NCBI GenBank assembly: GCA_002429245.1 | Contig: DIZA01000002.1 | Coordinates: forward strand, 44,350-108,349 | Direction: 5' to 3' | Source: Candidatus Saccharibacteria bacterium UBA6040 | GTDB lineage: Bacteria; Patescibacteriota; Saccharimonadia; Saccharimonadales; Saccharimonadaceae | DNA length: 64,000 nt | In this document: piece by piece, positions 1 to 64,000 of the stretch | How the letters are laid out: each line of letters begins with the position of its first letter | Numbering within the stretch: position 1 is the stretch's first letter | The notes under the pieces: generated by a model | What the model saw: the letters and a program-made list of their open reading frames with translations, nothing else | Database searches by the model: none | Told to the model about the DNA's origin: nothing | Translations under genes and position numbers: made by a program

Positions 1-1
1 A

Positions 2-241
2 CGAGTCCGAAACGAAGCGATCGAAAGCGGTTCTACCAAAGGTAAGCCAGCTGATATCGCTGAAAAGATCATTGATGGTCAGGTAAAGAAGTATTTTGCT
101 GAAAAGGTTCTTTTGAACCAACAGTACATCATGGATGATTCTATGACTGTCGGTACGTACTTGAAGCAGACTATTGGGCAAGTTGGTGAAAACATCATCG
201 TTCGTCGCTTCAAGCGAATCGAACTTGGTGTGAACGACTAA
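2..241 (+). CDS. tsf: Elongation factor Ts, C-terminal part (truncated by window edge)
   Basis: Manual translation RVRNEAIESGSTKGKPADIAEKIIDGQVKKYFAEKVLLNQQYIMDDSMTVG...FKRIELGVND*; typical EF-Ts C-terminus, upstream of frr. Confidence 0.9.
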   Translation, partial: RVRNEAIESGSTKGKPADIAEKIIDGQVKKYFAEKVLLNQQYIMDDSMTVGTYLKQTIGQVGENIIVRRFKRIELGVND

Positions 242-259
242 TCAGTACACGCAAAAACG

Positions 260-292
260 AAAAAGACCTCTTGTCCACAGGAGGTCTTTTTT
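260..292 (+). terminator. Intrinsic (likely bidirectional) terminator
   Basis: AAAAAGACCTC-N10-GAGGTCTTTTT inverted repeat after tsf stop. Confidence 0.85.
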
Positions 293-333
293 AATAGCTA
301 TATAAGAGGTGAGTTTGATATACTAGGGGTATT

Positions 334-888
334 ATGTTTGATACGAAATCCTATGAAGACCGATTTAGTGCTGCTGTCAGTCACTTTGAAGATGAACTAA
401 AGAAAGTCCGTACTGGACGCGCGCATCCAGGGATGCTCGACGGTGTCCATGTCGAGGTGTACGGCCAGCGAATGCCGCTGAATCAGGTTGCGAACGTGAC
501 TGCGTCCGAATCACAGATGCTGACGATTACACCCTTTGACCCAAGTAATATTCAGCCAATTGCGGCTGCGATTCGTCAGGATCAATCACTAGGCCTCAAT
601 CCAAGCGATGATGGGCGAGTAATTCGTGTCCCTATCCCACCGTTAACCGAAGAACGTCGTAAGCTCCTCGTAAAGCAGACCAGTGAAAAGGTTGAAGAAG
701 CCCGTATTGCCCTTCGAAACGTTCGTCAGGACGCTCTCAAAGAAGCAAAACGCAAGAAAGACGCCAAAGAACTGTCAGAAGATGACTTGAAGGGAATCGA
801 AAAGTCTATCGACGCCAGTATCGTGACCTATAACGGTAAACTCGATGCTGCTTTTAAAGAAAAAGAGAAAGACATTCTCACGCTCTAA
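334..888 (+). CDS. frr: Ribosome recycling factor
   Basis: RTGRAHPGMLD and DDGRVIRVPIPPLTEERR motifs. Confidence 0.98.
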   Translation: MFDTKSYEDRFSAAVSHFEDELKKVRTGRAHPGMLDGVHVEVYGQRMPLNQVANVTASESQMLTITPFDPSNIQPIAAAIRQDQSLGLNPSDDGRVIRVPIPPLTEERRKLLVKQTSEKVEEARIALRNVRQDALKEAKRKKDAKELSEDDLKGIEKSIDASIVTYNGKLDAAFKEKEKDILTL

Positions 889-1589
889 TGCCTGACTCTG
901 AAAAACCCGCTATTCCGCGGCATGTCGGGTACATTGTTGACGGAAACAGGCGCTGGGCGAAGAAGCACGGTCTTCCTGCGTATGAAGGACACTTGGCCGG
1001 CTACAATACGCTGAAAGATATTGGTATCGCAACGCTTGAAGCGGGTGCTGAGTACGCCAGTGCCTATGTATTTTCGACCGAGAACTGGAAGCGAAGTGCT
1101 GATGAGGTAAAGCGATTGATGAGCCTGACGCTAAAGGTTGTTCCCTCTGACGTGCCGTTCTTTAATAAGAAAAACGTACGTCTTAAGTTTATTGGCACAC
1201 GCGAAGGGGTAAACCCAAAGATCATTAAAGAAATCGAAAAAGCCGAAGAAGCGACTGACAAAAACACTGGTGGAACGCTCATATTGTGCTTCAATTATGG
1301 TGGTCAACAAGAGATTGCTGATGCGGTTAAAAAAATTGTTCAGTCGGGTATTAGTGAAGACAAGGTAACGCCGGAACTTATTAGCGAAAACCTTTACTCA
1401 CCGGACCTTCCACCTGCTGACGTCATTATTCGTACCAGCGGTGAACAGCGCATTAGTAACTTCATGTTGTGGAGATCAGCTTATAGTGAATTTATTTTTC
1501 TTGATAAGCTTTGGCCGGACATGACAAAAGACGATGTCACCGCTATAATGAAAGAATATTCGCGCCGACAACGACGCTTCGGATCATAA
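888..1589 (+). CDS. uppS: Undecaprenyl diphosphate synthase
   Basis: HVGYIVDGNRRWA, FSTENWKRS, RTSGEQRISNFMLW. Confidence 0.97.
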   Translation: MPDSEKPAIPRHVGYIVDGNRRWAKKHGLPAYEGHLAGYNTLKDIGIATLEAGAEYASAYVFSTENWKRSADEVKRLMSLTLKVVPSDVPFFNKKNVRLKFIGTREGVNPKIIKEIEKAEEATDKNTGGTLILCFNYGGQQEIADAVKKIVQSGISEDKVTPELISENLYSPDLPPADVIIRTSGEQRISNFMLWRSAYSEFIFLDKLWPDMTKDDVTAIMKEYSRRQRRFGS

Positions 1590-1600
1590 GTGGAGGATAC

Positions 1601-2740
1601 ATGGATCTAGTACTGGGCATCATCATTGGGATTATTGTACTTGTCGTTTTAGTGGCAGTGCATGAACTTGGACACGGGATTGTTGCGATGCGTAACGGCG
1701 TTGTTCTCGAAGAGTTCGGTATTGGCTTTCCGCCGCGAGCATGGAGTCGAAAGCTAAAGAATGGTGTATTGTTCAGCCTTAACTGGCTGCCTCTGGGCGG
1801 TTTCGTGAAACTTCAGGGTGAGAACGATTCAGCATCGAAAAAGGGTGATTTTGGCGCAGCGACGTTCTGGCAAAAAACTAAGATTATGTTTGCGGGAGTA
1901 GTTGTTAACTGGCTGGTTGCTGTTGTTATTCTTACCATTCTTGCGTTAATTGGACTTCCGAAAATTCTTCCAAATCAATTCTCGATTCCCGCTGATACAC
2001 AGCAGGTTTCGGCACCAGTTGTTCTCTCGTCTCTGGTAAAGGGGTATCCGGCAACGGATGCGGGACTAAAGAGTGGCGACAAGATTGTCAGTGTGAACGG
2101 CCAAAAAATAGATACAGTTGACACCTTTATTGCGGTCACAAAAGCGAATAGGGGCAAAACGATTACTATCGACTACACACGTAACGGTCAGAGTGAAACA
2201 GCATCAGTGCCACTTCGCAATGCGGATAGTGCCGTCTTTGGTTCGACGCTATCACAACAGCAATCGATCCGTGCAACGTGGTCTGCGCCAATTGTTGGCA
2301 TTGCGACGACAGGGCAGTTTACCTGGGCAACGATTCAAGGGCTTGGCCAATTAGTCGGCAACCTTTTCTCTGGTATTTTCCTTCATTTCAGTCCTGATGC
2401 CGCGACACGCAAGCAAGCGGATACGAATCTGGCCGCAGCAGGGGACGGCGTCGCTGGTCCAATCGGTATTCTTGGAACTATCTTCCCGGCGGCCAGTAAG
2501 GCAGGACCAGTTGAGGTCCTATTCCTGGCTGCGATCATTTCACTCACGCTGGCAGTTATGAACGTACTTCCTATTCCTGCGCTGGATGGTGGAAGTTGGT
2601 TCCTGATGGCGCTGTATAAGCTTCGGAAGAAGACGCTGACGAAAGAGCGCGAAGAGAAGGTCAAGGGAATCGGATTTGCAGCGCTCATGATATTAATTTT
2701 GGTGGTTACTATCGGCGATGTCACAAAACTCTTTAAGTAA
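1601..2740 (+). CDS. rseP: RIP metalloprotease RseP (M50, PDZ)
   Basis: HELGH and NVLPIPALDGG motifs, PDZ segment; start moved to ATG 1601 after GGAGG. Confidence 0.93.
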   Translation: MDLVLGIIIGIIVLVVLVAVHELGHGIVAMRNGVVLEEFGIGFPPRAWSRKLKNGVLFSLNWLPLGGFVKLQGENDSASKKGDFGAATFWQKTKIMFAGVVVNWLVAVVILTILALIGLPKILPNQFSIPADTQQVSAPVVLSSLVKGYPATDAGLKSGDKIVSVNGQKIDTVDTFIAVTKANRGKTITIDYTRNGQSETASVPLRNADSAVFGSTLSQQQSIRATWSAPIVGIATTGQFTWATIQGLGQLVGNLFSGIFLHFSPDAATRKQADTNLAAAGDGVAGPIGILGTIFPAASKAGPVEVLFLAAIISLTLAVMNVLPIPALDGGSWFLMALYKLRKKTLTKEREEKVKGIGFAALMILILVVTIGDVTKLFK

Positions 2741-3473
2741 GAAACTCTTTACCAAACCCCAGGACTTTAAGTGGTGGATGGGGATCGTGCTACCCGTATG
2801 GGTGCTGGCTGGCTTTGTCTTGGCGCAAGTCATCGTAGGGCTTATCCTTGTTCTTTTAAAGACGTTCGGCGTTACGTTCCAAGGCGTGAACGAATCGACT
2901 TTCCAGACGGTGGTATCGGCGGTTATTTATGTCCTGTCAATCTCGCTTGTCATCGGAGTGCCGTGGTTAGTTCGTCACTATCGAACGACGAAACAAGACC
3001 TTGGTGTCGATCAACCAGTTGCGTGGACGGATTTATTGTTGGCCCCAGCGGGCTTTATTGTCTACATACTTTTGTCGTTTGTTTTGACGACAATCGCGCC
3101 ACACATTATTCCGTTTTATAACGTTGATCAAGTGCAAGATACTGGCTTCACGGGACTTAGTCAGGGGTTTGAATACGTATTAGCCTTTGCGACACTGGTT
3201 ATTATCGCGCCGATTTCGGAAGAGCTTTTGTTCCGTGGCTATCTGTTAGGGAAGCTTCGTAAGCACGTTTCGACGTGGGTAGCGGTGCTTCTGACGAGTC
3301 TTTTATTTGGTGCAATCCACTTAGCTTGGAATGTTGGCGTTGATGTTTTTGCGCTCAGCATCGTGCTGTGTTTGCTTCGCATTCAAACTGGTCGCTTGTG
3401 GCCATCGATCTTACTTCACATGATTAAAAATGCGATCGCTTTCTACTTCCTCTTTATTAATCCACTTCTTTAA
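2718..3473 (+). CDS. CPBP (CAAX/Abi) family intramembrane metalloprotease
   Basis: EELLFRG, FGAIH, HMIKN motifs; multiple TM helices. Confidence 0.9.
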   Translation: MSQNSLSKKLFTKPQDFKWWMGIVLPVWVLAGFVLAQVIVGLILVLLKTFGVTFQGVNESTFQTVVSAVIYVLSISLVIGVPWLVRHYRTTKQDLGVDQPVAWTDLLLAPAGFIVYILLSFVLTTIAPHIIPFYNVDQVQDTGFTGLSQGFEYVLAFATLVIIAPISEELLFRGYLLGKLRKHVSTWVAVLLTSLLFGAIHLAWNVGVDVFALSIVLCLLRIQTGRLWPSILLHMIKNAIAFYFLFINPLL

Positions 3474-3493
3474 ATTAAAGTAGGGGATAGATT

Positions 3494-4732
3494 ATGAGAG
3501 TTACTAAGTTATTTACAAAGACAACCAAAGACGCACCTGCTGACGAAGTCGCTAAGAATGCGCAGCTTTTGATCCGTGCTGGCTACGTTTACAAGGTCAT
3601 GGCCGGTGTATATGCATATACACCACTTGGCCTTCGTGTCGTCGAAAATATTAAACAAATTGTTCGTGAAGAAATGAATGCTGTTGGCGGCCAAGAATTG
3701 ATCATGACGAACCTTCAGCCGAAAGAGGACTGGGAAATCACCACACGTTGGGATGACAGTGTCGTCGATATTTGGTTCAAGACGAAATTAAAAGACGATA
3801 CCGAAGTTGGGCTCGCGTGGTCACACGAAGAAGCCATCATGACTATGATGAAAAATTACATCAAGAGTTATAAAGATCTTCCTGCGTACGTGTATCAGTT
3901 CCAAACGAAGCTTCGTAACGAGGTTCGTGCGAAGAGCGGTATTATGCGCGGTCGTGAGTTCGTTATGAAAGATATGTACTCGCTTAGTACGGATGCTGAC
4001 CAACACGAGAAGTTCTATCAAGCGACAATTGGTGCCTATAAGAAAGTCTATGACCGCCTTGGGTTAGGCGAAGACACCTATGTGACATTTGCAAGCGGTG
4101 GTGCATTTACGCAGTTCAGCCACGAATTCCAAACAATTTGTGAAGCAGGCGAAGATGTCATTTACGTGAACCGCGAAAAGGGCATTGCAGTGAATGAAGA
4201 GGTGTTGAACGACGAAACGCTCGCGACGCTAGGCGTGACTCGGGATGAGTTAACGGAGACAAAAAGTGCTGAAGTAGGGAACATCTTTAACTTCGGAACT
4301 GAAAAGTCTGAGCAAATGGGTATCTATTACACCGATGAAAACGATCAAAAGGTACCTATCTTCCTTGGTTCGTACGGAATCGGTATTACTCGTGTCATGG
4401 GCGTGATCGTCGAGAAATTTGGCGACGACAAGGGTCTTGTTTGGCCGGAGAGCATTGCGCCGTACAAAGTCTACCTCGTGAGTATCGGAGATGTTGCAAC
4501 TCAGGCAGATGCACTGTATGATGAATTGACCTCAAAGGGAATCGAAGTATTGTACGACGATCGTGATGAGCGAGCGGGTGCAAAATTTGCCGATGCTGAA
4601 CTTCTCGGAATCCCATTCCGTGTCACTATCAGCGAACGACTCATTGCGGACCAAAAATTTGAATTCACCCCACGAAAAACTGGTGAATCAGAGGTATTGA
4701 CAGGTGATGAACTGCTTGCTAAACTAAGCTAA
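3494..4732 (+). CDS. proS: Prolyl-tRNA synthetase, short form without editing insertion
   Basis: YQFQTKLRNEVRAKSGIMRGREFVMKDMYS, GSYGIGITR, anticodon domain; 412 aa. Confidence 0.96.
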   Translation: MRVTKLFTKTTKDAPADEVAKNAQLLIRAGYVYKVMAGVYAYTPLGLRVVENIKQIVREEMNAVGGQELIMTNLQPKEDWEITTRWDDSVVDIWFKTKLKDDTEVGLAWSHEEAIMTMMKNYIKSYKDLPAYVYQFQTKLRNEVRAKSGIMRGREFVMKDMYSLSTDADQHEKFYQATIGAYKKVYDRLGLGEDTYVTFASGGAFTQFSHEFQTICEAGEDVIYVNREKGIAVNEEVLNDETLATLGVTRDELTETKSAEVGNIFNFGTEKSEQMGIYYTDENDQKVPIFLGSYGIGITRVMGVIVEKFGDDKGLVWPESIAPYKVYLVSIGDVATQADALYDELTSKGIEVLYDDRDERAGAKFADAELLGIPFRVTISERLIADQKFEFTPRKTGESEVLTGDELLAKLS

Positions 4733-4748
4733 ATAGAGATGCAAAGCG

Positions 4749-4780
4749 GGCGTCCTACGCTATATATGGTGTAGGGCGCC
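4749..4780 (+). terminator. Stem-loop after proS
   Basis: GGCGTCCTAC...GTAGGGCGCC stem; weak U tail. Confidence 0.55.
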
Positions 4781-4833
4781 TTCAAAACAAAGATTTTGAG
4801 TCGCAAAGCCACCTATTTGAAGAAAGAGAACTT

Positions 4834-5289
4834 ATGAAGAAACACTATCAAATCACTAGCGAAGGACAGAAGGAACTCGAAACCGAGTTAACTTCTCTTA
4901 AATCACGCCGCGGCGACGTTGCAGACAAGATTGCAGAAGCTCGTGACTTTGGTGACCTTAGCGAAAATGCCGAATATGACGCCGCTCGCGAAGAGCAGGG
5001 TCTTCTTGAAACCCGTATCGCTGAAATCGAAGACATCCTACGTAATGCAGACATCATCAAGGGCGGCCCCAAGGCACTTGTTGGACTTGGAAGCAAAGTC
5101 GCACTGAAGATGGGAAACAAGACCGTGACATACACGATTGTTGGTCCTGTCGAAGCAAACCCGCTTGAGGGTAAGATTAGCAACGAATCACCAATCGGAC
5201 TCGCGCTTTTCGGACGCAAGGTTGGCGATGACGCTGAGATTACGACTCCCAAAGGTACTGTTAAGTACAAGATCGCTCAGATTAACTAG
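4834..5289 (+). CDS. greA: Transcription elongation factor GreA
   Basis: GDLSENAEYDAARE, ISNESPIGLAL. Confidence 0.98.
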   Translation: MKKHYQITSEGQKELETELTSLKSRRGDVADKIAEARDFGDLSENAEYDAAREEQGLLETRIAEIEDILRNADIIKGGPKALVGLGSKVALKMGNKTVTYTIVGPVEANPLEGKISNESPIGLALFGRKVGDDAEITTPKGTVKYKIAQIN

Positions 5290-5298
5290 AAGTATTAA

Positions 5299-5487
5299 GG
5301 CAAACCTGAGTTACTTCAGGCTCCTCTTAAACCAATTCGAAAACACGATATAACTCATGTCGTGTTTTCTTGTATTCTGCGTAACTCGACTTCGTCTCAA
5401 ACATACTCGAATAGGCATGAAAACCCTCCATGAGTTATTCGGTTTTCTCACAGGTTTATTCGTAGCCTGAAGTAGCTCGGGTTTGCC
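5299..5487 (+). ncRNA. Candidate 6S RNA-like rod (189 nt)
   Basis: 24-bp closing stem 5299-5322/5464-5487 with two G-U pairs on + strand; 16x16 central internal loop; second stem 5339-5359/5429-5447; apical stems. Confidence 0.55.
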
Positions 5488-6090
5488 CAGCGCAACCTTT
5501 TTGTTATGATGAATCAATGAAACATGCAGTTATTGTTCACGGTTTTAAGGGTGCGCCTGACACAAACTGGAAGCCTTGGTTGAAGCGTGAGCTGGAAGCT
5601 GGTGGCTTCCGTGTGGACGTACCAACGATGCCGGATACCGAACATCCCGATGTCTCAGCTTGGGTGGATATGCTCGCTCGGACAGTCGGCGGTGCTGATG
5701 CTGAAGAGGTATATCTTATAGGTCACAGTCTTGGATGTATCACGATACTGAAATATCTTGAGAGTCTCGGCAACCAACAGAAAGTGAAAGCGTGTGTATT
5801 TGTCGCAGGATTCAGCCAAAGATTCGATGGATACGAAGGTGGACATGATAGCTTTTTTGCTAAATCACTTGATTGGGAGAAGGTTAAAAGTCATTGTGAT
5901 ACTTTTATTGCAGTTCACTCAAAGGACGACCAGAATGTTGGATTTGATCAATTGAAGATCTTTGAAGATAATCTAGGTGCGAAAGCAATTTTGGTTGATG
6001 GGATGGGACACTTCGGTTCGGCAGATGGCGTTTTCGAAGTTCCGCTTATCAAGGAAGTGCTAGTGAACATATAGATTTGCCCAGCGCAAC
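5482..6090. repeat. 15-bp direct repeat TTTGCCCAGCGCAAC at 5482-5496 and 6076-6090 flanking the hydrolase gene
   Basis: Exact match read from sequence. Confidence 0.95.
5517..6074 (+). CDS. RBBP9/YdeN family alpha/beta hydrolase
   Basis: VHGFKG, GHSLG nucleophile elbow, HSKDD, GMGHF. Confidence 0.9.
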   Translation: MKHAVIVHGFKGAPDTNWKPWLKRELEAGGFRVDVPTMPDTEHPDVSAWVDMLARTVGGADAEEVYLIGHSLGCITILKYLESLGNQQKVKACVFVAGFSQRFDGYEGGHDSFFAKSLDWEKVKSHCDTFIAVHSKDDQNVGFDQLKIFEDNLGAKAILVDGMGHFGSADGVFEVPLIKEVLVNI

Positions 6091-6187
6091 TTGGTGCCTG
6101 GTTGTGAAACATCTGGACCCCGTGATTTAAAGGGAGCGACAGCCCCGCTAAATCCGGCGGGAAGCCGTTTCACGAACAGGCACCAAG
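6090..6187 (+). ncRNA. Unassigned structured RNA (three-way junction with complementary loops) upstream of lysS
   Basis: 21-nt arms 6090-6110/6167-6187 (1 mismatch, 1 G-U); CCCGC/GCGGG hairpin; loops GATTTA (6124-6129) and TAAATC (6149-6154) complementary. Confidence 0.5.
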
Positions 6188-6231
6188 CTGGGGTGGAGAC
6201 TCAAGGGGATTATGGTATACTTTAACCTGAT

Positions 6232-7743
6232 ATGGCAACACTAAAAGACTTCCGTGACGAACGACTTCGCAAGCTCGAAGACCTAAAAGGATTAGGATTT
6301 AATCCTTATCCTGCTGAATCGCATCGAACGCACAATGCGGGTGCGGTTATTGCTGACTTTGATGCACTTGAAAACCAAACCGTTACCGTTGCAGGGCGTA
6401 TTACCGCAATTCGTAAGTTCGGAAAGCTCGCATTCATCGTTGTTAAAGACTTTAGCGGTCAAGTACAACTGTATTTGAACGAATCTGAAGTTGAAGGACG
6501 GGATGTTCCTTCGAATCGTCTTGGTATCGAAGACCTACCGCTACTTGATACCGGCGACTTTATTGAAGCCACTGGATCTGTTGGGAAGAGTAAGACTGGC
6601 GAGATCTCTGTCTTCGTCAAGCAAATCCGCTTGCTTACTAAAACGCTTCGCCCAATGCCAAGCGCACAAGAAGGCTTTACGAACAAAGAAGAGCGCATGC
6701 GTCGTCGTTACATCGATATGAACGTGAACCAAGAGGTTCGTGATCGCTTTATTCGTCGCAGTAAGTTTTGGCAGGCGACTCGTGATTTCTTGAACACAAA
6801 TGATTTTATTGAAGTAAACGTTCCTGTGCTTGAGCACACCACCGGTGGCGCTGATGCGACTCCTTTTGTGACACACATGGATGCTTTGGACCAAGACTTT
6901 TACCTACGTATTAGTCATGAACTTCCTTTGAAACGTCTTATCGGTGCTGGCTTTGAAAAAGTCTACGATATTGGTGCACGATTTAGGAACGAAAACTACA
7001 GCGACGAACACCTTCCTGAGCACGTTGCGATGGAATGGTACTGGGCATACGCTAACTGGCAAGACGGCCGTAAGTTTATGGAAGACATGTACAAAGATGT
7101 TTTGAAAAAAACATTTGGGACACTGCAATTTAAGCTTGGTAAGTTCGATGTGAACATGGACGGCGACTGGGAGATCTGGGACTACGCGACCGTTATTAAA
7201 GAACGATATGGCATCGACGTGTTTGAATCGTCCCTCGATGATGTCAAGAAAGCACTGGCTGATAACAAACTTGAAGTTGAACAAACTGAAAACCGCGCTC
7301 GCGGTATCGACAAGCTTTGGAAGAACATTCGTAAGGATGTGGCGGGACCTGTCTGGCTGGTTAATACACCGACATTCATTAGTCCTTTGTCTAAAACAAA
7401 TCCTGACGATGCGCGTACGGTACAACGTTTTCAGCCTGTCATTGCTGGGTCTGAACTCGGTAACGGATTCTCTGAATTGAACGACCCGGTTGACCAACTG
7501 GATCGTTTCGTCGAGCAACAAGGTATGCGCGACAGTGGTGATGATGAAGCAATGATGCTTGATATCGATTACGTTGAAATGCTCGAATACGGTATGCCAC
7601 CAGCTGTAGGTTGGGGATATAGTGAACGTGTCTTCTGGATCTTTGAAGGTGTCACTGCTCGGGAAGGCGTGCCTTTCCCGCAACTTCGTCACGAATACGA
7701 CGAAGTCACCAAGGGTCTCTACCCTGATGTCAAATTCGACTAA
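6232..7743 (+). CDS. lysS: Lysyl-tRNA synthetase (class II)
   Basis: OB-fold anticodon domain, GGADATPFVTH, YLRISHEL, ELGNGFSELNDP, YGMPP. Confidence 0.98.
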   Translation: MATLKDFRDERLRKLEDLKGLGFNPYPAESHRTHNAGAVIADFDALENQTVTVAGRITAIRKFGKLAFIVVKDFSGQVQLYLNESEVEGRDVPSNRLGIEDLPLLDTGDFIEATGSVGKSKTGEISVFVKQIRLLTKTLRPMPSAQEGFTNKEERMRRRYIDMNVNQEVRDRFIRRSKFWQATRDFLNTNDFIEVNVPVLEHTTGGADATPFVTHMDALDQDFYLRISHELPLKRLIGAGFEKVYDIGARFRNENYSDEHLPEHVAMEWYWAYANWQDGRKFMEDMYKDVLKKTFGTLQFKLGKFDVNMDGDWEIWDYATVIKERYGIDVFESSLDDVKKALADNKLEVEQTENRARGIDKLWKNIRKDVAGPVWLVNTPTFISPLSKTNPDDARTVQRFQPVIAGSELGNGFSELNDPVDQLDRFVEQQGMRDSGDDEAMMLDIDYVEMLEYGMPPAVGWGYSERVFWIFEGVTAREGVPFPQLRHEYDEVTKGLYPDVKFD

Positions 7744-7796
7744 GGGTTCAAACAAGCACTAACACTTAGCCTGATTTTGCTCTATAGTAGAACCAT

Positions 7797-8501
7797 ATGA
7801 TTGAGATTAAGGGCATTACGAAAACGTACGGGAAAAAGCAGAATGCTTTTTTGGCACTGGATAATATTAGTTTTGAAATTCCAGATGGAACGACAATTGC
7901 GATTATCGGAAAATCGGGAAGTGGTAAATCCACTTTGATGCACGCCATGAGCGGACTCGATCGTCCTGAAATTGGTGAAGTTGTGATTGATGGCGAAAAT
8001 ATTTTGACGCTAAAACAGCGCCAGATTGATGCCTTCCGTGCCTCAAAAATGAGCTTTATTTTCCAGAGTTTCTTTATCCAGCCAAATGAAACGTGTTATG
8101 ACAACGTCGTATTGCCACTTGAAATCGCCGAAGTTCCCCGCGGAGAACGACGCGCCAAAGTCGAAGCGGCGCTTGCTGCGGTTGAACTGACGGACAAGAT
8201 TAAATCGAAAGCCGCGAATCTTTCTGGTGGCCAAAAACAACGCCTTGCGATTGCCCGTGCCATTGTGAACGAACCAAAGATTTTATTTGCTGACGAACCG
8301 ACTGGAAATCTCGACTCGACAACAGGTGAGGTGGTTGAAGATTTCTTATTTAACTATTCGAAAGAAAACAACGCTACGCTGATTGTGGTGACGCACGACG
8401 CTGACCTTGCAAATAAATGTGACGCGCAAATTGAAATCGTTGACGGTAAGATCCACTCAACCAAGGGTTTGAAGAAAACTAGTGAAGGGAAGGCGGCATA
8501 A
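7797..8501 (+). CDS. ABC transporter ATP-binding protein (LolD/MacB type)
   Basis: GKSGSGKS, LSGGQKQR, FADEPTGNLD. Confidence 0.95.
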   Translation: MIEIKGITKTYGKKQNAFLALDNISFEIPDGTTIAIIGKSGSGKSTLMHAMSGLDRPEIGEVVIDGENILTLKQRQIDAFRASKMSFIFQSFFIQPNETCYDNVVLPLEIAEVPRGERRAKVEAALAAVELTDKIKSKAANLSGGQKQRLAIARAIVNEPKILFADEPTGNLDSTTGEVVEDFLFNYSKENNATLIVVTHDADLANKCDAQIEIVDGKIHSTKGLKKTSEGKAA

Positions 8502-9781
8502 TGAAAATTACCGATACGATTCGACGCGCTGGACGAAGCCTTCGCCAAGCAAAAGCCCGGACACTCTTAACGAGTCTTGCGATTGGTGTGGGCGCCTTTA
8601 CGATTACCCTCAGCCTCGCTGGAGGACAAGGTGGACGTGATTATACTGATGCGATTGTCAAAGCAAACACCGATGTCAACGAATTAGTCGTGACGAAAAA
8701 AGCGCCAGTCTCGTCAACGATTCAAGAATATTCTAATGATGGCAGTGCAACCACCACAGGGACATTTGGACGGACGGTGCCAACTATTAAAGACGCCGAT
8801 ATCGCCGTAATCCAAAAAGTCGATGGCGTGAAAAGTGTGACACCAAACTATTCACCATCGGTGAACTATGTGACGGCAGGTCAAAAGAAGTATGTTGCGG
8901 CGCTGAGTACATTTGCTCCAAGCGTGACGCTAACCTATGCGGCGGGCTCAGTTAGCGGTGATCTGAAAGATAGTGAAATCATTTTGACCGAAGAGTATGC
9001 TTCAGTACTTGGCTTTGCAAGTCCAGCCGATGCGATTGGCAAAACAGTGACGATTAATGCGACCATGCTTTCAACTATTTTTGCAGTGGCTCCAACAACT
9101 GAGGATGTTGCCTTTACAGTAAAAGCGGTAAGTAGCGCATCTGGCCTGGCATTTAGATCACAAAGCTCAATGCTTATCTCAACGAGCGAAGCCAAGGATA
9201 TCTATACATTTGTGAACCAAGGAACGGCAGCTTACGGCCAATTTCAGTTAGCATCAGTTGAAGTGAACGACGCAAGTAAAGCGAACGACGTGAAAAGTGT
9301 CCTCGAAGGTAAAGGCTTTGATGCCCAGACTGCAGCCGATGTCCTTGGAACGGTGAACACATTTATTAATGTGCTCCAGGGAATCTTACTTGGATTCGGT
9401 TTTCTGGCGGTACTGACATCAATCTTCGGCATCATTAACACGCAGTACATCAGCGTGCTCGAACGAACTCAGCAGATTGGGTTGATGAAAGCTCTCGGTA
9501 TGAGCGCCCGTGACGTTGGACGACTGTTTAAGTACGAAGCAGCCTGGGTTGGCTTCCTCGGTGGTGCAATTGGTTCTGCCTTCGCATTCATCGTTGGAAC
9601 GGCCGCGAATCCTCTCATCACAAAAGCGCTCAACCTTGGTGATATTTCACTCATAAAGTTCACGCCACTGCAAATAGTCATCGTCATTGCTGGTCTGATG
9701 CTGGTATCTGTGGGTGCAGGAATCTTACCAGCCCGAAAAGCATCTCGCCTTGATCCAATTGAAGCTCTTCGGACAGAGTAG
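8501..9781 (+). CDS. ABC transporter permease (MacB/FtsX family)
   Basis: RTLLTSLAIGVG, ERTQQIGLMKALG, ASRLDPIEALR; coupled to the ATPase. Confidence 0.92.
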   Translation: MKITDTIRRAGRSLRQAKARTLLTSLAIGVGAFTITLSLAGGQGGRDYTDAIVKANTDVNELVVTKKAPVSSTIQEYSNDGSATTTGTFGRTVPTIKDADIAVIQKVDGVKSVTPNYSPSVNYVTAGQKKYVAALSTFAPSVTLTYAAGSVSGDLKDSEIILTEEYASVLGFASPADAIGKTVTINATMLSTIFAVAPTTEDVAFTVKAVSSASGLAFRSQSSMLISTSEAKDIYTFVNQGTAAYGQFQLASVEVNDASKANDVKSVLEGKGFDAQTAADVLGTVNTFINVLQGILLGFGFLAVLTSIFGIINTQYISVLERTQQIGLMKALGMSARDVGRLFKYEAAWVGFLGGAIGSAFAFIVGTAANPLITKALNLGDISLIKFTPLQIVIVIAGLMLVSVGAGILPARKASRLDPIEALRTE

Positions 9782-9801
9782 GGATCTGGTACAATAGTCC
9801 T

Positions 9802-11052
9802 ATGTTAGATATCCGCTTTATCCGAGAGAATCCCGAACTCGTCCAAGATCACGCCAAGAAGAAAGGCTACACCGTTAATGTTGCCGAGGTTCTTGAGCTG
9901 TATGCAAAAGCCGTTGAAATGGGTCAAAAGCAAGACGTTCTTCGTGAAGAGAAAAACAGCTTGGCTGCCGAGACTAAAAACGGTGGACGTCCCTCTGATG
10001 AAGTGATTGAGCGCGGTCGTGCGATTCGTGATGAAATTCAACAGAATGATGAAGCATTCTTGGCTGCAACAAAAGCGTATCAAGATGTATTGTGGCAAAT
10101 TCCGAATATCCTTCAAGACGACGTACCAATTGGCGGTGAAGAAGACAGTGTTGAGATCAAGAAATGGGGTGAACAAACGTCAGGTGCAATCGATCACCTC
10201 GATTTTGCAACCAAACGCGATTGGGTTGATTTCGAACGTGGCGCAAAAGTTGCCGGTGCGAAGTTCTACTATCTCAAAGGCGACCTCGCCCTGCTTGAGA
10301 ATGCGATCACACAGTACGCGCTAAACCTCGTCCTTTCAAAAGGCTTTACATACCTGACAGTTCCTTCACTCGTGAACAGCCGAACAGCTACGGGAACAGG
10401 CTTTGCACCTCGCACCAGCGACCAGAGTGATGAATACTACATCGAAGGCGAGGACCTGACGCTTATTGGTACGGCTGAGATTCCTATTACTGGCTATCAC
10501 GCTGACGAAATTATCGACGAAGCAAAACTGCCATTATTCTATGTTGGCTACAGCCCGTCATTCCGCAAAGAGGCGGGGACCTACGGCAAGCATGCCCGTG
10601 GACTCTTCCGTGTACACCAATTTAATAAACTCGAAATGTACGCCTTCACAACGCCCGAACAAAGTAACGAAGTGCATGAGAAAATTCTTGCGATCGAAGA
10701 AGAGATCTGGCAAGCAATCGGTATTCCATACCACGTCATCAATATCGCCAGTGGCGACCTTGGTGCACCTGCGACCAAGAAGTATGACCTTGAATACTGG
10801 TCGCCAGTCGATAGTGTTTACCGCGAACTCACCAGCGCCTCAAACTGCACCGACTTCCAGGCGCGTAATCTGAACATTCGTGTTCGACGAACGGAATCAG
10901 CCAAGGTTGAAGTGCTACACACGCTGAACGGAACCGCCGTTTCCCTGGCTCGTTCGTTAGTAGCCATTATCGAACACTACCAAAATCCAGATGGGACACT
11001 ACGTGTGCCAGCGGTATTGCAACCATACTTGAACGGCCGAGAAGTTCTATAG
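9802..11052 (+). CDS. serS: Seryl-tRNA synthetase
   Basis: MLDIRFIRENP, GLFRVHQFNKLE, HTLNGTA. Confidence 0.98.
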   Translation: MLDIRFIRENPELVQDHAKKKGYTVNVAEVLELYAKAVEMGQKQDVLREEKNSLAAETKNGGRPSDEVIERGRAIRDEIQQNDEAFLAATKAYQDVLWQIPNILQDDVPIGGEEDSVEIKKWGEQTSGAIDHLDFATKRDWVDFERGAKVAGAKFYYLKGDLALLENAITQYALNLVLSKGFTYLTVPSLVNSRTATGTGFAPRTSDQSDEYYIEGEDLTLIGTAEIPITGYHADEIIDEAKLPLFYVGYSPSFRKEAGTYGKHARGLFRVHQFNKLEMYAFTTPEQSNEVHEKILAIEEEIWQAIGIPYHVINIASGDLGAPATKKYDLEYWSPVDSVYRELTSASNCTDFQARNLNIRVRRTESAKVEVLHTLNGTAVSLARSLVAIIEHYQNPDGTLRVPAVLQPYLNGREVL

Positions 11053-11053
11053 C

Positions 11054-11302
11054 ATGAGTAAAAAGTTCGTAATGATCAGACAGCAAGATCAAGGCGGCGT
11101 ATCCGGTGTAGGTCATGTTCTTGACGGAATAGAATTTAGCAACAAGAAAGTTGCAGTCGCATGGTTAGGTAAGGGTACCGTCCATGGCGATAGCGTCGCT
11201 GTGTATGACAACTTTGCCGACTTTATGGCAATACATGTTGATAGTCATCCTGCGAATGGCACTATTATTTTATGGGAAGACGATCCAGACTTTCCTTCGT
11301 AA
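11054..11302 (+). CDS. Small hypothetical protein (82 aa)
   Basis: Starts 1 nt after serS stop; globular-looking sequence with GVSGVGHVLDGIEF and IHVDSH motifs. Confidence 0.75.
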   Translation: MSKKFVMIRQQDQGGVSGVGHVLDGIEFSNKKVAVAWLGKGTVHGDSVAVYDNFADFMAIHVDSHPANGTIILWEDDPDFPS

Positions 11303-11318
11303 GAACTTGGTATCGCAG

Positions 11319-11434
11319 GGAGCGACTGTACTTCACCCGAAAAATATCTGGAACCCGAGCTTTTCCCGGTACTGAAACAGAGAAAAGCCCGGAGTGAAGC
11401 GTTTTGAGAGTGAAGTACAGGCGATCTCCGCTCC
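11319..11434 (-). ncRNA. Unassigned rod-like structured element between serS operon and hpf
   Basis: Nested stems CTGTACTTCAC/GTGAAGTACAG (11 bp perfect), 11355-11365/11382-11392, GGAGCG/CGCTCC; mismatches become G-U on the - strand; minus-strand TATACT at 11450-11455. Confidence 0.45.
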
Positions 11435-11500
11435 TCTTATGCTAATGAGAGTATAATAAGACCATCAATAACCGACAGTTCTTAAGAAACGGAGGCTAAG

Positions 11501-11875
11501 ATGATAGCATCAATTGATATCACCGGCGTGAAGTATACAGCAGGCGACCAAGTACAAAAATACGTCATGCGTAAAATCGCAAAACTAGACAGGTACTTGC
11601 CGCGCCACGCTCGCAAAAGCGTGACCGCAGATGTAAAACTCAAGCAGGTAAATCGAGACCACGGTAACAAATACGAAGCCGAGATTATCATCAACGTCCC
11701 CGAAAAGCGACTGACCGCCAAAGACTCAACCGTCAACATGTTCGCTGCAATCGACATTGTCGAAGCAAAACTTATTAATCAAATGCGCAGATACAAGCAC
11801 GCGAGTATCACCCATATGGGCAATCGGCGAGTCTTGAGTCGCTTCAAGCGCACACAGCGTCCAGAACAGGAGTAG
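11501..11875 (+). CDS. hpf: Ribosome hibernation promoting factor (RaiA/HPF)
   Basis: N-terminal IDITG, KIAKLDRYL, NMFAAIDIVEAKL; GGAGG RBS; upstream of secA. Confidence 0.92.
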   Translation: MIASIDITGVKYTAGDQVQKYVMRKIAKLDRYLPRHARKSVTADVKLKQVNRDHGNKYEAEIIINVPEKRLTAKDSTVNMFAAIDIVEAKLINQMRRYKHASITHMGNRRVLSRFKRTQRPEQE

Positions 11876-11984
11876 ATCGCTTAAAATTGCGTCAAAAATC
11901 CTTGTTAAGTACCCCGTAAGATCGTATAATAATACGAAAGAGCAAATTGACTGAAGAATTTCCTGAAAGGCGAGGGTACGTGTA

Positions 11985-14609
11985 ATGATTAGTAGGCAGG
12001 GTGCGCTCACCAAAATTTTTGGTGACCCGCAAGCAAAGACGCTAAAGCGACTACAGAAAAAAGTAGTCTCTATTAATGAGCTTGAAGATAAATACAAGAA
12101 ACTATCGAAAACTGATCTTAAGAAGCAAACAGAAGTCCTAAAAAAGCGACTTCAAAAGAAGGGCGAGTCACTCGACACTATCCTGCCTGATGCCTTTGCG
12201 CTTGTTCGTGAAGCGAGCAACCGTGTTCTTGGCATGCGTCACTTCGACGTTCAGCTTATTGGTGGTATGGTGCTCCATGAAGGCAGTGTTGCTGAAATGA
12301 AGACCGGTGAAGGGAAGACGCTTGTTGCCACTTTGCCAGCCTACTTGAACGCACTTGAAGAAAAAGGCGTCCACGTCATCAGTGTGAACGATTACCTTGT
12401 TCAACGTGATGCTGCTTGGATGGGTGAGTTATATCACTTCCTTGGCCTGACGACTGCCGTTATTATTAACGAAGCCTCATTTATCTTTGATCCTAGCTAC
12501 ACAGCTGACGCATCACATGATGACCCACGCCTGTTGCACCTTCGCCCCGTTACACGCAAAGAAGCCTACGCTGCTGATATTACTTACGGCACAAACAATG
12601 AATTCGGATTCGACTATCTTCGCGACAACATGGTGAACGAAGTTGATCTGCTTCGCCAGCGTGATCTTCACTACGCGATCGTCGATGAGGTTGACTCGAT
12701 TCTGATCGACGAAGCCCGAACGCCACTTATCATTAGTGCGCCGGCCGCTGAAAACCCTGAAAGCTATATTCAATTTGCTAAAGTTGCCGCAAAACTCGTA
12801 CCAGATGACTATGTTCTCGACGAAAAGCGCAAAATGGTTGCTTTGACTGACGATGGTGTCGACAAGATTCAACGTCTGCTTGGGGTAAAGAACCTTTACA
12901 GTCCTGAGTACGTTCGTTCTGTCTATCACCTTGATCAAGCGCTTCGCGCGCAGACACTATTCCGCCGTGATAAAGACTACGTCGTGACAAAAGACGGTGA
13001 AGTCGTGATCGTTGACGAATTTACGGGTCGTCTGATGCAAGGTCGTCGTTATAACGAAGGACTGCACCAGGCAATCGAAGCAAAAGAAAAGGTAGAAGTG
13101 CTACAAGAGAGCATGACCCTTGCGACTGTCTCATTCCAAAACTACTTCCGTTTGTATACGAAGCTATCTGGTATGACAGGTACAGCCTTTACTGAAGCCG
13201 AAGAATTTCAACAGATCTACAAGATTGATGTGATTCAAATTCCTTCAAACAAGCCAATTGCGCGTGAAGATCGCCAGGATTTGATCTTTAAGACCGAAAA
13301 AGGCAAGCTCAAGGCTATCGCTGATGTCATCGCTGAGTACCACAAAGAAGGACGTCCTGTCTTGGTCGGTTCTGCATCAATTTCAAAGAATGAATTGATT
13401 GCCGACTGGTTAAAGAAATCAAAGATTCCTTACGAAATCTTGAACGCTAAAAACAACGAACGTGAAGCAGCGATTATTGAAAAAGCTGGTGAAAAGGGCG
13501 CGATTACCCTCGCAACCAACATCGCGGGACGTGGTACTGACATCAAACTTGGTGAAGGTGTGACAGAACTCGGCGGACTGGTTGTGATCGGTTCAGAGCG
13601 ACACGAATCTCGTCGTATCGACAATCAGCTTCGTGGTCGTGGTGGTCGTCAAGGTGACCCAGGACTGACTCAATTCTACGTTTCAACCGAAGACGATTTG
13701 ATGCGCATTTTCCAGGGTGAACGCATTGCTTCACTGATGGGCCGTATTGGTATGGACGACGAAACGCCGATCCAACACAAGATGGTTTCAAATACCCTCG
13801 AAGCAGCTCAAAAGCGTGTTGAAGGCTTTAACTTTGATATTCGTAAGAACGTCGTCCAGTACGACAACGTGATTAACCGTCACCGTCGTGTGGTCTACGT
13901 GATTCGTCGCAAGATTCTCGAAGGCGCTGATATCAAATCCGAAATTGAACGCTTGATTGAAGCAAAAGTTCGTGAATTGACCTTACTTCCAGCGAAGAAC
14001 AATCCAAACTTTAATTCTCAATTTGAAGATATCTTCCCATTAAACGACAAGCGCCTCAAGGCAATTGGTGCCGAGAAGAACGACAAAGCTCGTTTCAACC
14101 TTGCGATGAAAGAAGTTGCGAAACTCTACAAAGCAAAAGAGGAAGAAGTGGAAGTTGATGCACTTCGAAAAGTCGAACGTGAAGTCTATCTTCAAGTCCT
14201 CGACACGCTTTGGATGCAACACCTCGAGAACATGCAGCACCTTCGTGACGGTATTCACTGGCGAAGTGTTGGACAACGTGACCCACTTGTTGAATACCGT
14301 AGCGAATCTCAAAAACTATTCGATAGTTTGCAATCAACGCTTCGTGATGAAGTGCTTCGTGCTGTGACGCATGTGACTGCTCGTGATGCGGCTATTCGTG
14401 CCGAGGAAGAGCATGACACCGAACTGACACGTTTGGCTGAGTCCGCTGTTATTAAGGGCGTCAATGAAGTCACCTCTGGTGAAGCAAACCGCGACAAAGA
14501 CTTTAAGGTGAAAAAAGCCGAATCAGCTTCTGAAGCAAGTCAAAAGAAGAGCCAGGCTCGTAAGAAAAAGAAAAGTCAGCGCCAAAATCGTAAAACTGGC
14601 CGTAAATAA
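11985..14609 (+). CDS. secA: Preprotein translocase ATPase SecA
   Basis: EMKTGEGKT, IVDEVDSILIDEARTPLIISA, TNIAGRGTDI. Confidence 0.99.
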   Translation: MISRQGALTKIFGDPQAKTLKRLQKKVVSINELEDKYKKLSKTDLKKQTEVLKKRLQKKGESLDTILPDAFALVREASNRVLGMRHFDVQLIGGMVLHEGSVAEMKTGEGKTLVATLPAYLNALEEKGVHVISVNDYLVQRDAAWMGELYHFLGLTTAVIINEASFIFDPSYTADASHDDPRLLHLRPVTRKEAYAADITYGTNNEFGFDYLRDNMVNEVDLLRQRDLHYAIVDEVDSILIDEARTPLIISAPAAENPESYIQFAKVAAKLVPDDYVLDEKRKMVALTDDGVDKIQRLLGVKNLYSPEYVRSVYHLDQALRAQTLFRRDKDYVVTKDGEVVIVDEFTGRLMQGRRYNEGLHQAIEAKEKVEVLQESMTLATVSFQNYFRLYTKLSGMTGTAFTEAEEFQQIYKIDVIQIPSNKPIAREDRQDLIFKTEKGKLKAIADVIAEYHKEGRPVLVGSASISKNELIADWLKKSKIPYEILNAKNNEREAAIIEKAGEKGAITLATNIAGRGTDIKLGEGVTELGGLVVIGSERHESRRIDNQLRGRGGRQGDPGLTQFYVSTEDDLMRIFQGERIASLMGRIGMDDETPIQHKMVSNTLEAAQKRVEGFNFDIRKNVVQYDNVINRHRRVVYVIRRKILEGADIKSEIERLIEAKVRELTLLPAKNNPNFNSQFEDIFPLNDKRLKAIGAEKNDKARFNLAMKEVAKLYKAKEEEVEVDALRKVEREVYLQVLDTLWMQHLENMQHLRDGIHWRSVGQRDPLVEYRSESQKLFDSLQSTLRDEVLRAVTHVTARDAAIRAEEEHDTELTRLAESAVIKGVNEVTSGEANRDKDFKVKKAESASEASQKKSQARKKKKSQRQNRKTGRK

Positions 14610-14666
14610 CCGCGATTCTGCGCATCCGAACCAACATTAATTAGTAAAAAAGAAAAGTTACCGTTT

Positions 14667-15962
14667 ATGAACCATACCGTTGAAGAAGTGAAGCTAAAAA
14701 ATGGCGCAAAAGGCCTGTTTATCAATATTCCTGGCGCCACCGTCATGAGCATGCAGTTTCAGTTCAGAGCCGGTAGTCGATATGCGAAAAATAAGGATAT
14801 CGAGCAAGTTGCGCACATTATGGAGCACATGGCTTTCGGTGCCAACGCGCAGTTTAAGTCTGAACATGATTTTGAGTCAGAGTTCACCAAAAACGGCGCT
14901 TACCATAACGCCTATACCAGCGACCTTTCGATGGTGTATGACACAGACTGTGCTGACTTTGAATGGGATCGTATTCTTGATCTACAAAAAGTCAGTATTT
15001 GTCAGCCTCGATTTAACGCCGTTGAGCTTGAAGCCGAAAAGGGAAATGTTCGAAGCGAACTTACCAACTATTTGAACGATCACCACCGTATTTTGTGGCC
15101 TCGTGTCCAACAACTGCTTGGTGAAGACGTTTTGACCTATCGTCAGGCGATTCCAACGATCGCAACCGTGACATTGGCTGATATTCGTGAACATCACCGG
15201 CGCACGCACACAACGCGTAATATGCGCTTTGTGATCGCTGGAAAGCTTCGCGGACGCAAGAGTGACATCATTCGCCAGCTCGAATCATTCGAACTTCCTG
15301 AAGGTGAACGCTTTGAGGTCCCGCGCGACGAACTTAGTAGTGCGCGCCCAACGGTGATTCGCCGTAAGGACGCAACAAACCTTACCTTTGGGTTGACGCT
15401 GAGCGTGCCACGTGAACTTTCTGATGAAGAACTGGATGCGATGCACAACTTGAATCATATTTTGACGGGGACAACGCATTCGCGCATCTTTGGAAAAGCT
15501 CGTGCCAAAGGCCTCGCGTATAGTGTTGGTTCATACACTGGTGCTGGCTTCTACGACAGTGCTTGGGATATCTCTGGCCAAGTAAATCACGACACGGCGC
15601 CTGCCTTATTCGACATTATCGCGAATGAAATTAAAGATGTCCTCGACGGTAACCTTACTGAAGAAGAAATCGATGCTGCGAAGTCATTCGGACTTGGTCG
15701 CTACCAAATGGGCGCGCAAACGGTATCGCAAATTAGTGGCTTCTACACGAATCGCTATTTCGCCGATGACTTTATTAAAGATTACGAAAAAGTGCCTGAT
15801 ATGATCCGTAAAGTTACCCGTGAAAAGATTATGGTGACCGCAAAAAGTTTTGTTGAAGCGAACACTTGGGTACTAGCTGCAGTGAGTAATGGTGACCGCG
15901 ACGAAATCGTCGAATTAAATGATAAGCTTACAGGATTGTTTAATTCACCCGAAGCCGAGTAG
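14667..15962 (+). CDS. M16 (pitrilysin/insulinase) family zinc peptidase
   Basis: Inverted zinc motif HIMEH, NAYTS, second M16 domain. Confidence 0.9.
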   Translation: MNHTVEEVKLKNGAKGLFINIPGATVMSMQFQFRAGSRYAKNKDIEQVAHIMEHMAFGANAQFKSEHDFESEFTKNGAYHNAYTSDLSMVYDTDCADFEWDRILDLQKVSICQPRFNAVELEAEKGNVRSELTNYLNDHHRILWPRVQQLLGEDVLTYRQAIPTIATVTLADIREHHRRTHTTRNMRFVIAGKLRGRKSDIIRQLESFELPEGERFEVPRDELSSARPTVIRRKDATNLTFGLTLSVPRELSDEELDAMHNLNHILTGTTHSRIFGKARAKGLAYSVGSYTGAGFYDSAWDISGQVNHDTAPALFDIIANEIKDVLDGNLTEEEIDAAKSFGLGRYQMGAQTVSQISGFYTNRYFADDFIKDYEKVPDMIRKVTREKIMVTAKSFVEANTWVLAAVSNGDRDEIVELNDKLTGLFNSPEAE

Positions 15963-15971
15963 AATAGAATT

Positions 15972-17270
15972 ATGAAGATTGCTATCGCGGGTTATGGGGT
16001 TGAGGGTGAAGCAAATTACAACTATTGGTCCGCTGATTCAGCCAATGAAATAACGATTGTTGATGACTCTGAGACACCGAAATTTGCTGTTCCAGAAGGG
16101 GTGAAAACACTTCTTGGTGAGGACGCTTTTCAAAAACTCGATGGCTTTGATCTGGTGATACGAACGCCTGGACTGTCGCCACACCGCATCAAGACTGACG
16201 GTAAGATCTGGTCTGCAACGAATGAATTCTTTGAAAAATGTCCCGCGCCAATCATTGGTGTGACTGGCTCAAAAGGCAAGGGGACAACAGCCAGCCTGAT
16301 TGCTTCGATTTTGCAGGCTGCTGGCCGTACAGTATACCTTGTTGGTAATATCGGACAGCCTGCGCTTAACCTCCTCCCGCACATTCAACCAAGCGATATT
16401 ATTGTGTACGAACTCTCTAGCTTTCAGCTGTGGGACATTGAGCGCTCACCTCAGACGGCAGTCGTGCTGTTTATTGAACCAGAGCACCTTGATGTTCATA
16501 CAGATATGGCAGAATACGTTGCCGCAAAAGCGAATATTGCTCGTTTTCAGTACACGAGCGAAGACATTATTATCTATAACAACGAGAATGAATACTCTCG
16601 TACAATTGCCGACCTCTCCTCTGGTATAAAAATAGGATATCCGAGTGAAAGTACGACGCATATTAAAGAGGGTAGCTTCTATAATGGTGAACAAAAAATT
16701 TGTTCAGTCGATGTTTTACGGATACGGGGTGCACATAATCAATCGAATGCCATCGCGGCTATCGATGCTGCCTGGAAGTTCGTCAAAGACCCTGAAACCA
16801 TTGAGGTGGGGCTTCGTACGTTCAGAGGATTGCCACACCGACTCGCTTTTGTCCGTAACGTGAAAGGTGTTGATTTCTACGATGATAGTATCGCAACGAC
16901 GCCAACGAGTGCCGTGGCCGCAATCGCAGCATTTGAGCAACCGAAAGTACTTATTATCGGTGGATCTGACAAGGGTGCCGATTACAAACCACTCATAACA
17001 GCCATTGCTGGGAGTGGCTCTATCCGTGCCATCATTTCAGTAGGGGCGAATGGTGCTCACATTACAGGCATGCTTGATGATCACAGCCTTCCAAAAGTAC
17101 ACCGTGTCGACTCGACGGATATGAGTGAGATCGTTAAAACAGCGGCTTCACTCGCAAAACCAAATGATGTCGTTATCTTAAGTCCTGCTGCAGCAAGCTT
17201 TGATATGTTCAAGAGTTATGTTGATCGCGGTGAGCAGTTTGTTGCTGCCGTGAATGCACTCGAAGACTAG
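15972..17270 (+). CDS. murD: UDP-N-acetylmuramoyl-L-alanine--D-glutamate ligase
   Basis: GVTGSKGKGTT, VGNIG, ELSSFQL, YDDSIATTP, LSPAAASFDMF. Confidence 0.97.
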   Translation: MKIAIAGYGVEGEANYNYWSADSANEITIVDDSETPKFAVPEGVKTLLGEDAFQKLDGFDLVIRTPGLSPHRIKTDGKIWSATNEFFEKCPAPIIGVTGSKGKGTTASLIASILQAAGRTVYLVGNIGQPALNLLPHIQPSDIIVYELSSFQLWDIERSPQTAVVLFIEPEHLDVHTDMAEYVAAKANIARFQYTSEDIIIYNNENEYSRTIADLSSGIKIGYPSESTTHIKEGSFYNGEQKICSVDVLRIRGAHNQSNAIAAIDAAWKFVKDPETIEVGLRTFRGLPHRLAFVRNVKGVDFYDDSIATTPTSAVAAIAAFEQPKVLIIGGSDKGADYKPLITAIAGSGSIRAIISVGANGAHITGMLDDHSLPKVHRVDSTDMSEIVKTAASLAKPNDVVILSPAAASFDMFKSYVDRGEQFVAAVNALED

Positions 17271-17920
17271 ACGCTTTCACTTCCCAGTAAACTAATAATT
17301 CGACTACCAATCGCATCGGATGGTTCGAGGACAAGTGCACGTGATCCAGCTTCGGTGACGGCTCGTTCTTTAAGCCAGTGGTAGTGGGTGCAAGCAAGTA
17401 CGATGATGTCGACGTTTTGTTCGATCAGTTGAAAGACGGTTTCTTCGATAGGGACTTCATCCGCTTTTCCTGCTTCAATGAGTGATGCCCATGAGGTGGT
17501 GTCGGGTTCTAAAACGATGACGCCTTCGGCCCAGGTTTCTTTTAGAAGTTTGTAAGAATGACTCGCTAAAGTAACAGGAGTGGCGAGTACTGCAATAACG
17601 CCAGATTTGGTTTGGGTAGCGGCAGGCTTGACCATTGGCTCGATGCCGACGAAATTCATGTCGGGGTATTCAGTGCGTAGGTGCGTAATGGCAACCGTCG
17701 TGACGGTATTACAGGCAATGACGATCGCGTCACACTTCGCATCGATCAGGGGGTGAATCGCCGTATCGGTCAGTTGGATGATCTCTTCCTCGGGGCGACT
17801 GCCGTAGGGGACGTGTTCGTGGTCGTCGACGCAGATAATCTCGGCATCGGGCAATAGTTCACTGAGCCGCTTTGCAACCGCTCGTCCGCCAATACCAGAA
17901 TCAAAAACGCCAATCTTCAT
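17267..17920 (-). CDS. murI: Glutamate racemase
   Basis: IGVFDSGIGG, VIACNT, LACTHY. Confidence 0.97.
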   Translation of the reverse strand: MKIGVFDSGIGGRAVAKRLSELLPDAEIICVDDHEHVPYGSRPEEEIIQLTDTAIHPLIDAKCDAIVIACNTVTTVAITHLRTEYPDMNFVGIEPMVKPAATQTKSGVIAVLATPVTLASHSYKLLKETWAEGVIVLEPDTTSWASLIEAGKADEVPIEETVFQLIEQNVDIIVLACTHYHWLKERAVTEAGSRALVLEPSDAIGSRIISLLGSESV

Positions 17921-17984
17921 CTATAAGCAGTATAGCAAATATATTTGTTTGAAATATTCGCTACTTATTTTTCGTATAATGAGC

Positions 17985-18506
17985 ATGATGGACGAACAAC
18001 GATACATAAATCGAATATTAAAAGGGGACGCGGACGCTTATCGTCATTTAGTGGAGCGGTATCAAACCGGTCTCATTATTCATTGTGAAAATATTTTAAA
18101 AGATCGCCAAGATGGGGAAGATATTGCGCAGGAATCTTTTATTAAGGCTTATAGAAATCTTCATAAATTTTCAAATGAAAAAGCTAATTTTTCAACCTGG
18201 TTATATCGTATTGCAACAAACCTTTGCATTGATCTACTCCGTAAGAATAAGAAACAAGTTATCGTCAAGGATGTTGAAGCATTTCTCGAAGTAACAAACC
18301 CTCAGCACATTAAAGAGGACGAAATTCACCGTCTTCGTCAATTGATCGAAGAACTCGAACCGCCAAAGTATGCGGAAGTTATTAAAGCGTATTTTTGGGA
18401 AGGCAAAAGTTACCAGGAAATTGCGAGTATCTATAAAACCTCTACAAACACTATTGGTACGTGGATGAGCCGTGCAAAACAGCAACTAAAGGAGAATCTT
18501 GTATGA
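17985..18506 (+). CDS. ECF-type RNA polymerase sigma-70 factor
   Basis: Region 2 (AEDIAQESF-like GEDIAQESFIKAY, FSTWLYRIATN) and region 4.2 (SYQEIA, TIGTWMSRAK); start placed at ATG after TATAAT. Confidence 0.93.
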   Translation: MMDEQRYINRILKGDADAYRHLVERYQTGLIIHCENILKDRQDGEDIAQESFIKAYRNLHKFSNEKANFSTWLYRIATNLCIDLLRKNKKQVIVKDVEAFLEVTNPQHIKEDEIHRLRQLIEELEPPKYAEVIKAYFWEGKSYQEIASIYKTSTNTIGTWMSRAKQQLKENLV

Positions 18507-19783
18507 AAGATACTTATTTTGATGCTTTAATGGCTGCTACACGACCAAAAAGCTACCACGCAAAGACGGATTTTACGGATAGAGTTATGACATCGATTCG
18601 TTCGCCTGAAATATTATCGTCGCAGTTTCGTAAAAAGAGTGTCAATAAAAAGGAGACACTATTTATGAAACTTCGTCATTTACCAAAGTTTGCTATCGTG
18701 GCTATCGCTATCGGTGCACTCTTGGTTGTATCAGGAAGCGCCTTTGCGGCGTATCAATTGTTGTGGCCAAAACCTGAGGTCCATGTTTCGCAGCCAACTA
18801 CTTCCGCAAGTGGTCGCAAGGAAGTCGCAATTTCATTTGCACAGTGTGGATCAACGACACTGGCATCTCACTACGAGTTAAAATCTAACGCGACGATAAC
18901 GATTGACGAGGTGCCGATGGTGTTGAAGGCGCACTGTGAACTTGATGCAATTGGGGCTTGGGCAGATACGACCTTTCCACATGATGGCCCAGGAATGGGA
19001 ATCGGTGCCGGTGGGGCAAGTATGACCGAACACGACTCAACTTATGTAAATGTCTCGCTCGCAACTCATGTGAAAGCGAAAGATGCGCAGTCCATTACCT
19101 TTGAAGGCCTGACGAAATATAATCAGACTGATACAACGATGACACCGACCTCAGCAACAAGGTATATTGCAGATGGTCGTGATGTTACGGCGGATGGGAT
19201 ACAGGTAGGAGATGCGGTAGCGTATGTGACGAGTAATGTGGCTCATTACACACCAAGTAGCACTTGTAATGCAACGACTTGTAGCATGACGGGAAAGCCA
19301 GTGAGCTCAACACTTGTTGCGGTCGTAAAGCTCGACCAACCTTTCCAATATTACGATCAATTGGCATGGCAATCACTCAGTGAAGTCACGGTATGTAGTG
19401 GTAACCCAGAAGATACCTGTACTGCTGGGTATGGTGGCGCGATTGATTTATATAACGGAAATGCCGTCTTTAAAGATAAAGGCGATCAAATGAAAGAAAT
19501 ACAAGGTGTCGTGACGCAGTTAAACGGTCCATCGACGGTGATTCGTTCGACATCAGGGACGCTCTTTACGATTGTGACTAATACCGACGTTGTGTCGACA
19601 TATAATACACAAAAAGCCGCTCAGTACTACAACAACCAGGTGGTCAAAATTGGAAGCACACTCTTTGTACGCTACGTCGAAAGTGCTGATCAACACAACC
19701 ATACGTTATACGCGGATCAGCTGAGTTCATTTCAGCTTAGCCTCGAACTTGTTGGGAAGAGTGATCTGCCAAAAGCCTACTAA
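18503..19783 (+). CDS. Putative anti-sigma factor (N-terminal cytoplasmic part, one TM helix, large Cys-containing extracellular domain)
   Basis: ATGA overlap with sigma stop, AAGGAG RBS, TM AIVAIAIGALLVVSGSAFAAY. Confidence 0.7.
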   Translation: MKDTYFDALMAATRPKSYHAKTDFTDRVMTSIRSPEILSSQFRKKSVNKKETLFMKLRHLPKFAIVAIAIGALLVVSGSAFAAYQLLWPKPEVHVSQPTTSASGRKEVAISFAQCGSTTLASHYELKSNATITIDEVPMVLKAHCELDAIGAWADTTFPHDGPGMGIGAGGASMTEHDSTYVNVSLATHVKAKDAQSITFEGLTKYNQTDTTMTPTSATRYIADGRDVTADGIQVGDAVAYVTSNVAHYTPSSTCNATTCSMTGKPVSSTLVAVVKLDQPFQYYDQLAWQSLSEVTVCSGNPEDTCTAGYGGAIDLYNGNAVFKDKGDQMKEIQGVVTQLNGPSTVIRSTSGTLFTIVTNTDVVSTYNTQKAAQYYNNQVVKIGSTLFVRYVESADQHNHTLYADQLSSFQLSLELVGKSDLPKAY

Positions 19784-19803
19784 CTTCCTGTATAGTAGAG
19801 GTA

Positions 19804-20886
19804 ATGCAACCCCTGATAAAACGACTGAATGAACTCCGCCTTCAAGTAGATGCCGCTTTGGCACGACTGGATATTGAAACCAAAAAAGGTGAGGTTGAAG
19901 CGCTTGAAGCGCAACTCGCCACACCTGAAATTTGGAATAATCCTTCCAATGCACAAAACTTGAGTAAACAACTCGCCGCCGTCAAATCGATGGTGGATCC
20001 GTGGCTGACGCTCCATGCGCAGACCAGCGACATGGTAGAACTGATGGACTTGGACGACGACAGTCTATTGGGTGAATTCGAAGGTCAGATTATCGCCCTT
20101 GAAAAAGAGTTTGCCAGCCTTCGAAAAGATCTACTATTCGACGGTGAATTCGACGATCACAATGCAATCCTGCGCCTCAGTGCCGGTGCTGGCGGAACCG
20201 ATGCACAAGACTGGACGGAGATGCTGGAACGCATGTATCTTCGTTGGGCAGAAAAGTCAGGCATGTCGGCATCAACCATTGAACGATCGGCAGGTGAAGA
20301 AGCTGGCGTAAAATCAGTCGTGATCGAAATTACAGGCGGATTTGCCTACGGGAAGTTACGGAGCGAAAACGGCGTACACCGCTTGGTGCGACTGAGTCCA
20401 TTTAACAGTGACAATCTTCGCCAGACCAGCTTTGCGCTTGTTGAAGTGCTGCCACAAATTGATCGTCCTGACGAACTCAAAATCGACGATAAAGACCTCA
20501 AAATTGATGTCTATCGTGCTGGTGGCCATGGTGGCCAGTCGGTTAATACGACCGATAGCGCTGTTCGCGTGACGCATATTCCAACAGGTATTGTCGTTGC
20601 GATTCAAAACGAACGCTCACAGCTACAGAACAAAGAGACAGCCATGAAGATTCTTCGCTCAAAGTTAGCGCAGATGCAACTTGATCAGCACACCAGTTCA
20701 ATTACAGAACTACAGGCAGGGGAGTCAGCCAATTGGGGGAGCCAAATTCGTAATTATGTCCTGCATCCATACACCCTCGTTAAAGACACTCGGACCAAGT
20801 TTGAGACCAACAACATCCAGGGCGTATTGGACGGTGACCTTGATCCGTTTATGGAAGCTTTTCTCGAAGCACCGACTAAGGACTAG
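19804..20886 (+). CDS. prfB: Peptide chain release factor 2 (single uninterrupted ORF)
   Basis: SPF anticodon motif (LVRLSPF), GGQ motif. Confidence 0.98.
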   Translation: MQPLIKRLNELRLQVDAALARLDIETKKGEVEALEAQLATPEIWNNPSNAQNLSKQLAAVKSMVDPWLTLHAQTSDMVELMDLDDDSLLGEFEGQIIALEKEFASLRKDLLFDGEFDDHNAILRLSAGAGGTDAQDWTEMLERMYLRWAEKSGMSASTIERSAGEEAGVKSVVIEITGGFAYGKLRSENGVHRLVRLSPFNSDNLRQTSFALVEVLPQIDRPDELKIDDKDLKIDVYRAGGHGGQSVNTTDSAVRVTHIPTGIVVAIQNERSQLQNKETAMKILRSKLAQMQLDQHTSSITELQAGESANWGSQIRNYVLHPYTLVKDTRTKFETNNIQGVLDGDLDPFMEAFLEAPTKD

Positions 20887-20891
20887 AACTC

Positions 20892-20920
20892 TTGAATAAT
20901 TCTGCCAACTATGGCATAAT
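20892..20920 (+). promoter_or_regulatory. Sigma70-like promoter of Clp-N module
   Basis: TTGAAT-17 bp-CATAAT. Confidence 0.55.
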
Positions 20921-21034
20921 ACGCTAATCGAAATGACAGTTTCGTGAAACTTTACATCACCTATCTATAGATACGGGGCCTTAAAACCTCGAAACAAACT
21001 CAGTTCTTTCACTACGACACATCTAGGAGCATCA

Positions 21035-21496
21035 ATGGACTTTCTCCAGCTTTCCCCAGTTATCGAACAGGCTCACAAGCACGCGGGCTTCGAGGCTGGC
21101 GCGCTCAATCATGAGCTGCGAGAGCCGGGACATCTGCTACTTGGGATCTTGAAGATCCTGGGAAGCAATAACACCGCAAGAACCGCTCTGACGAGCTACG
21201 GGATTACCTATGAGGTGGTCTTCAAAGCCGTCGGAGGCTGGTACAAATCGGCTGAGACTTCAAGTAGTTTCGTCGAGCTGGACAGCCCGGACACGATCGA
21301 TGTGTTGCTCCTCACAGATCAGCTGGCGCAACAGGACGGGGATCACATCGCATATCAGCGACTCGACCACCTCCTGCGCGTACTCATTGAGCACGACATC
21401 GACAACCGAATCAGGGTCCTCCTGACCAATGCCGGCATTTACTACGGGGATATGCTTTGGCGCCTCGACATCGAAGTCGCGAACAGTTCGAACTGA
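21035..21496 (+). CDS. Stand-alone Clp repeat (N-terminal) domain-like protein
   Basis: AGALNHELREPGHLLLGIL and a second LDHLLRVLI repeat; AGGAG RBS. Confidence 0.7.
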   Translation: MDFLQLSPVIEQAHKHAGFEAGALNHELREPGHLLLGILKILGSNNTARTALTSYGITYEVVFKAVGGWYKSAETSSSFVELDSPDTIDVLLLTDQLAQQDGDHIAYQRLDHLLRVLIEHDIDNRIRVLLTNAGIYYGDMLWRLDIEVANSSN

Positions 21497-21553
21497 GTTC
21501 ACCCTGGGGAAGGGCCTGCCGTACAAACGGTACGGTCCTTCCCTGGGTAACTC
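21495..21553 (+). terminator. Long imperfect hairpin after Clp-N gene
   Basis: GAGTTCACCCTGGGGAAGG...CCTTCCCTGGGTAACTC with inner CCGTAC/GTACGG, then AACTTTT. Confidence 0.7.
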
Positions 21554-21624
21554 AACTTTTGAGACCTTGTATCTATTGATATCTCCATTTCGGAGGTAGT
21601 GTTTATGCTATACTAACTACAGAA

Positions 21625-22308
21625 ATGATTCTGTTAGATAGGGTAACAAAGACATACGGAAAGGACACAGCACCGGCATTAAGTCGGCTGAGTCTCTTTA
21701 TTGAACCACGAGAATTCGTGATTATTGTTGGTGCCTCTGGAGCAGGGAAATCAACGCTCTTAAAACTCCTCACGCGTGAAGAGAAACCAACCAGTGGCAA
21801 GATCGTTGTTGGTGGTATTGACTACGACACGCTCAAAGATAGCCAAATTCCAATGCTTCGTCGCAAGATCGGTGTTGTTTTTCAGGACTTTAAACTTTTG
21901 CCACAACGAACGGTGTTCGAAAACATCGCTTTTGCCCTTGAGATCGCTGGTATGACTGGCCGCGAAATTAAGAATACCGTACCAAAGGTGATTGACTTGG
22001 TCGGGCTATCTGGCAAAGAAAAGAACTTCCCAAGTCAGCTTTCTGGTGGTGAACGACAGCGTGTTGCGATTGCTCGCGCGGTGGTTCGTCAACCAAAAAT
22101 TCTCATCGCCGATGAGCCAACGGGAAACCTTGACCCAAAGCACTCTTGGGACATTGTAAGACTTTTGGAGAAAATCAATAAGTACGGCACTACAGTCCTC
22201 TTGACGACGCACAATGCGGAGATCGTGAACAAGCTGAAACGGCGAGTCATCACGATTGAAGGCGGCAAAATTACTGGTGACCAGGCCGAAGGAAGTTATC
22301 GTCAGTAG
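21625..22308 (+). CDS. ftsE: Cell division ATP-binding protein FtsE
   Basis: GASGAGKST, RRKIGVVFQDFKLL, LSGGERQRVAIARA; adjacent to ftsX. Confidence 0.97.
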   Translation: MILLDRVTKTYGKDTAPALSRLSLFIEPREFVIIVGASGAGKSTLLKLLTREEKPTSGKIVVGGIDYDTLKDSQIPMLRRKIGVVFQDFKLLPQRTVFENIAFALEIAGMTGREIKNTVPKVIDLVGLSGKEKNFPSQLSGGERQRVAIARAVVRQPKILIADEPTGNLDPKHSWDIVRLLEKINKYGTTVLLTTHNAEIVNKLKRRVITIEGGKITGDQAEGSYRQ

Positions 22309-22325
22309 GGCGCAAAGGAATAGAT

Positions 22326-23309
22326 ATGGCTAAGGGAAAAAAGAAACTCGACTCAAAAACCTACGCGAAGCAGAAGCGTCACCACCGACAGTGGACGACG
22401 TTCATGCGCATGATCCGTTACGGTGTTAATAATTTTACCCGTAATGCATGGCTAACGATTGCCGCCACGGCAATTATGACGATCACACTGCTTGTGATCT
22501 TTACGAGCGTTGTTTCACGTAATGTCCTTATTGATACGCTGACAAACCTTCGTGATAACGTCAGCATGTCGATTTATCTTAAGACTGAAACGACGCAGGA
22601 TGACGCAAGCAAGATTGCAAATGAACTCCGCAAAGAGTCGAGTGTCATTACGGTTGCTGTTGTCACGCCAGAACAAGCCCGTGACAAATATATTGAACAA
22701 AACAAAGTTGATCCACAGTCACTTGATGTTTTGAAACAAGCGACGAATAAATTCCCATGGACGCTTGATATTAAAGTCCAAGATATTAACGATACGAAAC
22801 AATTATCTGATTTCGTGAAGACGAATGAAACATATAAAGCCAATGCCGATCCAGATCACGCACCATCCTTCGCGGGAACACGGAGGGCAACGATTGAATC
22901 AATCGGAAATGCGGCCAACTTTGCGCAAAAGATCGGTATCGTGGTGAGCGCTGTTTTCGTAGTTGTCTCAACTTTGATTATCTTTAATACGATTCGTATG
23001 GCGATCTTTAACCGACGCGAAGAAATTCAAATGATGAAACTCATTGGCGCTGAACGATCCTTTATTCGTGGTCCATTCGTGGTAGAAGCAATCGTGTACG
23101 GCTTCTTCGCGGCATTGATTGCGACAGTGATTGGTGGGGGAATGTTACTCCTTGCCGCACCGTCGCTATCGAACTACTTCAATATTCAGCCGACGATTGA
23201 CGGACTGACATTATATGCGGGATTTGTCTTGCTTGCTATGATTCTGATCGGCGCGTTTATCGGCATTATTTCGTCCCTCATGGCGACCCGTCGTTACCTC
23301 AAGCTGTAG
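22326..23309 (+). CDS. ftsX: Cell division permease FtsX
   Basis: FNTIRMAIFNRREEIQMMKLIGA, FIRGPFVVEA. Confidence 0.96.
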   Translation: MAKGKKKLDSKTYAKQKRHHRQWTTFMRMIRYGVNNFTRNAWLTIAATAIMTITLLVIFTSVVSRNVLIDTLTNLRDNVSMSIYLKTETTQDDASKIANELRKESSVITVAVVTPEQARDKYIEQNKVDPQSLDVLKQATNKFPWTLDIKVQDINDTKQLSDFVKTNETYKANADPDHAPSFAGTRRATIESIGNAANFAQKIGIVVSAVFVVVSTLIIFNTIRMAIFNRREEIQMMKLIGAERSFIRGPFVVEAIVYGFFAALIATVIGGGMLLLAAPSLSNYFNIQPTIDGLTLYAGFVLLAMILIGAFIGIISSLMATRRYLKL

Positions 23310-23363
23310 GCCAGCTGAGAGAGGTTGACTAAGCTTCTCGCTTATGCTAAAGTTGGAGCAGGT

Positions 23364-24536
23364 ATGAAACTGCGCACCACCACACCAGTCTCAATTTCTC
23401 GAATATCTAAGGGTATCTTGCTTGTTGCTATCTCGGCATTAATGGTTGTTGGAACGATTCCAATCGTTAAACCTGCCGCAGCCGACCAGTATGATGACAA
23501 GATCGCCGCACTGACGGCCGACATGGCGCAGTACCAAGCGCAAGCTGACGCATTGAATGCACAGGCGAACACCCTCGCAAACGCCGTTGCCCAACTCGAC
23601 AACGAACGGAGTGCGCTCCAATCACAAATCGACTTGAACCAAGCGCAGTCTGACAAGCTTGTCGTTAGTATTGCGGACACGACGAAACAGATTAAGGACA
23701 ATCAGGACGCACTCGGAAAAACGATTGCCGATCTCTATATCGATGACGACACATCACCAATTGAACTACTCGCAAGCAGCACTAATATCGGTGATTTCCT
23801 CAACAAGCAAGAGTACCGAACTTCTGTAAAGAACCAATTGAATGACACGATCGTCAAAGTGAAAGCTTTAAAGGTCCAACTTGATACTCAGAAATCCGAT
23901 CTTGATAAAGTACTGGCTCAACAAAAAGATGCTCGTGACACATTAGTCGCAAAGCAGAATGAACAGCAAGCGCTGTTGAACCAAACGCAGAGTAACGAAG
24001 CGAACTACCAGACGATGATCCAAAGCAACTCTGCGCAAATTGCCGCAGCGAAAGCAACTCAAGCAGCCCTACGTGCTCGATCCAATGCAACCGGTGGCTA
24101 CACATTAGTTGACGGCGGTTCTTTGCCAGACTACCCATGGAACAGTTCAAACTGTCCAATGTCTGGCTACATGTCAACCGAAGGGTCTGACGGTAACGGT
24201 GGTGATGGTCATGGCTATGGCTGCCGTCAATGTGTCAGCTACGTTGCATACCGTGTTGCGAAGGCAACAGGCGTGTACTACAACGACCTCGGTAACGGTG
24301 GGCAGACTGCGCAAAACCTCGTCAGTAAGCATGGTTGGACGAACCTTGGCAGCACTCCAGAGGCCGGCTCGGTTGCGTCACTGTGGGGAAACCCAGGACA
24401 CACCGCATATGTCGAAGCAGTTGACGGTGGAAAGATCCTTGTTACTCAATATAACTACGACTACGGTACTGGATACGGTATGTATAGCGAAATGTGGTTA
24501 TCTGCTAACTTCTTTAACCAATACGTAAAACCTTAA
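23364..24536 (+). CDS. Secreted coiled-coil + CHAP murein hydrolase (PcsB/CwlO-like)
   Basis: Signal peptide, long coiled coil, C-terminal CRQCVSYV...PGHTAYVE; follows ftsEX. Confidence 0.88.
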   Translation: MKLRTTTPVSISRISKGILLVAISALMVVGTIPIVKPAAADQYDDKIAALTADMAQYQAQADALNAQANTLANAVAQLDNERSALQSQIDLNQAQSDKLVVSIADTTKQIKDNQDALGKTIADLYIDDDTSPIELLASSTNIGDFLNKQEYRTSVKNQLNDTIVKVKALKVQLDTQKSDLDKVLAQQKDARDTLVAKQNEQQALLNQTQSNEANYQTMIQSNSAQIAAAKATQAALRARSNATGGYTLVDGGSLPDYPWNSSNCPMSGYMSTEGSDGNGGDGHGYGCRQCVSYVAYRVAKATGVYYNDLGNGGQTAQNLVSKHGWTNLGSTPEAGSVASLWGNPGHTAYVEAVDGGKILVTQYNYDYGTGYGMYSEMWLSANFFNQYVKP

Positions 24537-24564
24537 AAATAATTTCTTAAGCAAAGCATAACTT

Positions 24565-24596
24565 TTATAGCGTACTCTTGGTCAGGTACGCTATAA
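24565..24596. repeat. Perfect 11-bp inverted repeat overlapping the ctpA -10 box
   Basis: TTATAGCGTAC-N10-GTACGCTATAA; TATAAT at 24592-24597. Confidence 0.85.
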
Positions 24597-24631
24597 TTGT
24601 ATGAAGAAATCAACAAGGGGAGTTACACTAC

Positions 24632-25852
24632 ATGGCCGATCATCTACCAAAATTACGACGTGTCCGAAAGGATAACGAACGTCGCATTCCACCAGCTGTT
24701 TTAACGATCGGACTTGTCTTTGTCGTTGGCCTCGGCTACATCGCAGGAACGTTTAATAACCAGATCGTCAGCATGATTGCGCCCGCTTTTGGGATTAAGT
24801 CATCATCGGCGACACTCGACCTCTCAAGCCTGCAGACAACGTACCAGGCCTTAAAAGCGAACTACGATGGCACGCTTGATGACTCAAAGTTGATTGAAGC
24901 TGCGAATAAGGGCATGGTGGATTCACTAGGTGACCAATACACAGTCTTCTTTAATAAAACTGAAGCAGCTAGCTTTAACAATGACCTGACCGGAACTATC
25001 GGTGGGGGAATTGGCGTTGAATTAAGCCTTCGTAACGGCCAGATCACAGTTGTTCGTGTCCTAGCCGACAACCCAGCTGAAAAAGCAGGCGTTGCCGTCG
25101 GTGATGTGATTGCAAAGGTGAACGATGAAGTAATTCCTTCGACGATGACTATCGATAGTGTTGTGACGAAGATCCGTGGTGACGCAGGGACGACCGTCAA
25201 AATTACCGTGACTCGCGGAACTGATATGAAAGACTTCACGATTACTCGTGCAGAAGTGACGAACCCAAGCGTGTATAGCTCAGTTCAAGATGGTATCGGC
25301 ATCATGACCATTACTCGATTTGATGATCAAACAGGACAGCTCGCACGAGCTGCCGCACAGAGCTTCAAGAGCCAGAACGTAAAGTCGGTCATTCTCGACC
25401 TTCGTGGCAACGGTGGCGGCTATCTGACGGCTGCACAGGACGTTGTTGGCATTTGGGAGAACAACAAGACGGTAGTAACCGAAAAAACCAACGGTAAGGT
25501 CGTTGATGAGCTTAAATCAGGGACTGACCCAATCCTTGGCGGCATCCCAACGGTTGTTCTAGTCAACTCAAGCACTGCCAGTGCAAGTGAAATTACTGCG
25601 GGCGCATTGCAGGATTACGGGACTGCAAAACTTGTCGGTGAAACAACATTTGGAAAGGGAGTAGTGCAAAAACTCGTTAACCTTCCTGAAGGTGCGGTCC
25701 TCAAAGTGACCATTGCGAAATGGTACACTCCGAACGGTAAGAACATCTCAAAGCAAGGTATTGCACCGGATAAGGCAGTCCAACTGACAACCGACGATAT
25801 CAATGCCGGACGTGACCCGCAACTTGACGCAGCAAAGGCGTTGTTACAGTAG
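24632..25852 (+). CDS. S41 carboxy-terminal processing protease (CtpA/Prc-like)
   Basis: PDZ domain, ILDLRGNGGG, TASASEI, TFGKG. Confidence 0.95.
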   Translation: MADHLPKLRRVRKDNERRIPPAVLTIGLVFVVGLGYIAGTFNNQIVSMIAPAFGIKSSSATLDLSSLQTTYQALKANYDGTLDDSKLIEAANKGMVDSLGDQYTVFFNKTEAASFNNDLTGTIGGGIGVELSLRNGQITVVRVLADNPAEKAGVAVGDVIAKVNDEVIPSTMTIDSVVTKIRGDAGTTVKITVTRGTDMKDFTITRAEVTNPSVYSSVQDGIGIMTITRFDDQTGQLARAAAQSFKSQNVKSVILDLRGNGGGYLTAAQDVVGIWENNKTVVTEKTNGKVVDELKSGTDPILGGIPTVVLVNSSTASASEITAGALQDYGTAKLVGETTFGKGVVQKLVNLPEGAVLKVTIAKWYTPNGKNISKQGIAPDKAVQLTTDDINAGRDPQLDAAKALLQ

Positions 25853-25896
25853 AGGCAACACGGAAAAGCACACTGCTTGTGCTTTTCTTTGCCTCT
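25851..25896 (+). terminator. Long hairpin after S41 protease
   Basis: AGAGGCAA/TTGCCTCT plus GAAAAGCACA/TGTGCTTTTC. Confidence 0.7.
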
Positions 25897-25915
25897 GTAG
25901 TACAATTGAACCAAT

Positions 25916-26314
25916 ATGGATACAAAGAAAAAAATCCTCCTTGTCGAAGATGACGAAGCACTGGCCTCAGTCTACAAGTCTCGCCTTGATATCGAAGGCT
26001 TCGAAACCAGGGGTGTCTTCAATGGCGAAGATGCGTTATCTGCAGCCATGGACTTTAAGCCTGACCTTATCTTGCTCGATGCGATGATGCCAAAGATTAG
26101 CGGATTTGATGTCCTTGATATCCTTCGTAACACTCCTGAGACATCTCAGACTCGCGTCATTATGTTGACCGCACTCAGCCAGCCAAAAGACAAAGAGCGT
26201 GCCGAAGCACTTGGTGTTAACGATTACCTCGTGAAATCACAAGTCGTCATCGGTGACGTTATTGAACGCGTCAAGTTCCACCTTGGCATGCTTGCCGAAA
26301 AACCAACAGAATAG
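25916..26314 (+). CDS. Single-domain response regulator
   Basis: ILLVEDD, LILLDAMMPKISG, YLVK. Confidence 0.95.
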   Translation: MDTKKKILLVEDDEALASVYKSRLDIEGFETRGVFNGEDALSAAMDFKPDLILLDAMMPKISGFDVLDILRNTPETSQTRVIMLTALSQPKDKERAEALGVNDYLVKSQVVIGDVIERVKFHLGMLAEKPTE

Positions 26315-26325
26315 GAGAAACCGCC

Positions 26326-26556
26326 ATGAGCCCTGAATCATTTAGTCCTAAAGCCACAGTCGCCGCTGAAAGCATTATTGGTCCGCTACCAACAGCAACG
26401 GCCGAGCAACTCGCCGCCGCCGAAGCAGGTATAAAGGCAGCAGGTTCTTATGAAGCTCCTCAACAAAAGCCCACTGAGCCACTGCAGGATCCAAATCTCA
26501 ATGAACATACTCAGAACGTGCATATAACAACTATTATTGCTCAACCTCCTAAATAG
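26326..26556 (+). CDS. Hypothetical protein (76 aa), possibly the 5' part of a frameshifted gene
   Basis: AGGAG RBS; frames overlap with the next ORF. Confidence 0.5.
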   Translation: MSPESFSPKATVAAESIIGPLPTATAEQLAAAEAGIKAAGSYEAPQQKPTEPLQDPNLNEHTQNVHITTIIAQPPK

Positions 26557-26563
26557 CACCCTC

Positions 26564-27628
26564 ATGCCTGAAGCACTACCTGACGAACTTGAAAAAGGTC
26601 CCGAAACTGCAAAATCAGTTAGTTTAACTGGTGCAGAGAATCTTCAGATGTTCATGGGCGATCCTGAGAGTTCTGAGACGAAAGCTATCATGGAAGCGCA
26701 TGGTATTGCTTTTGGTGACACTGTCGTTGTGAACGTTGAAGGCCAGAAGCCTATGGTGGTCAAAGCGGACAAGGAAGATTTCTGGACGCGTGATAAGGCA
26801 GCTTCTGAAGTGATTGCCGCAACGGTTGAGGTTTCAGAGCCCCAACCAACAGAGCTTCACGAGACGGCTAGCCTTGCCAAGATGATGATGGGTGAAACCG
26901 CACCAGACGCTGTCGAGAAGCATGAAGAACTCGTTGCCGATGCAATTGAGCCACTTGGTGAGGAGGCACTTGAGGTGACACTTGTGAATGCCGAGGCATT
27001 TGCCGAAGAGGTACCATCTGAGGGGGCTACGCCTGTAGTTGAAAACAAATCAGAGACGCCACCAAAAGAAGAACTTATTCCCGAAAAGGACGCAAACCTT
27101 GCAGGCTCGGTGGTGAACAAGATGGCAACAATGGCAGAGTCGTATCGTGACGGCTTTGAACCTGGCGAGGGCGATCATTTGCAGGCTCGGTTCATTAAAG
27201 GTGTCGCACATGACATGACAGAGATGCTACAGAAAAGTGAGCTTGGCGCTGAAGCCTATGCATTTGTGATGGGCTCACTGATTGGTGGACTTAAAGAACA
27301 GGGTTCGATGCAGGAAGTTGCACAGCTCATGCATACTTCGGGTGACTTTTCGGAGGAAGACATAAATAGGGTTCACGATCACTTTTATGCGCTTGATAGA
27401 ATTGGGAGAGAAGCTGGTCCGGACGCTGATAGCAGAAGGAGTCGGTATATATTTGACCTTGAGCAAGAGGCTAATTCGATGATTGAGCATAACGGAAACG
27501 TGCCGGATAAAGTCGCACTCAGCACCCTGGGTATTATCGCCGGCCTGACGACACACATGCAAAGTCAGTATGATGGTGGCATGAAACGATATGGACTCAT
27601 GGAGTACGTCGCAAAGATGAAAAAATAA
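26564..27628 (+). CDS. Acidic hypothetical protein
   Basis: Long ORF (track start 26537 TTG; first ATG 26564), Glu-rich; no recognised family. Confidence 0.75.
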   Translation: MPEALPDELEKGPETAKSVSLTGAENLQMFMGDPESSETKAIMEAHGIAFGDTVVVNVEGQKPMVVKADKEDFWTRDKAASEVIAATVEVSEPQPTELHETASLAKMMMGETAPDAVEKHEELVADAIEPLGEEALEVTLVNAEAFAEEVPSEGATPVVENKSETPPKEELIPEKDANLAGSVVNKMATMAESYRDGFEPGEGDHLQARFIKGVAHDMTEMLQKSELGAEAYAFVMGSLIGGLKEQGSMQEVAQLMHTSGDFSEEDINRVHDHFYALDRIGREAGPDADSRRSRYIFDLEQEANSMIEHNGNVPDKVALSTLGIIAGLTTHMQSQYDGGMKRYGLMEYVAKMKK

Positions 27629-27653
27629 CCTCCGTATCAACGGAGGTTATTTT
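27622..27653. terminator. Bidirectional terminator between convergent genes
   Basis: Perfect AAAATAACCTCCGT-ATCA-ACGGAGGTTATTTT. Confidence 0.9.
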
Positions 27654-27669
27654 ATATGTCGGCGAGTTA

Positions 27670-27942
27670 TTAAATAACGCTGACTTCGGTTCGTTGTGCA
27701 GTTTTACCTGTGAAACGAGTTTTCTTAATTTTAGAGAAGGTAACAATACCGTCTTTTGCAGCGTGGATAGTGAAGTTACGGCTGATAAATGTACCAGGTC
27801 CAGAAACTTTAGTGCTACCAGTCTGACGAACAAGAATTTCGCCAGTATTTACTGTTTGGCCACCAAAGCGTTTCACACCAAGACGTTGTCCGGCATTGTT
27901 GCGGTTATTTTTACTTGAACCACCAGCTTTTACGTGTGACAT
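27670..27942 (-). CDS. rpmA: 50S ribosomal protein L27
   Basis: MSHVKAGGSSKNNR...RLGVKRFGGQ...ILVRQ. Confidence 0.97.
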   Translation of the reverse strand: MSHVKAGGSSKNNRNNAGQRLGVKRFGGQTVNTGEILVRQTGSTKVSGPGTFISRNFTIHAAKDGIVTFSKIKKTRFTGKTAQRTEVSVI

Positions 27943-27996
27943 ATATTATTTCTCCTTATGGCGAGGCTCTTTTGCTTCGCTCATTCAATCTGTTCA

Positions 27997-28025
27997 ATTT
28001 TACTCGAAAACAGGGGAATAGTCAA
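27997..28025 (-). promoter_or_regulatory. Sigma70 promoter of rpmA
   Basis: TTGACT-17 bp-TAAAAT on the - strand. Confidence 0.7.
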
Positions 28026-28107
28026 GGGGTTGGCTGGAGGGTTTATGTTTAGCTCGTTCCGTCGGGGCTTAATAAGAAGTTAATGATTGGTGTGCTACAA
28101 TCGAGGG

Positions 28108-28326
28108 TAGCATTTCGGTGCCAATAACAATTCGGCAAACAACCTAACCCATTTCTTACTAAAGAGGTGGCATGGTCAAAAAAACGCGTAAACCATACTG
28201 ATCCCGTCGTTCAGGTTCGTTTACGCGTCATGGAGGGAAACTTTCATGGGGCCCTTAAAAAGGTCCGCTTAGCGGCGGGTTTTGTGTACCCTCGGCTAAG
28301 CAACTTTTAAAGGGTTAGGAGGATAT
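28108..28326 (+). ncRNA. Highly structured 5' leader or ncRNA upstream of a small membrane peptide
   Basis: TGC-TACAAT at 28093-28101; four abutting hairpins 28183-28228, 28229-28248 (GAAA loop), 28249-28266, 28267-28301; CCTAACCC 28143-28150 pairs with GGGTTAGG 28312-28319 over the SD. Confidence 0.6.
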
Positions 28327-28473
28327 ATGCAAAACCAAAAGACGCGTACACGAATATTAGGGATCGAATCGGATAGCCGATTAGAAACTGCAGCAGTTAT
28401 TGGAACACTCATACTTTTTGCCGTCGTGGCAGTCATCGCATGGATTGCGATTGATATGCAGGCGCGGCCGTAG
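28327..28473 (+). CDS. Unannotated 48-aa single-TM peptide
   Basis: AGGAGG RBS; MQNQKTRTRILGIESDSRLETAAVIGTLILFAVVAVIAWIAIDMQARP*. Confidence 0.75.
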   Translation: MQNQKTRTRILGIESDSRLETAAVIGTLILFAVVAVIAWIAIDMQARP

Positions 28474-28478
28474 CGAAC

Positions 28479-29672
28479 TTAATTTTTAACGAGAACAAGA
28501 ATTTCACGCGCCACAATTTGGTCGGGGCGGAAATACAGCAGCTGATCGGGACGAACGTTACGCAGTTCAACGTAACTAAATCCAAGGTCTTCTACTTTTG
28601 TTAACAGCGGCAGGTGAGTGAAGCGACCGTCGATATCTTTCCAGGCAGGGACGCCGAACACGACGGGTGTTCCTGGTTCAATTTGGCCAGCGAGGTTTTT
28701 CAAGAACTCTGAAAGAATATGGTTGGTATTACCACGTACTTCGGTCAGCTTTGAGTTTGATGGTGGCGCACTGAATGGTTGTCCAAGGTAGCCTTCGGCA
28801 ACAACGGCATCAATCTTCAACTTCTGTGGAGTATCGTTAATGTTGCTTTGCCACGTCGTTGTCGTTGCGTCACCAACGGTCCATTCGGCAGTCTGATTCT
28901 TAAAATCGTGATTGTTCTCGAGCCACTGAATATTGGCTTCGGTGTATGAGATCATTTTTTCAGCAATGTCACTTCCGAAGACGTTGTAGCCCATCAGAAG
29001 TCCTTCTTGAAGGATGACACCAGTACCACAGAACGGGTCGAGGATGAGGCCTTTTTCAAGTCCAGCGAGGTTGATCATAATCTGTGCCAGCTTTGGAGGA
29101 AGCATGCCGACGAAGGCGTCACGCTTCGGACGACCTTGGTCACGAGCGGCGAGAGCAGTGATATTCTGCGCACCAGTGCTTTCGGCGATGACGATGCCCG
29201 ATTGTCCTTTAACGACGATTAACTCAACCTTATTATCAGCAAGCCCAAGTTTATTATGGTGCGACGTCGCCGTTGAAAGGGCAGCTTCTTGGTTTGGGAT
29301 AAGGCGAAGACTGGTGCCAGTTGGCTTTAGTTTACTTTTTAAAACAAGCCCAGTTTTTTGAATGTCACGAGGGCCCTCACTAAATCCATAGGCGCTGATA
29401 CCGAGGGTGATTTTGCCGTCTTTTTTAGCCCAAGCTTTTGAATAGTGTTGAACAATCTTTAGCGAGGCGGCGCGCCAGTCACGGCCAGGAACCTGTAAGA
29501 CAACTTTGCCTGCTTTTTGAGAACCACCGAGTCGCTGGATATCGATGTAGTCGGCTTCAGCCGATGGTTGGACGAGGGCGCTGATTTCTGAAAACCAGCT
29601 AACATCGCCGTATACTCGTTCGAGTTCGGCGATCGAGATTGCTGGCTGGCGTCCCAAGATGGCGATGTGCAT
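28479..29672 (-). CDS. Putative RNA methyltransferase (Trm11/Trm14-like, UPF0020)
   Basis: LPPKLAQIMINL, ILDPFCGTG, EGYLG. Confidence 0.8.
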   Translation of the reverse strand: MHIAILGRQPAISIAELERVYGDVSWFSEISALVQPSAEADYIDIQRLGGSQKAGKVVLQVPGRDWRAASLKIVQHYSKAWAKKDGKITLGISAYGFSEGPRDIQKTGLVLKSKLKPTGTSLRLIPNQEAALSTATSHHNKLGLADNKVELIVVKGQSGIVIAESTGAQNITALAARDQGRPKRDAFVGMLPPKLAQIMINLAGLEKGLILDPFCGTGVILQEGLLMGYNVFGSDIAEKMISYTEANIQWLENNHDFKNQTAEWTVGDATTTTWQSNINDTPQKLKIDAVVAEGYLGQPFSAPPSNSKLTEVRGNTNHILSEFLKNLAGQIEPGTPVVFGVPAWKDIDGRFTHLPLLTKVEDLGFSYVELRNVRPDQLLYFRPDQIVAREILVLVKN

Positions 29673-29709
29673 AGCTTTAGTATACCTGAATGCTATATAA
29701 TGAGGCCAT

Positions 29710-30762
29710 ATGCGAAAGATGTCCCAAAAATTGTCATTTCGGGGTTGGTTGACAACGATAACACTTCTACTGCTTGCAGTAGTCGTTTTTTTTGCTTGGC
29801 CAGAGATCGTAAAGGCCTACCGTTTGCTCGACCGAGTCGACCTGCGTATCCTCGCACTTCTGATTCCCGTTCAGTTCTTTAGTTACTATGCCGGTGGCGG
29901 CATGATTTTTTCATATCTGCGCTCAAAAGGTGATTTAAAAACAATGTCACATTGGCGCATTACTCGGATCGCACTCGAACTTAACTTCGTGAACCACATT
30001 CTTCCCAGCGGGGGAGCGGCCGGTTTTTCATACCTTGGCTGGGTACTTGGTAAATATGGGGTCAAGGCAAGCCGTGCGACAATTTCGCAGTTGATTCGTT
30101 TTACCTTAACCTTCCTTGCCTTCGTCATTATTTTGATTGTTGCGGTGGTATTCCTTGCGTACGATGGTCGTATCAATCGTCTGATCATTGTTCTCGCGAG
30201 TCTGATTGCAGTGGTGAGCCTGACGGTTATTTTTGGAACGGTTTATATTATTGGTAACGCCCGTCGTTTGACGAAGTTTTCGACATGGCTGACGAATCTT
30301 GCCAATGGCTTTGTAAGCAAAATTACTCGGGGTAAAAAGCCACAGATACTAAAAGAAAACGTGATTCCAGATTTCTTCGGAGAACTGCATCAAGATTATC
30401 TTGCGATTCGAAAAGATGCGCGAATTCTCATCAAGCCATTTATTTGGGCAATTTTTGTGAACCTCGCGGATGTGGCGTTGATCTGGATCGCCTTCTTCTC
30501 ACTTGGCTACGAAGTCAGCCCTTCGATCCTATTCGTTGCTTTCGGCGTTTCGTCGCTCGCCAGTGCCTTTTCCGTGACACCAGGTGGCGCAGGTGTCTAT
30601 GAGGCGATTATGATCGCATTCCTTGCATCAAGTAATGTGCCACCGGATGTGGCGATTGCCGGAACGTTGCTTGCTCGTGTGACGCTGGTTCTTGGAACGA
30701 TTATCTTTGGCTACGTGTTCTATCAATTGACGGTATTGAAGTATGGAAAACGTACTACTTAG
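29710..30762 (+). CDS. Lysylphosphatidylglycerol synthase TM / flippase-like protein (UPF0104)
   Basis: Multi-TM; NHILPSGGAAG, TPGGAGVYEA, LLARV. Confidence 0.85.
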   Translation: MRKMSQKLSFRGWLTTITLLLLAVVVFFAWPEIVKAYRLLDRVDLRILALLIPVQFFSYYAGGGMIFSYLRSKGDLKTMSHWRITRIALELNFVNHILPSGGAAGFSYLGWVLGKYGVKASRATISQLIRFTLTFLAFVIILIVAVVFLAYDGRINRLIIVLASLIAVVSLTVIFGTVYIIGNARRLTKFSTWLTNLANGFVSKITRGKKPQILKENVIPDFFGELHQDYLAIRKDARILIKPFIWAIFVNLADVALIWIAFFSLGYEVSPSILFVAFGVSSLASAFSVTPGGAGVYEAIMIAFLASSNVPPDVAIAGTLLARVTLVLGTIIFGYVFYQLTVLKYGKRTT

Positions 30763-31834
30763 CGTCAGCGATTTTGTCGCGCTCACCAATCAAACACTTG
30801 AATACGCGTATCCAACCGTCCAGGTCGAGGGTGAAATCGCAGAGTTCAAAATTATCCAAAACAAATGGGTGAGTTTTAAATTAAAAGATGACGGCGCTCT
30901 CGTTAGTTGTTTTACGACGCTGTTCCAAATGCGGACGCCCCTTGAGGATGGCATGAAAGTCATCGTTGTTGCCGCACCTCGTTTAAACAACAAGGGTTTC
31001 TTTACGCTGAACTTGAAATCGGTCAAACCAGTTGGTGAAGGCTCTATTAAAAAAGGCTTTGAATTACTGAAAGCAAAACTTGAAAAGGAAGGACTGTTTG
31101 CGGAGGAGCGAAAGCGAACCTTACCTCGTGTTCCAAAACGCGTCGCAGTGATTGCGAGTACAGAATCAGCCGGCTACGCAGACTTTATCAAAATCATTAA
31201 CGAACGGTGGAGCGGACTTGCGGTTGAAGTCGCACATACCCAAGTACAAGGTGTTCCTGCACCCGATCAAATGATCCGTGCGATTCGCTATTTCAATAGT
31301 CTTGAAGTTTTACCTGAAGTGCTCGTTATCATCCGTGGTGGAGGAAGCGCCGAAGACCTTTCGACCTTTAACGACGAGCCGTTAGTACGAGCAATTGCTG
31401 AAAGTCGTGTTCCAACACTGGTTGGCGTGGGGCATGAGGTTGACCATACGCTTGCCGACATGATCTCTGACGTCCGAGCGGCGACGCCAACCAATGCGGC
31501 GCAGATTTTGGTACCAGACAAACAGGAAATTATTCGTGGTGCCTGGGCACAGGCGAATTCGGTCGGCAATCTCGTTACGCAAGCGATTGATAGTTACTCA
31601 CGTCAGACGAAAGAAAATCTTTCGATGGCGTTTACACGGACTCAGCAAAAACTTGACGACACGTTTGAGCGATTGGGGATTTTGCGTGTTGCGATTTCAC
31701 AACTGAATCCAGAGAATGTGCTGAAACGAGGCTATGCACTGTTACGCGGATCGCAGACGGTCGGGGCAGTACTAGAAATTGAAACAGTAGAGAATATTAT
31801 AAAAGCGGAGGTTCAACATGTCAGAAGCAAATAA
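30743..31834 (+). CDS. xseA: Exodeoxyribonuclease VII large subunit
   Basis: VEGEI, IIRGGGSAEDL, VGVGHEVD, ATPTNAA. Confidence 0.97.
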   Translation: MENVLLSVSDFVALTNQTLEYAYPTVQVEGEIAEFKIIQNKWVSFKLKDDGALVSCFTTLFQMRTPLEDGMKVIVVAAPRLNNKGFFTLNLKSVKPVGEGSIKKGFELLKAKLEKEGLFAEERKRTLPRVPKRVAVIASTESAGYADFIKIINERWSGLAVEVAHTQVQGVPAPDQMIRAIRYFNSLEVLPEVLVIIRGGGSAEDLSTFNDEPLVRAIAESRVPTLVGVGHEVDHTLADMISDVRAATPTNAAQILVPDKQEIIRGAWAQANSVGNLVTQAIDSYSRQTKENLSMAFTRTQQKLDDTFERLGILRVAISQLNPENVLKRGYALLRGSQTVGAVLEIETVENIIKAEVQHVRSK

Positions 31835-32039
31835 TGATGCAAAGAAAAAATCAGTCCAAGAAAAATTAACTGATCTATCAGAACTCGTCGGGTGGTTTCA
31901 GGGTGACTCATTCAAACTTGAAGACGCACTGGATAAGTTCAAAGACGCCGAGGCGCTGGCTGAAGAGATCGAAAAGGATCTGACGAAACTTAAAAATGAT
32001 ATTCAAGTCGTCAAAAAGCGATTTGATACACAAGAATAG
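31818..32039 (+). CDS. xseB: Exodeoxyribonuclease VII small subunit
   Basis: Helical 73 aa with LEDALDKF, follows xseA. Confidence 0.9.
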   Translation: MSEANNDAKKKSVQEKLTDLSELVGWFQGDSFKLEDALDKFKDAEALAEEIEKDLTKLKNDIQVVKKRFDTQE

Positions 32040-32048
32040 GGGGTATAA

Positions 32049-32579
32049 GTGATTTCACCAAGCGCTGTCATTATTTTTATCATCGTCTGCTTGGTGGTGT
32101 TCTTTGGGCTGGTTGTTTTCGTCGGTGCGCCATATGTGCCTAGTCAGAAAAAGTATGTCAAACGGGCTTTCGATTATCTTGGTATTGATTCGGCCGATTT
32201 GCTTGTCGATGTTGGCAGTGGTGATGGGATTATTCTGCGCATCGCCTCCAACTATGGTGCAAAAGCGATAGGATACGAGATTAACCCTGTATTGGTCGCG
32301 ATTTCACGGTTACTTTCTTTCCGTGATCCGCACGTAAAGGTATTGATGCAAAATTTGTGGCTGGCAAAATTGCCCGATGAAACAACGATCGTATACGCAT
32401 TTGCTGTTCAGCGTGATGAAAAGAAATTACGAACGCTTTTGCAACGTGAAGCGAATCGGCTGGGGCGACCTCTGAAATTACTGTGTTTTGGGAGTCCATT
32501 TAAGCATATGCAATCGGTTGATACGTTCGAAGCGTACCATCTTTATATATTCCAACCTTTACAGCCAAAAAATGCTTAA
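32049..32579 (+). CDS. Membrane-anchored class I SAM-dependent methyltransferase-like protein
   Basis: N-terminal TM, GAPYVPS, LVDVGSGDG, GYEINP. Confidence 0.8.
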   Translation: MISPSAVIIFIIVCLVVFFGLVVFVGAPYVPSQKKYVKRAFDYLGIDSADLLVDVGSGDGIILRIASNYGAKAIGYEINPVLVAISRLLSFRDPHVKVLMQNLWLAKLPDETTIVYAFAVQRDEKKLRTLLQREANRLGRPLKLLCFGSPFKHMQSVDTFEAYHLYIFQPLQPKNA

Positions 32580-32593
32580 GGTATAATGGCGAT

Positions 32594-33256
32594 ATGACTC
32601 ATATTCTTGCAGCGCATAAAAACGAAGTCGGAGCAGTAAATACCTGGCTGGTTATCAGTATCGCCTTTATCGTGGCGACTGTTGCGCTTGGGGGAGCGTT
32701 TGCTTGGGCGCTGATTAACTATTTTGATCAAAAAGATACTGTCGACACCAAAGTATCAACTGCTGTGACGACTGCAGTCAAGAAACAAGCCGATACAGAT
32801 GCGGCAAACTTTGAAGCAAAAGATAAGCAACCAAACCGCCAGTTTGCTGGTCCAGAAGACTTTGGATCGCTGAGCTTCTCTTACCCAAAGACATGGAGCA
32901 CGTATATCAACAAAGATGCTTCAACGGGAACCTTTCAGGCCTATTTGAATCCCGTCTCTGTCCCAACTATTAACTCTTCGACGCAGTATGCATTAGAAGT
33001 GACTATCGAGACAAAGAATTACGACACAATCCTTAACACATACACCGCGCTGGTGAAAAAAGGTGACCTAAAATCAAGCACGGTCAGGATTAACGGCGTT
33101 GATAGTGCTCGACTCGACGGTGTATTTTCGAAAGATATTCGTGGTTCAGCAGTGATCTTTAAAATCCGCGACAAAACGGTCACGATTCGTACTGATGCCG
33201 ACACATTCAAGCCTGATTTTGAAGCATTAGTTGCCTCAATCAAGTTCAACCAATAA
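32594..33256 (+). CDS. Membrane-anchored hypothetical protein (possible pilin-like leader, PsbP-like C-terminus)
   Basis: NEVG/AVN then hydrophobic helix; beta-rich C-terminus; fold is inference. Confidence 0.65.
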   Translation: MTHILAAHKNEVGAVNTWLVISIAFIVATVALGGAFAWALINYFDQKDTVDTKVSTAVTTAVKKQADTDAANFEAKDKQPNRQFAGPEDFGSLSFSYPKTWSTYINKDASTGTFQAYLNPVSVPTINSSTQYALEVTIETKNYDTILNTYTALVKKGDLKSSTVRINGVDSARLDGVFSKDIRGSAVIFKIRDKTVTIRTDADTFKPDFEALVASIKFNQ

Positions 33257-33319
33257 TCTTCTAAAATCAATCACGCTCATCTTTGTCACAGGCTACCAGC
33301 TGATGCTACACTAAAGTAT

Positions 33320-34060
33320 ATGAAAAAGAGTGAGGGACTCGGAGTCGAATCTTCTGAGAAGGTGATTGATGCTACAGAAGTATCTTCACTGACGGCAGCT
33401 GCTCACGAGCTTAAATCTCCTCTTGCATTGGTACGCCAATTAGCACTTCGATTGGATGCCAGTGATGTCTCGGACGAGCAACGACGTCTTATTCAACAAA
33501 TTACACTGACCAGTGAACGTGCACTGCGTCTGACGAGTGATCTGACACGTGTTGCGAGGCTTGATGATGCTATGTTTGAGCTGGAACCGATTAATCCTGA
33601 ACAGTTGTGTCGAGACATAGCCACGGAGCTTGCACCGCTATTTGAAGCTCATGGCAGGTCGCTTGCGGTGAGTCACCGAGTTCATCCTTTACTACTGGTT
33701 GCCAACCGAGATTTACTCCGTCGTATCATTATGAATTTTAGCGATAACGCATTGTATTATAGTCAGCCAGGAACGGCGGTGCATATGCAGATTCAAGCGC
33801 TGACAAAAGCAGGAACGATTCGTGTGGGAATTCGTGATTTTGGACCGGCACTATCGAATGATATGTGGCGAAAACTCCAAAAGAAATTAAAACATTCACC
33901 GCAAGCAATTCACGCGCGTCCGCAAAGTAGTGGGCTGGGGCTTTTCATCGCTAGCCAGTTTGCTGAGGTGATGAACGGCACGATTGGGGCAACCAGGCAC
34001 CGTGACGGCGCAACCTTTTACGTTGAACTGCAGGCATCAAGGCAACTTAGCCTGTTATGA
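33320..34060 (+). CDS. Cytoplasmic histidine kinase (HisKA + HATPase, no sensor or TM)
   Basis: AHELKSPL H-box, NFSDNAL N-box, SGLGLFIA G2 box. Confidence 0.88.
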   Translation: MKKSEGLGVESSEKVIDATEVSSLTAAAHELKSPLALVRQLALRLDASDVSDEQRRLIQQITLTSERALRLTSDLTRVARLDDAMFELEPINPEQLCRDIATELAPLFEAHGRSLAVSHRVHPLLLVANRDLLRRIIMNFSDNALYYSQPGTAVHMQIQALTKAGTIRVGIRDFGPALSNDMWRKLQKKLKHSPQAIHARPQSSGLGLFIASQFAEVMNGTIGATRHRDGATFYVELQASRQLSLL

Positions 34061-34434
34061 CAAATGTACTACTGGTCGAAGATGATCCGTGGTTGGCTGA
34101 GCTCGAGGCTGGCGTGCTGGTTGGAGCTGGATTTACGGTTGTTCATTCACCGCACGCACCATCTGCGATCGCCAAGATTGATGAAACGCAACCAGATATT
34201 ATTATTCTTGACGTGCTTTTAACGGGCAGCACAGCGTTTGCGTTATTGCATGAATTGCAGTCCTACGGTGACACCAAAACGATCCCCGTTATTCTGTGTA
34301 CGAATATGGCCGAGAGTCTAAAACTTGAAGACTTGAAACAATATGGTGTTCGTAGAATCGTTGATAAGACGACGATGCAACTTGACGACCTACCTGCGGC
34401 GATTAAAGCCGTGCTTGGAAAAGTGATGTTATGA
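34057..34434 (+). CDS. Single-domain response regulator
   Basis: VLLVEDD, IIILDVLL; ATGA overlap with the kinase. Confidence 0.9.
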   Translation: MTNVLLVEDDPWLAELEAGVLVGAGFTVVHSPHAPSAIAKIDETQPDIIILDVLLTGSTAFALLHELQSYGDTKTIPVILCTNMAESLKLEDLKQYGVRRIVDKTTMQLDDLPAAIKAVLGKVML

Positions 34435-35105
34435 AAACAACGACAACACGTGCAATTGTCTTACGGCGAACGAACTACGGCGAAGCTGATCGGATACTAC
34501 AATTGTTAACACCCGAAGGTCGACGTAGTGTTATGGCCCGAGGTGTGCGCAAGCAAAAAAGTAAACTCGCAGGGGGCATCGAGTTATTCGCAATCTGCGA
34601 CGTTGTATTAGGGGAAGGGAAGGGGCAGCTTGGCGTGTTGACGTCATCGCGGCTGGTTCACTTCTATCGCCATATTATCGAGGATTATGACCGCTTACAA
34701 TTCGGCTATTTCGTGATTCAACAGGTGACAAAGGCGAGTGAAAATGTCGATGAGCCAGAGTGGTTTGATCTGATGTCGGAGATTTTGATGGGGCTCGATG
34801 TTGCGACGATTCCGCTTTCGTTGACGCAGACTTGGTTTTATTTGAAGTTTGCGGGCTTGCTGGGACACCAACTCAACTTAGAAATTGATACTAATGGCGA
34901 AAAGCTAGATCCAGAACGGTTTTATCGCTACGACGTTGGTGAACAAGGACTGCGCGAAGTACCGAATGGTGAAATCACGGGCGAGCATATTAAGCTTTTG
35001 CGGCTGATCTCAACCAGGTCGATTAAAATTCTTGCCCAAATCGGGGGAGTCGAGGCTATTTTACCCGCTTGTTTGCAGGTGGCACGAGAGCATGCTTCTA
35101 TCTAG
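34431..35105 (+). CDS. recO: DNA repair protein RecO (no Zn-finger Cys cluster visible)
   Basis: AIVLRRTNYGEADRIL...ARGVRKQKSKL. Confidence 0.93.
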   Translation: MKTTTTRAIVLRRTNYGEADRILQLLTPEGRRSVMARGVRKQKSKLAGGIELFAICDVVLGEGKGQLGVLTSSRLVHFYRHIIEDYDRLQFGYFVIQQVTKASENVDEPEWFDLMSEILMGLDVATIPLSLTQTWFYLKFAGLLGHQLNLEIDTNGEKLDPERFYRYDVGEQGLREVPNGEITGEHIKLLRLISTRSIKILAQIGGVEAILPACLQVAREHASI

Positions 35106-35132
35106 AGGCTTGTGGTATAATCAACCCCAGTT

Positions 35133-36488
35133 ATGGCTACAGAAAAAAACGAAAAAATGGAGCAGATTGTCTCACTCGCAAAGCGACGTGGATTTATCTA
35201 TCCTGGATCAGATGTCTATGGTGGATTAAGTGGTACGTGGGACTTTGGTCCTCTTGGTGTCGCATTAAAGCGAAACGTTATGCAACTTTGGTGGAAACTG
35301 TTTGTTGAAGACCGTGAAGATATGTACGGTGTCGACGCAGCGATCCTTATGAACCAAAAAGTGTGGAAGGCGAGTGGGCACGTCGATACGTTTACTGACC
35401 CGTTGGTTGAAGATCTTGAAACAAAGCAACGATTTCGTGCTGACCACCTCTTAAAAGATGCCGGTTTTCCCGTAGATGGATTAAGCCTTGATCAAATGTC
35501 ACAGTTGATCAAAGACAACGATATTAAAAGTCCGAACGGTAACGCTTTATCTGAAGTGCGAACATTTAACATGATGTTTAAAACAACCGTTGGTCCAATT
35601 GATGACGAAGCCAGCATTAGCTATCTTCGTCCTGAAACTGCCCAGGGAATCTTCACGAACTACAAAAACGTGCTGGATAGCTTTTACCCCGACTTACCAT
35701 TTGGGTTAGCACAGCAGGGCAAGGCTTTTCGTAATGAAATTAGCCCGCGCGACTTTATTTTCCGTTCTCGCGAGTTTGAACAAATGGAGATTGAATACTT
35801 TGTTGATCCAGCCAAATGGGAAGAAGCATTCGAGCATTGGCGTCAGCAAGTCTGGAAGTGGACACAGGCGTTGGGACTTCCCGACGAGAACGTTCACGAG
35901 CTAGAAGTACCAGAGGCGGATCGCGCGCATTACAGCAAGCGAACTATCGACTTTGAATTCGATTTTCCTATCGGTAAAGAAGAGCTTTTGGGCCTTGCCT
36001 ACCGTACTGATTTTGACCTAATGAATATTCAGAATGCTACTGGCAAGAATATGGATTACCTGGTTAAGGGAACGAACACAAAATTTGTTCCTCATGTTAT
36101 CGAACCTTCATTTGGTGTTGAGCGCGCGATTATGGCAGTCCTTACTGCTGCGTATACAGAAGACGAGGTAAACGGTGAAACACGAACATTCTTGAAGCTC
36201 CCAGAGCACCTTGCGCCCGTTAAATATGCTGTTTCGCCACTAGTACGTAATAAGCCCGAGTTGGTTGCCAAAGCTCGTGAAGTCTATAATGCCCTTAAAG
36301 CGAAACACGGTGCAGTCATGTGGGATGACAACGGCAACATCGGAAAACGGTATCGTCGTCAGGATGAAATTGGAACGCCACATTGCGTGGTTGTCGACTT
36401 CGAAACACTGGAAGACAATACTGTCACCGTTCGTGAACGTGATACGACCGAACAGCACCGAATTAGTATCGAAGAGTTGATTAAATAA
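35133..36488 (+). CDS. glyS: Glycyl-tRNA synthetase, alpha2 (archaeal/eukaryote-like) type
   Basis: YLRPETAQGIF, RNEISPR, VIEPSFGVER, IGKRYRRQDEIGTP. Confidence 0.97.
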   Translation: MATEKNEKMEQIVSLAKRRGFIYPGSDVYGGLSGTWDFGPLGVALKRNVMQLWWKLFVEDREDMYGVDAAILMNQKVWKASGHVDTFTDPLVEDLETKQRFRADHLLKDAGFPVDGLSLDQMSQLIKDNDIKSPNGNALSEVRTFNMMFKTTVGPIDDEASISYLRPETAQGIFTNYKNVLDSFYPDLPFGLAQQGKAFRNEISPRDFIFRSREFEQMEIEYFVDPAKWEEAFEHWRQQVWKWTQALGLPDENVHELEVPEADRAHYSKRTIDFEFDFPIGKEELLGLAYRTDFDLMNIQNATGKNMDYLVKGTNTKFVPHVIEPSFGVERAIMAVLTAAYTEDEVNGETRTFLKLPEHLAPVKYAVSPLVRNKPELVAKAREVYNALKAKHGAVMWDDNGNIGKRYRRQDEIGTPHCVVVDFETLEDNTVTVRERDTTEQHRISIEELIK

Positions 36489-37615
36489 TGGCGAAGGGTG
36501 GGACCGACACAGTGAGCAAAGGAGCAAAGTCAGCTTTCACTATTGTTGAGCTACTCATCGTGATTGTCGTGATTGGTATATTGGCCGGCATTATACTGGT
36601 TGGCTATAGCGCAGTGATCAATAATGCAAATGATAAGTCCGTACAGGCCGATATATCAAAACTGGCTGATTCCGTAAAGTTGTTAACTCTTGATAATAAT
36701 GGCGTGCCTGACGGGGGCGCTACTTCATCAAACACGGGTGACTCGACAGTGTTAAACGGTATCAGGTTTAAAACTAACGTTGTCTCATATGATCAAACCG
36801 TGGCAAATCTATATTATTGCTCGGGGATGATCAATGGCACCGAGGAGTTTACTATTGTTGCACGTTCAAAATCAGGGAATGCTTACTCTTACAGTTCAAA
36901 AAGTGGTGTTGCTGGCTTCAGTGGCTACACGTGGACGGGTTCAAACAATGGGGTAGCGGTGTGTGGACTGGCTGGGTATACTGCACCATTTACTTGGTCG
37001 TATGGCTATAACCCGGCTGCGAATTACGGATGGTATGCCTGGGCGTTCAATGGAGAAGTTCTCACTAATTTGGCAACAAACCCGTCAATCGAATCCAATA
37101 CGACTGGTTGGGCAAAATATACAGGCGTCAGTGCTAGCATGACGAGGGTCACTTCTGGCGGCTGGTCTGGCACATCGTACCTTTCGACCGTCGGTGATAA
37201 TACAAACACGATTCCACGAGTATATACGGATATTCCGACTTCGGATGGAGATGTTATATCGGTGATCTTCCATGTTAAGAGTACCGGTCAAGCCGCAACG
37301 AGTGCACTACTAGCAGCAAAACTTGTCTCGGGTGGCACGGAAATCAGTACGTTTAATACGTCGTATCCTTCGTGGAGCCCAGATGCAAATGGATGGTCTA
37401 CTGCGACCGCTACATTTACAGTACCAGCAGGAGGTGATCACGTTCGTCTTAGCATGGGTCTTACGAGTGCCGCAAATTATACAGGAACAATGGGTATTGA
37501 TGGCGTGATGGCCGTGAAGAGTAGTACGGTGCCTACTTATGCAGACGGCAATACGCCAAGGTGGGTATGGACGGGGACTGCTAATAACTCCGCTTCAACA
37601 GGCCCTGCGCTGTAA
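36488..37615 (+). CDS. Type IV pilin-like protein with C-terminal carbohydrate-binding-like domain
   Basis: A/FTIVELLIVIVVIGILAGI class III signal; C-terminal TNLATNPSIE...GW and YADG...WVWTGTANNS. Confidence 0.85.
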   Translation: MAKGGTDTVSKGAKSAFTIVELLIVIVVIGILAGIILVGYSAVINNANDKSVQADISKLADSVKLLTLDNNGVPDGGATSSNTGDSTVLNGIRFKTNVVSYDQTVANLYYCSGMINGTEEFTIVARSKSGNAYSYSSKSGVAGFSGYTWTGSNNGVAVCGLAGYTAPFTWSYGYNPAANYGWYAWAFNGEVLTNLATNPSIESNTTGWAKYTGVSASMTRVTSGGWSGTSYLSTVGDNTNTIPRVYTDIPTSDGDVISVIFHVKSTGQAATSALLAAKLVSGGTEISTFNTSYPSWSPDANGWSTATATFTVPAGGDHVRLSMGLTSAANYTGTMGIDGVMAVKSSTVPTYADGNTPRWVWTGTANNSASTGPAL

Positions 37616-37722
37616 AGTAATAACGTATTGGCACATTGAAGTTACTGAATAAATCACACAAAATATAAGCCTCTTTTCAGAATGTAGCAGTACCCTTTAT
37701 ATATAAAGGAGAATTAACTACT

Positions 37723-38235
37723 ATGGCTGAAAAAGAACAGAAAATTGAAGAAGAGACCGCGGAAACGAAACCAACTTCTGCACATGCTTCAAAAAGACCG
37801 GCTTCAAAGTGGATACTATGGGTCGTTATCGGCATTGTTGCTGTCTATGTCATCTTGATGGTGATTGGTTTTGGGGTATTCCGTGCAATCGCTAACCGTA
37901 ACGGAAACAGTATGATGAATGGCGCGCGAACAGCACAAATGATGGATCGTCCACGATTTTCTAATGAACGCTCATACAACGTTCAGCAGAGTAGTTCGGA
38001 TGGATTGACCACAACGACCACGAATACTACTTACACGCAGACACAAGGCGTCGTGACGGCCGTGAATAGCGATAGTATCGTTGTTGCTGGTGGCGGAAAG
38101 ACGCAGACGATCAAGACGAACTCATCGACCACGTATGCTAGCGACACGAAGCCTGCAGTCAATGACACGGTTGTCGTTGTAGGAACAAAAGACGGTGACA
38201 CAATCACCGCAACTCAGATCGCCGTCTACAATTAG
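37723..38235 (+). CDS. Membrane-anchored Thr-rich hypothetical protein (DUF5666-like OB domain)
   Basis: One TM; C-terminal GVVTAVNSDSIVV...DTVVVVG...ITATQI. Confidence 0.7.
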   Translation: MAEKEQKIEEETAETKPTSAHASKRPASKWILWVVIGIVAVYVILMVIGFGVFRAIANRNGNSMMNGARTAQMMDRPRFSNERSYNVQQSSSDGLTTTTTNTTYTQTQGVVTAVNSDSIVVAGGGKTQTIKTNSSTTYASDTKPAVNDTVVVVGTKDGDTITATQIAVYN

Positions 38236-38255
38236 ATAGTGTAAAATGGTGAGTA

Positions 38256-38696
38256 ATGATTATTTACTATACCGACGGAAGCTGTAGCCCGAATCCAGGA
38301 CCTGGAGGCTTCGCAGTGATAAAAGAAATGCAACCATCGATCGTTGGTCATGAACTAAATTCAACGAATATTCGTATGGAAGGTCAAGCGCTGATCGCCG
38401 CCATGAAAGATGCTGGTGGACAAGAGTGTGAGATATATACTGACAGTGAGTTTTGGATCAACGTGATTACGAAATGGGCCCCTGGATGGGAAGCAAAAAA
38501 CTGGGTAAAAAAAGGTGGCGAAATCAAGAACCTCGAGATCGTCAAAGAGGCGCTAGCGTTATATCAGACGTCTCAAGCGATTTTGACATGGGTGCGCGGA
38601 CACGAAGGTGATCCAGGTAACGAACTTGCCGATGAGTGGGCAAATTATGCTCGTAGCAAACGTTTGACTGGCGCCGTTGATCCAGCAAGTGTCTAG
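38256..38696 (+). CDS. rnhA: Ribonuclease HI
   Basis: YTDGSCSPNPGPGG, TNIRME, YTDS, WVRGHEGDPGNELAD. Confidence 0.96.
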   Translation: MIIYYTDGSCSPNPGPGGFAVIKEMQPSIVGHELNSTNIRMEGQALIAAMKDAGGQECEIYTDSEFWINVITKWAPGWEAKNWVKKGGEIKNLEIVKEALALYQTSQAILTWVRGHEGDPGNELADEWANYARSKRLTGAVDPASV

Positions 38697-38755
38697 ATAT
38701 TACTGAGTTGTGTATACTGAAATGAATATACCGGTGGGAGAAGTGGAGCGGGGTT

Positions 38756-39925
38756 GTGCCGGAACGAGAGTGGCAGCTATCATTAGACGCCGAGAATGAT
38801 CAAAAAATGCAACTTCTTTCAAGGCTTACTTCGCAAGTTGTTCGAGCTAACTCGGAGACGATCCCTGCGCAACTCTTTGAATCCCACTATGCTTACGAGG
38901 ACGAAGACATTCTCGATATGGTCGACGAATATCTCAGCGGTGAATTTTACGCGTCTCTGACGGCAGAACAGAAAGAGTATGTATCTCGAGCAATCAGTTT
39001 GCCCGCCGACAGAACATGGCGATATGGCAACAAACTATACACCGATGGACTTTGGGATGCAGAGGGAGCTGCTTTCGTGCACCCCTTACAGTCGCAAGAT
39101 ACACTGATCTTAACCGGGCTCGCAGGTGCGGATTTGTTTGGCTTGAGTAAGCGACTTGATCGACTGGCAGCCGGTATTGAACCCGATGTTTTAAAACGTG
39201 CAGTATTACTCGGTGGGGTTGCGCTTGCAAGTCCACATATGCGATATAGCCAACCCGGTGTCGCATACAGAGGAGAGGCTCAGGATGAAATGGTACCCGA
39301 AACGTATATTGGCGGAACACATCATGGTGACTTTTGGACGTCTCGTGGCGTACGATTTGAACACGATGCCTTATCGCCAATAGGTGAGCCATCGACTTTT
39401 GCGCCCGCAGTAGAAAAGGTCCACATACCTGGCTATCACGGTACTGAAACAGGCGTTATGCGGGCATTGTTGGCATATCGGGCAGGATACCAAGGCGCTG
39501 ATCGCTTGGAGGTATTTCAAAAGATTGCAGGATACTTACAGGAGCAACCAACAAAGGGTGCGGGAAACTTTGCTGATTTTGGCGATGACGATGGCTTTCG
39601 TGACGCATCCGTTTTGGGTGATGTACTTGAGGGCGAGATAAAAGAAAATGATGTGCTTCTTAATACTTTAGTAACACCAGACAATCACGACCTACGGCTG
39701 CAGCTTGCAGTGAGGAAAGAGGGTGTTGAATTTGCGTTCATGTCAGACATGGGTGAGACAATTCGCTCATTTGTCTTGCCTTCGAATGAAATTGAGATGT
39801 ACGCCGCGCAGCTAATAGGTTCCGGATACGGAAGAACATCGCAATGGGCATTGGTGAATATCGTGAAAGTACTCCGCGACGGTAAACCTGCTCGCCGTAG
39901 CGATGGATACGATATCGACGAATAG
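38756..39925 (+). CDS. Hypothetical protein (389 aa)
   Basis: Long ORF, GTG start with GGAG; no recognised family. Confidence 0.75.
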   Translation: MPEREWQLSLDAENDQKMQLLSRLTSQVVRANSETIPAQLFESHYAYEDEDILDMVDEYLSGEFYASLTAEQKEYVSRAISLPADRTWRYGNKLYTDGLWDAEGAAFVHPLQSQDTLILTGLAGADLFGLSKRLDRLAAGIEPDVLKRAVLLGGVALASPHMRYSQPGVAYRGEAQDEMVPETYIGGTHHGDFWTSRGVRFEHDALSPIGEPSTFAPAVEKVHIPGYHGTETGVMRALLAYRAGYQGADRLEVFQKIAGYLQEQPTKGAGNFADFGDDDGFRDASVLGDVLEGEIKENDVLLNTLVTPDNHDLRLQLAVRKEGVEFAFMSDMGETIRSFVLPSNEIEMYAAQLIGSGYGRTSQWALVNIVKVLRDGKPARRSDGYDIDE

Positions 39926-39999
39926 TTGTGTTTTTTATCATTGACCCCGCAAGTCGCTAACGGCTATAGTAAACAACGCTAGCTAAACGAAAGAGAACC

Positions 40000-41109
40000 A
40001 TGGAAGATACGTCCGAACCCACTCCCGAAATTGTAGATACTTCAGAAGTTCCTGATATCGATGCGCCCGTTGAAGCATTTGCCGCGGTGAATGTTCCAAC
40101 CGAAGTTGCTGAACATGTTGAAAAAATTGAGACTGCTAGTGAAGACCAAGATTATACTGACATTTTCCAATGGGCGAACTCGACCGATGCTGTAAAGAAC
40201 GAACTTGACGTTGAATTTTTTCTTTTCAATCGAAATTACACGCCGTACACGACGACACTAGGAAATGACCTCGATACGCAGATTAAGCCTGTTTTTTTGT
40301 TTGACCTTGTTAACCAAGTGATCTTGGGTGCCGGGACAGGGCTTTCGGTTCGTGATTATGAACTGACTGAGAAAGAAGAGAACACGTTGCTACGGACTGA
40401 TCTTGAAAAAGTTGGTCGTGCAAATACGCTGATTCACCTGATTGAACACGAACGTAAAGACATCGTGGAATTCTCTGAAGAAGAGCATGAATTCAAACGC
40501 ATCAAAGGAATTATTGCGCGCTTCTCGAGCAAGGATAAGAAAAAAGTATTCTACGTCGTCAAACAGGTGAGTAGTGGCCAAGCTTTGAAGGGCGTCAATG
40601 CATGGGAATTCCGCGACGGTAAGTTTGAACTATTCAAGGCTGACCTTGGTTGGAAAGTGCCAACTGATAACCAGGTGTTGATTACCGGTAAGGACATCTT
40701 TATTTTTGCGCAGAGTAAATTTGAGCGTTTATTCAACTACGAATTTAAAAAGCAATTACTGGCTGATCAAAAAGTTGCCGAAATCGAAAAACTCTACAAA
40801 CTGAGTTTCCCTGATGGTATGGATCTGCAATCTGCGGTTATGGAACGCAAGAAAGTCGTCAACAAACTACAGAAACTTGAAGTTGGTGTCGTGTCGCAAG
40901 AACAGGCGATTGAATACGCTGATGTCATGCAACTCGAACTAATGACCGACGATGAAGGCGCGATTATCATCATGGATGGCAACGATCTTGATATGTTTGT
41001 AAACTTGATTAACGAAGACTATATCACGAATGAGATCACTGGTCGTCGCTATGAAATTAAGGGCAAGCGACTGCTTGATGATCCCGAAGGCGAGCCACCA
41101 CGAGGCTAG
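40000..41109 (+). CDS. DUF4868 / KwaB-like domain protein
   Basis: Recalled similarity of DNQVLI...IFIFAQSKFERLFNY segment to DUF4868; not computed. Confidence 0.5.
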   Translation: MEDTSEPTPEIVDTSEVPDIDAPVEAFAAVNVPTEVAEHVEKIETASEDQDYTDIFQWANSTDAVKNELDVEFFLFNRNYTPYTTTLGNDLDTQIKPVFLFDLVNQVILGAGTGLSVRDYELTEKEENTLLRTDLEKVGRANTLIHLIEHERKDIVEFSEEEHEFKRIKGIIARFSSKDKKKVFYVVKQVSSGQALKGVNAWEFRDGKFELFKADLGWKVPTDNQVLITGKDIFIFAQSKFERLFNYEFKKQLLADQKVAEIEKLYKLSFPDGMDLQSAVMERKKVVNKLQKLEVGVVSQEQAIEYADVMQLELMTDDEGAIIIMDGNDLDMFVNLINEDYITNEITGRRYEIKGKRLLDDPEGEPPRG

Positions 41110-41137
41110 TGCTGGGTAGTGGTTACGCTTTAATCAC

Positions 41138-41166
41138 TTGCAAATATATAGCGTTCGGGTTTTAAT
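41138..41166 (+). promoter_or_regulatory. Sigma70-like promoter of module B
   Basis: TTGCAA-17 bp-TTTAAT. Confidence 0.55.
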
Positions 41167-41223
41167 AGATGTAGGAAGCGACACCCCGTCGCAGCACATC
41201 GAAACGAAGGACGGTGAGATACC

Positions 41224-41640
41224 GTGTTGAAAAAAACCAAGTTTTTTGATGTTGAATGCGCCTATGGCCGCGCATACGACCTCAAACAACTTCGTCGAAT
41301 CCTCGATAAAGTGATTGGCACGCGCGTGCGAGAATTGCGAGTGGTCCGCATGGGCCGTCGTACTGTGCGCGCTGTTGTCGAGCTACACGACTACACAGAG
41401 GTGAACTTTAAGGCAATTCAGCAAAATATGCTGAATGACCAAGGAGTGATCCTGATCGAGGTCGCACTCGATGGAAGCAGCCAATCCATGCAAGTGGATC
41501 CAGAAACGGTTGCTCCGTCGACCATTCCGGTGAAAATTATTCCACCATCGGCGGTACCGGTAACAATCGAGGTGATAAAGCAGCCTGCTGCCAAACCACG
41601 TCGTTCACCACGTCCCGCTCGTCACCCAGCTGCGGCATAA
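41224..41640 (+). CDS. Hypothetical protein (138 aa), module B
   Basis: Own promoter, UTR hairpin and 3' hairpin; Pro-rich tail. Confidence 0.7.
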   Translation: MLKKTKFFDVECAYGRAYDLKQLRRILDKVIGTRVRELRVVRMGRRTVRAVVELHDYTEVNFKAIQQNMLNDQGVILIEVALDGSSQSMQVDPETVAPSTIPVKIIPPSAVPVTIEVIKQPAAKPRRSPRPARHPAAA

Positions 41641-41669
41641 ATGCCTTCCGCGCCCGTGGCAATGAAGTC

Positions 41670-41701
41670 GAGAGCCTGCTCCTTCATTGGTGCGGGCTCT
41701 C
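41670..41701 (+). terminator. Module B 3' hairpin
   Basis: GAGAGCCTGC...GCGGGCTCTC then TTCGCTTT. Confidence 0.75.
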
Positions 41702-41731
41702 TTCGCTTTAAGTCAGACATTTTGGTTGTGC

Positions 41732-41760
41732 TTGCTAGATGAGAAAGTAAACGCTATAAA
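41732..41760 (+). promoter_or_regulatory. Sigma70-like promoter of module C
   Basis: TTGCTA-17 bp-TATAAA. Confidence 0.55.
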
Positions 41761-41811
41761 ATAGATATACCCAAACGTGTTTCTAGAGATCCTGAGAGAG
41801 TGGAGTGAAAT

Positions 41812-42045
41812 ATGGCGAAAACAGTGACCGTACTGATGAATATCGAAAAGGCATCTGTGTGGGTGCTGATGACGGATCTCGTGGAGAAGCATGAGGCAGA
41901 ATTTAAGAGGAATGTACTGGTAAGATTGCAGTACGTGAGGTTCCTGAAATTCGGCCATACGCATCTTCGGGTGATCTGCGAGCAGTATCCCTATGAAGTC
42001 GTCGAGAAAGTCGTCGAAGAGGTCCTTCTCGAGCTGGAGGTATAA
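41812..42045 (+). CDS. Hypothetical protein (77 aa), module C
   Basis: GGAG RBS, own promoter and 3' hairpin. Confidence 0.7.
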   Translation: MAKTVTVLMNIEKASVWVLMTDLVEKHEAEFKRNVLVRLQYVRFLKFGHTHLRVICEQYPYEVVEKVVEEVLLELEV

Positions 42046-42046
42046 T

Positions 42047-42102
42047 GCCCGCCCGATAAGTAGAGCAGTCGCCTTGTGTGACACCGCTCCTTGTGGGCGG
42101 GC
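42047..42102 (+). terminator. Module C 3' hairpin
   Basis: GCCCGCCC/GGGCGGGC base, inner GAGC/GCTC, then TCTTCTTATTTTT. Confidence 0.75.
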
Positions 42103-42153
42103 TCTTCTTATTTTTAATAATTCTAATCGGTTTATTCGGGTATAATAGAAGTA

Positions 42154-43680
42154 ATGAATCAGGGGTTAGCACTCGAGATAATGCTCTCGGGACAAAGCGT
42201 TCTTTTAACTGGTCCTGCGGGGGCCGGTAAGACTTTTGTGTTGAATCAATTTATCAAGCTTGCCAAGTATGAAGGTAAGCATGTATCGGTCACGGCAACG
42301 ACCGGCCTGGCCGCAACGCACTTGGGCGGAACGACCATTCATAGCTGGGCAGGGATTGGTGTTCATGACTCAATCGGCCACGGTTTCGTCGATCACATCG
42401 CCAAGGGCCGTCGTGAAATTATTGAAAAGACCGATGTACTGATCATCGATGAGATCAGTATGCTTCATGATTTCCGCCTTGATATGGTGGATGAGGTGTG
42501 TCGCATCGTCCGCAAAAAAGATGAACCATTTGGTGGTGTCCAGATTATTATGTCGGGTGATTTCTTTCAGTTGCCTCCAATCAACAGAGGTGACTCGCGG
42601 GCCGGCGGTTTCGTGGTGAATTCGGAAGTCTGGCGTGAACTTGATCCAGTTATTTGTTATCTGCAAGAACAGCACCGACAAGACGACGAGCAACTACTTG
42701 ATATCTTGAACGCAATGCGCGCAGGTGATGTTCGTCGTCATCACGCCGAACTACTCTTGGCGCGATCTGAAGTTTTCCCTGATGACCTTGAGCAATTAAC
42801 GGAGCTACACACAGTAAACGTTGATGTCGATAAGATTAACGAGGCAAAACTTGAAACACTCGAAGGCGACGAAGTGGTGTATAGCCAAATGACAACCGGT
42901 TCTGAAAGTTATGTTGAAACCTTGCAACGATCTGTTCTGGCGCCTTCTGCATTGAAAGTAAAAAAGGGTGCGTTAGTCATGGCGGTGAAAAATAGTCCTG
43001 AGCGCAAGTACGTGAACGGGAGTATCGGAACAGTGATCGACTTCGAACCATACACCGATTATCCAATCGTTGAATTCAAGAATGGCAAAGAAGTATCGAT
43101 GGTTCCTGACACATGGGAACTGCGTGATGGTGATAAAAAACGGGCCAGTATTAGCCAGATCCCACTGCGTCTCGCATGGGCAATTACGATTCACAAGTCG
43201 CAAGGAATGACGCTCGACGCTGCTCGAATTGACCTTCGCAAAGCGTTTGTCGAAGGCATGGGATACGTTGCTTTAAGCCGAGTAAAAAATTTGAACAATC
43301 TTTATTTAACAGGTATTAACCAAATGGCACTGAAGGTCAGCGAGGATGCGCAGACGATTGACGGAATCCTTCGCGACAAGGCCGCATCAGACGCGAAACG
43401 CTTTGCTCCACTGCAAAAGAAGGCCGAAGAGCGTGCCAAGAAACCAGTTGTTGAAAAAACAACGTCTGACAAAAAAAGTGGCTGGAATGAAAAGATCGCC
43501 AAGATGCGTGAGACGTATCCAAACGCTTATAAACCTTGGGAAGACAGTCAAGATGCTGAATTGAAGCAAGAGTTTCAGCAGGGTCTGACGATTGAAGAGC
43601 TCAGTAAATTGCTGGGACGACACGAGGGCTCGATCAAAATGCGTCTGCAAAAGCATTTCGGTGAAGACGTTGTTCAATAG
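42154..43680 (+). CDS. PIF1-family 5'-3' DNA helicase with C-terminal HTH-like domain
   Basis: GPAGAGKT, IIDEISM, GDFFQLPP, AWAITIHKSQGMT, YVALSR. Confidence 0.93.
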   Translation: MNQGLALEIMLSGQSVLLTGPAGAGKTFVLNQFIKLAKYEGKHVSVTATTGLAATHLGGTTIHSWAGIGVHDSIGHGFVDHIAKGRREIIEKTDVLIIDEISMLHDFRLDMVDEVCRIVRKKDEPFGGVQIIMSGDFFQLPPINRGDSRAGGFVVNSEVWRELDPVICYLQEQHRQDDEQLLDILNAMRAGDVRRHHAELLLARSEVFPDDLEQLTELHTVNVDVDKINEAKLETLEGDEVVYSQMTTGSESYVETLQRSVLAPSALKVKKGALVMAVKNSPERKYVNGSIGTVIDFEPYTDYPIVEFKNGKEVSMVPDTWELRDGDKKRASISQIPLRLAWAITIHKSQGMTLDAARIDLRKAFVEGMGYVALSRVKNLNNLYLTGINQMALKVSEDAQTIDGILRDKAASDAKRFAPLQKKAEERAKKPVVEKTTSDKKSGWNEKIAKMRETYPNAYKPWEDSQDAELKQEFQQGLTIEELSKLLGRHEGSIKMRLQKHFGEDVVQ

Positions 43681-43722
43681 CTGTTACTTGGGTGAGACGT
43701 CTTAGCAGGGTATAATGAAGAG

Positions 43723-44991
43723 ATGACTGCTGACCAGAAACAACCGAATCGGGGATTTCCAAAGCACTTCTTATGGGGAGCAGCCACTGCTGCACACCAA
43801 GTTGAGGGTGATAATCACAATCAGTGGACAGTGTGGGAGTTAGAAAACGCAAAAGCGAAAGCAGCGCAGGCTGATTTTCATCTTCACGATTATCCGACCT
43901 GGGACAAGATAAGGGTTGAGGCGAACATGCCAGAGAACTATGTCTCGGGCGAATTGGCTGACCATTACCACCGGTATAAAGAAGATTTCGACTTTCTTGA
44001 AAAGATGAATATGAATGCCTACCGCTTTAGTGTGGAATGGTCACGCATTGAACCGAAAGAGGGGACTTGGAATAGTGAAGCGATTGCTCATTATAAAGAC
44101 TATCTTGAAGAGTTACGTCGCCGAGATATTGAACCGGTTGTGACGTTATTGCATTTTACGTTACCTGTCTGGTTTGCTGAAATGGGTGGCTTTGAAAAAC
44201 GAAAGAATGTGAAGTACTTTGTTCGCTACGCTGAAAAAATCATGAGTGAACTTGGCAACAGTATTCGTTTTATTATCACGATTAACGAACCGGAAGTGTA
44301 TGGCTTTGAGAGTTATTACCTGCAAAACTGGCCGCCGAACAAATCGAGCCTCTTTAAAGTCTGGCGCGTCGGAGTGAATCAAGCCGTTGCGCACCGTAAG
44401 GCGGCCAAAGTACTCCATAGTCTTAACCGTCGGTACAGGATTGGTATCGCAAAGAATACGGTCTACTTTTTTCCCGGTGATAGTGCATGGGTCAGTCGAC
44501 TGAGCGCCAATCTTTTCCAGTTTTTCCAAGATGATTACTTTATTAGAAAATATATTAAACACAGCGATTTCCTCGGGGTAAATTACTATCAGTCGGCTCG
44601 ACTATTGGGGTACCGTGTGCACAACTCCGAAAAACTAGATTACAGCGATGTTGACTGGCCACTTGCACCGGCTGACATTGAATATGCACTTGAACGACTC
44701 AGTAGGAAATATAAAAAACCACTGATGATTACCGAAAATGGGCTTGCTGATGCAGACGATGAACACCGTGAGTGGTGGATTAAAGAAACGATTATCGGGA
44801 TGCAAAAAGCACTAAAGGGTGGCGTTGATTTGATTGGTTACTTCCATTGGAGCCTCATGGATAATTTTGAGTGGGCTTATGGAAAATGGCCACGATTTGG
44901 TCTGATTGCGATAGACTATAAAACAGGAAAGCGAACACTTCGCCCAAGCGCTGCTTGGTTCGGCCGAGTCATTAAGAAACTGAAGGATTAA
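43723..44991 (+). CDS. Glycoside hydrolase family 1 (beta-glucosidase-like)
   Basis: FLWGAATAAHQVEG, TINEP acid/base, ITENG nucleophile. Confidence 0.96.
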   Translation: MTADQKQPNRGFPKHFLWGAATAAHQVEGDNHNQWTVWELENAKAKAAQADFHLHDYPTWDKIRVEANMPENYVSGELADHYHRYKEDFDFLEKMNMNAYRFSVEWSRIEPKEGTWNSEAIAHYKDYLEELRRRDIEPVVTLLHFTLPVWFAEMGGFEKRKNVKYFVRYAEKIMSELGNSIRFIITINEPEVYGFESYYLQNWPPNKSSLFKVWRVGVNQAVAHRKAAKVLHSLNRRYRIGIAKNTVYFFPGDSAWVSRLSANLFQFFQDDYFIRKYIKHSDFLGVNYYQSARLLGYRVHNSEKLDYSDVDWPLAPADIEYALERLSRKYKKPLMITENGLADADDEHREWWIKETIIGMQKALKGGVDLIGYFHWSLMDNFEWAYGKWPRFGLIAIDYKTGKRTLRPSAAWFGRVIKKLKD

Positions 44992-44992
44992 G

Positions 44993-46012
44993 ATGAAAGA
45001 CCCGTTTGCAAAGAGCGAGATTAAAATTGCGGTTATCGGTGGGGGAACGGGCAGTTTCACGATGCTTTCGGCTTTGAAGGGCTACACGTCGCAAATCGCG
45101 GCAATTGTCAGTATGGCCGATGACGGCAGTAGTACAGGGGTGCTTCGCGATGAACTGGGTACATTGCCTGCGGGTGACGTACGTCAGTGCCTTGTTGCGT
45201 TGAGTGATTCTCCAAAAGTTCGTGACTTGTTCGACTATCGATTTGAAGAGGGGACATTTGCTGGACACTCATTTGGTAACCTTCTTTTGACAGCACTTGA
45301 GAAAGTGACTGGTGATTTTTCAGAAGCAGTTGAGACAGCTTCTGAAATTTTGCGCGTCAACGGCATAGTTATTCCTGCGACACTCGACAACGTTCGATTA
45401 AAGATGGAATGGCCTGAAAAGAGCCTGATTCTTCATGGCGAGCGAGTGATTGACGCCGAGTTTTTTAAACATGATCCACGAAAAGCTGAATTATCATTGG
45501 TTCCGGCCGCGAAAGCGAACCCAACTGCTATCGCAGCCATTGAGCAAGCTGACCTAGTCGTTATCGCACCGGGTGACTTGTATACGTCACTTGGTCCACT
45601 GCTCGTTATCGGTGGTATTGGAGAAGCACTACAGAAAACGAAAGCCTTGAAAGTCTATGTTTCGAACTTAGTGAGTAAACAAGGTCAGACTGATGGATTT
45701 ACGGTTGGAGATCACGCTGCAGAAATTGAACGGTTTGCAGGAAGTGAGTTTTTGGATTACGTTGTCTATAACGACGAAGAACCTTCGGAACACATTGCGG
45801 CTGCCTATAAATCTGAAGGGGGTTATGTCACTGAAATCGACAGCGAACACCTTGCGCAGTCGCATTTCAAGGTAGCGAGTGGTAAACTGCTTGGTAAGAT
45901 GGCAGATGCACCAACCACGAATGGTATTTCAATTCACCGAACGCTGATTCGTCACGATACACGGCAAGTCGCAAAACTCTTAATGGAACTTTATACTCGT
46001 GAACAACAATAA
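44993..46012 (+). CDS. YvcK/UPF0052 (gluconeogenesis factor, CofD-like) protein
   Basis: IGGGTG, ADDGSSTG..R, GHSFGNL, PGDLYTSL. Confidence 0.92.
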   Translation: MKDPFAKSEIKIAVIGGGTGSFTMLSALKGYTSQIAAIVSMADDGSSTGVLRDELGTLPAGDVRQCLVALSDSPKVRDLFDYRFEEGTFAGHSFGNLLLTALEKVTGDFSEAVETASEILRVNGIVIPATLDNVRLKMEWPEKSLILHGERVIDAEFFKHDPRKAELSLVPAAKANPTAIAAIEQADLVVIAPGDLYTSLGPLLVIGGIGEALQKTKALKVYVSNLVSKQGQTDGFTVGDHAAEIERFAGSEFLDYVVYNDEEPSEHIAAAYKSEGGYVTEIDSEHLAQSHFKVASGKLLGKMADAPTTNGISIHRTLIRHDTRQVAKLLMELYTREQQ

Positions 46013-46676
46013 CCTTGCCGCTTATTACATTCTTGACCTCGACCGAACCCTTTTCAATACCGAAAAGGCGATGGATGTCATGCGTGGCGTGGTCGCATTG
46101 CACGATTCTAATCTTGCGTCAGCACTAGCGCAACGATTCGAAGAATACACTTTGCTGGGAGAGTCTTTCTCTGTTCGAGACTTTATCATCGAGAATGTTG
46201 GTGAAGAAGAAATGGCGAAAATTGAAGTGAAGTATCACGAAGTAGGGTTGCAACAGGACTTGCTTCACGATGGTGCCACAGAACTCCTGGCGTATATCCG
46301 TGCGAAGGACAACACCGAACTAGGGATTTTGACGTACGGCTCACCACAAGGGCAGACGATGAAAATCAACGCTGCGACAGGACTTGAAGGGATTCCATTT
46401 CTCGTCACGTCTGAGACCTTCAAGGGTGCGCTGATTGCTAGTTGGCGCCAAGATGATGATCTATACCATTTACCGGAAGAATTGGGCGGATTTATCACGG
46501 ATAGTATTGTTTTTGTTGATGACAAGCCGTTCTCGTTTAAGGGGCTGCCAATCGATATTGTCGGGTATCTTGTGGACTCAGGCTACGATGCCGGTATTCA
46601 GAATATTCCAGTCAATGTGACGATCGTAAAAAGCTTGAACGAAGTGATAACGCTGGAAAAAGCGCGTCTCGCCTAA
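45999..46676 (+). CDS. HAD-superfamily hydrolase-like protein
   Basis: DLDRTL motif I, LTYG motif II, FVDDK motif IV. Confidence 0.8.
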   Translation: MNNNNLAAYYILDLDRTLFNTEKAMDVMRGVVALHDSNLASALAQRFEEYTLLGESFSVRDFIIENVGEEEMAKIEVKYHEVGLQQDLLHDGATELLAYIRAKDNTELGILTYGSPQGQTMKINAATGLEGIPFLVTSETFKGALIASWRQDDDLYHLPEELGGFITDSIVFVDDKPFSFKGLPIDIVGYLVDSGYDAGIQNIPVNVTIVKSLNEVITLEKARLA

Positions 46677-46734
46677 ATTTCGCCACCTCTGTTATCAAAT
46701 TGACAAACCATAAGTGGTATGCAAAAGTGGAGAC

Positions 46735-46956
46735 ATGGCAAAAGCAACTTCTAAAAAAGCAGCAAAAAAGACAGCAAAAAAAGTACTCTCCGGCTGGTTT
46801 CCTGCGCCACGTCAGGCAAGTACATTGAACGATGTAAAGACGGCGGTACTACTTGTTTCACTGACGTTGAACCTTGTGGTATTTATTGCATGGCTTATTC
46901 TTCGAATAACGACTGTTTACGACCAGCAAGTCTACAACTTTTTGTTCGTCCGCTAG
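46735..46956 (+). CDS. Small membrane protein
   Basis: TTGACA promoter, GGAG RBS, basic N-terminus plus one TM. Confidence 0.75.
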   Translation: MAKATSKKAAKKTAKKVLSGWFPAPRQASTLNDVKTAVLLVSLTLNLVVFIAWLILRITTVYDQQVYNFLFVR

Positions 46957-46977
46957 ACATCTATAGCAGACAAAATT

Positions 46978-47008
46978 ACCACGCTTTCCAAGATAGGGGC
47001 GTGGTTTT
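46978..47008 (+). terminator. Intrinsic terminator
   Basis: ACCACGC...GCGTGGT followed by TTT. Confidence 0.65.
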
Positions 47009-47045
47009 GGTTTACCCCTTAAAACGTAAGAGTTATTCGCAAAAC

Positions 47046-47054
47046 TGTGGATAA
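47046..47054 (-). promoter_or_regulatory. Perfect DnaA box upstream of mraZ
   Basis: TGTGGATAA = reverse complement of TTATCCACA. Confidence 0.6.
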
Positions 47055-47084
47055 ATCAACAGGTATAAATAATTCTGTCAAAAT

Positions 47085-47110
47085 TGGGGGTTGTAGTGGG
47101 TAATAGTGGG
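47085..47110 (+). promoter_or_regulatory. Putative MraZ-binding direct repeats
   Basis: (T/G)GGG at 10-nt period (47087-90, 47097-100, 47107-110), like known MraZ operators. Confidence 0.7.
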
Positions 47111-47220
47111 TTGTATGATGAGTCCAAGTGGCAAACAAAAAGAGCCCACTAAAACAAACAATTACATTAAAAAATAACCTATACAAAATCCATCGAATTA
47201 ATCGAGGAGAAGAACACATA

Positions 47221-47589
47221 GTGGCAAGCGTAGATTATTTTGAGCGAAGACTCGATGACAAGCGTCGTTTGACGATCCCATCTGAGCTCCGTACGGAATT
47301 TATCTCCGGAGTCGTTCTTACTCGTGGATTCGGTCGTTATCTGCATCTCTATCCTAAAGATATTTGGGACGGGGAAGTCGAAACCGCACTCAGCGCTAGC
47401 TCTAGTATTCTCGATGAGAAAACTGCTGACGTCAACGTGCAATTTCGCCGTGGCAAGACCGAAGCCGAACTTGATCAAAAACAGGGACGTATAACGATCG
47501 AACAGCATCTTTTAGACTATGCTGGCATTGGTCGTGATATTGAAGCTGTTCGAGCGGGTAAGTACTGGCGTTTAATGACGTCTGAGTAG
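47221..47589 (+). CDS. mraZ: Transcriptional regulator MraZ (compact)
   Basis: LDDKRRLTIP and LDQKQGRITI AbrB-like repeats; GTG start after GAGGAG. Confidence 0.92.
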   Translation: MASVDYFERRLDDKRRLTIPSELRTEFISGVVLTRGFGRYLHLYPKDIWDGEVETALSASSSILDEKTADVNVQFRRGKTEAELDQKQGRITIEQHLLDYAGIGRDIEAVRAGKYWRLMTSE

Positions 47590-47662
47590 TATAGGCCGTT
47601 TCCCGACATTCCGTAATTGTTAATCATTCGTTCTTTAACAAACAAACACAAGAGAAACACTC

Positions 47663-47910
47663 TCGAGATCAACTATCTGGTAGTGAGGCGTGGATTCTAG
47701 GAACACATTAACCAACCTAGAGCACCTTCCTCAAAAAACAACACCTCCCAAACTCCACCTCACATAAGTCTCTCAACAAGTTTTAGTCCTGAACGTTAAA
47801 TGGGTATGAGTTGCATTCTGCAGCCCCCATGTTCTTCACTAAAACTGACTTTTTAAAACAAACACACCTTGCGAAAACAAACAGCTTCACTATCAGTTAG
47901 GTGATCTCGA
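47663..47910 (+). ncRNA. Unassigned 248-nt structured element between mraZ and rsmH
   Basis: 27-nt arms 47663-47689/47884-47910 (23 WC, 2 G-U on +, 2 mismatches); internal hairpins 47696-47721 and 47779-47846. Confidence 0.55.
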
Positions 47911-47946
47911 ACGTCTTACAGCGTACCAAATGGTATACTGTAGGCA

Positions 47947-48840
47947 ATGAGTAAAGAATATCCACCACATCATATTCCGGTTCTGCTTGATGCAACCCTA
48001 AAAACCCTTGATCCCAAGGAAGGCGAGACATATCTCGACCTGACTGCAGGCTACGGAGGTCACGCGGGTGAAATCTTAAAGCTAACAGGAAATTTCGAGG
48101 GTAGCGTTCTTGTTGATCGTGATGACTATGCTATTGAGCATTTGTCTGACTACGAAAACAAAGGCGTCCGTCTTATGCATACCGACTTTGAATCCGCTGC
48201 ACGTCAGCTGGTCTTGGAAGGGAAGACATTTGACCTTATCCTGATAGATCTGGGGGTGTCGTCACCACAGCTCGATCAGAGCAACCGAGGGTTTTCTTTT
48301 AAAAATAGTGGTCCGCTAGATATGCGCATGGATCGTCGACAACCATTGTCGGCACACGATCTGATACAAGGTGCATCTCTAGATGAACTGACAAGGATTA
48401 TTCATGAATACGGTGAAGAACCGTACATGAATGCAAAGCATATTGCTGAGCTGATCATTGCCAATCGACCATTCAGTTCCACTGAAGACCTCGCTAGACT
48501 GATCGCAGAAAACCAACGAGGCGCACGATGGACGCAAAGAATCCATCCCGCCACGCGCACATTCCAATCGCTCCGCATTGCCGTCAACGACGAGCTCGGG
48601 CAAATTGAAAGAACCTTACCGTTACTTCCGAAACTGCTCACAAAGCAGGGGAAAGTAGCAGTGATCAGCTTTCACAGCCTTGAAGACCGACTCGTTAAGC
48701 GTTTTTTCAAAGATCAATTTGAGCTAGGCCTTGAAGCCGAACTCGAACCAATCACGAAGAAGCCGATTCCAGGAGCCACTGAAGACGTTCACAATCCGCG
48801 TTCTCGTAGTGCAAAGCTACGGGTCGCCGTGAAAAAATAA
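47947..48840 (+). CDS. rsmH: 16S rRNA m4C1402 methyltransferase
   Basis: HIPVLL, DLTAGYGGH, DLGVSSPQLD, GPLDMRMD, NPRSRSAKLR. Confidence 0.98.
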   Translation: MSKEYPPHHIPVLLDATLKTLDPKEGETYLDLTAGYGGHAGEILKLTGNFEGSVLVDRDDYAIEHLSDYENKGVRLMHTDFESAARQLVLEGKTFDLILIDLGVSSPQLDQSNRGFSFKNSGPLDMRMDRRQPLSAHDLIQGASLDELTRIIHEYGEEPYMNAKHIAELIIANRPFSSTEDLARLIAENQRGARWTQRIHPATRTFQSLRIAVNDELGQIERTLPLLPKLLTKQGKVAVISFHSLEDRLVKRFFKDQFELGLEAELEPITKKPIPGATEDVHNPRSRSAKLRVAVKK

Positions 48841-48867
48841 ACAAAAACAGGGAAAGGGCAAAACACC

Positions 48868-48933
48868 ATGCCAATTCACATCACAGTACAGTACTCAGAC
48901 CAACCACAAATTGTGGCAGTTCGAGTAAAGTAA
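48868..48933 (+). CDS. Unannotated 21-aa ORF MPIHITVQYSDQPQIVAVRVK
   Basis: Purine-rich GGGAAAGGG upstream; followed by a 14-bp hairpin. Confidence 0.4.
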   Translation: MPIHITVQYSDQPQIVAVRVK

Positions 48934-48943
48934 CCAGAACAGT

Positions 48944-48974
48944 CTAACCAGGGGGCGGTGCGCCTCCTGGTTGG
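48944..48974 (+). terminator. GC-rich hairpin without U tail inside the dcw cluster
   Basis: CTAACCAGGGGGCG-GTG-CGCCTCCTGGTTGG. Confidence 0.6.
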
Positions 48975-49070
48975 GCACCATATACACGCACCAAAAACCA
49001 CCACAAAAATAAACAAAGAAAATACACTGCACGCTCTCATTCTATGATTGCGCTGCGCGCAAATACCACT

Positions 49071-49421
49071 ATGTCGCAAACACAAAATAATTATTACACG
49101 AGCCGTCGACAGCAGAATTGGTCCAGGAACCAAAACACAACTCGATTTAAATCGTCAGTGAAACTCGGGCCAGTTGCGCATACTGTTCTTGTTGCGTTGA
49201 TGATTACCGTTCTCGGTCTTATCTATTTAACTCAAGCAACGAGGGCGACAGGCTACGACTACCAATCACAAAAGATCGATAGTCAGATCGCTGACCTCAA
49301 CAACCAGAAGAGCGATCTTCAAATTGAAAACGCTCGTCTGACTGCACTATCGACAGTCAAGGATAGCAGTGTCGCCCGTGAAGTGACGACCCCCGCTAGT
49401 ACAGATTACGTCCAACAATAA
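49071..49421 (+). CDS. ftsL: FtsL-like cell division protein
   Basis: Position between rsmH and PBP; TM followed by coiled coil. Confidence 0.7.
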   Translation: MSQTQNNYYTSRRQQNWSRNQNTTRFKSSVKLGPVAHTVLVALMITVLGLIYLTQATRATGYDYQSQKIDSQIADLNNQKSDLQIENARLTALSTVKDSSVAREVTTPASTDYVQQ

Positions 49422-49437
49422 GTTATAATAATACACA

Positions 49438-51192
49438 ATGAACCTAGAACTGCTTAAGGGAAGCCGCACCCGAATATTGGCTACCGTGATACTTGTTATC
49501 GTAGCTATTTTTGTCGTGCGCCTTTTTTATCTACAGGTGATTAGGCATGACTATTATGTCGGAGTCGCAAAACAAACTCAGGAGAGTCGGTTCATCATTC
49601 CAGCTAGTCGCGGCGAGATCTACGCAATGAATGGTGATATACCGGATCAAATCGTGATGAACGAAAGTGTCTACACCGTCTTCGCTGACCCGTTTACCGT
49701 CGACGATAAGACTAAGGTCGTTGACTCTCTAAAACAAATTGCCGGTGGCAATGTTCGCCCGAATTTTGATCAACTTCTTGATTTGAAACAAACACGCTAT
49801 CAAATACTCGCAAATAAGCTGACGCGTACACAAGCTGACAAGCTAAAGGCACTTAACCTTCAAGGTATTGGCTTTCAAGAAGTGAGTCAGCGTGTTTATC
49901 CTGAGGGTGCGCTGGCAGCACAGGTGCTTGGATTCGTCGATACGAACGGAGCTGGTCAGTATGGCATCGAGCAATATGAAAATGATGCGCTGAATGGTAA
50001 AAACGGACTTTTACAGGCAGTGACAGACGTCAGTAAAGTGCCACTTACAATTGGTAAGGACAATACGAGTATTCCTGCGCAAAATGGAAAAAATATTGTG
50101 TTGACGATTGATAGGAATGTACAGTCACAGGTCGAAAATATCCTTGCTACTGACATGCAAAAATTGAACGTTAAAAATGGGAGTGTGTTAGTCATGAACC
50201 CAAACAATGGGAAAGTGCTCGCCATGGCAAATAACCCATCTTTTGATCCCGCAAACTACGGACAAGTAGCCGATCCTGCCGACTTTAATAACAATACAGT
50301 TTCTGCACCTTACGAACCGGGTTCAGACGTGAAAACCTATACCTTGGCAACGGGCATCGACAAAGGTGTCGTAAAGGCAAGTGATACCTACAATAACACC
50401 GATCACATCAAAGTCGAGGATATTACTGTTTCAAACGCGACGCTTGGTCATACGGGTAATATTACTTTCCAAACGGCCTTAACGTGGTCACTCAATACAG
50501 GATTTGTAACGGTTGCTGAGAGACTTGGAGATGGAAAGAATATTACCAAGAGTGCCCGTGACGTCATGTACGACTACTTTCATAATCGATTTGGACTGGG
50601 AAGCCTGACGGGAATTGAGCTGGCAAATGAGCAAGCTGGAACAGTTATCTCGCCCGACGATCCAAGTGGGCAGGGTAATGCGGTACGTTACTCTAACATG
50701 GCCTTTGGTCAGGGGCTCGACGCAACCTTGATTCAAGTTTCTTCTGGGTTTAGTGCGATCGTTAATGGTGGGAACTACTACAAACCAACAGTGATCAACG
50801 GCTATATGAGTGATGATGGGACATTCCAGAAAGTTGCAGATCCCTCGCCGCTCCGTACGAACATTATTCAGAAATCAACTTCTGCTCAAATTAAAGAGGC
50901 AACTCATGATGCGCGGGCTGTGTCATTTGGTCGGACAGACAAGCCTGGCTACTACATCGGAGGAAAGACCGGAACTTCACAGGTGATCGTAAATGGGCAG
51001 TATAGTAATACCGAAACAGTCGGCACGTATCTCGGTTTTGGTGGAGGTAGTGAAGATTCGACGCAATATGTCATAATGGTACAAGTATCAGGCAAAGATC
51101 AGATTCTTGGAGGGGCTCAAGAAGCGCTCCCGATTTTCACTGATATCTCTAACTGGATGCTTGGATATTTAAAGATCCAACCGAAAGGCTAA
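49438..51192 (+). CDS. ftsI: Class B penicillin-binding protein (FtsI/PBP2-like)
   Basis: ASRGEI, YEPGSDVK (SxxK), SLN (SxN), KTGT. Confidence 0.92.
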   Translation: MNLELLKGSRTRILATVILVIVAIFVVRLFYLQVIRHDYYVGVAKQTQESRFIIPASRGEIYAMNGDIPDQIVMNESVYTVFADPFTVDDKTKVVDSLKQIAGGNVRPNFDQLLDLKQTRYQILANKLTRTQADKLKALNLQGIGFQEVSQRVYPEGALAAQVLGFVDTNGAGQYGIEQYENDALNGKNGLLQAVTDVSKVPLTIGKDNTSIPAQNGKNIVLTIDRNVQSQVENILATDMQKLNVKNGSVLVMNPNNGKVLAMANNPSFDPANYGQVADPADFNNNTVSAPYEPGSDVKTYTLATGIDKGVVKASDTYNNTDHIKVEDITVSNATLGHTGNITFQTALTWSLNTGFVTVAERLGDGKNITKSARDVMYDYFHNRFGLGSLTGIELANEQAGTVISPDDPSGQGNAVRYSNMAFGQGLDATLIQVSSGFSAIVNGGNYYKPTVINGYMSDDGTFQKVADPSPLRTNIIQKSTSAQIKEATHDARAVSFGRTDKPGYYIGGKTGTSQVIVNGQYSNTETVGTYLGFGGGSEDSTQYVIMVQVSGKDQILGGAQEALPIFTDISNWMLGYLKIQPKG

Positions 51193-51197
51193 CAAAC

Positions 51198-52232
51198 ATG
51201 AATATAACTGTCCAAATCCTCACCAGCGAATTAACCCGAACCTTCCTTCTGAGTGTCGGCGCATTCCTTTTTGCTATGTTCTTGACGCCGATTTATACGT
51301 TTGTTGCGTATCGTTTTAAATTCTGGAAAAAGCAACGCAAAACCAGTACGACAGGGGAAGTGCTGTCTGTCTTCACAAAGCTTCACGCCGATAAGTTCAA
51401 ACGTAATATTCCAACGATGGCGGGAATCATCTTTGTCTTTGCAATTACTTTTATCACGTTCTTCTTTAACCTTGATCGAAAAGAGACATGGTTGCCACTG
51501 GCTGCACTTCTTGGGGGCGCAGCTGTCGGACTGCTTGATGACATCATTAACCTTCGAGGAACAGGACAGGGTGTTGCAGGGCTTCGTTCGAGCTTGAAGT
51601 TTATGATGATCACCGTTGTTGGTCTTGTGCTGGGCTGGTTCTTCTATGCGAAGCTTGGTATTGATGCTGTTCACATTCCATTTCTCGGCGACATTGCACT
51701 TGGATGGGGGATCGTTCCTCTGTTTGCCTTTGCGGTTGTTGCGGCCGGTAACGCAGTCAACATTAGTGATGGGCTTGATGGACTCGCTGGTGGCTTGGCA
51801 GTGATTGCCTATGGCGCTTTTGGAACGATTGCCATTTTACAGGGGACGCCGTTAATCGCTGGATTTTGTTTCACGGTTGCTGGTGCGCTGTTGAGCTATC
51901 TTTGGTTTAATATTCACCCGGCTCGCTTCTTTATGGGTGACGTGGGAAGCTTCGCGCTCGGTGCTTCACTGGGTGTTGTCGCAATGTTAACAAATACATT
52001 ATTGCTTCTGCCGGTGATCGGGATTGTCTTTGTGGTTGAAGCGGGTTCAAGTGCGCTTCAGATCTTTAGCAAGAAAGTCTTTAAGCGAAAAATCTTCCTA
52101 TCTGCACCGGTTCATCATCACTTGGAAGCAAGTGGTTGGCCTGAAACAAAGGTCACGATGCGTTTCTGGGTCATCGCTGCCGTCGCCGCATTCTTTGGAG
52201 TTATGCTGGCAGTTGCTGGAGGCAACATTTAA
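51198..52232 (+). CDS. mraY: Phospho-N-acetylmuramoyl-pentapeptide transferase
   Basis: PTMAG, NAVNISDGLDGLA, FMGDVGS, APVHHHLE. Confidence 0.98.
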   Translation: MNITVQILTSELTRTFLLSVGAFLFAMFLTPIYTFVAYRFKFWKKQRKTSTTGEVLSVFTKLHADKFKRNIPTMAGIIFVFAITFITFFFNLDRKETWLPLAALLGGAAVGLLDDIINLRGTGQGVAGLRSSLKFMMITVVGLVLGWFFYAKLGIDAVHIPFLGDIALGWGIVPLFAFAVVAAGNAVNISDGLDGLAGGLAVIAYGAFGTIAILQGTPLIAGFCFTVAGALLSYLWFNIHPARFFMGDVGSFALGASLGVVAMLTNTLLLLPVIGIVFVVEAGSSALQIFSKKVFKRKIFLSAPVHHHLEASGWPETKVTMRFWVIAAVAAFFGVMLAVAGGNI

Positions 52233-53536
52233 TGTCCCTCCGGAGTGGTGGGGGTGGGCGTCATTCACTTCGGTCAAAAGAGACTGTTAATGGAATTGTC
52301 ACTCGTCGGCATCGTCCCGATTACATGATTGTCCTTTTTATGGGGCTGTTGATGTTGATTGGACTGATCACGCTCTATGCCATTGGGCCACAGCGTGCAA
52401 ATGTCCTAAATAACTCATATGGAAGTAGTTATGGTTCGACGTACTTCTTTGTAAAGCAGATCATTAGCCTAGCAATTGCCTTGATTGGCTTTTTTATATT
52501 TTCAACGATTCCTTATGAACGGGTTATCAAACAGGGTAAAAAACTACTTTGGATTGGTTTTGGGCTATGTACGGTTTTATTTCTTGCAGGCGCAGCTCAC
52601 CTGAGCATTGCACCAGCAACACTTGGTGCGGTGAGGTGGTTTCAGCTCGGTACGATCGGAAGTGTCCAGCCAGCTGAAATGCTTAAATTTGGCATTCTTG
52701 TATTCCTTGGAGGATTTATTGGAACTCGCGCCAAACAGGGCCTCATCAATGACCGCTATAAAACGCTTATACCTGTGGCAGCGGTGACGATGCTCGCGTT
52801 GCTGTTCGTTGTCGTGTTACAAAAAGACCTCGGTACTGGTGTCGCGATTGCGGGTATGATTGCTGCAATGATGATGATCGCGGGAGTAAACAAACGTATC
52901 GGAGTTATCGCCCTCGCTGCATTGCTATTGATTGGTGTTATCTTTATCTTGATCGCCCCACACCGTGTGCAGCGAATTGTCACCTATGTTGGTGGTTCGG
53001 ACTCAACAGGCGGGAGTAGCTATCAAATAGATAATGCCTTAATCGCAATTGGCACCGGTGGCCCCTTCGGTGTCGGTATTGGGAATAGCGTACAGGCAAG
53101 CGGGTATCTGCCCGAAGCAACAAATGACTCCGTCTTTGCAATCATGGGAGAGATCTTTGGATTTGTTGGATTAATGATTATTCTGTTGATCTTGTTCAGC
53201 CTCTTAATGCGCCTCTTGTCGATTATGGATCACTTGGTTGATATTCGCCTCAAACTGCTCGTTGCGGGCGTGTTTGGCTGGTTTGGTGCCCATGTTATTC
53301 TTAATATATCGGCAATCATCGGTGTATTCCCGCTGACAGGTATTACACTGCCGTTACTGAGCTTTGGTGGTACCAGTATGATATTCCTTACAGCAGCACT
53401 CGGGCTGGTATTTCAATTATCTAGGTACACCGTACATTCATCAAGATTATCAAACGTAGGAGACAACAAGCATGAAGATTCTCGCAGTGGGCGGCGGATC
53501 GGGCGGACACGTTACGCCAGTCGTCGCAGTTCTTAA
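52232..53536 (+). CDS. ftsW: SEDS peptidoglycan glycosyltransferase FtsW
   Basis: RWFQLG, QPAEMLK, QKDLGT, LPEATNDSVF, GITLPLLSFGGTS. Confidence 0.95.
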   Translation: MSLRSGGGGRHSLRSKETVNGIVTRRHRPDYMIVLFMGLLMLIGLITLYAIGPQRANVLNNSYGSSYGSTYFFVKQIISLAIALIGFFIFSTIPYERVIKQGKKLLWIGFGLCTVLFLAGAAHLSIAPATLGAVRWFQLGTIGSVQPAEMLKFGILVFLGGFIGTRAKQGLINDRYKTLIPVAAVTMLALLFVVVLQKDLGTGVAIAGMIAAMMMIAGVNKRIGVIALAALLLIGVIFILIAPHRVQRIVTYVGGSDSTGGSSYQIDNALIAIGTGGPFGVGIGNSVQASGYLPEATNDSVFAIMGEIFGFVGLMIILLILFSLLMRLLSIMDHLVDIRLKLLVAGVFGWFGAHVILNISAIIGVFPLTGITLPLLSFGGTSMIFLTAALGLVFQLSRYTVHSSRLSNVGDNKHEDSRSGRRIGRTRYASRRSS

Positions 53537-54623
53537 AGAAATCAGGGCTATGCATCCAAAAGCCGAGCTTCGCTTTTGGTGTGACACGAAGTTTGCTCCT
53601 CAAGCACGGGCAACCGTTGAGGCATTTGATGCTACCATTCCCGTGCACACGATTGTGGCAGGAAAGTTTCGTCGCTATTATCACTTAACTGTATTCCAAC
53701 AATTAACCTGGCCATCATTAGTGCTTAAGAATGTAGGTGATGCGTTCAAGGTTGGCATCGGCTTTGTTCAGAGTTTCTTTAAGCTCATTTTTTGGCGTCC
53801 TGACGTCGTCTTCACTAAGGGCGGGTATGTCTGTTTGCCTGTTGGATTTGCAGCTCACTTGTTGCGGATTCCGTTGGTGATTCATGATTCCGATGCGCAT
53901 CCGGGTCTGACGAATCGTGTTCTATCGAAGTGGGCGACTGCGATTGGCACTGGTGCGCCATTAGAATACTATCCATACCCTAAGTCAAAAACGACCTATG
54001 TTGGTATCCCGATTGCGGCTGAATTTCACCCCTATACGGCCTCTGAGCAAATTGCGGCAAAAAAAGAGTGGGGAATTGCTACTGATCGACCGTTGATTGT
54101 TGTGACTGGCGGTGGGCTTGGTGCAACAAGAATTAACGAAGTAGTGGCAGAATCGTTGCGTTCATTACAACAATTAGGTTCAGTCGTGTTAGTTGCTGGA
54201 GCAGGGCAGTATGATGAACTTCGCTCTTTGATGCCAGCTGACAGTGAGCATTTTCAGCTGTATCCATTCGTCACAAATATGCATAGTTTGCTAGGAGCCT
54301 CTGATATTGTTGTCACGAGAGCCGGGGCAACGACGATTCTTGAACTTGCGGCCCTTGAAAAGCCAACGATCCTGATTCCAAATGGCAAACTTACCGGTGG
54401 ACACCAGCTGAAAAATGCGGCCGTGTATCAAGAAGCTGGGGCAGTTTCCGTACTTGATGAAGAGTTTCTCGTCGCTAATCCACAGCTATTAGCGAAAGAA
54501 ATTAAACTCCTTTTCTCTGAACCAAAAGAAACTGCCGCAATGGCACATCGTTTCAAAGCGTTCAGTAAACCTGACGCGTCGAAAGATATGGCAACAATGA
54601 TTATCAGGGCAGTGCGTTCGTAA
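53472..54623 (+). CDS. murG: MurG glycosyltransferase
   Basis: GGGSGGHVTP, KGGYV, GGGLGA, RAGATT, HQLKNA. Confidence 0.97.
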   Translation: MKILAVGGGSGGHVTPVVAVLKEIRAMHPKAELRFWCDTKFAPQARATVEAFDATIPVHTIVAGKFRRYYHLTVFQQLTWPSLVLKNVGDAFKVGIGFVQSFFKLIFWRPDVVFTKGGYVCLPVGFAAHLLRIPLVIHDSDAHPGLTNRVLSKWATAIGTGAPLEYYPYPKSKTTYVGIPIAAEFHPYTASEQIAAKKEWGIATDRPLIVVTGGGLGATRINEVVAESLRSLQQLGSVVLVAGAGQYDELRSLMPADSEHFQLYPFVTNMHSLLGASDIVVTRAGATTILELAALEKPTILIPNGKLTGGHQLKNAAVYQEAGAVSVLDEEFLVANPQLLAKEIKLLFSEPKETAAMAHRFKAFSKPDASKDMATMIIRAVRS

Positions 54624-54641
54624 GCTATAATAAACATAACT

Positions 54642-55562
54642 ATGATAAAGTTCAGATCTAAAGCGAAAAACGACGCTCCTCGTCGCAGGCAACATAATGG
54701 CGATTTTGTTCGTACTCCTGCTGTTCCAGACGCCGGGACGCAGTTTCGTCGCAATCAGACTCTGAGCGGTGTCCGTCGCCCCGAATCTGAACCCGTGTCT
54801 GAACGGACTCGCATGCACGCACTGGCGCGTCGTCGTCGGAACGTTGGGGCGATCTTTACGCTTGTCGTCGGCGTTATCATTGTGCTGGCTATCCTTTTGA
54901 GTCAGTTTACGGGGAACGTGATTGTCGCCGGCTCTTCACAAGCCGTTACACGTACCATTCAACCTTCGGCTTATGCGAAAGCGATTAACGACTATCTGGC
55001 GATTCACCCCGTCGAAAGACTTCGGTTTGCTTTAAATGAAACCGCGCTTAGTTTATACGTAACGGGCATTCTTCCTGAGGTATCGCACGTTTCTTTGACG
55101 AGTACGAGTAATGTCGTTGAGTCGAACTTTACCTTAACCTTCCGTAAACCTGTTGCTGGTTGGCAGATTAATGGGCATCAATACTACGTTGACGAGACGG
55201 GGGTCGTTTTTCAGAATAACTATTACGAAACCCCCACGGTGCAGATTGTTGACCAAAGTGGTGTCTCGCCAGAGCAAGGGACGATTGTTGCGAGTGCTCG
55301 CCTCCTGAGCTTCGTGGGAAGGGTTGTTGCGCTGGCAGGGCAGGGGAGTTATACCGTGACGCAGGCTATCCTTCCGTCTGGTACAACTCGTGAAATCGAT
55401 ATCCAATTAAAAGATGTACAGCCGTTAATAAAATTATCGATCGACAGGGGAGCGGGGGAGCAGGTTGAGGATATGACTCGGTCACTGAATTACTTGAAGT
55501 CTGTGGGGCGTGGTGCGCAGTACGTTGATGTACGCGTGTCGGGCCGAGCCGTATACCAATAA
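54642..55562 (+). CDS. ftsQ: FtsQ/DivIB-like cell division protein
   Basis: One TM, POTRA-like region, C-terminal YVDVRVSGRAVY; follows murG. Confidence 0.75.
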   Translation: MIKFRSKAKNDAPRRRQHNGDFVRTPAVPDAGTQFRRNQTLSGVRRPESEPVSERTRMHALARRRRNVGAIFTLVVGVIIVLAILLSQFTGNVIVAGSSQAVTRTIQPSAYAKAINDYLAIHPVERLRFALNETALSLYVTGILPEVSHVSLTSTSNVVESNFTLTFRKPVAGWQINGHQYYVDETGVVFQNNYYETPTVQIVDQSGVSPEQGTIVASARLLSFVGRVVALAGQGSYTVTQAILPSGTTREIDIQLKDVQPLIKLSIDRGAGEQVEDMTRSLNYLKSVGRGAQYVDVRVSGRAVYQ

Positions 55563-56228
55563 GCAAGCTCGTGACTATGTAGTAAAAATCATAGCCCCCC
55601 GCTCCTCTCTTTTCTCACACTCAATGTTCTATTTTTGTTCTACTGGTGTGTGTTTGTGAAAAAAACATATAACAATACACAAAACGCAAAATGTCAAAAA
55701 GCAGGGTAGTGGAGGAGAATAGGGGGAGTAGGAATTATTTCACGGGCCATGGTTAGGCCGCGGCGATTTGGATAAGTGTGGATAACTTATGTTGTAGTAT
55801 GTATTAAATGCGACATTAAATACAACACGATATAGACCTAAGGCTACATGCCATACATAGGCGTGGATATGATCGTAAATAACAGTGTAACAAGTATGTT
55901 TGTAAACGCATGCGTACAATAACAGTGGCAAACCTCCAGTACTACACTACTCCAGAGGTATAAGTAATCAACTATGATTAGTATAGTCTATGTCGTAAAA
56001 GATATATTGTGCGACGTTAAATCTATATTCATGTAGCTACCTACTAATCACACTTGCACTCGATTTATCCCACTGACTTTCGTGTTTTTGTTTTTAATTA
56101 TTGCTACTACGTCCTATCGCACTATGCATTCCGTTTCGTGGAATTGCCTGCGCGTTTATATATGTACGTAGCTTTGTTTTTATGGCTGTTCGATTATGTT
56201 CTATTTTTGTTCTATAAACTTTCAGAAC
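55563..56228. promoter_or_regulatory. AT-rich non-coding region with DnaA boxes and direct repeats
   Basis: TGTGGATAA 55777-55785, TTTGGATAA 55767-55775, TGTGAAAAA 55655-55663; 19-bp repeat 55624/56196; 13-bp near repeat 55809/56010. Confidence 0.55.
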
Positions 56229-56253
56229 AAAAAAAGCCTGTATGACGAGGCTT
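56229..56253 (-). terminator. Terminator of the zeta operon
   Basis: AAGCCT/AGGCTT stem followed by a T run on the - strand. Confidence 0.75.
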
Positions 56254-56281
56254 CCCTTTTGCGTATTGATTTACTTAGGCA

Positions 56282-56458
56282 CTAGCTTGCTTGGGCTTCA
56301 TGCACTCGTTTAAGAAGTTCTAATCTTTTTTCCATAGATCCCTTAACGGCTTCTTCTACATTGGATTTATCCTGGACATAATTAATAAGATCACGTTGTG
56401 ATAGCGTGGTTTTTGTTTTAGTATTTTTTAGTCCAAGTAGTTCAAAAAGTTTTTTCAT
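56282..56458 (-). CDS. Unannotated 58-aa protein translationally coupled to the zeta-like gene
   Basis: ATGA overlap at 56455-56458; MKKLFELLGLKNTKTKTTLSQRDLINYVQDKSNVEEAVKGSMEKRLELLKRVHEAQAS*. Confidence 0.75.
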   Translation of the reverse strand: MKKLFELLGLKNTKTKTTLSQRDLINYVQDKSNVEEAVKGSMEKRLELLKRVHEAQAS

Positions 56459-57192
56459 AACATTCTTTCCAATTCTTCAATATTATAACCTTGTTTGAGA
56501 AATGTGTCAATATCTTTGTCTTCATCTATGATATCATACTCTCTGATTCTTAATTCTTTCTGTTTTACGATCGTGATATCAAACCATTCATTCTTTTTAA
56601 ACCGCTTCACTGCCTCGCGGATATTTATGAATACATTTGAACATGATTCGAGAAACCCTGCTTTATCGATCCCTCTCTCTGTTTCGACTTCTCGAGATTG
56701 TGTGTACTGCCACGCTACTTCTGCTCTATCGTACATAAACACTAACAGTACCGCATAGCCTGCATCTAGAAGTCTTCCGACATTAGTAATTGATGCACCA
56801 GATTTTCCGGAAAATGTTCCGTCAATCAGCATATTATATCTACCTTTACGTAACGCGTCCACACATCTGGCAACTACCAGATTACCCTGACTGCGAAATA
56901 GTTTGTCGGTTTTTGGGGTATATTCTGGATAGAGTGATACGATTTGATCTAAATCAATATCTACAAATTTCAGATTCCCATAGGACTCGTCTTGCGAAAG
57001 CTTCTCCATGTACGATTGGAGGAATTCTGTTTTACCGGCGCCCGGGATTCCGGCCATAATGATAGCAACAGGGTGCTGACCGTCCTCTACGGGTTTTGCC
57101 TCGGAGTTTCGAATAAGTAGGTTAACGACATAGCGTTTTTGTCCTTCTTTGGAAAGTTTACTAAACTCGTCAGCGCCTATGTCTCGTTGCAT
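56455..57192 (-). CDS. Zeta-toxin family P-loop kinase
   Basis: AIIMAGIPGAGKT, IDLD, NMLIDGTF, R...ERGI; AT-rich. Confidence 0.8.
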   Translation of the reverse strand: MQRDIGADEFSKLSKEGQKRYVVNLLIRNSEAKPVEDGQHPVAIIMAGIPGAGKTEFLQSYMEKLSQDESYGNLKFVDIDLDQIVSLYPEYTPKTDKLFRSQGNLVVARCVDALRKGRYNMLIDGTFSGKSGASITNVGRLLDAGYAVLLVFMYDRAEVAWQYTQSREVETERGIDKAGFLESCSNVFINIREAVKRFKKNEWFDITIVKQKELRIREYDIIDEDKDIDTFLKQGYNIEELERML

Positions 57193-57231
57193 TCTCTAAT
57201 TATATCATCGTAAGATTAAAGACTGATGTCC

Positions 57232-59865
57232 TTAGTCTGAAGTAGTTGTTGGTTTTTTCTTCCGCGTTCGTGTTCGCTTGCGCTTTGGCTTGTCAGTAGG
57301 AGTCCCCTGCTCTGGCCCTGTTGGCGCCTCAGATCCAAAGGCAGGACTCACGACTTGTTGCACGGCCACTGCCCCGCTATCGACAGGCCAGATACGCTCT
57401 TGTGCTAGGGCCTGAGGCTGTGGCCTCGACTGTTGCGCACCTTGTTGTTGGACGGCGATTGCCTCTGAGATTTCGACTTCTACCTCTGAGCGAGGACGGC
57501 TGTAGTTACGGCGAGTATTCTCGATAATCCGACCAGTGTTATCAATCTGTTCGGGGGGAAGTGTCAATGTAGTCGCACTAAAGGCCGGTGCTTTCTCACC
57601 AGCAATCACCATGTTGATGATGAAGTGACGGTTGTGCATTTGTAAGAGATCTTGCGGCTCAAACTGCGGTTCGAACTGCTTTGACAGGATTGGTGCATCG
57701 TCAGCTGAGACACGGAATGAGATCATGGTTCCAACGTTACCAAAGACGGCGTCACGGACAGTCTCGGTCATCTGTGAGATGTATTGGTTGGCCACAGTCA
57801 AATTCAGTCCGTACTTACGAGCTTCAGAAAGAATCGTTGCAAATGAGTCAGTCGCAAAGTTCTGGAATTCGTCCACGTACAAGTAGAACGGACGGCGGTC
57901 TTCGATGTTAGGAATGTCGCTTCGGCTCATAGCAGCAAGTTGGATTTTGGTCACCAGGAAGGCACCAAGAATTGCGGCGTTGTCTTCGCCGATTAACCCC
58001 TTTGAGAGGTTGACGATCAGGATCTTTCCTTCGTCCATAATTTCACGGATGTTGAAGGTCGATTTTGGTTGGCCGATAATGTTACGGATGATTGGGTTGG
58101 CCGTGAAGGCACCAACTTTGTTCAAGACTGGAGCGATTGCTTCAGATTGGAACTTCTCGTTCCAGCTGGCGAACTCAACATTCCAGAATTGCAAGACGAC
58201 GGTATCGGTTGAGTATTCGAGCGTTTCTTTACGGAACTTTTTGTCCGTCAGCATGCGGGTAATATCGAGCATCGTTGTCGATGGGCGGTCCAGCAAAGCT
58301 AAGATTGTGTAACGTAGAATGTATTCCAGGCGTGGTCCCCATGACTCACCGAACATACGCTTCAAGACCCCGATGACTTCAGAGCTAATGTTCGTCTTTT
58401 GGCTTGGGTTGGTAACCTCTAATGGGTTAAATCCTAATGGGAAGGCGGTATCGGCTGGGTTGAAGTAGACGACGTCGTCCATACGACTACCAGGGATAAA
58501 GCGCATGTTATCGACGGCAAAGTCACCGTGCGGGTCGATAATCGCGTAGCCGTGGCCATGGAAGATGTCACTAAGTGCAAACAGTTCGAGCGTTCCTGAC
58601 TTACCTGCACCGGTTTGTCCGATGATATAAACGTGACGAGAGCGGTCAGATCGCAGCATGCCAAACTGGTGGTTGATCCCGCGGAAGTTTGTCAGTCCAA
58701 AGGCGCTGATGTTCTCGTCGATCGATGGGTCACCTGTGATGATAGGAAGCTTTGCAGGCGGTTCTGCGGTCTTTGACGATGCCCAGACGATATTTGGTGT
58801 CTCAACGTTCGTGTGTGGCAAGTGGAAGACCGAGGCGAGCTCTTCGATGTTCAAAATAAAGCCACCGCGTCCAAAGGCGCGTTTTCGATACTTGATAAGA
58901 TCTTCAGATTTAAAGCTGGCGCCTGAAATCTTAAATCCGTTCAAGTTGGTTGAGTTGTACTGTTTGAATGTTCCAACCAATGCTTGCATACGTTGACGGG
59001 CATTTACTTGGTCTTCACCAAGATATGCCAAGCGAATCTTGACTTCGTAACCAAGTTTTGTTGCCTTCTTCTCTGCTTCGGCGATACGTGTTTTGTCGCG
59101 GTCGGATAGTTCTTTCGGTGCTGCAGTTTTGGTTGCTTCTTCAGGCGGTTTCCAAAGGGCTTCGAAGACGCCACTCAGAAAAGAAGCTCCCCCGCCCTTT
59201 CCAAATCCAAAGCCACCAGACTTACCCTCTTTGACAGATTTGATCCACTTTTCAGACCCTTTGTGCCAGTCGTCAGCGATTGGTTTTGCAAGGATTTGGA
59301 TCCAGACTTCTTCACCAGCTGTTTCGAGTTTTGCGAGCGTTCCCGTAATACCCGCCAGAGGGTCCACTTCAAAGTTCTGGAATGTTTTAATCGGCAACAT
59401 TTGATTGTCGGTCAGGACGATTTCGGCAGTATAGACCACGCTATGTTCGCGTTCGTGAGCGACGTAATCTTCTTCAGCGTCACGAATTTGAACGGTTGGG
59501 TATTGAGAATAGATCTGGCTCTCAACAAAGCTACGGAGTGTCTTTGGTACCCAAGTGTAGAAACGGATCTGACCATTAACCGAGGCAACCTCGAGGCTGA
59601 CATGTTCTTGGACGCCGGCGTTGTCGCGTAGTTCGGTTCGATCACGAAGAATACCGTGCAGACTGGCGAATAGCTGTTCAGCGGCAAGTTCTTGCTTGTC
59701 ATTAGTCTTTGGAATCTCAAGAATTAAGAGGTCGGCTTCGACTTCTTTTTCAACGATTTCCGCACGTTTATAATTGCGCCAGGTTAAGAATGCGAGGATT
59801 AAAACGATCGGTAGCCAAACGTATACCTGCAAGAAAAAGTTAATAATGATTCCGATGATACTCAT
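57232..59865 (-). CDS. VirD4/TraD/HerA-like membrane-anchored ATPase
   Basis: N-terminal TM, IIGQTGAGKS, IIDPHGD, LYVDEFQNF, EARKYGL. Confidence 0.85.
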   Translation of the reverse strand: MSIIGIIINFFLQVYVWLPIVLILAFLTWRNYKRAEIVEKEVEADLLILEIPKTNDKQELAAEQLFASLHGILRDRTELRDNAGVQEHVSLEVASVNGQIRFYTWVPKTLRSFVESQIYSQYPTVQIRDAEEDYVAHEREHSVVYTAEIVLTDNQMLPIKTFQNFEVDPLAGITGTLAKLETAGEEVWIQILAKPIADDWHKGSEKWIKSVKEGKSGGFGFGKGGGASFLSGVFEALWKPPEEATKTAAPKELSDRDKTRIAEAEKKATKLGYEVKIRLAYLGEDQVNARQRMQALVGTFKQYNSTNLNGFKISGASFKSEDLIKYRKRAFGRGGFILNIEELASVFHLPHTNVETPNIVWASSKTAEPPAKLPIITGDPSIDENISAFGLTNFRGINHQFGMLRSDRSRHVYIIGQTGAGKSGTLELFALSDIFHGHGYAIIDPHGDFAVDNMRFIPGSRMDDVVYFNPADTAFPLGFNPLEVTNPSQKTNISSEVIGVLKRMFGESWGPRLEYILRYTILALLDRPSTTMLDITRMLTDKKFRKETLEYSTDTVVLQFWNVEFASWNEKFQSEAIAPVLNKVGAFTANPIIRNIIGQPKSTFNIREIMDEGKILIVNLSKGLIGEDNAAILGAFLVTKIQLAAMSRSDIPNIEDRRPFYLYVDEFQNFATDSFATILSEARKYGLNLTVANQYISQMTETVRDAVFGNVGTMISFRVSADDAPILSKQFEPQFEPQDLLQMHNRHFIINMVIAGEKAPAFSATTLTLPPEQIDNTGRIIENTRRNYSRPRSEVEVEISEAIAVQQQGAQQSRPQPQALAQERIWPVDSGAVAVQQVVSPAFGSEAPTGPEQGTPTDKPKRKRTRTRKKKPTTTSD

Positions 59866-59935
59866 ACTGTCTATGTTATTCTCTCACCTCTTTAGAGATA
59901 AGGCAACGACCTCTCGTAAAGGTTTAATCCAAAGA

Positions 59936-61012
59936 TTACTTTTGTTCGAGTGTGTAAGTCGCTTTTGCAACTCGCTTGAACTGTGGTTTGCTTTGCAAGT
60001 TAAGAAGGATCGTTGTCTCTTTCACTTGGCGACTTTTCAGCACGCGTTTGACGATTTCGTCGCGGTGAAGAGGTTCGGTTGAGTCACGAAGGACTTGCGC
60101 GATGATGTCAGAGACAGTTCCCTTGCTGTAGCCCCAGTTATCGAGGGCGTAGATGCCACGGCCGATAAGGACGAATCGCTTGTCTTTAATAAGTTCGTTG
60201 TGAATTGCTTGTGTGGTAACGTCTTTTCGTTTGAAGCTTGAGTCTTTGATGCTTTTAGCGATCTCTGAAAAGTGAAGTGGCTTTTTGTTATCAGCGAGGA
60301 TGACGTAGATCTTGTCGCGGATATTCTTTGGGTTAACGGTTGGCCACTTAGTAAGTCCCCAACTGTCACGAAGGTGTGCAAGTTGCTTGCTGATGCTGGC
60401 AAGTGCAGATACGTGGCTAGGGTGCTCGTAGTTAAGCTTGTCGTGGAGTTGGTCGAGAGACATAGGCTCTTTGTTCTCTTTGATGACACGAACGATGTCG
60501 TCAACTTCGCTACGGATTTTCTTTTCGTCACCGTATTCTGCGATTCCCACAGCGTGGAAGTAGTTATCGTTTTCATCGATAACAGTCAGTCCGGGTGCAA
60601 GTGTCGCAATAAATGCAACATGAGCACGTTCCTGAAGATTAGTTGCACGACCATAGATTTTGTCGGCCAAGTCTTGGACACGAGCGACACGTCCCATTTC
60701 GCTCAGGGTGCGAATGAATGTCTTTTCAAGAGTGGTAACGACTTCAGTCTTCCCTTCTTCTGCAGCAATTTTTAGACGAATAAGAATCGCTTTTTCAAGC
60801 TGACGAACACGCTCACGAGTGATGCCAAGCAACTCACCGATCTGCTCGAGTGTTTCGCGACGGTCATAAAGCCCAAAACGACGTGTAATAATTTCACGCT
60901 CACGTTCTTGCTCGATAAGTGCTAAAACGTCACTCACGCCTGATTTCAGGTCGATAGTTGGCTGTTTTTGGTCAGTCGCGTCGCTCATATATTGTCTTTC
61001 TTCCTGCGCCAC
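59936..61012 (-). CDS. Sigma-70 region 4 HTH protein with C-terminal winged-helix (HARE-HTH / RNAP delta-like) domains
   Basis: RRFGL...ETLEQIGELLGITRERVRQLE; C-terminal PLHFSEI...AIHNELIKDKRFVLIGRGIYAL. Confidence 0.85.
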   Translation of the reverse strand: MAQEERQYMSDATDQKQPTIDLKSGVSDVLALIEQEREREIITRRFGLYDRRETLEQIGELLGITRERVRQLEKAILIRLKIAAEEGKTEVVTTLEKTFIRTLSEMGRVARVQDLADKIYGRATNLQERAHVAFIATLAPGLTVIDENDNYFHAVGIAEYGDEKKIRSEVDDIVRVIKENKEPMSLDQLHDKLNYEHPSHVSALASISKQLAHLRDSWGLTKWPTVNPKNIRDKIYVILADNKKPLHFSEIAKSIKDSSFKRKDVTTQAIHNELIKDKRFVLIGRGIYALDNWGYSKGTVSDIIAQVLRDSTEPLHRDEIVKRVLKSRQVKETTILLNLQSKPQFKRVAKATYTLEQK

Positions 61013-61048
61013 CTCAGGGGGTTAATTTGCTATCCAAATATGCTTATC

Positions 61049-61077
61049 ATTATACAAGATTATGTAATTTATGTCAA
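61049..61077 (-). promoter_or_regulatory. Consensus sigma70 promoter
   Basis: TTGACA-17 bp-TATAAT on the - strand; a second TGCTATAAT lies upstream. Confidence 0.8.
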
Positions 61078-61147
61078 ACATTTTGTATGGTTAATTTATT
61101 ATAGCATGAAGTAGACACCCACTGTAAATAGTGTTCTCAGACTTTAG

Positions 61148-61156
61148 TTATCCACA
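61148..61156 (+). promoter_or_regulatory. Perfect DnaA box
   Basis: TTATCCACA. Confidence 0.55.
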
Positions 61157-61187
61157 ATATGTGGTATTGGTGGTAGCGACGAGAATG

Positions 61188-61406
61188 CTAGCAACTGTAC
61201 TGTTTTAGCTTCAAGTCCTCTGTTATATGCCACTTGTCGGAGTCGCCGCAACCCGTAATGTAGGCATTGGTGACGCCACTTTGGTTGACGCCTTTGCCTT
61301 CGCTCTCACTGACAAGGTCCTGACAAATCTGGGCTAATAAGACACTATTTTGCACTGCAGTCACGTTGCTGTAATGGTTAATGGTGCCTGATTTTTGAGC
61401 ACCCAC
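61188..61406 (-). CDS. Possible small ORF or gene remnant (72 aa)
   Basis: Only open frame in this gap; weak RBS; no motif. Confidence 0.25.
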   Translation of the reverse strand: MGAQKSGTINHYSNVTAVQNSVLLAQICQDLVSESEGKGVNQSGVTNAYITGCGDSDKWHITEDLKLKQYSC

Positions 61407-61449
61407 TCTTATCCCTTATCCGTAGCCCTAGCTTACCATGAGCGGAACT

Positions 61450-61507
61450 AAAAGAGCCCGCATCGTCGACACGAGTTCCATTAGGTCGTCGCGGACGGTG
61501 CGGGTTC
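61450..61507 (-). terminator. Module F 3' hairpin
   Basis: GAACCCGCACCGTC...GACGATGCGGGCTC-TTTT on the - strand. Confidence 0.75.
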
Positions 61508-61526
61508 AGTTCCCTGCTCTGGTGGT

Positions 61527-61826
61527 TTAGAGGTCGGTGTCGAGGTTGAGTGCGTATCGAAGCCCGAAGGCGTCGATACCGCTGGTGTCGTAGGCCTCGT
61601 GCGCTTTTCGCACTCTCCAGCTTCGACGCTGTGGCTTGATGTTGACGATGTGCCATAGCTGAACGCGGTGACGTGCCCCTCGTAGTCCACTTTGCGGCGG
61701 ATAGATGAAGAGAACTCCTTTCCTGTTGGGTGTTTCGACGACGCTGAACGGCTCACCTTCAGGGTAACTGTTGATGAAACTCGGCTCATCGGGGATGAGT
61801 ACAACTGGTTTTGCGCTGGTTTGCAC
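61527..61826 (-). CDS. Hypothetical protein (99 aa), module F
   Basis: AGAGAGG RBS, GTG start (in-frame ACG just before), own promoter and hairpin. Confidence 0.6.
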   Translation of the reverse strand: MQTSAKPVVLIPDEPSFINSYPEGEPFSVVETPNRKGVLFIYPPQSGLRGARHRVQLWHIVNIKPQRRSWRVRKAHEAYDTSGIDAFGLRYALNLDTDL

Positions 61827-61892
61827 CGTGGCGGCCTCTCTCTAAATTGTGGAGTGCATGCAGAATGTGCAGTGTTCAAGGGAACTGTCTAT

Positions 61893-61921
61893 ATTATAGC
61901 ATAAATATAACAGGAAAGCAA
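61893..61921 (-). promoter_or_regulatory. Sigma70 promoter of module F
   Basis: TTGCTT-17 bp-TATAAT with TG extension. Confidence 0.75.
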
Positions 61922-61953
61922 TATCTGCCTCTGTGAAATGTCCTAAGAAAGCG

Positions 61954-61999
61954 AAAACCCGCGCCATTCGAAGGAAATGAATCCTTGAACGACGCGGGT
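61954..61999 (-). terminator. Module G 3' hairpin
   Basis: ACCCGCG...CGCGGGTTTTCGCTTT on the - strand. Confidence 0.75.
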
Positions 62000-62030
62000 C
62001 TTCCCGCAGAGGGCGGCCACAGGGCGTTTG

Positions 62031-62579
62031 TTACGACGCCCCGACCAGTTCACTGTCGCCGATGAGCACTTCCGTAGCGGTCAGCATCGACTCGCGGATG
62101 GCAGGATCGGTGATGATCTCGTCGTCGAAGCAGATGCGTGCCTGCGTGACGTCGAGTGCTGCACGGAGCACCGGGTCTTTCGTGATGTCCGGGATGTTGC
62201 TGACCTCGCTGACCGCGAGACCGATGTTGTAGACGAGCCGGAGCTTGACCCAGATCTGGTAGGTGTCCTTCGATAGGACCTCTTCCAGCGCTGCGACTAG
62301 CTGTGCCGATCGTTCGTCGGCGTTCTTGTAGAGCTGTTTGCTGTACAGGGTGGTCACGACGAGTCGGATCACCGGCAGGGGGTTCTCGGCCTCCTGGTCG
62401 ATGACGACGTCAGCTTCGGGTTCGTAGATCGCTGCGTCTGCGAAGACGACATCGTCAGAGGACCACGGGTACTTCTTGGTGCTGAAGATCACGGGGATCA
62501 TCTCCTCGCTGCAGATCTTGATGCCGTCGATGATCGACGATTCGAGGTCTGAGGAGGAGTAGAGTTCTGCAGTCAACAT
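62031..62579 (-). CDS. Hypothetical protein (182 aa), module G
   Basis: GC-rich ORF (36/60 GC in 62101-62160); own promoter and hairpin. Confidence 0.75.
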   Translation of the reverse strand: MLTAELYSSSDLESSIIDGIKICSEEMIPVIFSTKKYPWSSDDVVFADAAIYEPEADVVIDQEAENPLPVIRLVVTTLYSKQLYKNADERSAQLVAALEEVLSKDTYQIWVKLRLVYNIGLAVSEVSNIPDITKDPVLRAALDVTQARICFDDEIITDPAIRESMLTATEVLIGDSELVGAS

Positions 62580-62643
62580 GGGGTGAAGCCCTTCTATGCG
62601 GGGGATGCACTTTTCAGCGCATTTGTTCGTGTTGAACCTGTGT

Positions 62644-62672
62644 ATTACACCAGATCACAGAAAAGATGTCAA
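62644..62672 (-). promoter_or_regulatory. Sigma70 promoter of module G
   Basis: TTGACA-17 bp-TGTAAT. Confidence 0.7.
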
Positions 62673-62677
62673 TAATG

Positions 62678-62736
62678 AAAATCCCGCGCCGTATACCTGG
62701 CGGGGACTTTCATCCTTTCAGGGGTTAGGCGCGGGT
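62678..62736 (-). terminator. Module H 3' hairpin
   Basis: CCCGCGCC/GGCGCGGG base followed by ATTTTC on the - strand. Confidence 0.75.
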
Positions 62737-62771
62737 ATTCCCACACATGGAGGCGTCGATGCGACAGGGTG

Positions 62772-63242
62772 TCAGTGCGACGAGGCGTGTGCCAGTGCTT
62801 TGGCACGAATGCCTTGCATGGACGACACCTCTTGATCGATGATCGCGAGGTCGTTCTCGTTGATAGTGCCGATGACCAGAGGTCGGGCATTGAAGCGCTC
62901 GATCTGCATGTCGAACGACAGCAATACATTGAACAGGGCGAAGTCAGGATAGACACGCGCAATGGCGCCCTCGATCAGTCCGCGAAGGGCCAATCGATTG
63001 TCTTCCGTCAGACGCTCGTCTTTCGACTCCACCGAAGCAGAGACGATGATCATGACCTGTCTCGTGCTGAGCTGTCGTGCGTTGGCTCGCTGGGAGCTGA
63101 CGGTGACGAGCCGAGGGTTGATCTTGCTTGAAGGCCTGACGACGGTGTTGAGCGCAGCCACGACAAGTCGACGGCTGACGAGCTTCAACTCGTCGACAGA
63201 ACCTTTGAAGCTGGGACCATAAACAACGGTGATGCTGAGCAT
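62772..63242 (-). CDS. Hypothetical protein (156 aa), module H
   Basis: AAGGAGAG RBS, own promoter and hairpin; beta-alpha-beta pattern. Confidence 0.75.
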   Translation of the reverse strand: MLSITVVYGPSFKGSVDELKLVSRRLVVAALNTVVRPSSKINPRLVTVSSQRANARQLSTRQVMIIVSASVESKDERLTEDNRLALRGLIEGAIARVYPDFALFNVLLSFDMQIERFNARPLVIGTINENDLAIIDQEVSSMQGIRAKALAHASSH

Positions 63243-63323
63243 GACGGCTCTCCTTGAATTGTGTGAGGACGCGCGACGAATTGTCGCGTGGGTTTTGGGG
63301 GTTCAGAAGTGAACTTGAAGTAT

Positions 63324-63352
63324 ATTATAGCATAAGTATTATAAAAAAGCAA
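63324..63352 (-). promoter_or_regulatory. Sigma70 promoter of module H
   Basis: TTGCTT-17 bp-TATAAT with TG extension. Confidence 0.75.
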
Positions 63353-63379
63353 TAACCCCCTCTGTTTGGAGGGGGTTAT
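63352..63379 (-). terminator. Terminator of topA
   Basis: ATAACCCCCTC/GAGGGGGTTAT then GCTTTTTT. Confidence 0.85.
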
Positions 63380-63382
63380 GTA

Positions 63383-64000
63383 TTACTTTTTCTTTGCTGC
63401 TGGTTTGCGTTTGGCAGTGACTTTTCTCGCTGCAGGCTTCTTTGTTGTTGTGGTTGCACCTCGCCTGGCGAAACGTCCCTTCCCCGCTGCGGGAGCCTCG
63501 GCGATCATTTGCTTGGCTTGGTCGTGCGTAATTTCTTCAGGCTTTTGGTCCTTTGGAATCTTGGCGTTCTTTTTGCCGTCGGTGATGTATGGACCGTAAC
63601 GGCCATTCAGGACTTTGATGCCATCACCAAAGTCAGTGATGTTCTTTTCCGCTTCAGATTTGAGTTTGGCAGCATACAGTTCTTGCGCCTGTCCGAGGGT
63701 AATATCGTGCGGATCGAGCGGTTTAATGCTGACGAAAAGCTTGTCGATTTGGATATAAGGACCAAAGCGACCGATGTTAGCTTTGATCTCTTTACCATCA
63801 TCCGTCGTTCCAACAACACGTGGCAATTGGAATGCGATCAACGCTTGTTCAAGGGTGACAGTTTCGATACGAGCACCCGCTGGCATAGGGGCGAATTGCA
63901 GTTTTTCTTCCTTATTTTCAGGATCACCAAGTTGAAGCATTGGGCCGAAGCGACCAAAACGAGCCGAGATTGGTTTGCCAGATTTAGGGTCGATACCGAT
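63383..64000 (-). CDS. topA: DNA topoisomerase I, C-terminal repeats and basic tail (partial)
   Basis: Repeated GRFGPM/GRFGPY/GRYGPY motifs, Lys/Ala-rich tail; frame open to the window edge. Confidence 0.88.
   Translation of the reverse strand: MGIDPKSGKPISARFGRFGPMLQLGDPENKEEKLQFAPMPAGARIETVTLEQALIAFQLPRVVGTTDDGKEIKANIGRFGPYIQIDKLFVSIKPLDPHDITLGQAQELYAAKLKSEAEKNITDFGDGIKVLNGRYGPYITDGKKNAKIPKDQKPEEITHDQAKQMIAEAPAAGKGRFARRGATTTTKKPAARKVTAKRKPAAKKK

Follow-up and report, generated by a model that had tools for sequence, protein, structure and literature searches.

A conserved structured RNA preceded by a boxA-like element between mraZ and rsmH in Saccharibacteria

Introduction

Saccharibacteria are obligate epibionts with genomes of less than 1 Mb, so that any non-coding sequence they have retained stands out. 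In the window analysed here, a stretch of 64,000 nucleotides from Candidatus Saccharibacteria bacterium UBA6040, mraZ and rsmH both lie on the + strand and are separated by a spacer of 357 nt (47590-47946). What does this spacer encode, and what might the product do? Both genes are widespread and their roles are debated, and an element between them would offer a handle on division-cluster control in the candidate phyla radiation. A first-pass annotation of the window had proposed a 248-nt structured RNA with exposed C-rich tracts, possibly released as a small RNA or protein sponge; the flanking genes and all of the sequence features that it listed are present where it had placed them.

Results

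Flanking genes

The mraZ coding sequence occupies 47221-47589 (+ strand; Pfam MraZ, 4.8e-13). Its longest open reading frame covers 47128-47589, and we preferred the GTG at 47221 as the likely start because the alignments with most relatives begin only at residue ~32 of that frame; an SD sequence, GAGGAG (47204-47209), precedes this codon. The downstream gene, rsmH (mraW; 47947-48840, + strand; Pfam Methyltransf_5, 1.6e-86), encodes the 16S rRNA m4C1402 methyltransferase. Inspection of the sequence upstream of mraZ revealed a putative promoter with MraZ boxes (47084-47119, + strand), comprising a -35 element, TTGTAG (47091-47096), a 17-nt spacer and a -10 element, TATGAT (47114-47119), together with G-rich boxes at 47085-47090, 47096-47100 and 47106-47110 that are spaced 10 nt apart. 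Relatives preserve this layout ahead of their mraZ genes, with three to five GTGGG-type boxes; judging by the operators of E. coli MraZ, we take these G-rich boxes to be MraZ operators.

Structure of the RNA

The RNA lies on the + strand, and its length of 248 nt (47663-47910) follows from the two arms of a long-range helix, P1, at 47663-47689 and 47884-47910. Folding of the + strand gave an energy of -92.3 kcal/mol (z = -7.3), which none of 100 shuffled sequences equalled, compared with z = -2.8 for the - strand. The helix had been described as having 27 bp, with G-U pairs on the + strand; the length of the RNA and the G-U pairs, of which there are two, are as described, whereas the number of pairs is 25, with two internal mismatches. 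Both the fold and covariation support its 5' strand, TCGAGATCAACTATCTGGTAGTGAGGC, and its 3' strand, GCTTCACTATCAGTTAGGTGATCTCGA, includes an almost invariant TTAGGTGA. Two positions in the interior of P1 are conserved and non-canonical, one being R.G in 31 of 40 sequences and the other U.U in 26 of the 40.

Two hairpins had been placed inside this helix. The second of them, P4 (47779-47846, + strand), is an extended hairpin of variable length and sequence that is supported by fold z scores, with a mean z of -3.84 among 99 diverse sequences and z < -2 in 90% of them. The first, however, is an H-type pseudoknot (47690-47721, + strand), in which stem S1 pairs G47690-G47692 with C47704-C47706, stem S2 pairs C47697-G47701 with C47716-G47720, and the third loop (47707-47715) is A-rich. 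Neither the pseudoknot nor the boxA-like element treated below appeared in the first-pass annotation.

Two single strands separate P4 from the rest of the structure. J1 (47723-47778, + strand) is C/A-rich, with one G in 56 nt, and is unpaired in both the minimum free energy and the centroid folds; the C-rich tracts CACCTTCCTC (47723-47732), CACCTCCC (47742-47749) and CTCCACCTC (47753-47761) are all single-stranded in the fold, as had been proposed, and belong to the most conserved part of the element. Invariant alignment columns define a near-invariant J1 core, AACACCTCCCAAACTCCACCTCACATAAGTCTCTCAA (47740-47776, + strand). J2 (47847-47883, + strand) is a conserved A/C-rich single strand, recognised from alignment columns, that carries two AAAACAAAC motifs (47855-47863 and 47874-47882) and shows little or no variation in the columns AAAACAAA and AAAAC-AAA. 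The reported recurrence of AACAAACA-type motifs was also borne out, at 47637-47649 (overlapping boxA), 47855-47865 and 47874-47884. The order from 5' to 3' is boxA, a linker of ~20 nt, the 5' strand of P1, the pseudoknot, J1, P4, J2 and the 3' strand of P1.

Distribution and covariation

The element is located between mraZ and rsmH at 159 of 174 Saccharibacteria loci, and a further 12 loci are interrupted by contig ends. Matches were obtained in 58 of 61 relatives, in every case between these two genes. The core was found on at least 120 contigs from Saccharibacteria. Among 401 sampled Patescibacteria genomes, the core pattern occurred in 13, all of which fall within the order, while covariance-model (CM) matches were found in 6 of 7 genomes of the order and in none of 144 others; in the other Patescibacteria classes, neither the core pattern nor the CM scans of the sampled genomes detected the element. 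Identity in the J1 core is 83-94% for 22 of 24 other families. Within the element, conservation peaks in the C-rich strand, of which ~39 nt are near-invariant in more than 25 families; such a degree of conservation throughout an order is rare among non-coding elements. As DNA, the invariant 39-nt strand is better conserved than the flanking essential genes, which indicates that it is almost certainly important to Saccharibacteria.

The alignment of spacers across the group, proposed earlier as a check, revealed covariation in P1, S1 and S2. For P1, 93.4% of the cells in an alignment of 40 diverse sequences are paired and 18 of the 25 pairs show compensatory changes, a level reached by none of 500 shuffles; many of the G-U cells would become A.C mismatches if read on the opposite strand. 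Compensatory variants are likewise numerous in the pseudoknot among 145 sequences. In S1, 59 cells carry double changes compared with 14.9 in shuffles (0 of 500 as high), and of 99 cases examined, the 3' tetramer of S2 pairs in full with its own sequence in 79, vs. 20.6% with swapped partners; this swap test was anchored on the CM alignment, as an earlier version with a wide window discriminated poorly.

A small protein encoded in the spacer was considered and rejected, given that the + strand contains no open reading frame of 30 aa or more between mraZ and rsmH and that the indels in the spacer are not multiples of three. In addition, the element is present once in the 866-kb genome and occupies a fixed location at the 159 loci mentioned above, so a dispersed repeat or MITE, which had been raised as the contrary explanation, was also rejected. 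No Rfam family matched the spacer at E values up to 10 in a 1.7-kb search, and our literature search found no published description of an RNA between mraZ and rsmH. These analyses demonstrate that the spacer encodes a structured RNA that is strand-specific, lies on the same strand as mraZ and rsmH, is conserved throughout the order and is new to the catalogues.

The boxA-like element and the rRNA leader layout

In rRNA leaders, boxA is the site bound by NusB and NusE. A boxA-like element, GTTCTTTAACAA (47630-47641, + strand), is situated 40 nt past the stop codon of mraZ, with 21 nt separating it from P1. It matches perfectly the published consensus GYTCTTTAANA (PMC5725501), which is also given as UGCUCUUUAACAA. 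The consensus of this part of the element, RGYWCYTTAACAA, was present in 134 of 142 elements vs. 7 of 142 shuffled sequences. The distance from boxA to P1 is mostly 20-30 nt and reaches 100-245 nt in about a third of the species, where it would fit less well with the tethering to polymerase that we consider below. For comparison, 18-19 nt separate boxA from boxC in Enterobacteriaceae (PMC10250234).

The assembly from which the window comes contains no rRNA operons, and the comparison with rrn leaders was therefore based on congeners, in which GATCTTTGACAA is found immediately before the leader strand of the 16S processing stem. In both systems boxA is followed after ~20 nt by the 5' strand of a long-range helix that covaries and spans at least 25 bp, a layout that has been described for E. 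coli pre-16S rRNA (PMC10250234) and is seen in the 16S leaders of the genus. They differ in that the helix here encloses a non-ribosomal RNA of ~190 nt and not 16S or 23S rRNA, and in that the element follows a protein-coding gene within a division-gene cluster; counterparts of boxB and boxC are not established for the mraZ-rsmH RNA. We know of no other stable RNA outside the rRNAs that is bracketed by boxA and a long-range helix.

NusB is encoded in all 13 of the Saccharibacteria genomes searched, and a gene for RNase III is present ~0.5 kb downstream of nusB. The RNA-binding domain of Rho (PF07497), on the other hand, was detected in none of 13 Saccharibacteria genomes, while 9 of 10 bacterial controls were positive. 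A Rho-dependent attenuator (rut) guarded by boxA was rejected because Rho is not encoded. The role of boxA at this locus is a prediction from its sequence.

Relation of the RNA to the mraZ and rsmH transcripts

The + strand of the spacer yielded no separate promoter for the RNA, and in some species only ~16 nt lie between the mraZ stop codon and boxA, leaving no space for one. The mraZ promoter is probably the only promoter that feeds the RNA. As the first-pass annotation had noted, rsmH has a -10 element of its own: an extended -10, TGGTATACT (47931-47939, + strand), with TG at 47931-47932 and TATACT at 47934-47939, ends 7 nt before the ATG. Because the distance is only 7 nt, a leaderless rsmH mRNA is implied. 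In 35 of the 36 species of the genus, TATA(A/C)T is present 6-9 nt upstream of the rsmH ATG (7 nt in 27 species), which makes the RNA the 3'-terminal part of the mraZ transcription unit there. This arrangement implies that, within the genus, the RNA is part of the mraZ transcript and under the control of MraZ.

Among more distant loci, an rsmH promoter of this type was found at 28 of 116 and none was recognisable at the other 88. In most other families, rsmH, with no recognisable promoter, comes directly after P1, and at these 88 distant loci an A-rich leader devoid of an SD spans the interval from P1 to the rsmH start codon. Judged by these promoter patterns, the RNA is intercistronic in most other families and not a 3' end; its earlier placement at the 3' end of mraZ holds for the genus and fails for those families.

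Search for partners and targets

Pairing partners of the core were sought among several classes of RNA. Complementarity between the core and the 16S rRNA of a congener, including its flanks, was no better than that of shuffled sequences; no 23S gene is present in the 6.5 kb downstream of this 16S gene. Against the MraZ-box region or the mraZ 5' UTR, complementarity was worse than in shuffles (mean z +1.1 in 57 genomes). Target prediction against mRNAs, which had been suggested together with the anti-SD idea, likewise gave nothing specific, as a genome-wide duplex scan revealed no outstanding or extended target and its best non-self hit, at -36 kcal/mol, consisted of interrupted helices. The idea of a protein sponge gained no support from a tblastn search with the E. 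coli proteins as queries, in which no homologue of Hfq or CsrA was found, although this is a weak test.

Discussion

A proposed stable RNA matured like rRNA

Release of the element as a separate RNA, as the first-pass annotation had proposed, is plausible because the RNA is bracketed in the manner of pre-rRNA by boxA and a 25-bp helix and because RNase III is encoded. We tentatively favour, at a little under an even chance, a new stable RNA that is matured like rRNA and displays its invariant single strands to a partner. Transcription of such an RNA would start at the mraZ promoter, under the control of MraZ, and run on from the mraZ message. NusB and NusE would bind the emerging boxA, and the 5' strand of P1 would remain tethered to the polymerase until its 3' counterpart has been made; this tethering, as proposed for pre-rRNA, would allow the long-range helix to form around the folded core. 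Because Rho is absent, the task of the Nus complex would be folding and processivity and not protection against Rho. P1, which offers two helical turns of duplex, would then be a substrate for RNase III, and cleavage would yield a stable RNA of ~200-250 nt while splitting the mraZ message from the rsmH-dcw message. The mature RNA would keep two non-complementary, G-poor strands open between P1 and P4, and these might act as a binding platform for a conserved partner, candidates being a single-strand RNA-binding protein or RNP, or a purine-rich (SD-like) RNA. How much of the RNA is made would depend on transcription of the division cluster under MraZ control. A link to cell-division control, also proposed earlier, may exist, to judge from the position of the element.

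A bolder proposal, about which we are doubtful, is that this is a lineage-specific housekeeping RNA, encoded within the division operon, that combines an rRNA maturation pathway, a function as a trans-acting RNP core or 6S-like global regulator, and control by MraZ. If true, it would link transcription of the division cluster with translation or growth in these ultra-small epibionts and would be the first known non-ribosomal stable RNA to use the rrn antitermination/chaperone layout. The combination of boxA with a helix of the leader-trailer type around a non-rRNA, in organisms without Rho, would also provide a natural test of whether the Nus complex is primarily an RNA-folding chaperone and not a device against Rho. 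Saccharibacteria are transformable (PMC10187176).

Alternative explanations

The fixed position of the element in the operon in every genome is explained equally well by a purely cis-acting role within the dcw cluster, an interpretation that we consider rather unlikely overall. Under it, boxA and the RNA would make the polymerase processive, or P1 would be an RNase III site that uncouples the messages, so that mraZ and the rsmH-dcw genes differ in stability and stoichiometry and the excised piece has no function. Structured antitermination RNAs within operons, such as EAR and put, are known. The absence of a recognisable rsmH promoter at the 88 distant loci means that dcw transcription must traverse the element there, and boxA alone is sufficient for rrn-type antitermination complexes (PMC10250234). 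However, a processing site or a boxA needs neither a structure of ~190 nt nor a covarying pseudoknot nor an invariant strand of 39 nt. The lack of Rho removes the classical reason for antitermination, and within the genus rsmH has a leaderless promoter downstream of the RNA, which is nevertheless fully conserved there.

Returning to a stable, trans-acting RNA, one specific version, in which it mimics an open promoter and sequesters RNA polymerase in the manner of 6S or Ms1 RNA, appears improbable. The succession of P1, two G-poor strands that do not pair with each other, and P4, at a size of ~250 nt, recalls those RNAs, which are rod-like, 200-300 nt long and embedded in operons, with a closing helix, a large non-pairing internal loop and a terminal hairpin; E. 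coli 6S RNA is co-transcribed with a downstream ORF. A 6S role also appears unfilled, since RF00013 was undetected in all 21 Saccharibacteria genomes searched, but the same search recovered only 5 of 10 bacterial controls, so this absence is weak evidence. The "bubble" of 56 + 37 nt is several times larger than the internal loop of known 6S RNAs and includes a pseudoknot, and neither the 6S covariance model nor related Rfam models matched in the 1.7-kb search at E values up to 10. Moreover, 6S RNA is conserved mainly in shape, whereas the mraZ-rsmH RNA has a long invariant sequence. An equally low probability is assigned to the main idea of the first-pass annotation, a small RNA whose CACCUCC-type tracts mimic the anti-SD, pair with the SDs of mRNAs and repress translation. 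It is true that the core's ACCUCC is identical to the central anti-SD sequence at the 16S 3' end of these organisms, GGAUUACCUCCUUUCU, and that the tracts are invariant and single-stranded. C-rich analogues among small RNAs are also known in RsaE/RoxS, which, with CrcZ, shares with this element unpaired C-rich motifs complementary to GGAGG and A/C-rich repeats resembling AAnAAnAA on a structured scaffold. Nevertheless, invariance here extends over ~39 contiguous nt, far beyond a seed motif, and reaches AUAAGUCUCUCAA and the A/C-rich strand outside the CCUCC motifs, a pattern left unexplained by pairing with SDs. Generic pairing of this kind would lack specificity, the duplex scan produced no outstanding target, and neither specific targets nor Hfq and CsrA were found in the searches described above.

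Two further interpretations have very little probability. In one, a ligand sensor akin to a riboswitch would control rsmH, with the pseudoknot as its aptamer. The H-type pseudoknot with an A-rich third loop is the fold of small riboswitches such as preQ1-I and SAM-II, and rsmH uses SAM. Against this, no riboswitch family, including the H-type-pseudoknot classes preQ1-I and SAM-II/V, matched in Rfam at E values up to 10, more than 220 nt separate the pseudoknot from the rsmH start, with a promoter in between in the genus, and there is neither a terminator nor an SD-sequestering platform beside the start codon. The other, which we rate lowest of all, is an element acting as DNA: the opposite strand (GGTGGAG...TGGGAGG) might hold a second operator for MraZ, or the inverted repeat might be mobile or due to chance. 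Read on that strand, the core is rich in G, and its GTGG and TGGG motifs bear a loose likeness to the MraZ boxes that precede mraZ; they depart, however, from the conserved (T)GTGGGT form of those boxes and lack the 10-nt spacing. The helices on either side of the core show covariation and have G-U pairs on only one of the strands, and the single-copy element bears no sign of mobility.

Comparison with other known RNAs

Because its elements follow one another in the same order as those of tmRNA (a long closing helix, a pseudoknot, a single strand and a hairpin), the mraZ-rsmH RNA was also compared with that family. A tmRNA at this locus was rejected, as there was no CM match there, no tRNA-like domain and no reading frame; a 2-nt indel within the invariant core precludes a conserved one. 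The genuine tmRNA is encoded elsewhere in the genome (contig C2:11332-11708), at a position where ARAGORN failed to detect it.

A conserved RNA element upstream of mraW/rsmH in the division cluster has a precedent in the mraW RNA motif (RF01746), which Weinberg et al. (2010) and Rfam reportedly place directly upstream of mraW/rsmH in Actinobacteria. The spacer contains no match to RF01746 at E values up to 10. The two elements differ in that the mraW motif belongs to another phylum and is said to be a much smaller hairpin motif.

Conservation and distribution of the element

The mraZ ORF (47128-47589, + strand; Pfam MraZ) and rsmH (47947-48840, + strand; Pfam MraW methylase) lie 357 nt apart. 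All of the sequence features that the first-pass annotation had named were found at the locus, namely a long inverted repeat with arms at 47663-47689 and 47884-47910, the unpaired C-rich tracts CACCTTCCTC (47723-47732), CACCTCCC (47742-47749) and CTCCACCTC (47753-47761), A/C-rich AACAAACA motifs near 47637, 47855 and 47874, and an rsmH -10 box, TATACT (47934-47939), which ends 7 nt upstream of the ATG. The predicted fold energy of the + strand was -92.3 kcal/mol (z = -7.3), compared with z = -2.8 for the - strand. The spacer contains no + strand ORF of at least 30 aa, it matched no family in an Rfam 15 search even at E up to 10, and our literature search found no published description of the RNA.

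The spacer is single-copy in its own 866-kb genome. A DNA search matched the element in 58 of 61 related genomes, and in all 58 the match was located between mraZ and rsmH; one copy per genome at this fixed location does not fit the dispersed MITE that the first-pass annotation had considered, and the comparison across Saccharibacteria that it proposed revealed a conserved spacer with covarying helices. Within the genus, identity in the DNA search was 72-87% over nearly the whole element. The core alone (approximately 40-60 nt) aligned in 22 of the other 24 families in the order Saccharimonadales at 83-94% identity, exceeding the flanking genes, whose MraZ and RsmH proteins are only about 50-70% identical. 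A core-pattern scan using one genome per species matched at least 120 contigs; among the matches listed, which include complete oral-taxon genomes, all were Saccharibacteria or Saccharimonadales except for a few MAGs with other labels. Across 174 loci, spacer length ranged from 277 to 664 nt, and mraZ upstream and rsmH downstream were both present in 159, while 12 were interrupted by contig ends and mraZ was not found in 3. When the core pattern, allowing at most 3 mismatches, was searched across 401 sampled Patescibacteria genomes, each of the 13 matches fell within this order; a covariance model (CM) of the pseudoknot and core gave hits in 6 of the 7 genomes from the order and in none of the 144 from elsewhere. 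Among the sampled genomes, the element is absent outside the order.

Architecture and covariation

The architecture of the 248-nt element (47663-47910) was derived from alignments of 58, and later 145, non-identical elements. CM-derived alignments lean towards the modelled structure; the counts for the closing helix, P1, were taken from a plain MAFFT alignment. P1 comprises 25 pairs, and 93.4% of its cells were paired among 40 sequences with mutual identity below 80%, whereas slid controls reached a maximum of 46%. In these 40 sequences, compensatory changes occurred in 18 of the 25 pairs, and cells changed on both sides numbered 142 vs. 37 in shuffles (0 of 500 shuffles as high). Conserved non-canonical positions (R.G in 31/40 and U.U in 26/40) are also present, and the 3' strand contains the almost invariant TTAGGTGA.

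Two hairpins had been proposed inside this helix. The second is retained as P4, but the first proved to be an H-type pseudoknot, as indicated by compensatory variants and by pairing tests of its stems S1 and S2. S1 has the form (A)AGUGG/CCACU(U), with the pairing-preserving variants GAGG/CCUC, AUGG/CCAU, GCGG/CCGC and CUGG/CCAG. The 5' strand of S2, AGGG in one example, lies inside the S1 loop, its partner CCCU follows the A-rich third loop, and pairing is preserved across dozens of different S2 sequences. In the 99-sequence CM alignment, which favours the modelled structure, S1 was 82.5% paired, with 59 double-change cells vs. 14.9 in shuffles (0 of 500 as high), and the S2 3' tetramer was fully paired to its own sequence in 79 of 99 elements, compared with 20.6% when partners were swapped.

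Downstream of the pseudoknot, the single strand J1 (47723-47778) contains one G in 56 nt, and its core ACACCUCCCAAAACUCCACCU(CA)CACAUAAGUCUCUCAA is invariant or nearly so; a 2-nt indel inside the core excludes a coding sequence. P4 (47779-47846) is variable in sequence and in length (34-124 nt), with a mean folding z of -3.84 and z < -2 in 90% of 99 sequences. The second single strand, J2 (47847-47883), is A/C-rich with conserved AAAACAAA motifs. J1 and J2 are both G-poor and unable to pair with each other, and would therefore be held open between P1 and P4.

Transcript context

A conserved promoter-like region precedes mraZ (47084-47119; -35 TTGTAG, 17-nt spacer, -10 TATGAT at 47114-47119). 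Three G-rich (T)GTGGG(T) boxes at 10-nt intervals occupy its spacer, and relatives possess 3-5 such boxes upstream of mraZ, which we take, by analogy with E. coli MraZ, to be probable autoregulatory operators. In other families there are four boxes, two of them located after the -10. The longest mraZ ORF begins at 47128, but the alignment with most relatives starts only at residue ~32, and GTG 47221, which has a good SD, GAGGAG (47204-47209), in front of it, is probably the true start. The mraZ 5' UTR of ~90 nt contains an AGUGG...CCACU hairpin followed by AAAACAAAC, resembling S1.

No + strand promoter was predicted from mraZ to the boxA-like sequence described below, and the gap between these two is only ~16 nt in some species; thus, the RNA would most simply be a continuation of the mraZ transcript. 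At the other end, 35 of 36 species in the genus carry TATA(A/C)T 6-9 nt upstream of the rsmH ATG, at a distance of exactly 7 nt in 27, an arrangement that implies a putatively leaderless rsmH mRNA starting after the RNA. GGAG often abuts this ATG in the genus, too close to act as an SD. Such a promoter is recognisable in just 28 of the 116 loci from more distant families, the remainder having an A-rich leader without an SD from P1 to the rsmH start codon. Accordingly, the RNA would be intercistronic in most lineages but would form the end of the mraZ unit in this genus; it is equally conserved in the two settings. About 15 genus members (loci L016-L034 and L059-L060) carry an extra ~90-nt module between P1 and the rsmH promoter that is absent from the window's genome. 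The module is made up of two hairpins, the first long, A/T-rich and with AAAATGAAGTTCTTCATTTTT at its end, the second GAGATATG...CATATCTC, and it may represent a terminator or an inserted element.

A putative boxA and an rRNA-like layout

Between the mraZ stop codon and P1, the aligned elements share a conserved RGYWCYTTAACAA, found in 134 of 142 elements vs. 7 of 142 shuffled controls. Its version in the window, GTTCTTTAACAA (47630-47641, + strand), matches the boxA consensus GYTCTTTAANA perfectly (PMC5725501). In the window, 21 nt separate boxA from P1, and across elements this distance is mostly 20-30 nt, with a tail up to 245 nt; the boxA-boxC spacing in E. coli is 18-19 nt (PMC10250234). 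The same layout is seen in the 16S leaders of congeners, in which the leader strand of the 16S processing helix comes directly after GATCTTTGACAA. In E. coli, the complex has been proposed to keep the leader strand tethered to the polymerase until the trailer has been transcribed, allowing the leader-trailer helix to form (PMC10250234). The RNA would represent a new class, in which the combination of boxA and a leader-trailer helix, already known as a biogenesis logic, is reused in a new place.

NusB is encoded in all 13 genomes tested. The Rho RNA-binding domain, the single Pfam domain by which Rho absence was judged (other protein absences were judged by tblastn), was detected in 0 of 13 Saccharibacteria genomes, including the window's own, vs. 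9 of 10 bacterial controls, and the Saccharibacteria examined seem to be without Rho-dependent termination. A reading of the C-rich, G-poor tract as a rut site guarded by boxA was therefore rejected; the Nus complex would more plausibly serve folding and processivity here, and RNase III could plausibly act on P1. In the window's genome, nusB (contig C6:5652-6044, outside the window) lies ~0.5 kb upstream of the RNase III gene rnc (C6:~6567-7259), so that the genes for both factors with a proposed role at the element share one neighbourhood (C6:5652-7259).

The same assembly contains no 16S or 23S rRNA genes or rRNA operons, despite a marker completeness of 99.99%. In an inter-ORF gap of ~600 nt without an Rfam match, a hairpin is followed by a second boxA-like sequence, TGCACCTTAACAA, at C5:347882-347894 (locus L197 1083-1095). 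In the congener G002 (C1:373000-379500, locus L196), no 23S signature was found within 6.5 kb downstream of 16S, and its rRNA genes appear unlinked.

Possible function

The reading we favour, tentatively, is that of a trans-acting stable RNA matured in the manner of rRNA, in which J1 and J2 would form a platform displayed to a conserved partner. An element acting only in cis on its operon is a weaker but serious candidate; the enclosed structure and invariant strands appear to exceed by far the needs of a processing site or a boxA. A riboswitch seems very improbable, and an element acting at the DNA level slightly more so; many P1 cells are G-U, indicating an RNA encoded on the mraZ/rsmH strand.

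An sRNA pairing with SD sequences, as the C-rich tracts had suggested to the first-pass annotation, is improbable; no target stood out in a trans-target search over the own genome. In further searches for a partner, core complementarity to a congener's 16S locus and to the mraZ 5' region was not above shuffles, and no homologue of Hfq or CsrA was detected when the E. coli proteins were used as tblastn queries. We consider a 6S-like regulator of RNA polymerase equally improbable. Room is left for a 6S/Ms1-like role, as 6S RNA was undetectable in 21 of 21 genomes by a search whose control was only half-sensitive, but the shape of the element is atypical. Since genetic tools for Saccharibacteria exist (PMC10187176), the mechanism proposed for the favoured trans-acting RNA is directly testable.

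A genuine tmRNA is located elsewhere in the genome (C2:11332-11708 by the Rfam model; ARAGORN finds none), and identity of the element with tmRNA was rejected. The rsmH-ftsL spacer (48841-49043) is likewise rich in A/C and poor in G, and it holds a GC-rich hairpin, CCAGGGGGCGGTGCGCCTCCTGG; all three untranslated regions that head the division-gene (dcw) cluster have this composition.
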